From: Clostridium phage JD032 | Sequence record: MK473382.1 | Length of the DNA: 35,109 nt | Direction: 5' to 3' (one strand) | Shown here: positions 1 through 35,109 of the stretch, in pieces | Numbering within the stretch: position 1 is the stretch's first letter | How the letters are laid out: every line of letters begins with the position of its first letter | Notes under the pieces: generated by a model | Database searches by the model: none | What the model was told of the DNA's origin: nothing | What the model saw: the letters and a program-made list of their open reading frames with translations, nothing else | Translations under genes and position numbers: made by a program

Positions 1-53
1 ATTTGAAATCAGCCCCCCAGGGTCGTTTTTAGGGGGGGATATGCTATTTTTTT
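1..53. other. GC-rich island at left window edge (C6 ... T5 ... G7 inverted runs) beside the HNH gene; candidate half of a cos/packaging site
   Basis: Sequence cagCCCCCCagggtcgtttttaGGGGGGGat in a roughly 25% GC genome. Similar C-run/T-run/G-run architecture at the right window edge. Confidence 0.3.
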
Positions 54-347
54 CTAAATCGAAATCAATTCCCCATTTTCATTAAATTTTAATCCTGCTC
101 TAGTAATATCTTTCTTACTCTTATGTTTTTTACTATGACAGTCCTTACATAGCAATATTAAATTTTCCTCACCTAAAGCTATATCAGCATCATGTATATT
201 AGCAGGAGTCAAATATTTTATATGATGCACTTCTTCTCCTAGCTTCCCACACTCAGCACACAAGCCTAAATGCTTCTTAATAATTGATTGCCTGCACTCC
301 TTCCAAGCTTTGCTATTATAAAAACTTCGACTAAACTCTCTAGCCAT
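54..347 (-). CDS. HNH endonuclease (terminase-associated phage type)
   Basis: 97 aa with CAECGK..EVHHIKY..LLCKDCH, i.e. a CxxC...HH...CxxC HNH/zinc motif. Last gene before the window edge, on the same strand as terminase at the opposite edge. Confidence 0.8.
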   Translation of the reverse strand: MAREFSRSFYNSKAWKECRQSIIKKHLGLCAECGKLGEEVHHIKYLTPANIHDADIALGEENLILLCKDCHSKKHKSKKDITRAGLKFNENGELISI

Positions 348-637
348 TATATAAGCACTCCCTCAATAGCTTCCTTAAGTATCTCTTTAAATTCTTCTAT
401 ATTCCAATCTATCACTAAAGCTTCTTTGTCTACTTCCTCACACTCTACCTCATCAAGCTTACTTAAAAACTTATCAATCAAAAGCTCCATAGTTGCCACA
501 TCCCTCTTATATTCTTCTTTTTCATCAAAAGAATATGGGAAGCTATTATAAGCTTTGTCTAAGTTGCGAGAAATTTTTAAATCTAATGCTGAAATAATCA
601 GTTTAATCTCTTTATCATCCAACTCTATTTCTTTCAT
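347..637 (-). CDS. hypothetical acidic protein
   Basis: 96 aa ORF whose stop overlaps the HNH start (ATGA). Confidence 0.45.
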   Translation of the reverse strand: MKEIELDDKEIKLIISALDLKISRNLDKAYNSFPYSFDEKEEYKRDVATMELLIDKFLSKLDEVECEEVDKEALVIDWNIEEFKEILKEAIEGVLI

Positions 638-833
638 AAAATACCTCTTTTCTTATACGAACATTATTAAAAACCATCTAAATATAATTCGTATTTCTTC
701 ATTTGAACGTCTTATTTTCTTAGAGAATCAGACATTCAATCTATTTTTTTCTTACTTCTTATATAGTGATTTTGATACCTTGAATATCACTACACCAAAT
801 TTTTAGACATTCGAGCAGACAAATAAAAAAATA

Positions 834-1394
834 TCATCTTACAAAGTCGTCTAATGACTCGCTGTAACGATGATACAATTCTTTATCTAAACCTAGATAT
901 GCTTTTGTTTCTTCTATCGAAGAGTGACCCAACAGGTCTTTAACTGCAACAATATCTTTTCCGCTATCAATATAAATTTTATAAGCATAAGTTTTTCTCA
1001 TACTATGCGCTGTTATATCATATAGCCCAAAATATTCTCCCGCTTCTTTCAATGCTTTGCTAACAGCTTCAACACCAATGTGAGGATACTTTCGCTTTCT
1101 TGATGTAAACATATATTCATAGTCCTGCTTATTTTTTATATATTTCTTTAATATTTGTGCAATTTTAGGTCTTACTTCAACCGTTCGAGGCTTCCTATTT
1201 TTCTCTCTAATATTTTTACTATTAGCTTTTTTACCTTCCATGATAGTAAACTCTTGTCTTCTTAAAGCTTCTCTTACGTCTCTAACTTTTAGTCCAACCA
1301 AATCTCCTGCCCTATATCCCGTTGTTATCCCTAACATAAAAATCACATAGTTTCTATAATTTTTATATCTTAGATAATCTTGAATATCTAACAC
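834..1394 (-). CDS. tyrosine recombinase, catalytic domain only (short or N-terminally truncated integrase-like protein)
   Basis: 186 aa starting at GTG. Has TGYRAGDL (Arg box I), HSMRKTYA (HxxR box II) and LGHSSIEETKAYL (H...Y nucleophile region). No N-terminal core-binding domain. In-frame upstream stop at about 1440. Confidence 0.6.
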   Translation of the reverse strand: MLDIQDYLRYKNYRNYVIFMLGITTGYRAGDLVGLKVRDVREALRRQEFTIMEGKKANSKNIREKNRKPRTVEVRPKIAQILKKYIKNKQDYEYMFTSRKRKYPHIGVEAVSKALKEAGEYFGLYDITAHSMRKTYAYKIYIDSGKDIVAVKDLLGHSSIEETKAYLGLDKELYHRYSESLDDFVR

Positions 1395-1580
1395 TTCTTG
1401 TGTACGCTTGATAGGCTTTGATGCTCTTTTTACTCCTAATCAAAATACCCCCTTTCAAAAGAGAATAAAAAAAGCTCATGAGTTTTCCCTCACAAGCTTT
1501 GAAGTAGAAACATATTTAATTTTCCACAATACAATTATAACCTGTAATAAAAGTTTTGTGTTGACCTTTTTTAGTCCTTT

Positions 1581-2048
1581 TTATTCCCTATCTTCTTTCG
1601 CTTCTTCTCCATATTTCATCAATGTAATTTTCCTCAAAGCATCCGTATATTTCCTTTGAACGACCGTTTTAGAAATCATTAATAATTCAGAAATTTCCCC
1701 GTAGGAATTTATTTTAGGGTCAAAATGTCTAAGACTTATAATCTCTTGCTCTTCTTCACTCAATCTCTTTGTGTAAATATTAATCATTTCTATTCTGCTA
1801 TCAATAATTTCAATTTCTGTCTCTTTTATATAAATTTTCTCCTGCGAATTTATAATCATATCATCTATGCCATAATTTCCGGAGCGCACCGGAAAACCAA
1901 GTTCATTAAAATTAATACTACTAAGCTTTTCATTCTTTTTAAGAAATTCTATTTCATCATTTAAAACTTCTTTTCTTACTTTAAGTTCTCTAACTTCATC
2001 TAAAAGTTTTATAGTTTTATCAATGTACTCTTTTTTCAATTCAACCAA
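1581..2048 (-). CDS. ArpU/RinA-like late-gene transcriptional regulator (sigma-70 region-4-like C-terminus), paralog 1
   Basis: 155 aa. N-terminal KKEYIDK..ELGF block shared with the neighbouring paralog. C-terminal EEQEIISLRHF...ISELLMISKTVVQRKYTDALRKI resembles a sigma region 4 HTH. TTG start. Confidence 0.5.
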   Translation of the reverse strand: MVELKKEYIDKTIKLLDEVRELKVRKEVLNDEIEFLKKNEKLSSINFNELGFPVRSGNYGIDDMIINSQEKIYIKETEIEIIDSRIEMINIYTKRLSEEEQEIISLRHFDPKINSYGEISELLMISKTVVQRKYTDALRKITLMKYGEEAKEDRE

Positions 2049-2150
2049 TCAACTCACCCTCTTCCTTTTTTTAGCAATAAAAAAGCCTATCTAACATACT
2101 TTCTTTAGAAACGAAGTATAAAAATAGTCTTTTTTCTGTAAAAATAATGT

Positions 2151-2612
2151 TTACTCCAAAGCTTCATCACCATATATCATTAAAGCTATTTTATTAATAG
2201 CAATAGCTTTTTTGTTATAAAGACTACTTCTATCATAATTTAATTCCCTTGCCATTTTTGTAATAGGCATTTTCCCATCCCAGCTATAAAAGTATACTAG
2301 TTCTATAATTTCTTGTTCTATCTCTGATAGCTCTTTTAAATAAATATTATAAAACTCTAGCTTTCGCTCTATAATTTCAATTTCAGTTTCTTTGTTGTAG
2401 ATAACATCCTCTATTGTTACAACCATGTCATCTATACTTTTTACACTTTTTTGTACTTTAAACCCCAATTCTTCATAATTAATTTCTCTATAGTTTTCTT
2501 TGTGTTTAAGAATTGCTATTTCTTTTTTTAATACTCTTAACTTTCTATATTCATCTCCTAACATTTTTAATATATTTTCAACTTTGTCAATATACTCTTT
2601 TTTTATTTTCAT
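2151..2612 (-). CDS. ArpU/RinA-like late-gene transcriptional regulator, paralog 2
   Basis: 153 aa with EIEQEIIELVYF...ITKMARELNYDRSSLYNKKAIAINKIA as the HTH. Roughly 35% identical to paralog 1 by eye. Confidence 0.55.
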   Translation of the reverse strand: MKIKKEYIDKVENILKMLGDEYRKLRVLKKEIAILKHKENYREINYEELGFKVQKSVKSIDDMVVTIEDVIYNKETEIEIIERKLEFYNIYLKELSEIEQEIIELVYFYSWDGKMPITKMARELNYDRSSLYNKKAIAINKIALMIYGDEALE

Positions 2613-2859
2613 TTTTGTACCTCTTACACTTTTTGTTATAAATACCTAACTAATCCTTAAATTAAGGTTTGGGGACTAGTTAGATACTTTTTAGCATTTC
2701 CAACCCTTATGTATTATTCAAAATGTTCTGGATTTTTATTTTGTTTTTTTGTTATAAGACTTCATTTTTTTAAGTTCAAATAAAATCTATTAATATAAAT
2801 TATTTCTATCTTATCTATTTAATAATTAAAGTAAATACCACTTATTCATACCTTTAACT

Positions 2860-3120
2860 TTAATCTATTTTTTCTAGCTTCCATTTCCTTCTTCTAAGTT
2901 TTTTGTTATGCTCTTTCAACCCTTCGCTTATGTTATGTATACCAATTATTTTAAATAAAGTGAGAATTGCTTGAAAAACATCTAAACCTTCTTCTAATAT
3001 TTTCTTATTATCATCTAACGCAATAGCTTCTTTAAGTTCTAAAATTTCTTCCAATATCTTTTCAAATTGTTTTTGAACTGTCCAGCTCTCCGGCACATTA
3101 GCAATCATTTTAAAATTCAT
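2860..3120 (-). CDS. small MazG-like nucleotide pyrophosphohydrolase-domain protein
   Basis: 86 aa, EEILELKEAIALDD...EEGLDVFQAILTLFKIIGI. The spacing of acidic residues resembles an all-alpha MazG/HisE fold. Call by eye only. Confidence 0.4.
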   Translation of the reverse strand: MNFKMIANVPESWTVQKQFEKILEEILELKEAIALDDNKKILEEGLDVFQAILTLFKIIGIHNISEGLKEHNKKLRRRKWKLEKID

Positions 3121-3122
3121 TT

Positions 3123-3428
3123 TTAAACCTCTCTTTCTCTACGCTCTGCTAAAATTTTTTTATGTATTTCTTTTATTTCTTCAAATCCCTCAACTAACAT
3201 TTCTTTTATAACTCCTTTCATGTATCCATTATGTTTAAAATCAACATATTTTTTATCGCCATTTCTTTTAACAAGCAAAATCTCAACCTCTTCTGTATCG
3301 TTTTCAATTTCATTTAAAACATTTTCTAAATCTTTTATGCTTTCTTTTATTACAATTTTTCTTATATCGTTTAGACTTAAGAAGCAACTCCCAAAATTAT
3401 CTTGCATTTTCAATTTTCTCCTTTTCAT
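3123..3428 (-). CDS. hypothetical protein
   Basis: 101 aa ORF in the early operon. Confidence 0.4.
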   Translation of the reverse strand: MKRRKLKMQDNFGSCFLSLNDIRKIVIKESIKDLENVLNEIENDTEEVEILLVKRNGDKKYVDFKHNGYMKGVIKEMLVEGFEEIKEIHKKILAERREREV

Positions 3429-3552
3429 TTTCTATTCTTTCTCTTTTGCTCTTGCATTTCTTAGAACAATATGCAATTTTACCATCATTATCAGAAAGAA
3501 ATGTTTTTCCACACCAACCACAAATTTTTAATACTTTTCCTTTTCTAGTCAT
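3397..3552 (-). CDS. small zinc-ribbon protein (51 aa), not in the supplied ORF track
   Basis: MTRKGKVLKICGWCGKTFLSDNDGKIAYCSKKCKSKRERIENEKEKIENAR with CxxC...CxxxC. RBS AGGATGTGG 4 nt upstream, inside the SSB 3' end. Overlaps the next gene by about 30 nt in another frame. Confidence 0.4.
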   Translation of the reverse strand: MTRKGKVLKICGWCGKTFLSDNDGKIAYCSKKCKSKRERIENEKEKIENAR

Positions 3553-3564
3553 TTTTCCACATCC

Positions 3565-3945
3565 TTAAAATGGTATATCTGGGTCGTCATATATAGCCTT
3601 ATAACTCGGTTCTTTGTTACTTGTTTGTTTTTTACTATCTAAAAAATTCATTTTATTTATATGAACTTTCGTATAAGTTTTTTTCTCTCCGTCTTTCTCA
3701 TTTGTTTCAACTCTAATTGAACCTTGCACAGCTATTAATCTTCCCTTTTCTAAGTTATTAGCACATACTTCTGCTAATTTTCCAAAAGCTTGAACAGGAA
3801 TAAAATCCGTTTCTTTTTCACCATTTTTGTTTTTATATTCTCTATCAACTGCAATCGAAAAAGTTGCTACTGGTGTGACTGTAACTGGTATATATTTGAG
3901 TTCTGGGTCTTTTGTTAACCTTCCAATTAAAATAACATTATTCAT
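3565..3945 (-). CDS. ssb: single-stranded DNA-binding protein
   Basis: OB-fold N-terminus MNNVILIGRLTKDPELKY and an acidic C-terminal tail DDPDIPF. Start moved to the internal ATG at 3945 because GGGGAGG sits 8 nt upstream. The track ORF 3565..3972 is over-extended. Confidence 0.85.
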   Translation of the reverse strand: MNNVILIGRLTKDPELKYIPVTVTPVATFSIAVDREYKNKNGEKETDFIPVQAFGKLAEVCANNLEKGRLIAVQGSIRVETNEKDGEKKTYTKVHINKMNFLDSKKQTSNKEPSYKAIYDDPDIPF

Positions 3946-4002
3946 TTCCAATACCTCCCCTCTATCTAGCAAAAATTTAAGTCCTTTTCAAGTTATATTT
4001 CT

Positions 4003-4227
4003 TCAATTCCAAAACGGCGCTTCTTCTCCATTTCTTTCAGCTGTTAAAACTTCAACTATCTTATAATTTTTAAGCTCTTCTTTTCTTTCAAGTTGTCTAA
4101 TCCACTCATAAAACTTGCATCTATATTCAAGTGTATAAACATAATCAGGCAAATCATTATACTTATCTAATAAATTATCAAATTTTTCTAATGCTTGTGT
4201 AACACTAATTTTATTCATTTCTAACAC
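4003..4227 (-). CDS. hypothetical protein
   Basis: 74 aa ORF, tightly packed in the early operon. Confidence 0.35.
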   Translation of the reverse strand: MLEMNKISVTQALEKFDNLLDKYNDLPDYVYTLEYRCKFYEWIRQLERKEELKNYKIVEVLTAERNGEEAPFWN

Positions 4228-4486
4228 TTCCTTCTTTTATTCTAAGCAACTCTTTTTCCGTTTCAGCAGCTTCTTCACACATTGATTTGAAACTTATTTC
4301 AAAACCACTCTTCAAAAAGTCGTATAATAATTTATTAGAAAAGGTAATAGGTACTTTAGTTCCGTCGTTTTTAATAATCGTAACTTTTACTTTTTTGCAA
4401 TTTTTTATTTCATTCGAGTAACTACTTAGTTCTCTTATATCTTTTTGTGTTATTCTTATTGCTTCATCTAACTGTGTTTTATTCAT
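4211..4486 (-). CDS. hypothetical protein
   Basis: 91 aa ORF. Confidence 0.35.
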   Translation of the reverse strand: MNKTQLDEAIRITQKDIRELSSYSNEIKNCKKVKVTIIKNDGTKVPITFSNKLLYDFLKSGFEISFKSMCEEAAETEKELLRIKEGSVRNE

Positions 4487-4497
4487 AAATACCCTCC

Positions 4498-4830
4498 CTA
4501 TTTATTTCTACAAGGAAATTCCTTTATTTTTTCTTCTCTATCAATTCTAAGTAATATTTCAGTTGCTTTTTTATTCTTTATCCGAAGACTTTTAGTTTTG
4601 TTAAAAATGCTGATAGCTTTTCTAAAATCTTTATCAAACAATTTCTCGATTATTGAATTATAAAATTCATTTTCTGTTATAGTCATTCCTAGATTCATAT
4701 ACAAACTTGCTTTAGATAAATGTTGTTCAGATAGTTCTTCAAGGTTTCTTTTTAATTCTTCTTCTTTTATCTCTAAGTCTTTTCTAAGCTTTAACAATTC
4801 TTCAGTTCTTACAAGCTTATAACCCAACAT
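4498..4830 (-). CDS. hypothetical coiled-coil protein
   Basis: 110 aa ORF rich in E/K/L. Confidence 0.4.
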   Translation of the reverse strand: MLGYKLVRTEELLKLRKDLEIKEEELKRNLEELSEQHLSKASLYMNLGMTITENEFYNSIIEKLFDKDFRKAISIFNKTKSLRIKNKKATEILLRIDREEKIKEFPCRNK

Positions 4831-4831
4831 A

Positions 4832-4993
4832 TCAAAACACCCCTTCGCACTTTTCTTTTTCTTCTAACTCTCTACAAGCCATATTAAACAATTCTCCTTT
4901 AGCCTTGTTTTGATATTTCTTTTTCAATTCTAGTTGTCTATTTCTAATAAAATCAGCCTTTTCCAATATACTCATTTCTGAAATCTTCTTCAT
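4832..4993 (-). CDS. small hypothetical protein (53 aa), not in the ORF track
   Basis: MKKISEMSILEKADFIRNRQLELKKKYQNKAKGELFNMACRELEEKEKCEGVF. AAGGAG sits 8 nt upstream. Its stop directly abuts the start of the next gene. Confidence 0.3.
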   Translation of the reverse strand: MKKISEMSILEKADFIRNRQLELKKKYQNKAKGELFNMACRELEEKEKCEGVF

Positions 4994-5090
4994 TTGTTTT
5001 ACTCCTTGTTACATATGTTAAGATACTTATTTTAACTAATTTAATGCTATTAAAAACACACTTGACGACTAACATTGTTACTTTTTGTTT

Positions 5091-5525
5091 CTAACCTTCG
5101 AAATCAAATAGCGACTCATATACTCTAGTTATAAACATCAAGCAGTCTGGGCATATAGCAACAGTTTCCAACTGTTCAAAAACACTTCGATTCTCATCAT
5201 ATTTTGCTAAGATAGGAAACGAGGTTAACATTTCAGAATTAGCAACTATTTTATTACATCTTTCACAAATAGCAATATCCGCAAATATTTGCTTTCGTTC
5301 TTCATCTCCGTTAATCCATTCTTTCAATTCAAAGAAATCTCTATATCTTTTTTTATTCTCTTGTTTATGCTTATTTAATATATCTAATGCTTTCTTTGCA
5401 TTTTCTTCTGTGAAAGAGTCTAAACTTTCAACTTCTCCAAACGCAACTACGTTTTCACTCTTCGCTTCTACAACTCCAAAAAGCTCAATTAACTCTTTTA
5501 ATTCTTCTATATTTTCAATATACAT
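5091..5525 (-). CDS. hypothetical protein with two CxxC pairs (zinc-finger-like)
   Basis: 144 aa containing ICERCNK and ICPDCLMF. Confidence 0.45.
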   Translation of the reverse strand: MYIENIEELKELIELFGVVEAKSENVVAFGEVESLDSFTEENAKKALDILNKHKQENKKRYRDFFELKEWINGDEERKQIFADIAICERCNKIVANSEMLTSFPILAKYDENRSVFEQLETVAICPDCLMFITRVYESLFDFEG

Positions 5526-5589
5526 AAGCTCACCTTTTCCTTTAGTTTTTTTAAATTAGATTTTTTAGTGTAGCCGTCAAGTACACTTT

Positions 5590-5727
5590 TTATTTAATTT
5601 CTCTTTCTTCAATCTCTTGCGCTTCATATAGCGTGTCAAGTTTCAAAATTGCAATTTTAAGTTTATTCTCATTAAGCACACTAACTTTTTCTAAAATACT
5701 TTTTCTTAAATTATTAATATCTTGCAT
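5590..5727 (-). CDS. small first gene of the early operon (Cro position), 45 aa
   Basis: Internal ATG at 5727 is preceded by GAGAGGTGG. The annotated 5590..5880 ORF runs through the operator/promoter region and is therefore over-extended. No obvious HTH, so the functional call is positional only. Confidence 0.4.
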   Translation of the reverse strand: MQDINNLRKSILEKVSVLNENKLKIAILKLDTLYEAQEIEEREIK

Positions 5728-5739
5728 CTTGCCCACCTC

Positions 5740-5872
5740 TCTTATGTTGACCTGTAATACAAGTATATAATATTTTTGCTTACAAGTCAACCATAATGTA
5801 AGTTTTTTCCATCTTATCTCTTGTTGACTTGTAAGCATATTTAGTTTATAATTATTACTATGGAGGTATAAA
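5740..5872. promoter_or_regulatory. lysogeny-switch region with divergent promoters and three operator half-site repeats TTGAC(C/T)TGTAA
   Basis: Plus-strand promoter TTGACT (5824-5829), 17 nt, TATAAT (5847-5852), then GGAGGT RBS and ATG at 5873. Minus-strand TTGACT (about 5790-5785), 17 nt, TATACT. Operator copies at about 5747-5758 (+), 5781-5792 (inverted) and 5824-5835 (+), each overlapping a -35 element. Confidence 0.6.
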
Positions 5873-6262
5873 ATGGACATGAATAATATAAGCCCTCAAA
5901 GCAAACGCATAAGGGAATTAAGAATTGAGTTGCAATTAAGTCAAGAAGATTTTGCTGAAAGATTAAAACTGAAAAGAAATACAATATCACTTATCGAGAA
6001 TGGTAAAAGAAATGCAAGCAATAGAACACTGAAAGACATTTGTGACGCTTGGAGTGTTTCATATGATTGGCTAGTGAATGGAATAGGGAATATGTTTTGC
6101 GCAAAAGATACAGATAAAGAATTTGCTCAATTAATTGGGAAGTTAAGTAAGACAGAAAATGAATTAGAAAGAGAATTAATATTAAAGATGTTTAAACTAA
6201 ATAAAAAATATTTAGCCTTATTTAATAATATGCTTGATTCTTTACTAGAAATAGAAGAATAG
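5873..6262 (+). CDS. XRE-family HTH transcriptional repressor (CI-like)
   Basis: 129 aa. IRELRIELQLSQEDFAERLKLKRNTISLIENGKRNAS is a classic HTH_3 motif. Transcribed divergently from the early operon. Confidence 0.85.
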   Translation: MDMNNISPQSKRIRELRIELQLSQEDFAERLKLKRNTISLIENGKRNASNRTLKDICDAWSVSYDWLVNGIGNMFCAKDTDKEFAQLIGKLSKTENELERELILKMFKLNKKYLALFNNMLDSLLEIEE

Positions 6263-6289
6263 CAATCGCTATTCTTCTTTTTTTATTTC
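6254..6289 (+). terminator. rho-independent terminator of the repressor gene
   Basis: GAAGAATAGC-aatc-GCTATTCTTC, a perfect 10-bp stem overlapping the stop codon, followed by TTTTTTTATTT. Confidence 0.6.
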
Positions 6290-6620
6290 AACATTCCTAA
6301 TATGTACCACTTTATCATCAATAAAGTTCTTCTATCTTTATTTAAATCAAGTTTTTTAATAATTGTAACTATTTCTTCTATCAACTCATCTTCAATATCT
6401 TTTTCTTCTTCTAACAAATAAATCCACTCCCCCCTAAAAAGTAATAAATCAAATAGTTTAAATGCATTTTCTAAATAATATTATACCCCCTCTTGTTCGA
6501 TATTTCAAGAACATATGTACGGTTTTTTGCTGCAATTAAACATTTATACTACAATAATAGTACCTTTTAACAAAATTTGCCTCTAGAAAATAATTCCAAT
6601 TCAAAAAAATATTGAATTCT

Positions 6621-6672
6621 CTTACATAAAAAATCGTAGGGTCAAAATCCTAACCCTACGACCTTTTTGTTT
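6621..6672. terminator. bidirectional terminator between the convergent repressor and helicase units
   Basis: A-run, then stem (T)CGTAGGGT / ACCCTACG(A) with a 10-nt loop, then CCTTTTTGTTT. Confidence 0.55.
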
Positions 6673-6693
6673 AGATGTAAATTTCTAATTGCT

Positions 6694-6774
6694 CTATTAA
6701 TTCAAATTCTTTTTTCTTTGGTTCCAGTATTGGGATTTATATTTTTATAAAAAAGATATGTTCTAATGCTGGAC
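6694..6774. repeat. copy A of an approximately 85-bp palindromic element, 3 nt downstream of the helicase stop
   Basis: ctattaattcaaattcttttttctttGGTTCCAGTATTGGGAtttatatttttataaaaaagatatgTTCTAATGCTGGAC. About 85-88% identical to copy B, with inverted arms around an AT-rich core. Confidence 0.5.
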
Positions 6775-6777
6775 TTT

Positions 6778-8925
6778 TTACATAAAACCTTTTAGTAACA
6801 ATAGTTTTTCCTCTTCATCTAAAGAATTTAACATTCTATCTTTTGTATGTTTTATAGCACGTTCTAAACTCTTATCTTTTTCGTCTAATTCTAAATCTTT
6901 TTTTATGTCATCTATAGTAATATATCTTTTTATATTATTAATCCTAATTCTTGACCTTGGTTCAGTATTAGGATTAATATTTTTATAAAAAAAGATATAT
7001 TCTAATACTGAACCACTTCTATAGTTTTTGTTTTCTATTACAAAAATTTCATTCAATATAATCTCTAATTTTTTAGTATTTAACCCCCAATTTTCCCCTA
7101 AAATTGTTCTTAAATCGTTACTTAACTCTTGCAAATGCAATTTTGTATAAGATGTTCCAATTCCAAATAGCTTATCTATGAAATTAAATACTGTAACTTG
7201 AATAAGTTCATCATTTAAAAATTCCGGACATTCTTCTTTTAATTCTCTATATACCAAAATGTTTATCTTATTAAATATTGTTCCACGCTTTCTATTTTCT
7301 GTATTTGCTAATTTCCACGCAAGGTCTAAATCAAATTTATTATCTAGCACATAGTTAGAATATAGTTCTAACATGCTATTACTTTTACTTTTCTTTACCA
7401 AATTATGTATGTCATACGCTCTGTAAGCCTCTAAGCACCCTTTTGAACTTAGTTTCATATCATTATGATACTGCATTAGTGAAAAGCTCTTAGAATTGCT
7501 TTTAATCTGTCTATAACCTACCAAAATTTCTTTATGTTCTTTTAAAATATTTCTTGTTGCTTCTTTAATTTCTTTTACAACTTTTTTATATTCTTTTAAT
7601 TCTTTTTCATTTGTTTCAATTTCTTTAGCATCAGTTATATTAACATTATCGAAGTATTCTTCTAATAAAACTTTAAAACTTTGTATTGTTCTTGTGTTGT
7701 AATAGTTACTGTAAATTTGGCTTTTTATATACAGTTTATCTACTTTGTAACAATTGTCTTTCATACAGTAATAAACATTTGAATCAATTCGAATTGGTGT
7801 AGCATTTATCCCAACCGTTTCAAACATTAGGGTATGTTTAGATACTTTGTTATAAGCATCTTTTAAGATAGTTGCTTTTTCTATATTTTTATCAACCAAC
7901 CATTCTATTTTATAGACATTACACTCTTCTTTGTATTTATTGAATATGTGTACATTTACTTTTTTTAAATTTCTAAACCTTGCAACATATTGCTTTATAG
8001 CTCCAATATCTTTTATATTAACAATAATTATATCTGTGATATCTTTGTTGTTTATATTTACACCAGCTAGGATTGTTGTTGTATTTAAAAGCGCTTCGTA
8101 ACCTTCCATGTCTGAATTTTTCATTATTCTATTGTATAACTCATTTTCTTCTTTACCGTCTGAATACACAACTCCTGCATTCTTATTCACTGAATCTTTT
8201 ATAAATTCAAGAGTTGATATATCATTCATCAACATGGCGCTGTTTTTAGATTTATTTATTATGTTAATCATTTCAGTAAAATTTTTATTGTCAAAGTCGT
8301 TGTACAATTTAACTTTATATTCTGTTTTTTGCTTTTGAGTGTACTCTATTATGTAGTCATATATTTCAAATTCAAGTTTTGTTGGTGTTGCTGTAATGTC
8401 TATTCTTCCTTTGCACTTAGACATTATATTATTTAGATTTTTTATTGCTTTTCCTCGATATGCATCTGTATAAGTTTGATGTATTTCATCAACTACAATT
8501 ATGTATTCGCTTAAGTCTGTATTTATAAGTTTTTCAGTTTTATCCCAAGTCATTACAACTAAGTTGCCACTTTTAAATGCTTCGCTAACAGGTATTTTGT
8601 CATACGCTCCTGGTATATCATATTCGTGCATTGCTTGCTCTACATTTGAAGCATTTGGAAGTATGAATAATGCTTTAGTTTTTAATTTTTTTAATGTATT
8701 TATAAAACTATAACTTTTTCCTGCTCCCGTCGGCGCAATGAATAGAGTTTTCCCTCCATTTAAAGCGTTGGCTATAGCTGTTTTAATTCCTATTTTTTTT
8801 TCGTTTATATATTTTTTTATTTCGTATGTTTCATGTCTATTGAAATTTGAATAATTTTCTTTTTCATGTTCTGCCCTTTCAGCGTTGCATTCTTCTAGAA
8901 ATAATTTATTTATATTATTTTTCAT
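6778..8925 (-). CDS. SF2 DExH-box helicase with a large C-terminal domain of unknown function
   Basis: 715 aa. Motif I LFIAPTGAGKSY, motif II IIVVDEIHQ, motif III ITATPT, motif VI-like QYVARFRN, all within the first 330 aa or so. The remaining 380 aa have no recognisable motifs. GGGGGA RBS 7 nt upstream. Confidence 0.8.
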   Translation of the reverse strand: MKNNINKLFLEECNAERAEHEKENYSNFNRHETYEIKKYINEKKIGIKTAIANALNGGKTLFIAPTGAGKSYSFINTLKKLKTKALFILPNASNVEQAMHEYDIPGAYDKIPVSEAFKSGNLVVMTWDKTEKLINTDLSEYIIVVDEIHQTYTDAYRGKAIKNLNNIMSKCKGRIDITATPTKLEFEIYDYIIEYTQKQKTEYKVKLYNDFDNKNFTEMINIINKSKNSAMLMNDISTLEFIKDSVNKNAGVVYSDGKEENELYNRIMKNSDMEGYEALLNTTTILAGVNINNKDITDIIIVNIKDIGAIKQYVARFRNLKKVNVHIFNKYKEECNVYKIEWLVDKNIEKATILKDAYNKVSKHTLMFETVGINATPIRIDSNVYYCMKDNCYKVDKLYIKSQIYSNYYNTRTIQSFKVLLEEYFDNVNITDAKEIETNEKELKEYKKVVKEIKEATRNILKEHKEILVGYRQIKSNSKSFSLMQYHNDMKLSSKGCLEAYRAYDIHNLVKKSKSNSMLELYSNYVLDNKFDLDLAWKLANTENRKRGTIFNKINILVYRELKEECPEFLNDELIQVTVFNFIDKLFGIGTSYTKLHLQELSNDLRTILGENWGLNTKKLEIILNEIFVIENKNYRSGSVLEYIFFYKNINPNTEPRSRIRINNIKRYITIDDIKKDLELDEKDKSLERAIKHTKDRMLNSLDEEEKLLLLKGFM
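6929..7016. repeat. copy B of the same element, inside the 3' coding region of the helicase gene
   Basis: Contains a perfect 13-bp inverted repeat GTTCAGTATTAGG...(36 nt AT-rich)...TCTAATACTGAAC. On the minus strand it encodes ...FYKNINPNTEPRSRIRI... Confidence 0.5.
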
Positions 8926-9014
8926 TTTAAATCCCCCTTATTTTACAGGGAAAAATAAAACCTATTTTCTGTTTTTTAGTAGAATTTTACTAATTAAAAA
9001 TACTCTAAAAAAAC

Positions 9015-9043
9015 TTGATTCCTATTGCTTTTTGCTCTATAAT
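9015..9043 (+). promoter_or_regulatory. consensus sigma-A-type promoter (TTGATT, 17 nt, TATAAT)
   Basis: TTGATT at 9015-9020, 17-nt spacer, TATAAT at 9038-9043. No ORF start within 300 nt downstream. Confidence 0.55.
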
Positions 9044-9049
9044 AAGAAT

Positions 9050-9162
9050 ATAGCAATTAGAAAATAAGGATATTTGCGTATCCCAAAATAAGGGTCCATT
9101 TTCCCTGATGGTGAGGAATACTATTGTTTGACGGCAAGTGAGTATTCCTCTTTTATTTTTTT
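9050..9162 (+). ncRNA. candidate ~110-nt small RNA, or terminated leader/attenuator upstream of the exonuclease gene
   Basis: Predicted transcript from the promoter above to an intrinsic terminator GAGGAATACT-(18 nt)-AGTATTCCTC + TTTTATTTTTTT (9113-9162). Internal small stems GGATAtttgcgTATCC and AGGGtccattttCCCT. Confidence 0.35.
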
Positions 9163-9304
9163 GTATTTAAAAATCTAATTTAAAAAAATCGGCTTATTCT
9201 CATTTTATGATTATAATTATATCACATTTAATTTATAAAAAAATATACTGTTTTAAAAAATCAATTAAATTTTAGAAATATTTTTTTAAAATGTTAAATT
9301 TTAC

Positions 9305-9340
9305 TAAGACTTAGTATACAAACTAAGTCTTATTTTTTAT
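9305..9340. promoter_or_regulatory. perfect 11-bp inverted repeat plus T-run directly upstream of the exonuclease RBS (operator or attenuator hairpin)
   Basis: TAAGACTTAGT-atacaa-ACTAAGTCTTA followed by TTTTTTAT. Sits 28 nt before the GTG start of the 9369 gene. Confidence 0.4.
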
Positions 9341-9368
9341 AATTAAACTGTAAAGGGGGAATGGCTTT

Positions 9369-10091
9369 GTGTTTAATTCAGTAAAAAGATTTTTAAAAAC
9401 ATTAAAAGAACCAGTTCTAACTGAATTTGATATTGCAAAACAATATGATTTTAGCAAAGAACTTTCTAGTGATATAATTAGTTCTTTTAAAAGTCAAAAA
9501 GAAATTGAGTACGAAAAATTTATTAAATTTACAAATTCTAGAAATAAAGTTTTAGAGCATTATATTGTCTTTGATGTAGAGACAACTGGTTTAGATGCTT
9601 CCAAAGAAGATATTATCGAGATAGCAGCTATTAAATTTGAAAGGGATATCCCAAGCGAAATTTTTAGCACATTTGTGAAGCCAAGTAAGAGTATAAGAAA
9701 AAAGATAACTGATATAACAGGGATAACAGACGAAGACGTTGTTAATGCTCCAAGCATTGAGGAAGTGCTTCCGCACTTTTTGAATTTTATAAGTGATTAT
9801 ACTCTTATAGCTCATAACGCTATTTTCGATATGGAGTTTATATTAGATAAATTATATAAGAATGGATATAAAAAGGTTACTAATAAGGTTATAGATACAT
9901 TAACTTTGTCAAGAAAGTACATAAGAACTTATGAGGGTAAAAAACTAAAAAGTTATTCTTTGCCTTCTTTGCACGAAGAATTAGGATTGAATTATAGTTC
10001 TCATAGAGCATTAGAAGATTGCAAGAGTTGCGCATCAGTTTATAAAGCTTGCAAAAGCGAAATGAAGTTTAAAGATGAATTAGTTTATTAG
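9369..10091 (+). CDS. DnaQ-like DEDDh 3'-5' exonuclease (DNA polymerase III epsilon-like) with an N-terminal extension of about 60 aa
   Basis: Exo I IVFDVETTGL, Exo II LIAHNAIFDMEFI, Exo III YSSHRALEDC. GTG start with AAAGGGGGA 8 nt upstream. Confidence 0.8.
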   Translation: MFNSVKRFLKTLKEPVLTEFDIAKQYDFSKELSSDIISSFKSQKEIEYEKFIKFTNSRNKVLEHYIVFDVETTGLDASKEDIIEIAAIKFERDIPSEIFSTFVKPSKSIRKKITDITGITDEDVVNAPSIEEVLPHFLNFISDYTLIAHNAIFDMEFILDKLYKNGYKKVTNKVIDTLTLSRKYIRTYEGKKLKSYSLPSLHEELGLNYSSHRALEDCKSCASVYKACKSEMKFKDELVY

Positions 10092-10209
10092 TTAGTTGTT
10101 AAAATATGTTATAATAATTTTAGCAAGGAAAAAAGTGATTGAAAAAGCGTAAGAGTGGCTATTTCCATATTTAAACGCCAAATTCCATAACGGAAGGAGG
10201 TGGAACAAT

Positions 10210-10308
10210 ATGGTGATAAATTTTTTATTGAGTATACTAGCTGGTGTTATATCAGCTTTCTTATATGAAAAAATAAAAAACCACTCAAACGCCAATAAGA
10301 GTGGTTAA
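10210..10308 (+). CDS. type I toxin-like small hydrophobic peptide (32 aa)
   Basis: MVINFLLSILAGVISAFLYEKIKNHSNANKSG, one predicted TM helix followed by a polar tail. Strong RBS GGAAGGAGGTGG 9 nt upstream. The 3' end overlaps a convergent predicted antisense transcript. Confidence 0.45.
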   Translation: MVINFLLSILAGVISAFLYEKIKNHSNANKSG

Positions 10309-10376
10309 AGAAAATAAGTTATTTTTCAAAACATTGGAAATAGCTACTCTTGTGTAAAGTAAATCATTATTTCCTT
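10266..10376 (-). ncRNA. candidate antisense (antitoxin-like) sRNA convergent with the 32-aa peptide gene
   Basis: Minus-strand extended -10 TGaTATAAT (revcomp of about 10383-10393). Transcript ends at hairpin AACCACTC-(12 nt)-GAGTGGTT (10279-10306) followed on the minus strand by TTTTTTATTTTTT. Overlaps the last 43 nt or so of the peptide ORF. Carries the complement of motifs TAAGAGTGG and AAACGCCAA that also occur in the peptide 5'UTR (10150-10181). Confidence 0.35.
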
Positions 10377-10570
10377 GCTTTTATTATATCACATTTTTTA
10401 AAAAAAGATACAATTTTACATCATTTCTAATATACTAAAATCTTTACTTTTTACCAAAATTTGTTTAAAAAATAGGAGAAAACTATTGTTTTTGACGCCC
10501 CGTCATGGTGTAATATATTTATAGAGAAGGAGGTGAGAAAGCAAAAAAATAAAAGAAAGGAGGCACAGGA

Positions 10571-10699
10571 ATGGGGAGATTAGAAAGAAGTAAAAAGAAA
10601 AGAGAAAACAAATTTAACATAGTTAAAAAAGTTTTCTCCTTCATCCTATTATTACTTAACATAATCCTCGCAGTTCTAAGAATTTTAAAAGAGCTGTAA
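10571..10699 (+). CDS. small membrane peptide (42 aa) with its own promoter and terminator
   Basis: MGRLERSKKKRENKFNIVKKVFSFILLLLNIILAVLRILKEL, basic N-terminus and a C-terminal TM. Promoter TTGACG, 16 nt, TATATT (10492-10519). Two SD sequences (AAGGAGGTGAG, then AAAGGAGG 7 nt before the ATG). Confidence 0.45.
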   Translation: MGRLERSKKKRENKFNIVKKVFSFILLLLNIILAVLRILKEL

Positions 10700-10705
10700 G
10701 GATAG

Positions 10706-10745
10706 CCTAGAGAGAATAACCCTTCTCTCTAGGTGACTTCTTTCT
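10706..10745 (+). terminator. hairpin terminator after the 42-aa peptide gene
   Basis: CCTAGAGAGAA-taaccc-TTCTCTCTAGG, an 11-bp perfect stem. The T-run is weak (tgacTTCTTTCT). Confidence 0.4.
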
Positions 10746-10936
10746 AATATTATAACACATTTCTAAAAAACATGAGTGATAAATTTTATAAGATTTGTAT
10801 TGTTTTAGTTTTAATAACTATAGTTTTAAATATAGTATCTATAGTATTAAACTCTAGTACAAGCAACATACTCGGTTTAGTTTTTAGTGTTGTATTATTA
10901 TTTTTCTTTGTAATACAGCAAAAAAGGAGCTAATGA

Positions 10937-11119
10937 ATGAAAAAAGAAAAAAGAGATTTAAAGTTTAACTTTCATAAAGGTGGGAGTGGGTCGTTTACTC
11001 CTAGAATGAGTGTTCCTAAAAAATGGGCTGATGAAATGGGCATAACAAGAGAAAACCCTAATGTTACGGCAACATTCGAGGGCGACAGGATAATAATTGA
11101 AAAGGCTAAGAATGAATGA
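10937..11119 (+). CDS. AbrB/MazE/SpoVT-family (swapped-hairpin) DNA-binding protein
   Basis: 60 aa. RMSVPKKWADEMGITRENPNVTATFEGDRIIIEK matches the AbrB-N looped-hinge pattern. AAGGAG 7 nt upstream. Hairpin/T-run terminator follows at about 11131-11172. Confidence 0.6.
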   Translation: MKKEKRDLKFNFHKGGSGSFTPRMSVPKKWADEMGITRENPNVTATFEGDRIIIEKAKNE

Positions 11120-11164
11120 CTTTTTCTATAAAAGAAGGTTGCTTTTTTCTTAGCCTTCTTTTTT

Positions 11165-11396
11165 TAAATTTTACTATAATATAAAAATAATACTGTAATA
11201 TTATAAAAATATTATTTTAGTATTGTATATACAATATTTTAGTATTTTTAATATAATATATTGGTATTGTAAAAGCAATATGTAAATATTGTATTTATAT
11301 TATTTGAATATTGTAATTAACAATATTAATATATTGTTGCAATATTATAAAAACAATACTACAATATTATTATAATATTATAAATATAATAATGAG
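11165..11396. repeat. AT-rich array of AATATTG/CAATATT palindromic sites upstream of parA (candidate centromere/operator)
   Basis: Perfect palindrome ATTGTATATACAAT, AATATTGTAATTAACAATATT, AATATTGttgCAATATT, aatactgtaatatt, acaatactacaatatt. At least 8 copies of the heptamer in 230 bp. Confidence 0.5.
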
Positions 11397-11405
11397 GTGG
11401 AGAAA

Positions 11406-12215
11406 ATGGCTAATACAAAGCTACTTACGTACTTTAACATAAAAGGAGGTATCTATAAGACAACAACGTCTATAATGACAGCGTATGAACTTGCGAAAGA
11501 TAAAGATAAAAAAATACTCTTATGGGACTTAGATGTACAAGCAAATCTAACACAATATGTTTATGAAATAAATCATAATGATAATACTACATTAGATATT
11601 TTAAAAGGGATTAGTGCTAATGATGCAATAGTCAAGTCACCTAATGAAAATTACATTAATGTAGACTTAATTCCTTCTGACATACAAATGGCTAGATTTG
11701 AACAAGAGCTATCACCTTTACCAGCCAGAGAAAAATTTTTAGCTCGCTGGTACATGCAAAACTTTAATACTTTGAGTGAGTATGATTATATTATCTGTGA
11801 TTTATCTCCACGCTACGATTTGACAGCTAAAAATGTGCTTTTCTTAGCAGATAGTATAATTATTCCAATTCAAGATAAAAACATTTCTTCTTTAAGAGGA
11901 GCAGAATTATTTAAACAACTCTGGGATGTTGATAGAACCTATTTTGATAAGGAGGATAATATAAAAAGTACTATTTTAGTTGGATTTGAGAAGAAGAAAA
12001 CTCAAATTAGCGATACTTTCGATTCTTATCTGGAAGGGTTTAACGATATGAGAGATATTATGTTAGATACATACATTAGAAAAAATGAGTTTATAGAGAA
12101 GGCACTATTAAAAAAACTATCTCTAACAGATTATACAAAAATAACTAAAGAGCATTTCAGCAGACAGGAATTTACTAATATGTTAGAAGAATTGAAAAGA
12201 AAAGGAGTGTTATAG
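11406..12215 (+). CDS. parA: ParA/Soj-family partition ATPase
   Basis: Deviant Walker A NIKGGIYKTTTS near the N-terminus. 269 aa from the ATG at 11406 (GAGGTGG RBS 5 nt upstream). The track start at 11397 is an upstream GTG. Confidence 0.85.
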   Translation: MANTKLLTYFNIKGGIYKTTTSIMTAYELAKDKDKKILLWDLDVQANLTQYVYEINHNDNTTLDILKGISANDAIVKSPNENYINVDLIPSDIQMARFEQELSPLPAREKFLARWYMQNFNTLSEYDYIICDLSPRYDLTAKNVLFLADSIIIPIQDKNISSLRGAELFKQLWDVDRTYFDKEDNIKSTILVGFEKKKTQISDTFDSYLEGFNDMRDIMLDTYIRKNEFIEKALLKKLSLTDYTKITKEHFSRQEFTNMLEELKRKGVL

Positions 12216-12551
12216 ATGCCAAGATTCGACGGAGAACTTTTATCTAATAAAGAAAAACCAGTTTTTAAAAAAAATGGAACAATCATACAAAATGATTCTA
12301 CAACTACAGACAATAAGACATTAAATATATATAATCTAGTTAATAAGAAAAGTAAAAAGGTAACCATGAGCGCAACGCTTGATGAAGAACTTGTAAATAA
12401 ATTAAAATCTTTTTCTATTGATATGAACAGTGACGTCAGTAAATTATTAAGCGATATACTAACTCGGATTTTATCTGATGTCACTATAAAAGAAGAGAAT
12501 TTAAATATATACAACGAGAGAAATAGAAGAAATAAGACTAAGAAAAAGTAA
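12216..12551 (+). CDS. ParG/omega-like ribbon-helix-helix centromere-binding protein (ParB analogue of a type Ib system)
   Basis: 111 aa. ATG immediately follows the parA stop. Disordered N-terminus, then C-terminal TMSATLDEELVNKLKSFSIDMNSDVSKLLSDILTRIL (beta strand, helix, helix). Basic C-tail. Confidence 0.5.
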   Translation: MPRFDGELLSNKEKPVFKKNGTIIQNDSTTTDNKTLNIYNLVNKKSKKVTMSATLDEELVNKLKSFSIDMNSDVSKLLSDILTRILSDVTIKEENLNIYNERNRRNKTKKK

Positions 12552-12690
12552 ATAATATTATATTTATATTGTTTAGATATTACTTAAATATTGTATATAT
12601 AATATTTAAGTAATATTTTAATATTATTTTTGCAATATATTGATATTGTTTAAATAATATGTTTTAACTATAATCTAAAAAGGGGTTGAA
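12552..12690. repeat. second cluster of AATATTGTATA palindromic sites downstream of the par operon
   Basis: TACTTAAATATTGTATATATAATATTTAAGTA (12-bp inverted arms), atattgtttagatatt, ttgcaatatattgatattgtttaaataatatg. Confidence 0.45.
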
Positions 12691-12695
12691 AAAAA

Positions 12696-12995
12696 ATGGA
12701 TGTTGAACAATCTAAAAAAGTTTATCTAAATATTGGAAAAGAGTTATCTGAAAAAATGACTAAATCTGAATTAAATAAGTTTTCACAAGAAGTTGTAAAT
12801 TTTTTGCGATACGCTGGATTTGATAAGGATATGAAAATTAAACTATTTCAGACAATCATAGAAGCAGTTGCGAGAAAAAAAGTATCATTGCCAAGCGACA
12901 GCGAATTTACGGAAGGAATATTACAAAGCGACGAAGCAGAAATGACAATGAATGTAGGATTTTTAATCGAAGGATTGAGTTATCGTAATAATTAA
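12696..12995 (+). CDS. hypothetical protein
   Basis: 99 aa ORF preceded by an RBS and followed by a strong terminator. Confidence 0.45.
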   Translation: MDVEQSKKVYLNIGKELSEKMTKSELNKFSQEVVNFLRYAGFDKDMKIKLFQTIIEAVARKKVSLPSDSEFTEGILQSDEAEMTMNVGFLIEGLSYRNN

Positions 12996-13014
12996 ATCTT
13001 TAGCATTAAAAAAA

Positions 13015-13047
13015 GCAGTGTATTTATTGAATACACTGCTTTTATTT
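13015..13047 (+). terminator. rho-independent terminator
   Basis: GCAGTGTATT-tattg-AATACACTGC followed by TTTTATTT. Confidence 0.6.
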
Positions 13048-13205
13048 CCGCATAGTTAATCTAAAAATAATGTGATATTATATTATTTCTTTATAAATTA
13101 AATTGACATTTAAATCCCTCATAGTTAATCTGAAAATTCTTATTACAATATCATTTCTAAATAAATTAAAAAATATTTTAAATCCCTTATAGTTAACCAA
13201 AAGCG
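13043..13205. repeat. three degenerate tandem 69-bp units, each carrying C(A/T)TAGTTAA(T/C)C next to an A-tract (iteron-like)
   Basis: Cores at about 13051, 13120 and 13188. Units also share at(t/c)atttct..ataaattaaa. TTGACA at 13093-13098. Confidence 0.5.
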
Positions 13206-13238
13206 ATACTATATACATTAATAATAATACTCTTCTAC

Positions 13239-13709
13239 TTAATTTTCAACTATATTTTGTAATTCTTGTTTACAATTTTCAATGCCTTCACGTAATTTTT
13301 CTAAAAAAGCTGATGAGCTATCATCTATATTTCTTTCAGCGATTTCTTCGAAATTTTCTTTATTGAATTTTTCATAACTATCCCAATTCAAACTTTTATC
13401 TTCCTTTTCACACCATTTTTCGAACTCTTCATAATCATTTACATGGTAAATTTCTCCAAACATATCGTCTAAATGAGTTGGCGCTTGATTTAATGTGAAA
13501 ATATTAATTTCTTTGTCATCATCTAAAAGTTTAGCCCAAGTTTGAACTGCTATCGCTTCAACTTTTCCTTGTATATCGATATAAATTTTTATATCATTAG
13601 TCTCTTTGATTAAACAACTTTCTTTAAAAGCTTTTATAGCTTCTTCTTCTATTTTATCTATATTCATATCTATAACTCTTAAAAATCTTCTAGCTTTTTG
13701 TTTATTCAT
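13239..13709 (-). CDS. hypothetical acidic protein (cargo gene 1 of the duplicated promoter cassette)
   Basis: 156 aa, D/E-rich. AGGAGG RBS. Driven by promoter copy 1. Confidence 0.5.
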   Translation of the reverse strand: MNKQKARRFLRVIDMNIDKIEEEAIKAFKESCLIKETNDIKIYIDIQGKVEAIAVQTWAKLLDDDKEINIFTLNQAPTHLDDMFGEIYHVNDYEEFEKWCEKEDKSLNWDSYEKFNKENFEEIAERNIDDSSSAFLEKLREGIENCKQELQNIVEN

Positions 13710-13749
13710 TTTTTATATCCTCCTTTTGATTATTTCTTTCTTTAATTAT

Positions 13750-13778
13750 ATTATAAACGTTTGCGTTTATTAAGTCAA
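13750..13778 (-). promoter_or_regulatory. consensus promoter copy 1 (TTGACT, 17 nt, TATAAT) with imperfect palindrome ATAAACG-N4-CGTTTAT in the spacer
   Basis: Minus-strand sequence TTGACTtaataaacgcaaacgttTATAAT followed by AGGAGG and the ATG at 13709. Overlaps the last codons of the AP2 gene. Confidence 0.55.
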
Positions 13779-13785
13779 TAGTTTT

Positions 13786-14421
13786 TTAAACTTTTCCGTT
13801 TATTTCTTTTAAGAATTTTTCTTTGGCTTTTTTGTATGCTTCTTCTGCTTCTCTTATGTTGTCATAGTATCCTAGATTATAATGCATTTTCTTAAATTCT
13901 ATTTGTGCACAGTATTTTCTTTTTTCTTTATTCCAAGAAACGCCTCTAATTTTAGTTTTTGAATTAGAATACGCTTCTGTCTTTTTTATAATAGATAGAT
14001 TTGTATCATCAATAATATTTTTTTCTTTATGTACTTTTAACGCTATCTTTGCATTTTTTATATTAGATTCCTTTTTCAAGCATCCACATGATTTAGTTCT
14101 ACCAGTAGTTAAATTGTTTTCTGCTGTCTTAATCTCATTTCCACAATCACACTTACAAGCCCAAATATAGTGACCACTTTTAGTTTTTTTATTAGTGTTC
14201 TTTATTGCTGTTAATCTGCCAAACTTTTTGCCTGTTAAATCATTTTGTTTAAACTGTGTGTTACTTTTCATGCATCCACATGCTTTTATTCTTTTTAAAC
14301 TATCTGCCCTTATCCATTTTTCATTATTGCAATTACTACATTTACATAAGCAATATTTCCTGCCATTTTTTTGTTCTATATCTAGTATTGTAAGATTTTC
14401 AAATTTATCTCCAATTTTCAT
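13786..14421 (-). CDS. AP2/ERF-type DNA-binding domain protein with two N-terminal Cys-rich zinc-ribbon-like repeats
   Basis: 211 aa. Repeats GDKFENLTIL..YCLCKCSNCNNE..ACGC and GKKFGRLTAI..YIWACKCDCGNE..SCGC. C-terminal IRGVSWNKEKRKYCAQIEF..HYNLGYYDNIREAEEAYKKA matches AP2. Confidence 0.6.
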   Translation of the reverse strand: MKIGDKFENLTILDIEQKNGRKYCLCKCSNCNNEKWIRADSLKRIKACGCMKSNTQFKQNDLTGKKFGRLTAIKNTNKKTKSGHYIWACKCDCGNEIKTAENNLTTGRTKSCGCLKKESNIKNAKIALKVHKEKNIIDDTNLSIIKKTEAYSNSKTKIRGVSWNKEKRKYCAQIEFKKMHYNLGYYDNIREAEEAYKKAKEKFLKEINGKV

Positions 14422-14432
14422 GTTTTCACTTC

Positions 14433-14882
14433 CTATAGATATTTTATAAACATTTCTTTTATCTTAGTTTCAAATTCTTCTGTTGTTATATATTCATCTT
14501 TGTAGTTTTCTTCTAATTCTTCAACATTTCCATTTTCTTCTAAGTATGTTTCATGCATATAATATAAGTCATAAACTTCATTGAATAAAGAACCATCTAC
14601 AGTATATAAATGTTTCTCACAAGTGGCTAAATCTTCGTAACTAGCCCCCTCACCTACATAGCATCCTTCAAAAATATTTATATCGAAATCTTTGAATTGA
14701 CATTCACCTGCAAATTCAAACCAATATTCACATAAATTTATTATAGCATCAACACATTTTTCTTTACTTATTTTATAACAACTAATTCCTGCTTCAAAAT
14801 GTTCTCCATCTCCAGTTGCAGAACTTACATGTTCTTTTCCTCTAAAGCCCTTATCGTAATCAAGTCTGATGAATTTTTCCAT
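14433..14882 (-). CDS. hypothetical strongly acidic, aromatic-rich protein (cargo gene 2)
   Basis: 149 aa with many E/D/Y/F and 6 Cys. GGGGG RBS. Driven by promoter copy 2. Confidence 0.5.
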   Translation of the reverse strand: MEKFIRLDYDKGFRGKEHVSSATGDGEHFEAGISCYKISKEKCVDAIINLCEYWFEFAGECQFKDFDINIFEGCYVGEGASYEDLATCEKHLYTVDGSLFNEVYDLYYMHETYLEENGNVEELEENYKDEYITTEEFETKIKEMFIKYL

Positions 14883-14918
14883 TTTTATATCCCCCTTTGT
14901 TTATCTTTCTTTAATTAT

Positions 14919-14947
14919 ATTATAAACGTTTACGTTTATTGAGTCAA
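14919..14947 (-). promoter_or_regulatory. consensus promoter copy 2 (TTGACT, 17 nt, TATAAT) with the same spacer palindrome
   Basis: TTGACTcaataaacgtaaacgttTATAAT. The block 14880-14990 is about 85% identical to 13707-13810. Confidence 0.55.
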
Positions 14948-14979
14948 CACTTTTATTAAACTTTTACGCTTATTTTCCC

Positions 14980-15009
14980 CTTGTCTTTTTAAACTTTTGC
15001 GATTATAAT
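14980..15009 (+). promoter_or_regulatory. divergent promoter for the 15032 gene
   Basis: TTGTCT, 17-18 nt, TATAAT, then AAGGAG RBS. Confidence 0.45.
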
Positions 15010-15031
15010 ATAAGTAAAAGGAGTTGTTAAA

Positions 15032-15241
15032 ATGAAAGATGTATTTGAGGAACTAATCTCTATAAAAGATGCTTGTGAACTTTATAAAAAAGGTGAAAGT
15101 ACGTTAAGACTTAATATAAGAAACGGAAAATTTGTGGAAGGTGTAGACTGTAAAAAATTCGGAACGACATGGGTTTTTAAAAAAACAGCACTTGAAAGAG
15201 AATATAACAAAAAGGATAAAAAAAGAGAGAGTGGTAACTGA
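15032..15241 (+). CDS. excisionase/HTH_17-type small DNA-binding protein
   Basis: 69 aa. ISIKDACELYKKGESTLRLNIRNGKF...GTTWVFKKTAL resembles the Xis/AlpA-like winged HTH. Confidence 0.55.
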   Translation: MKDVFEELISIKDACELYKKGESTLRLNIRNGKFVEGVDCKKFGTTWVFKKTALEREYNKKDKKRESGN

Positions 15242-15261
15242 TGAAATAGTTACCACTCTCT
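15226..15261. terminator. bidirectional terminator between the 15032 gene and the lysis cassette
   Basis: AGAGAGTGGTAAC-tgatgaaata-GTTACCACTCTCT, a 13-bp perfect stem. T-run TTTTTTTATCC on the minus-strand side. Confidence 0.6.
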
Positions 15262-15267
15262 ACAAAC

Positions 15268-16107
15268 TTATTTCTTAATAAAATCTAACGCTTTGTAAAG
15301 TGTATCAAATCTATCATTACCTTTTATCATTGTATAATGTTCTTTTGTTATAGAACTTATCTTTTCACATGCTCCACCACCAACAACATATAAATTTTCT
15401 GTCTGACCTGGTATGTAATCTTTTATATCACATATTAAAATTTTGTTTGAACCATAACCCCAACCAAGCACAGTTGCAGGGATTTTATCAATTTCTCCAT
15501 CATAAACTATTGTATGTTTGTACATTTGTTTAACTCCCTCGCTATTTATATTTTTATTCAACACACCCTCAACAATTAACTTAGCAATACCTTCATATCC
15601 AAGTTTCTTAGCCTTCTCATAATCCTCTTTATTATCACAGAAGAAACTTTCAATTAATACTGCTGTAGGTTTAGAGCTATTTAAGATATATAAACTTTTA
15701 TCTAATTTAACACCTCTATTACCTACTTCTTTATCTCCTTTTTTTCTTATGAAAGGTTTAGATAGTTTATCTACTACCCTCTGCGCATATTCCTTCCCTT
15801 TTTCACTATAGTAAAATACTTCTGTTCCAAAAGCTCCTACACCACTTGAATTTAAATGTAACTCTATAAGTAAGTCATATCCTCCGCTATTAACTCTAGG
15901 TATTTTGTAAGACTTTTCCTCGCTCTTAGTTTTAAACTGCTTTTCGGGGCATATTATTACATCTGCCTTATGACCTTCTTTTCTAAATGCATCTGCTAAT
16001 ACTGGTGCAAGAGATTTATTGTATTGATACTCGTTAATCACTCCATCCGCAGAAGTACATGAACCATTTTTTAAAATACTGTGTCCTACTGCAATACATA
16101 TTTTCAT
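15268..16107 (-). CDS. endolysin, N-acetylmuramoyl-L-alanine amidase (Amidase_3 type) with a C-terminal domain of about 90 aa
   Basis: CIAVGHS, LLIELHLNS and PTAVLIESFFCDNKEDY, the zinc-ligand pattern of Amidase_3. Last gene of the late operon. Confidence 0.8.
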   Translation of the reverse strand: MKICIAVGHSILKNGSCTSADGVINEYQYNKSLAPVLADAFRKEGHKADVIICPEKQFKTKSEEKSYKIPRVNSGGYDLLIELHLNSSGVGAFGTEVFYYSEKGKEYAQRVVDKLSKPFIRKKGDKEVGNRGVKLDKSLYILNSSKPTAVLIESFFCDNKEDYEKAKKLGYEGIAKLIVEGVLNKNINSEGVKQMYKHTIVYDGEIDKIPATVLGWGYGSNKILICDIKDYIPGQTENLYVVGGGACEKISSITKEHYTMIKGNDRFDTLYKALDFIKK

Positions 16108-16364
16108 TATTTATCACCATCCTTCAACTGTTTGTAAACTTGATTTGCCCCTATAGCTACTCCCCAACATAAAATTCCTTGTAAGATTGAATTTGGATTA
16201 AATCCTAGCATCCATATTGAAAATACTATACCAAGTACTAGCAGTATAACTGGGATGTATTTATTATCTAGTTGCTTATATTTCTTAAATCCAAATCCTA
16301 ATACATTAAGAGCAACTACCAATAAAAGTAATTGCTCTGGTATAAAACTTATTAAATTATCCAT
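16107..16364 (-). CDS. holin
   Basis: 85 aa with 2-3 predicted TM helices (LLLLVVALNVLGFGF, IPVILLVLGIVFSIWMLGF). Polar C-terminus. ATGA overlap with the endolysin start. Confidence 0.6.
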   Translation of the reverse strand: MDNLISFIPEQLLLLVVALNVLGFGFKKYKQLDNKYIPVILLVLGIVFSIWMLGFNPNSILQGILCWGVAIGANQVYKQLKDGDK

Positions 16365-16383
16365 CTTTTATCCTCCTAATTAA

Positions 16384-16614
16384 TTAAAATATTCCTCTTT
16401 GAACTGCAAATATAAAGAATCCTACTAGTGTTGTAATCATTGTTCCAATTAGCCATTTTAACATACTTGTAAGTGAGTTTAGATTCTCACACAATGCTTT
16501 TAACTCTGCTTTAGACTCTATATTTGCTATCTTTAATTCATCTATTTCTTCTCCATGTTTATTTATTCTTGTTTCATGTCTTTTTATTTTTTCTTTTATA
16601 ACTTCTTCATTCAT
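16384..16614 (-). CDS. XhlA-like lysis-associated membrane protein
   Basis: 76 aa. N-terminal coiled coil (HETRINKHGEEIDELK) and a C-terminal TM (WLIGTMITTLVGFFIFAV), which is the XhlA architecture. Confidence 0.55.
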   Translation of the reverse strand: MNEEVIKEKIKRHETRINKHGEEIDELKIANIESKAELKALCENLNSLTSMLKWLIGTMITTLVGFFIFAVQRGIF

Positions 16615-16617
16615 GTA

Positions 16618-16651
16618 AGCCTCCTAATTAATTGAAATAAAAAAAGAACCT
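16618..16651 (-). terminator. partial terminator between the tail-fibre genes and the lysis cassette
   Basis: Minus strand AGAACCT-acaatttaag-AGGTTCT followed by TTTTTTTATTTC, then the XhlA RBS AGGAGG. Confidence 0.4.
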
Positions 16652-16652
16652 C

Positions 16653-16835
16653 TTAAATTGTAGGTTCTGCTCCTTCTACTACTCCACTTTCTCTAATTAT
16701 ATAATCCTCTACTGCATTTCTGTACTCTGTGTTAGTAACATCATCCAACTCAAATTCTCGATTTTTTAGAGGGTTTAATCCTTTATTCAAAATCCTCTCT
16801 GCTAATATTCTTACCACAATATTATTTATATTCAT
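16653..16835 (-). CDS. hypothetical small protein (XkdX position)
   Basis: 60 aa ORF between the fibre genes and XhlA. Confidence 0.35.
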   Translation of the reverse strand: MNINNIVVRILAERILNKGLNPLKNREFELDDVTNTEYRNAVEDYIIRESGVVEGAEPTI

Positions 16836-17128
16836 TATAAAATTCCTCCTACCTTTTCATTTTCTGCAATTAGTAATTGATTTTCTAACTCTCGTATTCT
16901 CTTTTCTTCTTCTGAAATAAAAATTGGTATTTCTTCTAAAATTGGTTGTTTGGTCTCTGTATTTATACCTATAATTCTATTTCTTGTATAGTCTATACTT
17001 CCATACTCAACATCAATATAATGTAATTCTGTTATTGTATCATGTTCTAGTATATCTCCTGTTGCTTCTCCAGTTTGTAAAAGTATTTTACCAGTTTGGT
17101 CGTAAATTATTCTATTTGCTCTATTCAT
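16835..17128 (-). CDS. hypothetical tail-fibre-associated protein (XkdW position)
   Basis: 97 aa with ATGA-type coupling. Confidence 0.35.
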   Translation of the reverse strand: MNRANRIIYDQTGKILLQTGEATGDILEHDTITELHYIDVEYGSIDYTRNRIIGINTETKQPILEEIPIFISEEEKRIRELENQLLIAENEKVGGIL

Positions 17129-17141
17129 TTTATCACCTCAT

Positions 17142-18839
17142 TTATATGAATTTTATAGCATACCAATTGTACAAAGTATAAGACACAGAAGGTCTATAAG
17201 CAGGAACATAGACACCTTGGTTATTTATATAAGTATTACCTCTATTATTTATATAAACCTGACCATCAGCTGTAAATTTGGTATCTGAATTTGTTTTTCG
17301 AAGAGCGGTTGTAATTACAAAATCTTTATCAGAAAGTGATGGGATTGAATATGTGGCAAAGATTAAGTATTTATAAAATTGTGTTGGGCTATTAGTCGTA
17401 CACTCGCATTCAGCAAAAAAGATATTTGGAATAAAATTTAATCCTTCAATATTAATCCACCCTCCTGGATTTATTGGATAATTAGGATTAGATTCGCTAT
17501 TAACATACAAATAAGCAGTTGATGTTGTGTTTGTTAATGTACTGGTACGTCCTGATGCAACTTTATATTTTGTATTTAACTGATTTATAGTATTATTAGC
17601 TTGTGTTAGCTGATTCATCAAATCCTGTAAACTAGCATCTGAACTATCAAAACTTGTTTTTATTTTCTCTGATAACTCAACTAGTGTATTATTCAAACTT
17701 GCTTCTATATTCTTTAATGCTAAAGTATTTATAATACTTGTTTTGCCATTCTTAAATGCAGTTCCAATTTCTCTCCACTTATTTGTAACTTCTTCGCTAG
17801 ATGAGCCAGTTGGAAGCGGTGCAATGCCTTTACTAACTGTAAAAATTCTCTCTGCTTTAGCATTAGAACTGTCTGTAACAACTATTTTAATTGTGTGTAG
17901 TGCATTATCTTCTAATGTATAGTTAATTGTTTTCTCTATTGTTAACTCGGTTGTTATAGTTTCTTTTAACACATCATCTATAAAATATTCTATTTTTGTA
18001 AGCAATGTAGGGTCTGTGTGGTCTGCTTTAAATGTTGCTGTAGTTGAGTTATATGAGGATATGTCCAAAAATGGTAATGCTTGAAGTAATGTTATTTTAG
18101 CATAACCATCTGCTTTAGTAGTATTACCTCCAGTAGTCATGACTACATTTTCAAGATAATATTCAGATGTTGGTATATATCCATGTGGCTTATAACTATC
18201 TTTAGTTAGTGCGTAACCACTTCCACCACCTGAACCATAAAGTTCACCACTACCACCTCCAAACCAACCTCCTCCACCTTTTGAAGTTGAAGAGCCATTA
18301 CTTTTTCCAAATAAACCACAAAGGTCATCTGTACGGCCTGTCCCACCTTGATATTGCGAACCTCCAGTGGTATAACTACGGTAAACTGCTCCTCTTTCGC
18401 CTATAAGTCCACCACCATTGCCACCTTCATATGAACTATCAGCACTTCCACCACCACCACCAGCAACAAGTATACGTGAAAATAATCCTTGTGGATTATC
18501 CCAAGAGCCACCAACGAGCCTTATATCTGTAGCTCCACCACCAACAGTAGATACTCCACTCACAGAGCCACCACTTCCGCCACCACCAAAGCCAGTTCTA
18601 GTAAGAGAAGAACCACTTGAAGGGTTTTCATAGCCACTTTGGCCAGCATAAATATATAAAAGAGTTTTTTCTTTAAAGATAATCTCGCCTTTTACATAAC
18701 CACCTTTAGCACAAACATCCCAAGTATCAACACCAAATGCACCTCCACTAGCACCCCAACATTCTAATTTATATTTAGCAGGTTTTAATGTTACACTTTG
18801 TTCTGCACCTGTATAATCAAAATTCCATTCAGTCTGCAT
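17142..18839 (-). CDS. glycine-rich tail fibre protein
   Basis: 565 aa. Extended GGGGSGGSVSG...GGGGGSADSSYEGGNGGG...GGGGWFGGGSGELYGSGGGSGY tracts, then a coiled-coil segment and an aromatic-rich C-terminal domain. Confidence 0.7.
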   Translation of the reverse strand: MQTEWNFDYTGAEQSVTLKPAKYKLECWGASGGAFGVDTWDVCAKGGYVKGEIIFKEKTLLYIYAGQSGYENPSSGSSLTRTGFGGGGSGGSVSGVSTVGGGATDIRLVGGSWDNPQGLFSRILVAGGGGGSADSSYEGGNGGGLIGERGAVYRSYTTGGSQYQGGTGRTDDLCGLFGKSNGSSTSKGGGGWFGGGSGELYGSGGGSGYALTKDSYKPHGYIPTSEYYLENVVMTTGGNTTKADGYAKITLLQALPFLDISSYNSTTATFKADHTDPTLLTKIEYFIDDVLKETITTELTIEKTINYTLEDNALHTIKIVVTDSSNAKAERIFTVSKGIAPLPTGSSSEEVTNKWREIGTAFKNGKTSIINTLALKNIEASLNNTLVELSEKIKTSFDSSDASLQDLMNQLTQANNTINQLNTKYKVASGRTSTLTNTTSTAYLYVNSESNPNYPINPGGWINIEGLNFIPNIFFAECECTTNSPTQFYKYLIFATYSIPSLSDKDFVITTALRKTNSDTKFTADGQVYINNRGNTYINNQGVYVPAYRPSVSYTLYNWYAIKFI

Positions 18840-18856
18840 TTTCTCACTCTCCTCTC

Positions 18857-19636
18857 TTAAATAGGTAACATATCATTTTGTATAGATATATTAACCTCAT
18901 TAAATTTTTCTATCTTTGCAACAACTTCATCAATCGCCCCTTGCACATTCGTAGCAGTAAGATTGCTTGTTGCATTATTATAACTTGTTTTCTCTGCTGT
19001 TGTTTCTATACTATCTACACTAGTTTTTACCTCATTCAATGCACCAACTATATTTGTTTTATCTGTTGTAGTAAGTTGTGTTGTATCTCCTATTTTTCTA
19101 TTTAACTCTGTCTTAGTAGTTTCTATGTTGCTTTTTAATTCTGTTTTAGTTGTATCAATTTTAGTGTCTAAGTCTTGTATATCTTTTAAAGTTGCTAATA
19201 CAACTGTTGGGTCTATTTTTAAATTTATACTTGCTGTATTAGACACAGCTAATATAATTTTAATTAATATTTCTTTTACTGTTCCCGAATCTGGAGCAGG
19301 TTTATAAGTTTCTGGATAGCTAGATATTGCGAGAAGTTGGTCTTTAGAGTCAAATACTCCAACCTCTCTGATTGTAAAACTTCCAGTGTCTCCAGTTATA
19401 GTCTTTTGGATAACTACCCAATTAGGTTTTTTTTCATCTGCTTGAACATGCTCTAATGTACTTTCCCACACCACATTTTTAAGTTCTGTTTGAGTTTCTG
19501 TTGGAATATATGCACTTCCACCACCATCCCCAACTTTTATTTTTGCAAAATCAACTCTAGTCCCGAGTGCTGTAGCATTTGCTATAGCCGCTTTACCTAT
19601 TTCTGTAAGTAATGTATAATATTGTGCTTGTGCCAA
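18857..19636 (-). CDS. tail fibre / tail-collar fibre protein (DUF3751-like N-terminus)
   Basis: MAQAQYYTLLTEIGKAAIANATALGTRVDFAKIKVGDGGGS is the conserved N-terminus of P2/Mu-type fibres. T/K/E-rich coiled-coil C-terminus. Confidence 0.6.
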   Translation of the reverse strand: MAQAQYYTLLTEIGKAAIANATALGTRVDFAKIKVGDGGGSAYIPTETQTELKNVVWESTLEHVQADEKKPNWVVIQKTITGDTGSFTIREVGVFDSKDQLLAISSYPETYKPAPDSGTVKEILIKIILAVSNTASINLKIDPTVVLATLKDIQDLDTKIDTTKTELKSNIETTKTELNRKIGDTTQLTTTDKTNIVGALNEVKTSVDSIETTAEKTSYNNATSNLTATNVQGAIDEVVAKIEKFNEVNISIQNDMLPI

Positions 19637-20254
19637 TTATATCACCTCCTGTTTAGGGTATAATGTTACCCTTTCAGCACTTTTATTGTTTCCACTAGCT
19701 AGTATTATTTCTCCAAAACATGTTATATCTTTAGGAGTATAAGGGTATATAGTAACTGTTTCTCCTGCACTAGCTATTGCTCCTGTATAAAGTCCATTTT
19801 GATTATATAAAATCATTTCAAATTTATGTTCTAAATGTGCTGGTTTTATTTCTTCTATTTTCTTATCTAATTCTAAAATAGTGTTATAACTACAATTATT
19901 TGTTATAAAACTAAGTGTAAAACTAAATAGATTACTAAATACTTCTACATCAACATTAGTCTTTGTATAAGCCTCTCCTATAGCTTTTATAACCTCTATT
20001 GTAGTTGTACCCTTCCCCCTCATTTTTGCTTTTATATTACTTCTTCTATCTTCTATATTTAAATCAAATCTATTTTTAATAGATAAAATATTCTCCCAAT
20101 AATCAAGTCCCCATGTTGCTGTGTCAACAAAAAACTGGTCAAAAGTATCGTCATATGTTTCTCTAAGTGTGCTCAGTTCTATGTCATAAGCATCTTGTAT
20201 TTTTCTAGTAATATCATTGTTATAAAAAGAAGGTAGTTTATCAATTAATTTCAT
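19637..20254 (-). CDS. tail protein (XkdU-like, precedes the fibre)
   Basis: 205 aa, call from position in the PBSX-like order. Confidence 0.45.
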   Translation of the reverse strand: MKLIDKLPSFYNNDITRKIQDAYDIELSTLRETYDDTFDQFFVDTATWGLDYWENILSIKNRFDLNIEDRRSNIKAKMRGKGTTTIEVIKAIGEAYTKTNVDVEVFSNLFSFTLSFITNNCSYNTILELDKKIEEIKPAHLEHKFEMILYNQNGLYTGAIASAGETVTIYPYTPKDITCFGEIILASGNNKSAERVTLYPKQEVI

Positions 20255-21324
20255 TAAACTACCACCTCGCTAAATTCTAATGTCGTCACACTTGGTACTT
20301 TGTCTTCCTCAAAAGTTATATTTTCAGCTTCATTATTTAATAATAAATTGCTAAAGTCATGTATGCCCTCAATAGACGCAAGTATTGCACTTACTTTAGT
20401 GTAAATTATTTCTTTATTAACATTTATTAAATAACTATTAATACTTTCTAAGAAACTTTCTTTTACAAAATCTAATGTATATCCTGCTTCTAGCTTTATA
20501 GTTACACTTATACTTATGTCTAAAATACTTGGGGTCAAAACTTTTAATGCAGGACCTATTGGCATTTCTATCTCAATATGTTCTTTGCATCTTTCAATTA
20601 CTTCTGTATCAACAGCTTGATTATTTTCTCCAAAGATTAAAACTTTTACCGTTCCTGGACCATCCCATCTTGGATAAATTTTAGCGTTATATACTCCTTC
20701 AACTTCTAAAGCCCATGCTTCATAGTGTGCCTTGTTTCCACTAGTCGCTTGATTTTTTTGTATTTTATAGAATCTCTCTTTTAATTCTTCGTCTGTTTCT
20801 ATTTCTGTACCACCTTTAAAGTCTAAATTATTATAAATTTTCGTTATACCGTTTATTTCGTCTTGTAGCTTAAATTCAGTGTTTGCAGGTATATTATATC
20901 TAATTCCAATTTCTAAAGCCTGTACGGGGCTTGTATTTTGTTCGATTTCTGAACTAATTACTATATCTTTAATTACTACGAATAATAGCTCATTGTAAGA
21001 TATAATTGTTCCGTTTTGAACAATTGTTCCAGCTTTTCCTTCAAATATTACCTCTCCAGTTGCTTCTGTTCCTAACTTTCTATATACTCCAAACTCATTT
21101 ACTCTCTTATCTAAAAAATCGTCGAAGTTATCTTCAATAAAAGCTTTTTTATGAAGATATGAAAGTTCTATATAGAATTTTGCGAGTTCTGTACTGATTG
21201 GAGATACCATATCACTTAAAAAAGAACCCTCACTCTTATAGATATCTAAATCTATATTTGATAGAGTTCTATTTTTAATAACGTCATATGTTTGACTACT
21301 ATACATTAACTTCCACCTCCCCAT
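20254..21324 (-). CDS. baseplate J-like protein (XkdT-like)
   Basis: 356 aa, call from size and position. Confidence 0.6.
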   Translation of the reverse strand: MGRWKLMYSSQTYDVIKNRTLSNIDLDIYKSEGSFLSDMVSPISTELAKFYIELSYLHKKAFIEDNFDDFLDKRVNEFGVYRKLGTEATGEVIFEGKAGTIVQNGTIISYNELLFVVIKDIVISSEIEQNTSPVQALEIGIRYNIPANTEFKLQDEINGITKIYNNLDFKGGTEIETDEELKERFYKIQKNQATSGNKAHYEAWALEVEGVYNAKIYPRWDGPGTVKVLIFGENNQAVDTEVIERCKEHIEIEMPIGPALKVLTPSILDISISVTIKLEAGYTLDFVKESFLESINSYLINVNKEIIYTKVSAILASIEGIHDFSNLLLNNEAENITFEEDKVPSVTTLEFSEVVV

Positions 21325-21727
21325 AAATTGTTGAAATTTCTATATCTACACTTAATAAATCATCTGTAAATTTTGTATTCTTGACATTGATATCTAATAT
21401 ATATGGATTAACTAATAAAGCCTCTTTTATATATCTACTAGCTTCACTTTCTGTAAGTCCTTTGCTGTATTTTTGACCTATAAGCTCTGAAAGTTCTGTT
21501 CCATAACCCCATGAATAAATCTCATGCTCATACTTGTTAGTTTTTATACATTTATACACCCAAACTTTTATAGCTTCATTGCCCTCAATGACCTTAAAAT
21601 CTCCATTTTCCACAACTGGTTCATCTTTTTCAAAATCCCAGGCCACTTCTTTAAATAATTCTAATTCTTCTGTTTTCGGTATTTCATAATCTTCTGGTAC
21701 ACCTATGAAAGGAAATATTGTACTCAT
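21299..21727 (-). CDS. baseplate/tail protein (XkdS-like)
   Basis: 142 aa. Overlaps the next gene. Confidence 0.4.
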   Translation of the reverse strand: MSTIFPFIGVPEDYEIPKTEELELFKEVAWDFEKDEPVVENGDFKVIEGNEAIKVWVYKCIKTNKYEHEIYSWGYGTELSELIGQKYSKGLTESEASRYIKEALLVNPYILDINVKNTKFTDDLLSVDIEISTIYGEVEVNV

Positions 21728-22053
21728 TATAAGCTCACCAACTTACTTACAACAGCAAATTTATCACCTATCTTAAACATTATTACTGTGTCCTCTTCCT
21801 CAAAGGTATCTATGAACGGATTTTTTACTTCATGCCTATGTTCCTGGCTTGTTTCTGTATTAAATGTTTCTATCTGCCTATCAAGAATCCAACTATCTAT
21901 TAAAATATCTTCTTTTTCTAATATGACATTATTTACCTCTATTTTTAAATCTGGTAATTTACTTTTAATTTCCCCAATAAAAAAAGAAGGTTCATTGTAA
22001 TGTTTTCCTTCCTCTCTTATTATTCCTATAAATTCATTTATTGGATTAGCCAC
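21727..22053 (-). CDS. tail protein (XkdR-like)
   Basis: 108 aa. Confidence 0.4.
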   Translation of the reverse strand: MANPINEFIGIIREEGKHYNEPSFFIGEIKSKLPDLKIEVNNVILEKEDILIDSWILDRQIETFNTETSQEHRHEVKNPFIDTFEEEDTVIMFKIGDKFAVVSKLVSL

Positions 22054-22068
22054 TATATCACCACCTTT

Positions 22069-23616
22069 TTATAAATACCTTCTAGCTGTTACATAATTTT
22101 TAGCGTAATAACTACCACTTAACTTACTTATTTTTACAACATCACCAGTATGTGGAGAATGAATAAATTCGCCACTTCCAATAAACATGCCAACGTGGTC
22201 TATTGCTCCATTTGCTCCTTTACTAGAAAAGAAAACTAAATCTCCTAGTTGTAAACTTCCTTTACTTACTGCTTTACCTGCCTTTCCCTGGTCTCTTGAT
22301 ACTCTAGGAATGTTTATACCTATCTTTTTGTAACACCATTGAGTGAATCCACTACAATCAAAAGTATTTGGACCAGTAGCTCCCCAAACATACTTACAGC
22401 CTAGCTTGCTTTTTGCTATACTTATCAATTCTTTAGCTTTTCCTGTTGCATTTGTATAGCCTGTGCCATCTCCAATTATTATTGTTCCTTTTCTTCTTCC
22501 AAAATCATTACATTCTTTTTCACTAGACATTAATATATCTATTCTATACACTCCGTTTTTTAAGCCAATCGCTCCTCCTCTGTCTGTTACTGTATAAGTT
22601 TTACCATCAATTTTAGTTCCAGGACATTTTGCTTGAATTTTTGTTTTAAATTTAAGTTTACTAGGTGCAGCACAAGTATTGTTTGAAGGTACAAGTCTTT
22701 TACCATCCATAGCTTGATAATAACCACCCTCCATAGGGTTATTAGACGGATAATAAGCTGTAAATTCTGCTTTTACTTCTCTTCCATTTAGTGTACCTTC
22801 TCCATTCAAATCTGAACTTTCTTCCTTCTGTTCGTCCTGTCCTGCTGTCTTTTCATCCATGATATTTTGAAAATTTAAATCTAAATCTATCTCATAATTT
22901 CCGTTACTGTCCCAATTATGTTTATCTGTGTCTATATAAAATAGCCCTGTAAGACCTGTGTAACTATCCTTAACTTTTACACCTCTGCCAGTTATACAAG
23001 TCACGTCACCATACCCTTTCAAACTGCAAGTCTGTTCTATTCCCTTGAACTCACTTTCAATATCTACAGTACTATTTTCTTGTTGCTGTATAACCTTTTG
23101 CATTATTACTCCAACATCTTTAAAAATTTTATCGTCTATCTTTTCACTTATTTTATTTCCATACTGGTCTACAACTAATACCTTGTTTTTTACATTCTCC
23201 ATACTCTCTGAAAAGCTCGTGTTAATAAGATTAGACCCTTCTTCAAACATAACATTTAGTGTAATAATCCCTTTTTCAATAACATTAAATTTATCTAAAT
23301 TAGACTCTATCATATACTTTTTCTTCGTTGTCTTACTAGCTTCTGTATATGCACTCATTATAGTATCATAGCCAGTTACACCAATAAACATCTTAGTGTA
23401 TTTAACATTAGTTTTAGGTATATTTCCTATTGCAAGTTTATTGTCATTAAATACCTGTTTTGCAATATCTTCAACTAATTTATCTTTAAAGTTATATGAC
23501 ACTTCACTCTGTGTTAACAAGAATCCCATATCTTTAGATACAAAACTAATACTATTGTTGCTAGAGTCTTTAGACCTATTAATTATCATTCCTCTATAGA
23601 GTTCTTTATCATCCAC
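22069..23616 (-). CDS. tail-associated lysin: XkdQ-like tail protein fused to a C-terminal NlpC/P60 peptidase. True N-terminus probably about 66 codons further upstream (to about 23814).
   Basis: C-terminal GCKYVWGATGPNTFDCSGFTQWCY...DHVGMFIG...HSPHTGD gives the NlpC/P60 Cys-His-His triad. Gly/Lys-rich linker. An in-frame protein-like reading continues 5' of the GTG at 23616 with no canonical start. Confidence 0.65.
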   Translation of the reverse strand: MDDKELYRGMIINRSKDSSNNSISFVSKDMGFLLTQSEVSYNFKDKLVEDIAKQVFNDNKLAIGNIPKTNVKYTKMFIGVTGYDTIMSAYTEASKTTKKKYMIESNLDKFNVIEKGIITLNVMFEEGSNLINTSFSESMENVKNKVLVVDQYGNKISEKIDDKIFKDVGVIMQKVIQQQENSTVDIESEFKGIEQTCSLKGYGDVTCITGRGVKVKDSYTGLTGLFYIDTDKHNWDSNGNYEIDLDLNFQNIMDEKTAGQDEQKEESSDLNGEGTLNGREVKAEFTAYYPSNNPMEGGYYQAMDGKRLVPSNNTCAAPSKLKFKTKIQAKCPGTKIDGKTYTVTDRGGAIGLKNGVYRIDILMSSEKECNDFGRRKGTIIIGDGTGYTNATGKAKELISIAKSKLGCKYVWGATGPNTFDCSGFTQWCYKKIGINIPRVSRDQGKAGKAVSKGSLQLGDLVFFSSKGANGAIDHVGMFIGSGEFIHSPHTGDVVKISKLSGSYYAKNYVTARRYL

Positions 23617-23828
23617 ATAAAAACAAACTGTACTAGCTATAGGTATATCTATCTTTCTAAAATTAATATCAGAAGCTGACTGTACTATAGAAAATTCTAA
23701 TGTCCTTGATGGTGACTTATAATCACCACTCCATGTAACTTTTTCTACTATATCAGTTATATCATAGATATTGCCATTTTTTATGTGTACTTTTAACTTT
23801 ATATTGTTAATTATAAATCACCTCCAGC

Positions 23829-24467
23829 CTATGGAATTACCAATACCCAACCATCTTGGATGATGTCAGGATTTTTAATTAATTTTTTATTTGCATCATA
23901 AATCTTCTTCCACAAATCCCCATTACCATAATATTTTTTTGCCAAACTCCAAAGGCTGTCACCTTTACTTACCTTATGAGTTCTTTGTTTCTTAACCTCA
24001 AATCCTTTTGTCAGTGGCACATCTTTTACAGAAGATAACTTTTCATCATTATTAGTATTTACTTTAGGTATCTGAATTCTTTTATATTCTTTTAAACTCA
24101 ATGTAAAGTAAACATCGTTTGTACCATCCTGCTTGCCATGTTTGAAGCTTTCAATAATAACCTCCATATTCACATCAGTTTCAGTTATTATATACCTTAA
24201 AATTAACCCCTGCTCCATCCACTTTTTCAATTTATTTACACAATCATATGGTTGTGGAAAATCTTTATAATTGCAAAAATGATATTGTTCACCTGGAAAA
24301 AAACTGTTTATCTCTGTTGTTCTAAGTCCCATACCCCCACAAACAATTACTTCTCCAAGTTTCAACACATTTGTTGTACTTGTATTTATATTTCCGCTTA
24401 TTTCAAAAGAGGTCGGAAGTATAGGAAATCTAAAAGAATCATTCGATTGTCTAAGCCACATTTCCAT
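23829..24467 (-). CDS. LysM-domain tail protein (XkdP-like)
   Basis: C-terminal KVSKGDSLWSLAKKYYGNGDLWKKIYDANKKLIKNPDIIQDGWVLVIP is a LysM motif. Confidence 0.65.
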   Translation of the reverse strand: MEMWLRQSNDSFRFPILPTSFEISGNINTSTTNVLKLGEVIVCGGMGLRTTEINSFFPGEQYHFCNYKDFPQPYDCVNKLKKWMEQGLILRYIITETDVNMEVIIESFKHGKQDGTNDVYFTLSLKEYKRIQIPKVNTNNDEKLSSVKDVPLTKGFEVKKQRTHKVSKGDSLWSLAKKYYGNGDLWKKIYDANKKLIKNPDIIQDGWVLVIP

Positions 24468-26221
24468 TAAACAACACCGCCCATTTTCGCCATTTGTATT
24501 TTTTTTATTAAGCTTGATGTTATTCTTTCAATGTCAGCATCTTCTCTTATTACTATTTGTTCAGCAATTTTAGGAATTGTTATATTATAATTTGTGTTTT
24601 CTCCTTGCACTTGTCTAAAATTTGGAATACTTTTATTAATCATAGACTTACTTTCTGCATTTGTAAAAACCTTGCTACCACGTGGCATAGATACAAGTTC
24701 GGGTCCATGTTCGCCTACGACAGAAAGTCCGCCCGACCAATATTTCGTTCCAGTTGCATTTCCAGCCAGTTTTCCAGCAACCCAACTAACTCCATCACTA
24801 ATGCCTTTTGTTGCACCTATTATTCCATTGACTAATGGTTTTATGAAATCAGACGCTTTTTTAACTATTTTCATAACACTATCAAAAACATTTTTAAAAA
24901 TCTTACCCATAGATTTTAAAGTACTTCCAACATTTAAAAAAATTGGCGCTAACTTAGAAATTAAAGAACTTACAACAGGAGCTACAGTTTTAACAGCAGA
25001 AGCAATCCCTGACAATGCAGAAGAAGCAACAGAAAGCAATCCCATAAAAACAGGGCTTAAAGCTCCTATAACTTGACCAATTATTGGGGCAACAGTTGAT
25101 ACAATCGAAGATACAGCTCCAAAAGCTGTTTGAAAAATTGGAGCTAAAGTTGGCATTTGTTGCTGTATCCATCCAATCGCCATACCTATTCCACTTGTTA
25201 TTTTTGTACCTACCTCTAATATCTTAGGACTAGCTTGGTCTATAAATCCAATTAAGCCAGTCATAACCGGTTTGAGAGGTTCTAACATGCCAAGCCCAAT
25301 GTCTGCGATATTAGACTTTAACTTACCCATTATCGTAGAAAGAAGTCCCGAACCACTTTCAGCGAGCTTATTTGCTCCTCCTGCATACATTGTTTCAAGT
25401 TTCTTTTGTACTTCCTTTGGGTCGTCTGTACTGCTTGCCTTAACTCCAAACTCCGTAAGTCTTGCCATTTCTCCAATGTTCATGTCCGCAAGTGCTTCCA
25501 TAGCATCTCCAACGGTCTTGCCTGGATTTAGCGCCGCCATGTCCTCTGCTAGTTTAACCATCTGCATAGCATCTTTTGTATTTCCACCCGCTATTTGCAA
25601 AGAACGAGTTCCTGCTGATATAACTTCTCCAGTTTCAAATGGTGTCGCATTTGCATTATTTCTTAAATCTTTTAAATAGCTTGCGCTCATTCCATCAAGC
25701 TCTTTGCTAGACTTTCCTTTGTTTCCAACTCCCATGAAATGACGCATACTTATTTGTTGTTGCTCTAGTTCCATACCACTTTTAACAGCCATACCCGCAG
25801 CGCCAACTGCAGCACCAACTGGAACTATAGTTGATAAACTAGTAAGCCGATTTTTTATTTTATCAATCATTCCTTTTGTTTCATCTTTAAGTTTTACGAC
25901 AGGTCTTGCAATAAATTTTCCAAAAGATTTTACGTTCGATTTTATTCTTTCTATCTTTTCAGTTGCTAAATCTTTTATAACAACAGCTTTTACGAGTTTA
26001 GTACGAAGAGGTGCAAATTTTCGCCTTAAATCTTGTATAGTCCTGTGTGCAGGAGTTGCATCCATCCTTATGCGCATGCGCTCTCTACTTGCCGAACGCA
26101 TCTCGTTACGTGTCCGTCTAACCTCGTTTTGAAATTGTTTTTGCTCTCTTCTAATCCCCCTCATGGTAGCACTCATATTGTCTTTTAGAGATATAACTGC
26201 ACCTATATGCCTTCTAGCCAT
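24467..26221 (-). CDS. tail tape measure protein
   Basis: 584 aa, Ala/Gly/Ser-rich with long helical and TM-like segments. Sits immediately after the chaperone frameshift region. Confidence 0.8.
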   Translation of the reverse strand: MARRHIGAVISLKDNMSATMRGIRREQKQFQNEVRRTRNEMRSASRERMRIRMDATPAHRTIQDLRRKFAPLRTKLVKAVVIKDLATEKIERIKSNVKSFGKFIARPVVKLKDETKGMIDKIKNRLTSLSTIVPVGAAVGAAGMAVKSGMELEQQQISMRHFMGVGNKGKSSKELDGMSASYLKDLRNNANATPFETGEVISAGTRSLQIAGGNTKDAMQMVKLAEDMAALNPGKTVGDAMEALADMNIGEMARLTEFGVKASSTDDPKEVQKKLETMYAGGANKLAESGSGLLSTIMGKLKSNIADIGLGMLEPLKPVMTGLIGFIDQASPKILEVGTKITSGIGMAIGWIQQQMPTLAPIFQTAFGAVSSIVSTVAPIIGQVIGALSPVFMGLLSVASSALSGIASAVKTVAPVVSSLISKLAPIFLNVGSTLKSMGKIFKNVFDSVMKIVKKASDFIKPLVNGIIGATKGISDGVSWVAGKLAGNATGTKYWSGGLSVVGEHGPELVSMPRGSKVFTNAESKSMINKSIPNFRQVQGENTNYNITIPKIAEQIVIREDADIERITSSLIKKIQMAKMGGVV

Positions 26222-26414
26222 TTTTTACACCTCCAAACATAGCACCTATTAGCTCAGAAATAAGTTTTATTTTTTCTTCTTCTTCATATAGCATACAAGC
26301 GATGTGAAAATTTTTTTCTATCATATTTAAATTAGTTAATTTATCTAAATCGACACCTTTTTCTAGATAATGACTAATCATTTGCATTTCCACATCGCTT
26401 TTAATTAGTTTTTT
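26214..26414 (-). other. -1 programmed ribosomal frameshift extension of the tail chaperone (gpGT-like product)
   Basis: Heptamer AAAAAAC (minus strand, 26414-26408) immediately 5' of the TAA at 26407-26405. The -1 frame stays open for 66 codons (KKLIKSDVEMQMISHYLEKG...GAMFGGVKNG) and stops at 26214, overlapping the tape-measure ATG. Confidence 0.45.
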
Positions 26415-26788
26415 AAGTCTTCAATTTCCTCTACAACCCCAAACCCTGCAAACTTTGTTGCAATCTTGACAATATCAGTAATTTCACCTGCTTCAAATAA
26501 TACATCGACTATATCAAGTGGGTTATCTTTACATCCAAATTCAGCATGCAATTTTTCGCTCTTTAAATTCGGACTTTTAACAATTTCATATACAAAATAT
26601 TTATCTCCTTCGACTGCGTCTTCCATTTCTATTGCATCAAGACACAACATCCTGTCCGGCTTTGAAATCTCTATATTTCCATCAAGCGAAGGAATATATA
26701 ATTGCTTGGTTTCTTCACTTTTCTTTGCAAAATATTCTTTTCTTCTTAAAATATCCTCTATTGTTACCATTTCTTTTTTATTATCCAT
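26405..26788 (-). CDS. tail assembly chaperone (gpG/XkdN-like)
   Basis: 127 aa, located between the tube and tape-measure genes. Ends at slippery A_AAA_AAC directly before its stop. Confidence 0.55.
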   Translation of the reverse strand: MDNKKEMVTIEDILRRKEYFAKKSEETKQLYIPSLDGNIEISKPDRMLCLDAIEMEDAVEGDKYFVYEIVKSPNLKSEKLHAEFGCKDNPLDIVDVLFEAGEITDIVKIATKFAGFGVVEEIEDLKN

Positions 26789-26834
26789 TTTAAAATCCTC
26801 CTATTATATAAAAAAGGATAGTAAAAACTATCCT

Positions 26835-27284
26835 TTAAATTTCGTCTATTTCGTCCATCACGTCTGAATCGTTTGGTGTAAATCCAAAGCTTAGCTCTTC
26901 TTCGATTTTTCCGCCCTTTTCAAACTGTGATAAAGCTAGTTCATTAAACCACACGTTGTTAATTGTGACTGTTTCTGCTTGTTTCCCAGGTGTGCCAGGG
27001 TCTTTCACCTTACTTGTAAGTGTGCTTCGTGGGTCTTCTCCATTTTTCCAAGCTTCCAATAATTTTTTCTTCCCCCTGGAATACACTTTTCCAAGTTTTA
27101 CAGTCCCTTCGCCGCTTAGCGATGTTATTTTAGAATCTTTACTCATTCCAAACTGAATCTCTTCTCTATTTGCTGTAACTTTAGCTTCAAAACTAAGCAC
27201 CTCAGCAATTAAAGTTCCATCCCACCAAAGCTTTCCCCATGTGCCGGAAATTTGACTACTTCCTACGATATTTTCTTTGCCCAT
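26835..27284 (-). CDS. tail tube protein (XkdM-like)
   Basis: 149 aa, placed after the sheath gene. Confidence 0.55.
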   Translation of the reverse strand: MGKENIVGSSQISGTWGKLWWDGTLIAEVLSFEAKVTANREEIQFGMSKDSKITSLSGEGTVKLGKVYSRGKKKLLEAWKNGEDPRSTLTSKVKDPGTPGKQAETVTINNVWFNELALSQFEKGGKIEEELSFGFTPNDSDVMDEIDEI

Positions 27285-27297
27285 CTATTCACCTTCT

Positions 27298-28365
27298 TTA
27301 CATATATATTTTAAATTTCAAGTCTTCCATAGCATCAGTAACAGTGATGTTTCCTTCTATAAAAACATAAGAACCTGTATTAGCTTCTTTTATTTGCTGT
27401 TCAGTCATTTCGCTATAATCAATGCCTTTTTCTTTTAGATATTTTTTATGCGCTTCTATATCTATCTGTGCATAAGCTTCTTGGCTGTTGTCAAGTACTT
27501 CATCACGTTGCAACTCTTTAAAATAATTGTTTACAGCAGATAAAAACAATATTTTATTATCATATTTATTAGTTACTTTACCAACATAATTTTCGTTCCA
27601 GGTTTGAAGAATATCATCTTGTATCATATCAATAGCTTCAACTATTTTTATTTTCTTCAAGTCTTCTGTATCCTCTTTGCTTAAAGTTATTAATGAGTTT
27701 ACGCCCCTAGCTATCCTTATCCCATTATTATTTATTAAAATTAGTTTTCCTTCGTCTACAGCTTCGTCAGGATTTTCAGTAGGTTCTATCTCTGTAACTT
27801 CATCTAAAACAAAATATGTGCAGCTCTCTGAAAGCGATATGCCCGCCAAAATGCCTGCGACTCTAGCTGTGTATTCTGCTGTTGTATAAACTTTTTCGCC
27901 AACTTTTATTCCTGTTGTCGAGAAGTTTATAATTGCCTTCTCGTTAGCATTAGTAACGCTTGGCAACACAGCTTTGTATATCTCTTTTTCCCTTCTAGCT
28001 GTTTTTATCCAATTAACTATTTTAGTTTTGTCAACTTCTTCACTTATAAAAGGAATAGCTAAATAGTTAAATTTATTCTCCCTTAAAGCTTTCAAAGCAT
28101 CGTCTAAAGACCTTTCAGAATCAACTGAATCATTAATAACTTCAATAATAACCTTGCTAGGTTTTCCTAAAAATGCAAGCCTTATATAATCATAATTTTC
28201 TTTTGTAAATTCAGTTTCATTTATATCCGTTAAAAAATCGATAGAATAAGATTTCTTTATAGCTGTTGAATCTTTAAGTATTAAAGCTACAATACCTCTT
28301 CGACTTCTAAATTTAACAGTCCTTGAACGTCTTTGAAACTCAATTATCGCACTTGGTAATCCCAA
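27298..28365 (-). CDS. contractile tail sheath protein
   Basis: 355 aa preceding the tube gene. Consistent with the contractile-tail gene order. Confidence 0.6.
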   Translation of the reverse strand: MGLPSAIIEFQRRSRTVKFRSRRGIVALILKDSTAIKKSYSIDFLTDINETEFTKENYDYIRLAFLGKPSKVIIEVINDSVDSERSLDDALKALRENKFNYLAIPFISEEVDKTKIVNWIKTARREKEIYKAVLPSVTNANEKAIINFSTTGIKVGEKVYTTAEYTARVAGILAGISLSESCTYFVLDEVTEIEPTENPDEAVDEGKLILINNNGIRIARGVNSLITLSKEDTEDLKKIKIVEAIDMIQDDILQTWNENYVGKVTNKYDNKILFLSAVNNYFKELQRDEVLDNSQEAYAQIDIEAHKKYLKEKGIDYSEMTEQQIKEANTGSYVFIEGNITVTDAMEDLKFKIYM

Positions 28366-28381
28366 AATAAAACCTCCTTTT

Positions 28382-28798
28382 TTAAATATTCATTTCAAGC
28401 TCTTTCATAAGCTCATATTTACTTTCGTCTTCTTCTATAATTTCAACTACTTGCAAATTAAATTTGTATTGTAAAACATTCTCATATATTTCTACACTTT
28501 TTTCTTCTATAGTCAATTTGCCCCCTTCAATTTCTAAAATACAATCTTGAAATAATATATTAAGCTTATCAATCATTTTTAAATTTTCTAATTCTGTCTT
28601 TTCTTTAGAAAAATAATGTATATTAACAAGTAATGTACTATTTGAAAAACTTGGGTCGCTAGCCATTTCAATAGGAATGATTTGAATAAAAAAAGCAGGT
28701 TTTTCAAACCCGCTCCTTATTTCATTTGCTACTATTTTTATATTTAAAGACTTAAGCTTTTCAACTATAGCTTTTTTTACAGAAACAATTTTTAACAC
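28382..28798 (-). CDS. hypothetical neck/tail-completion protein
   Basis: 138 aa in the connector block. Confidence 0.35.
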   Translation of the reverse strand: MLKIVSVKKAIVEKLKSLNIKIVANEIRSGFEKPAFFIQIIPIEMASDPSFSNSTLLVNIHYFSKEKTELENLKMIDKLNILFQDCILEIEGGKLTIEEKSVEIYENVLQYKFNLQVVEIIEEDESKYELMKELEMNI

Positions 28799-28809
28799 TC
28801 TTACCCCCT

Positions 28810-29223
28810 CTAAAGATTAAAAGTTTCATCAACCATTTTTTCTATTCTTTTATCAATTTTCGCTCTCTGATGCTCCATCGTTTGTTGCAACATATGTTTT
28901 CCTTCGACATAGCCTCCATTTTTTGTTACCCAGCCATTTTCTATTAGATACGCATGTGGAGAATTATTTTTTAAAACACCTACAAAATTCCCATTTTTAG
29001 ACTGCGTTTTAGTTTTCCAATTATCTTTCATGTGCTTAGCTCTTTTGTATTTTTTAGGCTTTTTATCTGACTTCGGAGTTCTTGCAATAGCTTCTCCTTT
29101 GCATTTTCCTAAGCTGATATTCATAAGCTTTTCAGCTTTCTTGGGGTATTCTTTTACAATACGCTTAAATAGTTTATTTGTATAATCATCTAATCCATTC
29201 ATATTAAAATCTGTATTACTCAT
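28810..29223 (-). CDS. HK97 gp10-like head-tail joining protein
   Basis: Start moved to the internal ATG at 29223 (AAGAAGGTG RBS). The track ORF start at 29268 overlaps the upstream gene by about 50 nt. Confidence 0.4.
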   Translation of the reverse strand: MSNTDFNMNGLDDYTNKLFKRIVKEYPKKAEKLMNISLGKCKGEAIARTPKSDKKPKKYKRAKHMKDNWKTKTQSKNGNFVGVLKNNSPHAYLIENGWVTKNGGYVEGKHMLQQTMEHQRAKIDKRIEKMVDETFNL

Positions 29224-29554
29224 TGTAAACACCTTCTTTATAAAGAATACAATCAATATTTGTTTCATATTTATTTAGCTCTTTTATATTATTTACATGC
29301 TTTATATCATAGACAACATCATTACAAACTATTCTCATAGCTTCTGTTATATCAGTTCTATATCTTATTTTAAATCTGTAAGAATACTCTATATTTTCTT
29401 TATCTAACACATAATTATTACTATTTCTAAGCAACGATTTGTTAGCCCAAAGTTTTTTATAAGTAGCCCATCCCTTTGTAACCTCTCCTATGTCGTTTTC
29501 AATTTCTCCATAAATTTGTATATCTATTCTTTGAGTTAATTTTCCAATATCCAT
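29216..29554 (-). CDS. head-tail adaptor / head closure protein
   Basis: 112 aa, call from position. Confidence 0.4.
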   Translation of the reverse strand: MDIGKLTQRIDIQIYGEIENDIGEVTKGWATYKKLWANKSLLRNSNNYVLDKENIEYSYRFKIRYRTDITEAMRIVCNDVVYDIKHVNNIKELNKYETNIDCILYKEGVYNE

Positions 29555-29557
29555 TTT

Positions 29558-29845
29558 TTAATACCTACTACATATAGAAATTTGAGATATTATACTTTCT
29601 AAAACAAATCTAACTTTTTCGCTATTACCTTCTGTTGCCCCTCTTTTTTCATATTGCTCTGCAACATACATTTTTATATACAAACTAACAAGTTCAGAGT
29701 TGTTATTTTCATTAAAAACTTTTCCTGTTCGGTTTTCTAAGTCTTCTTCCGCTGCTTTTAAAAAAGATAAAAGCAGATTATCATCTTCTTCATAATCTGC
29801 TTCTAATCTTAAATATTCTTTTATTTCTTCTAATGTTACAATCAT
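29558..29845 (-). CDS. gp6-like head-tail connector protein
   Basis: 95 aa. MIVTLEEIKEYLRLEADYEEDDNLLLSFLKAAEEDL matches the gp6-like family N-terminus. Confidence 0.5.
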   Translation of the reverse strand: MIVTLEEIKEYLRLEADYEEDDNLLLSFLKAAEEDLENRTGKVFNENNNSELVSLYIKMYVAEQYEKRGATEGNSEKVRFVLESIISQISICSRY

Positions 29846-29854
29846 TCAAAACAC

Positions 29855-31123
29855 CTACTTCGCAATTGCACTAGTTTTTTTTACTATCATGCCAAAGGCT
29901 TTATTACTTATAACATCTCCATCTACTATGCAATATGATATAAAATCTATAGTTCTTTTTTTCTTATCTCTTTGAGAGTCTAAAGCAACATCTTTATTTA
30001 TATTTATAGCATATCCTCTTGAAACATTCCCAGCTATAATTTCACCATCATTTATGCTATCATCTGCTTTAACCACTTTTCCTAAAATTCTACCTACTCC
30101 CTCAGTATTAACCATATCTGGAATAAACAAAGGTCTACCCATTGAGTCTTTTATTTCTGCCAGTTGAGTCCAAATAGTTGTGTTATTAGCATAGATACAA
30201 GCTCCATTACCCCATTTTCCTAAGACAGCCATCAACTTAGTTAAATCAGAGTAACCAATGCTATCAGTGTATTCAATTATTTGCGGCTTTTCAACTTCCG
30301 CCATCAAAGCTGTTTTAATACCTCTTGGCTCTGCTACAAAAGATTCACTTGAACCCGGCTTCCCTTTTCCACTATAAATCGCTTTAGCTAGAGCAGCACC
30401 CATCTTTTCAGCCAAAAGTTTACTTATATATGGTACGAAATCCTCATTTGCCATATTTTCTATCTTGAAAGATGTTGTTATATCTTTTGCAAGCTCACAC
30501 CCTCTTAAAGTTATTTCGCCAAGAGTATAGCCATCTTCTTTAATAGGTGTTGCCTCATCATACCAACTAGCATCATCACCACTATTTTCTTCTTTGATAA
30601 TTACAAAATCACCTTTTACGAAAGTCGGAGAAGTATCTCCAAACAAAGGATACAAGTTTCCAATTTCAGTCCAAATACCTTTTGAAACAGTTTCCGGAAT
30701 CAATATAGCATCACTATTTGTTGTTCTTATTTCATTTCTATATTTCATATTTACTTTAGATAATACTTCATTTTCATTTAAATCCAGTGTTCTATTTTGC
30801 ATTTTTTTAATCCAAGCATTTTCATATTTTTCTTGCTCGTCTTCAATAATAGCATCTTCTATCCCTTCTATTTTTTCTTTGTTATTAGTTAAATTAAAAA
30901 TAGTAGGGTTGACTTTAAAATCGTCCTGCAACGCTCTTAAATTCGCCCTAGCCTTTACATTTCTTTCATATTCCTCGTCTAATGCTTTTATCTTATTAGC
31001 TATTTTTTCAGCTTCTTCCGTCTTTCCTTCTCCTGTTCCTTCTTCTCCAATCTCATCATCAAGTAATTTTTGTGCTTCGTCTATCATTTCTTGTCTTTTC
31101 TCAAAATACTCTTCTCTAGTCAT
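29855..31123 (-). CDS. major capsid protein (HK97 fold) with an N-terminal coiled-coil delta/scaffold-like domain
   Basis: 422 aa following the prohead protease gene. E/K-rich N-terminal 110 aa or so, then a capsid-like body. Confidence 0.75.
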   Translation of the reverse strand: MTREEYFEKRQEMIDEAQKLLDDEIGEEGTGEGKTEEAEKIANKIKALDEEYERNVKARANLRALQDDFKVNPTIFNLTNNKEKIEGIEDAIIEDEQEKYENAWIKKMQNRTLDLNENEVLSKVNMKYRNEIRTTNSDAILIPETVSKGIWTEIGNLYPLFGDTSPTFVKGDFVIIKEENSGDDASWYDEATPIKEDGYTLGEITLRGCELAKDITTSFKIENMANEDFVPYISKLLAEKMGAALAKAIYSGKGKPGSSESFVAEPRGIKTALMAEVEKPQIIEYTDSIGYSDLTKLMAVLGKWGNGACIYANNTTIWTQLAEIKDSMGRPLFIPDMVNTEGVGRILGKVVKADDSINDGEIIAGNVSRGYAININKDVALDSQRDKKKRTIDFISYCIVDGDVISNKAFGMIVKKTSAIAK

Positions 31124-31853
31124 TTAAACCTCCTAATTTTAATAAGTTCAGTTTCATCTGAACTCTTTTTTTATTATTATTTTCTTTTCCAATACTAATC
31201 TTATCTGTTTTATTTTTTAAAGCATAAGGTATTTTATTATACTTAGTGAAATAATCGCTCACACAAGCGGCAACCTTTTTTTTCTCATCAACTTCAAAAT
31301 TAAAATAATTTGATGCTTCTTTACCAGTGAACCAAGTTTCTTCATTTAGCTTTTCTTTTATTTCTTCAATATCAATTCCTTCTTTTAAGTTATCTTGATA
31401 TACATTTAAAATACCTTCCTCTATTCTATCTAAATCTTGTGATGCCTTAATTAATTTGTCTGAGTTATATGCGCCCCATAGTCCTATCCAAGGCTTATGA
31501 ATCATAAAATAAGCATTTTCGGGGATTACAACTTTGTCTCCTGCTAAAGCTATAACGCTAGCAATACTTGCAGCTACGCCATCTACATAAACAGTTTTAA
31601 ATCCTTCATGCCTTTTTAGCATGTTATATATTGCCATACCCGCAAATACAGACCCTCCGCCGCTATTTATATAGATATTTAAATCTTTTCCCTGCTCGGT
31701 TGCTAAAAAATTTTTTATTGAAAGCGGGTATTGGTCTTCTTCTGCCCAAGCATCCCATTCATCACAAACAATGTCTCCGTAAAAATACAAATCTGAACTT
31801 GTTTCTGTTGAATTTTTAATTTTCAAAAACTCATTTAAATTATTATTAGCCAT
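31116..31853 (-). CDS. ClpP-family prohead serine protease
   Basis: INSGGGSVFAGMAIYNMLK...VDGVAASIASVIALAGDKVV...MIHKPW (ClpP Ser/His region). Confidence 0.85.
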   Translation of the reverse strand: MANNNLNEFLKIKNSTETSSDLYFYGDIVCDEWDAWAEEDQYPLSIKNFLATEQGKDLNIYINSGGGSVFAGMAIYNMLKRHEGFKTVYVDGVAASIASVIALAGDKVVIPENAYFMIHKPWIGLWGAYNSDKLIKASQDLDRIEEGILNVYQDNLKEGIDIEEIKEKLNEETWFTGKEASNYFNFEVDEKKKVAACVSDYFTKYNKIPYALKNKTDKISIGKENNNKKRVQMKLNLLKLGGLND

Positions 31854-31858
31854 TTATC

Positions 31859-33013
31859 TTACTCACCCCCTTTCACAGTCGCAGTATCCAATCTACGAAT
31901 TGGTTTGTCGCCATTTTCTATTGGCGAAAGGTTCATTATTTTACGCCACTCATTCGGAGTAAGTGAACCCCTGTCAACCATTTGCACTAAATTTAATTTA
32001 GTAGACATACTCGCATATTGCAGATTAGAAGCTTCAAATATTATTTTATTTCCAAAGCTTCGCTCTTTTTTAGTAAAAAGTTTTTCTGTATACTGATTAG
32101 ACAATTGCAACCCGACTGGTTCAATTTCAGACTCATAATAAGCCCTCCATTCGTCTTCTGTATACTTGCTTTGAATTATTTTCTCATTCGTATTAAAAAA
32201 CGAATATAAACGTTGTACAGCTTTATCCATTTGTGCTGCGTTAGGAACATAACTTTCAGCTTTAACCTGTTCAGCATCATATTTAGAATCAGTTGCAGCA
32301 GCTCCGCCTGCGTCTGAGTCTATTTGCAAGTAATTCTTTTCAAACTCCTTGACTTCTTTCCTTATGTCATCAGGTCTAAGTGCTGTTTTAAATTTTAGTA
32401 ACCACTTAATTGTATTGCTATTTTTAATAGCTTTTACGACCCCTTGGTCTGTCGTGTTTACAACTTCCATAAGCGGCTCAAGCACTTTAGTTGGAGGTGT
32501 TCCAAATAAATCATTTTCGTTAAAATCTTTTCTTAGATGAATTATGTTCGAATATGGATAAGTAACTTTTTTCCCATTCTTAAGCGAAAATTTCAAAAAC
32601 AAAACTTCATCTTCATAAATAGCTTCAACATTTAAAGCGTTAAGAGGGTAAATCTGAATTGGTATATTATAACTATCTTTAATAATTACAGCAAAAGCAT
32701 TACTATTAAGTTCTAACTGAGTAACCATTTTCTCTTGAAGTATTTGCCCACTCATGAATGGATTCGGATTTTCAAGCAAAAATTTAATGTAAATTTCCGG
32801 ATTGGTCTTAAATTCAGTCTCATTACTTCTAATATGCTTAGCTGTCATTTTGCCAACAGCTTTACTTTTTGGTCGTATAATACTTCTTATAATGTCACTT
32901 CTATATAAATTGCCATGCCAACTATAAAACCCGTTTCCCGAATCTGAAACAAGCTCCATCACAACTTTTCCAGGAGCTTCTTTATTTTTCTTCTTAGATT
33001 TAAATATATTCAT
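31859..33013 (-). CDS. portal protein (HK97 family)
   Basis: 384 aa between the terminase large subunit and the protease. Confidence 0.7.
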   Translation of the reverse strand: MNIFKSKKKNKEAPGKVVMELVSDSGNGFYSWHGNLYRSDIIRSIIRPKSKAVGKMTAKHIRSNETEFKTNPEIYIKFLLENPNPFMSGQILQEKMVTQLELNSNAFAVIIKDSYNIPIQIYPLNALNVEAIYEDEVLFLKFSLKNGKKVTYPYSNIIHLRKDFNENDLFGTPPTKVLEPLMEVVNTTDQGVVKAIKNSNTIKWLLKFKTALRPDDIRKEVKEFEKNYLQIDSDAGGAAATDSKYDAEQVKAESYVPNAAQMDKAVQRLYSFFNTNEKIIQSKYTEDEWRAYYESEIEPVGLQLSNQYTEKLFTKKERSFGNKIIFEASNLQYASMSTKLNLVQMVDRGSLTPNEWRKIMNLSPIENGDKPIRRLDTATVKGGE

Positions 33014-33028
33014 TTTTCACCCCCTTAT

Positions 33029-34678
33029 CTAAATCATGTTTTCATATTCTGCCATTTTTTCTTTTAGAACAACATAGCCTATAATTAAAGTGACACCTCC
33101 ATCAATGCGTCGTCTTCTGTCCATACCTTTTATTGGCTGTATATTTCCATTTATATCCGTTTTTATTTCCATATTGCTAAGACACCATTTATCGATCGGG
33201 TTATTATTATAAATAACTTTATTAGCTTTTAAATCAGCTCGCAGCTCTTTCATAGGGGCAGATAAAGTATAAACCCCTTGTCGAACCTTAATCATAGAAT
33301 CCTTTCCAAACTCATTCTCATAAGCTAAAAGCAAACTCGAGTCAACGTGCCAAGGGTCATATCCAATCCAGGGAATATAAATATCGTATTCTTCCCTAAT
33401 TTCTCTAAACCATAACAAAATGTCATATGGATTTATTTTATTTCCCTCACATACCCTTAACAAACCTTGTTTTTCCCACAAATCGTATGGGATTTTATCT
33501 TCATCAGTTTTTTGTATTAGTCTTTCAGATGGAACCCAGTACATAGAAAGCACATAAATATTATCATCATATCTTTTCTTCAATAAAACTTTAGCAGATG
33601 CAAGGTCTGTAGTTTCAGCTAAGTCAAAACATCCTACGCCATATCTAAATTCCATTTCATCTATATTGAATTTAACTTCATTGTTTAACTCATCCCATCT
33701 TAACCAAGCAGTCGCAGAATTTTCTTTCATATTGAAATCTTTTACCATTACAGTAGGTTTGAAGCTCGGGTCTGTCTTAGCTTTATTAACACAGTCTCTC
33801 AAAAAATCAAGTTTTTTTATAGTACCTAAGCCTGGGTTAGCTTTTATCCAACATTCTTCTTTATCCCATTCGTCCTTGTCATCTAGCTCATAAATAAAAG
33901 CTATAAACCTGTCATCTTTTATTTTTTCATCTAGAACATTACAAGCATACTCATATTGTGCGTCAAAAATACCCTCTCTCACAAAACCATTTGTGGTAAT
34001 GCAATTTAAAAGAGGTTGATTTCTTGCCCCCATGGATTGTTTCATCAAGTCGTAAATATCCCTATTTTTTATAGCTGCTAATTCATCTATTGTTACCATG
34101 TGCGAGTTCAATCCATCAAGTCCATTTGAATTACTAGCAAGTGCTTGTATAAAACCGTAGTTGGCATGAAAATAAATATCTGATTTTCTTTTTTTAACGT
34201 GCTTAGTCAAAACTTTAGATTGCTGTACCATCTTGTAACATTCTTTAAAACCTTTTTGTGCTTGCTCATATTTGGTAGCAATATTATAAACCTCTGGAGA
34301 ACCTTCTCCATCTCCAATTAACATAAATAATTCATCCGCTGCCAATTCTGTAGTCTTCCCATTTTTACGTCCTCGAATGTCAAGTACTTCCTGATATCGT
34401 CTAAACCTCGTGTCTTTATCTACAAAGCCAAATACAGCTTGATGTTTGGCTTTTTGAAATAGTTCAAGTTTAAGTGGCTCTCCTAATTTTCCTTGTGCCT
34501 GCTTACAAAACGTCTCTATAAACTCAATAGGTCTATTAGCAAGTTCTTCATCAAAAACCCAATTGCCCTTCGGATTATACAAGTCTTGAACAAGCTTTTT
34601 ATATACTTGCTTAATTCTACTACAAGCAACTATTTCTCCACTCAATATTTTTTGATAATATTCTTCAATGTATGTCAT
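33029..34678 (-). CDS. terminase large subunit
   Basis: 549 aa. Walker A DIRGRKNGKTT, ATPase then nuclease domain organisation. Confidence 0.85.
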   Translation of the reverse strand: MTYIEEYYQKILSGEIVACSRIKQVYKKLVQDLYNPKGNWVFDEELANRPIEFIETFCKQAQGKLGEPLKLELFQKAKHQAVFGFVDKDTRFRRYQEVLDIRGRKNGKTTELAADELFMLIGDGEGSPEVYNIATKYEQAQKGFKECYKMVQQSKVLTKHVKKRKSDIYFHANYGFIQALASNSNGLDGLNSHMVTIDELAAIKNRDIYDLMKQSMGARNQPLLNCITTNGFVREGIFDAQYEYACNVLDEKIKDDRFIAFIYELDDKDEWDKEECWIKANPGLGTIKKLDFLRDCVNKAKTDPSFKPTVMVKDFNMKENSATAWLRWDELNNEVKFNIDEMEFRYGVGCFDLAETTDLASAKVLLKKRYDDNIYVLSMYWVPSERLIQKTDEDKIPYDLWEKQGLLRVCEGNKINPYDILLWFREIREEYDIYIPWIGYDPWHVDSSLLLAYENEFGKDSMIKVRQGVYTLSAPMKELRADLKANKVIYNNNPIDKWCLSNMEIKTDINGNIQPIKGMDRRRRIDGGVTLIIGYVVLKEKMAEYENMI

Positions 34679-34935
34679 TTTTGAAGTCTACCTTTTTTTA
34701 TAAACTCAATAAGCTCATCCTCTTCTTCCTGCTTTGTATTACTTGGAATAATATCAATTAGTTGCTTCATGACACTAGAATAAAGCTTCATAAAATTTAA
34801 ATATATTTTAACTTGAAGTCTTTCTCTTTCAAATTCCTGTTTACCTTGTTTGAAAATTTCAGTCAAACCTTCTTTTGTCAAAATTTCTCTTGTCTCTTCT
34901 AAAGATATTTTCAAGAAAGCCGCTTCATTTACCAA
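34675..34935 (-). CDS. terminase small subunit candidate. 5' end uncertain, because the frame stays open to the window edge.
   Basis: 86 aa from a TTG with no RBS. The same frame has no stop between 34936 and 35109. Sits directly upstream of TerL. Confidence 0.4.
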   Translation of the reverse strand: MVNEAAFLKISLEETREILTKEGLTEIFKQGKQEFERERLQVKIYLNFMKLYSSVMKQLIDIIPSNTKQEEEDELIEFIKKGRLQK

Positions 34936-35040
34936 CCCATCTAGAATTTTAACTTTTTCTTTTTCTAAATCTTTATAGTTTTTCTTTAATCTGCTTACTT
35001 CTTGTTTTATCTTTTTTTCTTTCTCTAATTGTTCGTAAAT

Positions 35041-35109
35041 TATTTTAAATAACCCCCCTCCCCTTCTGATTTTTTTCGTGCGGAGGAAAATTGAGGTGGG
35101 GACATCGGT
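35041..35109. other. GC-rich motif at the right window edge (CCCCCCTCCCC ... GGAGG ... GAGGTGGGG), candidate other half of the cos region
   Basis: aaCCCCCCTCCCCttctgatttttttcgtgcGGAGGaaaattGAGGTGGGGacatcggt, an architecture similar to the left edge. Confidence 0.3.

What the first reader, a model, noticed from the sequence alone, without database searches (positions are those of the whole stretch)
10147..10395. Candidate par/Fst-like type I toxin-antitoxin locus (32-aa membrane peptide plus convergent antisense RNA sharing direct repeats)
The 32-aa ORF has a very strong SD, an N-terminal TM helix and a polar tail, like Fst/Ldr/TxpA-class toxins. A minus-strand extended -10 promoter (TGaTATAAT) about 70 nt downstream would give a roughly 110-nt RNA. 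That RNA would terminate at a hairpin+T-run inside the 3' end of the peptide ORF, so the two transcripts overlap convergently. The motifs TAAGAGTGG and AAACGCCAA occur both in the toxin 5'UTR (10150-10181) and in the overlap region (10287-10304). The antisense RNA could therefore pair near the RBS as well. This is the DRa/DRb logic of pAD1 par.
Basis: partly seen in the sequence, partly recalled or inferred. Interest (0 to 1): 0.6.

Follow-up and report, generated by a model that had tools for sequence, protein, structure and literature searches.

The report
Known C. difficile phage type I toxin-antitoxin

Summary
The window is a phiCD506/phiMMP04-like C. difficile phage-plasmid.

The 32-aa peptide is 72-77% identical to CD0904.1 and CD0956.3. 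Peltier et al. 2020 showed these are growth-arresting toxins neutralised by the convergent antisense RNAs RCd13 and RCd14. The peptide matches NCBIfam NF047374 "CD_typeI_toxin" (E = 1.5e-11) and has no Fst/Ldr match in Pfam. The type I toxin-antitoxin call is therefore right and already known. The par/Fst label holds only as an analogy.

This allele carries a TTA-to-TAA change that removes the last three residues (LRK), so its toxicity is unproven.

- **TAAGAGTGG repeat:** real, family-wide and covarying. It is one of four interchangeable elements. In all 31 homologous mRNAs the 5'UTR copy is predicted to pair with the 3'UTR, in a roughly 20-bp long-range helix.
- **3'-truncated transcripts:** in 28 of 31, the 5'UTR copy pairs instead with the 5' arm of the hairpin inside the ORF.
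- **AAACGCCAA repeat:** not maintained across the family.
- **Antisense RNA against the 5' region:** pairing is no better than composition-matched shuffles (z = -0.7).
- **Validated homologue:** rescue works without the upstream repeat.

Interest is low. A hok/AapA1-like mRNA fold remains an untested lead.

The parts
10107..10115 (+). Toxin promoter, extended -10 (TGtTATAAT). Predicted transcription start at about 10122 (AGCAAGG...).
   Evidence: Read from the sequence. The same TGnTATAAT followed by AGCAAGG is conserved in all homologous loci. The resulting 5'UTR of 87-88 nt matches the 83-88 nt mapped for related toxins (PMC5961336).
10122..10385 (+). Predicted toxin mRNA (about 264 nt): 5'UTR, 32-codon ORF and 3'UTR ending in the U-run CCUUGCUUUUAUU.
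   Evidence: Folds at -84.2 kcal/mol with z = -8.96 against shuffles. The ends are inferred from the promoter and U-run, not mapped.
10122..10140 (+). P1, 5' strand (AGCAAGGAAA..GUGAUUG). Pairs with the 3' end of the mRNA at 10362-10379.
   Evidence: MFE structure. RNAalifold and pair counts on 14 diverse homologues show helix 1 is 93% paired, with 4 pairs changed on both sides. Duplex energy is -19.0 kcal/mol.
10147..10167 (+). E1: the 5'UTR strand of long-range helix P2 (GCGUAAGAGUGGCUAUUUCCA).
   Evidence: Pairs with 10335-10355 in the MFE. Helix 2 is 96% paired with 5 compensatory pairs. E1 pairs with E4 in 31 of 31 homologue MFEs, and with E2 in 28 of 31 truncated transcripts.
10165..10181 (+). 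Anti-start-codon element CCAUAUU (10165-10171) and anti-SD element CGCC (10176-10179).
   Evidence: In nascent or antisense-bound folds, CCAUAUU pairs with AAUAUGG and CGCC pairs with GGUG. The helix recurs with changed sequence in LIBA6276 (UUUCCAUAG:CUAUGGAAA) and in CDMH1 (CAUAUAAA:UUUAUAUG).
10195..10200 (+). Shine-Dalgarno sequence AGGAGG.
   Evidence: Sequence. Invariant GGAGGTG in the alignment. The same consensus is reported for CD0904.1 and CD0956.3.
10210..10308 (+). Toxin ORF, 32 aa: MVINFLLSILAGVISAFLYEKIKNHSNANKSG. It is a short variant of the C. difficile type I toxin family, cut short by a TTA-to-TAA change.
   Evidence: NCBIfam NF047374 E = 1.5e-11. phrog_738 E = 8e-8. Relatives of 35 aa end in ...KSGLRK.
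10279..10306 (.). Hairpin E2 (AACCACTC, 10279-10286), 12-nt loop (10287-10298, contains AAACGCCAA) and E3 (GAGTGGTT, 10299-10306, within TAAGAGTGG). On the minus strand it is the antitoxin terminator stem. The loop is the likely kissing-loop site.
   Evidence: 8 bp, 98% paired, 3 pairs with compensatory change (CCACTC/GAGTGG versus TCACCC/GGGTGA). The analogous hairpin ends RCd10 and RCd11.
10335..10355 (+). E4: the 3'UTR strand of long-range helix P2 (UGGAAAUAGCUACUCUUGUGU).
   Evidence: Duplex with E1 is -30.6 kcal/mol.
10362..10379 (+). P1, 3' strand (..UUAUUUCCUUGCU), followed by a U-run. It overlaps the start of the antisense transcript.
10268..10376 (-). Predicted antitoxin RNA (RCd13/RCd14 homologue), about 107-110 nt. 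It is fully complementary to the toxin ORF 3' end and 3'UTR.
   Evidence: Promoter and terminator read from the sequence. Fold. Cofold with the toxin mRNA gives a full duplex, ddG -98 kcal/mol. Its existence is inferred from the validated homologues.
10383..10391 (-). Antitoxin promoter, extended -10 (TGaTATAAT on the minus strand).
   Evidence: Sequence. The surrounding CCTTGCTTTTATTATATC is conserved and retrieved 120 loci from IMG/VR. It lies within the +230 limit of the rescuing CD0904.1-RCd13 construct.

Best explanation
[quoted passage not shown] It belongs to the short variants, CD0904.1-RCd13 and CD0956.3-RCd14. It sits beside the parA partition module of a phiCD506/phiMMP04-like phage-plasmid.

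**Components.**
- A sigma-A promoter (10107-10115) drives a toxin mRNA of about 264 nt that encodes a 32-aa peptide with a single membrane helix.
- A convergent promoter (10391->10383) drives an antisense RNA of about 110 nt. This RNA covers the last 40 nt of the ORF and the 3'UTR, and it terminates at the hairpin inside the ORF.

**Shown in homologues.** The peptide arrests growth. The cis-encoded antisense RNA neutralises it. The module stabilises plasmids and prophages by post-segregational killing.

**Inferred here from folding and covariation.**
- The toxin mRNA is closed by a long 5'-3' interaction. P1 joins the 5' end to the 3' end. P2 joins the 5'UTR element E1 to the 3'UTR element E4.
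- Before E4 is transcribed, E1 pairs with E2, the 5' arm of the ORF hairpin. In that state CCAUAUU covers the AUG and CGCC covers the SD, which blocks premature translation.
- The 5' part of the antisense RNA has nearly the same sequence as E1. It should therefore displace E1 from E4 when it forms the duplex.
- The duplex probably starts by contact between the two complementary 12-nt hairpin loops. The result would be a re-sequestered start codon and a substrate for RNase III.
For: **Host and context.** The region is 98% identical to phiCD506 and to C. difficile circular plasmids of about 33 kb. It lies between an exonuclease gene and parA.

**Homology.**
- tblastn finds the peptide in 41 phage records and 39 plasmid records, nearly all Clostridioides.
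- The published cloning primers for CD0904.1-RCd13 map at exactly -43 and +230 on locus L019. This identifies MLINFLLSIVAGIVSAYIYEKIKNHPNANKGDLKK as CD0904.1.
- Identity to the window peptide is 72% over the full length and 77% over 30 aa by tblastn against the phage CDMH1 copy of CD0904.1.
- NCBIfam CD_typeI_toxin gives E = 1.5e-11.
- The window peptide and phiCD38-2 gp33 both match phrog_738. Peltier et al. name gp33 as a toxin-antitoxin toxin next to parA.

**Function in homologues.** Toxicity, rescue and plasmid stabilisation are reported in PMC7699646.

**RNA architecture.**
- MFE is -84.2 kcal/mol, z = -8.96.
- The consensus structure on 14 diverse loci is 95.4% paired. It has 12 pairs with changes on both sides, and 0 of 500 shuffles reach that value.
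- E1:E2 is 100% paired, with 8 compensatory cells.
- In MFE folds, E1 pairs with E4 in 31 of 31 full-length mRNAs. E1 pairs with E2 in 28 of 31 truncated mRNAs, where the AUG has P(unpaired) of 0.16 or less in 30 of 31, mostly about 0.
- With the antisense-bound region blocked, AUG accessibility falls from 0.39 to 0.0.
Against: - No expression data exist for this locus. Both transcript ends are inferred.
- The 32-aa allele lacks the C-terminal LRK, which carries 2 of 5 basic residues, because of a nonsense change. It has not been tested and could be attenuated.
- The peptide scores 44.5 bits, below the curated NCBIfam cutoff of 60. So does validated CD0904.1, at 53.4 bits.
- The structural model rests on thermodynamic prediction and on covariation among related sequences. 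The GAGUGG-to-GGGUGA switch is essentially one evolutionary event.
- P1 covariation could instead reflect the identical +1 regions (AGCAAGGAAA) of the two promoters.
- In some homologues the AUG is predicted to be paired with or without the antisense RNA (CDMH1, LIBA6276). The displacement step is therefore not general.
- For CD0977.1 the mapped 3' end stops about 21 nt short of the antisense start. In this locus that would remove P1.
Confidence: 0.85

Rival explanations
1. This is the first reader's model: a par/Fst-like system. The antisense RNA would pair with the overlap and also, through the two direct repeats, with the toxin 5'UTR near the RBS, blocking translation as RNA II does through DRa and DRb in pAD1 par.
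For: - The 5' arm and loop of the antisense terminator (CCACUCUUA, UUGGCGUUU) are exactly complementary to 10150-10158 and 10173-10181.
- The first repeat tracks the hairpin sequence across the family and extends to 10-12 nt in CDMH1, phiCDKH02 and the ES phages.
- The antisense against the 5' region gives z = -3.6 to -3.9 in those loci.
- A G-to-A difference in L013 and L036 keeps G.U pairing.
Against: - The order of the repeats is swapped, so the two helices cannot be nested.
- Both lie 29-60 nt upstream of the AUG, not on the RBS.
- Pairing at AAACGCCAA would free the SD rather than hide it.
- AAACGCCAA is not maintained as a repeat in L013, L034b, LIBA6276, L028 or the ES loci.
- In the window the antisense:5' region energy equals that of shuffles (z = -0.7).
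- The complementary antisense segment is buried in its own terminator stem. E1 is buried in a 20-bp helix (-30.6 kcal/mol), against roughly 9 bp for the rival pairing.
- RCd13 rescues a CD0904.1 construct that lacks the first repeat.
- There is no Fst/Ldr match.
Confidence: 0.1
2. The locus is a decaying or attenuated copy. The nonsense change has inactivated or weakened the toxin. What persists is mainly the antisense RNA, which could act as an anti-addiction or cross-protection element, or the locus is simply a recent pseudogene.
For: - A TTA-to-TAA change removes LRK, while close relatives keep 34-35 aa ending in LRK or LKK.
- Peltier et al. stress a conserved lysine-rich tail.
- An orphan antitoxin with an N-terminally truncated toxin remnant exists in phiCD211 (L010). 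Toxin loss with antitoxin retention therefore does occur in this family.
Against: - The allele is common: 14 plasmid records plus phiCD506 are 100% identical.
- Promoter, SD, start codon and all RNA elements are intact.
- Three lysines remain in the tail.
- The review cites homologues of 30-56 aa.
- In my recollection of the Fst literature, the C-terminal tail is dispensable for toxicity in that family. This was not checked here.
Confidence: 0.25
3. The locus is not a toxin-antitoxin system. The peptide would be a small phage membrane protein with another role, such as holin-like, superinfection exclusion or partition accessory, and the antisense features would be incidental.
For: - Several other small membrane ORFs lie next to it: 42 aa at 10571-10699 and 53 aa at 10772-10933.
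- No annotation pipeline calls the ORF.
Against: - There is direct homology to experimentally validated toxins and a conserved antisense promoter and terminator.
- The peptide tail changes (KNHS..KSG to KNHP..KGD) track the RNA hairpin, showing selection on the antisense architecture.
Confidence: 0.04

Closest known systems
CD0904.1-RCd13 and CD0956.3-RCd14 (C. difficile 630 prophage phiCD630-1; Peltier et al. 2020, PMC7699646)
   Same: - The peptide is homologous, at 72-77% identity.
- AGGAGG RBS and a 5'UTR of about 88 nt.
- A convergent antisense RNA from a conserved extended -10 promoter about 70 nt downstream of the stop codon.
- An antisense terminator hairpin encoded by the K-N-H-S/P ... 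K-S/G-G/D codons.
- Phage location.
- All four E1-E4 elements are present.
   Different: - 32 aa rather than 34-35 aa, because of a nonsense change that removes LRK/LKK.
- The hairpin core is CCACTC/GAGTGG rather than TCACCC/GGGTGA.
- It is carried on an extrachromosomal phage-plasmid next to parA rather than in an integrated prophage.
- It has not been tested experimentally.
Long variants: CD0956.2-RCd10, CD2907.1-RCd9, CD0977.1-RCd11 and phiCD38-2 gp33 (NCBIfam NF047374 CD_typeI_toxin)
   Same: - The same family: N-terminal NFLL..LAGVI helix and a KNHS..KSG motif.
- The same genomic slot beside parA in phiCD38-2 and phiMMP04.
- The 5'UTR copy AAAAGAGTGG matches the ORF copy.
   Different: - 47-53 aa with a longer lysine-rich tail.
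- About 50% identity over the shared part.
- Some antitoxins are linked to c-di-GMP riboswitches or CRISPR arrays.
par (Fst/RNA I-RNA II) of pAD1, Enterococcus faecalis
   Same: - A small membrane toxin on a Gram-positive mobile element.
- Convergent transcripts.
- The antisense terminator takes part in recognition.
- Short direct repeats are present in the locus.
   Different: - No sequence relationship: Pfam shows no Fst hit.
- The overlap is about 110 nt rather than the terminator only.
- The repeats are in swapped order and lie upstream of the RBS rather than over it.
- The evidence favours pairing within the mRNA rather than intermolecular pairing.
hok/Sok (plasmid R1) and aapA1/IsoA1 (Helicobacter pylori)
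   Same: - A long-distance 5'-3' interaction closes a very stable toxin mRNA.
- Alternative, metastable pairings in the nascent transcript hide the translation start.
   Different: - No homology.
- In those systems the antisense RNA targets the 5' region, and 3' processing activates translation.
- Here the antisense RNA targets the 3' end, and truncated forms are predicted to be less translatable, not more.
- This locus has prediction only.
bsrG/SR4 (Bacillus subtilis SPbeta)
   Same: A 3'-overlapping antisense RNA from a prophage. Its binding is proposed to alter the structure around the distant RBS as well as to trigger degradation.
   Different: - An unrelated toxin.
- The structural change is shown experimentally for SR4 and is only simulated here.

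Membership tests
C. difficile phage type I TA (CD_typeI_toxin, NF047374; CD0904.1/CD0956.3 short variants) | Toxin sequence homology to validated members | tested here: met
   - 72% identity (full length) to 77% (30 aa) with CD0904.1, whose identity was fixed by primer mapping.
- NF047374 gives E = 1.5e-11 at 44.5 bits. This is below the curated 60-bit cutoff, as is validated CD0904.1 at 53.4 bits.
- phrog_738 is shared with phiCD38-2 gp33.
C. difficile phage type I TA (CD_typeI_toxin, NF047374; CD0904.1/CD0956.3 short variants) | Hydrophobic N-terminal helix and a lysine-rich, positively charged C-terminus | tested here: inconclusive
   The helix at residues 2-19 is present. The tail EKIKNHSNANKSG keeps 3 Lys, but the terminal LRK is lost to a TAA stop.
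C. difficile phage type I TA (CD_typeI_toxin, NF047374; CD0904.1/CD0956.3 short variants) | Consensus AGGAGG RBS upstream of the ATG and a long 5'UTR (83-88 nt) | tested here: met
   AGGAGG lies at 10195-10200. The predicted 5'UTR is 87-88 nt.
C. difficile phage type I TA (CD_typeI_toxin, NF047374; CD0904.1/CD0956.3 short variants) | Convergent antisense RNA gene with its own sigma-A promoter downstream and its terminator inside the toxin ORF | tested here: met
   - At sequence level, TGaTATAAT reads 10391->10383.
- The hairpin with U-run spans 10306->10266.
- Both are conserved, with compensatory changes, in 31 unique loci.
- Transcription itself was not tested.
C. difficile phage type I TA (CD_typeI_toxin, NF047374; CD0904.1/CD0956.3 short variants) | Location in a C. 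difficile phage, prophage or plasmid | tested here: met
   The window is 98% identical to phiCD506 and to C. difficile plasmids of about 33 kb.
C. difficile phage type I TA (CD_typeI_toxin, NF047374; CD0904.1/CD0956.3 short variants) | Growth arrest on toxin induction, rescue by the cognate antisense RNA, and an unstable antitoxin with a stable toxin mRNA | not testable with these tools
   Shown for homologues only (PMC7699646).
par / Fst-RNA II (pAD1) and the Fst/Ldr toxin superfamily | Toxin belongs to the Fst/Ldr family | tested here: not met
   The Pfam scan at E <= 1 returns only NCE101 and TraL noise and no Fst-type family. NCBIfam assigns the peptide to CD_typeI_toxin. The review states there is no homology to known type I toxins of other bacteria.
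par / Fst-RNA II (pAD1) and the Fst/Ldr toxin superfamily | The transcripts overlap only at a bidirectional terminator. Recognition at the toxin 5' end comes from direct repeats DRa and DRb transcribed in opposite directions and covering the initiation region. (This description is from my own knowledge of par.) | tested here: not met
   - The overlap is about 110 nt of contiguous complementarity.
- The repeats are in swapped order and lie 29-60 nt upstream of the AUG.
- Antisense against the 5' region gives z = -0.7.
hok/Sok- and aapA/IsoA-type mRNA architecture (a mechanistic class, not a homology family) | A 5'-3' long-distance interaction closes the full-length toxin mRNA | tested here: met
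   Predicted in 31 of 31 homologues, with 28-39 long-range pairs. Covariation is shown. This is prediction only.
hok/Sok- and aapA/IsoA-type mRNA architecture (a mechanistic class, not a homology family) | 3' processing activates translation, and the antisense RNA binds the 5' region of the processed form | tested here: not met
   Truncated forms are predicted to keep the AUG paired. The antisense RNA is complementary to the 3' end.

The most novel reading that the evidence does not exclude
The whole C. difficile CD_typeI_toxin family may share a four-element RNA switch (E1 to E4) that has not been described.

- **Elements:** E1 is in the 5'UTR, E2 and E3 are the arms of the hairpin inside the ORF, and E4 is in the 3'UTR.
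- **Nascent transcripts:** E1 pairs with E2 while the start codon is covered.
- **Completed transcripts:** E1 moves to E4 and the mRNA ends pair. This gives the very stable, tightly folded toxin mRNA seen experimentally.
- **Antitoxin action:** the 5' end of the antitoxin mimics E1. It would act partly by evicting the 5'UTR from the 3'UTR, so that the start codon is re-sequestered.

This would be a Gram-positive, 3'-overlap counterpart of the hok and aapA1 folding pathways. It would also show peptide tail residues (KNHS..KSG versus KNHP..KGD) dictated by RNA structure.
Probability: 0.35. Interest if true: 0.5.

Novelty: already known. Interest (0 to 1): 0.25.

Why it matters
As a toxin-antitoxin locus it adds little, for three reasons:

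- The family, its antisense antitoxins and its role in phage and plasmid maintenance were published in 2018-2020.
- Homologues of 30-56 aa were reported in all C. difficile phages and in plasmids.
- NCBI has a family model.

**Practical points.**
- The gene is missing from the phiCD506 and plasmid annotations, because short variants fall below the model cutoff.
- The common 32-aa allele is a natural tail truncation. It offers a ready test of whether the basic tail is needed for toxicity.

**Lead.** The repeats point to a conserved long-range fold of the toxin mRNA with alternative pairings. This could explain two published observations: the 89-min half-life and the "tightly folded" toxin mRNA that binds antitoxin poorly in vitro. 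These toxins are used as counter-selection markers in C. difficile genetics, so knowing which UTR elements repress them has some applied value.

Tried and rejected
- **Rfam:** a scan of 8900-11500 at E <= 10 gave only noise, so no curated family covers these RNAs.
- I used a DNA pattern scan of the conserved antitoxin promoter instead.
- **Promoter and terminator scan:** it missed both extended -10 promoters and the 12-nt-loop hairpin because of its rules. I checked these by eye and by conservation.
- **First shuffle test of the repeats:** it was inflated by A-runs (P = 0.19 for one 9-mer). I redid it with a G/C filter.
- **AAACGCCAA as a functional antisense target:** rejected. It is not kept as a repeat in five lineages, and its 5'UTR copy is the anti-SD strand.
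- **An extended collinear duplex of the antisense RNA with the SD and AUG:** it looked attractive at -34 kcal/mol but is compositional, since shuffles do as well.
- **A general "antisense opens or closes the AUG" switch:** only partly supported. In CDMH1, LIBA6276 and L028 the AUG is predicted to be paired in both states.
- **A GCGU:ACGC extension of E1:E2:** seen in the window but not conserved in CDMH1, judged by eye.
- **A second family copy in the window:** none found.
Full report
**1. What is in the sequence**

- The ORF at 10210..10308 encodes MVINFLLSILAGVISAFLYEKIKNHSNANKSG. AGGAGG lies at 10195-10200.
- On the minus strand, TGaTATAAT reads 10391->10383.
- About 75 nt further along that strand is the hairpin AACCACTC / 12-nt loop / GAGTGGTT (10306->10279). 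It is followed by TTTTTTATTTTTT, so an antisense RNA of about 107-110 nt would end inside the last 30 nt of the ORF.
- The stem is 8 bp, not 6, at -10.8 kcal/mol. The generic scan misses it, and misses both promoters, because of its own rules.
- The plus strand has its own extended -10, TGtTATAAT at 10107-10115. This gives a 5'UTR of 87-88 nt.
- TAAGAGTGG occurs at 10150-10158 and 10296-10304. AAACGCCAA occurs at 10173-10181 and 10287-10295. The order is swapped between the two sites.
- Two such G/C-containing 9-mers are shared by chance in about 5e-5 of shuffles.

**2. Where the window comes from**

- The region is 98% identical to Clostridium phage phiCD506 (Sherbrookevirus, phiMMP04-like). 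It is 98-99% identical to a dozen circular C. difficile "plasmids" of about 33 kb.
- The locus lies between a 3'-5' exonuclease gene (9369-10091) and a partition module. That module has an AbrB/MazE-like 60-aa protein and ParA at 11397-12215.
- The 32-aa ORF is not annotated in any of these records.

**3. What the peptide is**

- tblastn finds it in 41 phage and 39 plasmid records, almost all Clostridioides. Identity ranges from 100% down to about 50%.
- The weakest hits include phiCD38-2 gp33 (MDNFLLNVLAGVIASLIFYIISKLFRQVKNHSAQKSGWEFDLRIKFKKFK). Peltier et al. 2020 explicitly name gp33 as a type I toxin carried with parA (PMC7699646).
- That paper found, by tblastn with CD0956.2, the unannotated short toxins CD0904.1 (35 aa) and CD0956.3 (34 aa). 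It showed that they arrest growth, that the convergent antisense RNAs RCd13 and RCd14 rescue, and that the modules stabilise plasmids.
- The paper's figures are not held, so I recovered the sequences from its cloning primers.
  - JP594 and JP635 map at exactly -43 and +230 of the ATG in locus L019, as the methods state.
  - This fixes CD0904.1 as MLINFLLSIVAGIVSAYIYEKIKNHPNANKGDLKK. The phage CDMH1 copy is identical.
  - The CD0956.3 primers match the phiCDKH02-type locus (MIGFLLSILAGVISAYIYDKIKNHPDANKGDLKK).
- The window peptide is 72% identical to CD0904.1 over the full length, 77% over 30 aa against its CDMH1 copy and 76% against the phiCDKH02 copy of CD0956.3.
- NCBIfam has a model for the family, NF047374 "CD_typeI_toxin".
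  - The window peptide scores E = 1.5e-11 at 44.5 bits.
  - Validated CD0904.1 scores 53.4 bits, and gp33 scores 94.3 bits.
  - The curated cutoff is 60 bits, which explains why short variants go unannotated.
- Pfam shows no Fst/Ldr-type hit. PHROGs puts the peptide and gp33 in the same family, phrog_738.
- The authors state that homologues occur in all C. difficile phages, including the phiMMP04-like group, and in plasmids, with lengths of 30-56 aa.
- The toxin-antitoxin call is therefore correct and already published. The par/Fst label is an analogy only.

**4. A peculiarity of this allele**

- Close relatives (phiCD146, phiCDHM13 and several IMG/VR contigs) encode 35 aa ending in ...KSGLRK.
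- The window, phiCD506 and 14 plasmids have TAA where the relatives have TTA. This removes LRK.
- Promoter, RBS and all RNA elements are intact. Whether the truncated peptide is still toxic is unknown.

**5. Testing the direct-repeat idea with relatives**

- The conserved antitoxin promoter pattern retrieved 120 IMG/VR loci. These gave 31 distinct toxin mRNAs.
- The first repeat is a family-wide feature and it covaries.
  - Loci with hairpin arms CCACTC/GAGTGG have GAGTGG in the 5'UTR, or GGGTGG, which still allows G.U pairing.
  - Loci with TCACCC/GGGTGA have GGGTGA in the 5'UTR.
  - The peptide tail changes with the hairpin (KNHS..KSG to KNHP..KGD), so the RNA constrains the protein here.
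- The second repeat is not maintained. L013, L034b, LIBA6276, L028 and the ES phages lack a matching 5'UTR copy.

**6. What the repeat is for**

- The full-length mRNA (10122-10385) folds at -84.2 kcal/mol, z = -8.96.
  - The 5' end pairs with the 3' end (P1: 10122-10140 with 10362-10379).
  - GCGUAAGAGUGGCUAUUUCC (E1, 10147-10166) pairs with GGAAAUAGCUACUCUUGUGU (E4, 10336-10355). This is helix P2, 20-21 bp at -30.6 kcal/mol.
  - The ORF hairpin (E2:E3) forms locally.
- RNAalifold on 14 diverse loci recovers P1, P2 and the hairpin.
  - 95.4% of cells are paired.
  - 12 of 33 pairs change on both sides.
  - No shuffle out of 500 reaches the observed values, and slid controls fall to about 50% paired.
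- The alternative pairings are equally compatible. E1:E2 is 100% paired with 8 compensatory cells. E3:E4 is 96% paired.
- In MFE folds of all 31 mRNAs, E1 pairs with E4 in the full-length molecule. In transcripts cut 8 nt after E3, E1 pairs with E2 in 28 of 31, although E3 is available. The AUG is then fully paired.
- In that state CCAUAUU (10165-10171) covers AAUAUGG and CGCC (10176-10179) covers GGUG of the SD.
- The anti-AUG helix recurs with different sequence in other lineages.
- The simplest account of the TAAGAGTGG repeat is that E1 and E3 are alternative partners of one strand, E2.
- The 5'UTR copy of AAACGCCAA is an anti-SD element. The ORF copy is the 12-nt loop of the hairpin, which faces the fully complementary loop of the antitoxin terminator. 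That makes it an obvious kissing site; this is inference. Kissing was reported for RCd9/CD2907.1 but was not seen for RCd11.

**7. Does the antisense RNA also bind the 5'UTR?**

- The antisense RNA is complementary to E4. Its 5' part (ACACAAGAGUAGCUAUUUCC) is therefore a near copy of E1, not its complement.
- Its terminator arm is complementary to E1 over 9 nt, but that arm is locked in the terminator stem.
- The best antisense:5' region duplex is -32 to -34 kcal/mol and includes the SD through G.U pairs.
- This energy is compositional. Dinucleotide shuffles of the 5' region do as well in 22% of cases (z = -0.7). Across lineages z ranges from -0.4 to -3.9.
- The published rescue construct for CD0904.1 begins at -43 and lacks E1. 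E1 is therefore not needed for neutralisation there.
- Blocking the antisense target region in silico lowers AUG accessibility in most short variants (window 0.39 to 0.0). In several lineages, however, the AUG is already paired.
- An indirect, bsrG/SR4-like effect on translation is therefore possible but not general.

**8. Comparison with known systems**

- By homology and architecture the locus belongs to the C. difficile CD_typeI_toxin family, short variants.
- It is not a par/Fst member.
- The predicted 5'-3' closure and the nascent-transcript alternative resemble hok and aapA1, where a long-distance interaction is described (T1TAdb). The differences are that the antisense RNA targets the 3' end and that truncation is not predicted to activate translation.
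- The texts of the three C. difficile papers I read mention only long 5'UTRs, predicted RBS sequestration ("data not shown") and a "tightly folded" toxin mRNA with an 89-min half-life.
- They do not describe direct repeats or a 5'-3' interaction. Their structure figures are not available to me.

**9. Caveats**

- No transcript ends are mapped for this locus.
- The covariation rests on related sequences and on few independent events.
- P1 covariation could reflect the identical +1 sequences (AGCAAGGAAA) of the two promoters.
- In CD0977.1 the mapped mRNA 3' end stops 21 nt before the antisense start. Here that would leave P2 intact but remove P1.

**10. Verdict**

- The system is already known.
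- The residual interest lies in the natural tail-truncated allele and in the conserved, testable mRNA fold that the repeats reveal.

Noticed in passing
window 10492-10734: A second small membrane-peptide gene lies 260 nt downstream.
- The ORF at 10571-10699 (42 aa, MGRLERSKKKRENKFNIVKKVFSFILLLLNIILAVLRILKEL) has a basic N-terminus and a C-terminal helix.
- It has a good promoter (TTGACG-16-TATATT, 10492-10519), a strong SD and a 12-bp terminator (10705-10734).
- It matches phrog_5134 (unknown function) and corresponds to phiCD38-2 gp32, a "putative membrane protein".
- It could be another toxin-like or exclusion peptide.
   Followed up: partly
window 10772-12551: A plasmid-style maintenance block follows the toxin-antitoxin locus.
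- A 53-aa membrane protein (phrog_11497).
- A 60-aa AbrB/MazE-like protein (10937-11119; weak PF04014 hit).
- ParA (11397-12215).
- A 111-aa ORF with no family hit, possibly ParB-like.
This fits an extrachromosomal phage-plasmid lifestyle.
   Followed up: partly
L012 (phiMMP04) and L003 (phiCD38-2) compared with window 10100-10400: The toxin-antitoxin cassette is exchanged as a unit. phiMMP04 is about 94% identical to the window on both sides but carries the 50-aa long variant in the same slot. Within the family, 3'UTR and antitoxin-5' modules also recombine. For example, L014 and L006 share the CD0956.3-type ORF but have different 3'UTRs.
   Followed up: partly
L010 (phiCD211, locus coordinates about 500-680): This is an apparently orphan antitoxin. 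The toxin ORF has lost its start and N-terminus (...NIATSLIACYIYDKAKNHSNANKSGFKR*). The hairpin, 3'UTR and antitoxin promoter are intact.
   Followed up: no
L008, L009, L031 (ES-type and phiCD211-like large phages), 5'UTR: These loci carry two tandem SD-like sequences (GGAAGGAGGTGA ... GGGAGGTGA) about 35 nt apart upstream of a 38-aa toxin. The first might serve a tiny leader ORF or act as a decoy. I did not examine it.
   Followed up: no
window 10116-10131 (+) and 10382-10368 (-): The toxin and antitoxin transcripts are predicted to begin with the same sequence, AGCAAGGAAA, directly after TGnTATAAT. The ES lineage has AGTAAGG at both. This could reflect RNA pairing (P1) or a shared requirement of the initially transcribed region.
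   Followed up: partly
plasmid hits H105, H119, H120: Weak homologues of the toxin (46-55% identity) occur on plasmids of Terrisporobacter petrolearius and Paraclostridium bifermentans. This extends the family beyond Clostridioides, as Peltier et al. noted for P. sordellii.
   Followed up: no
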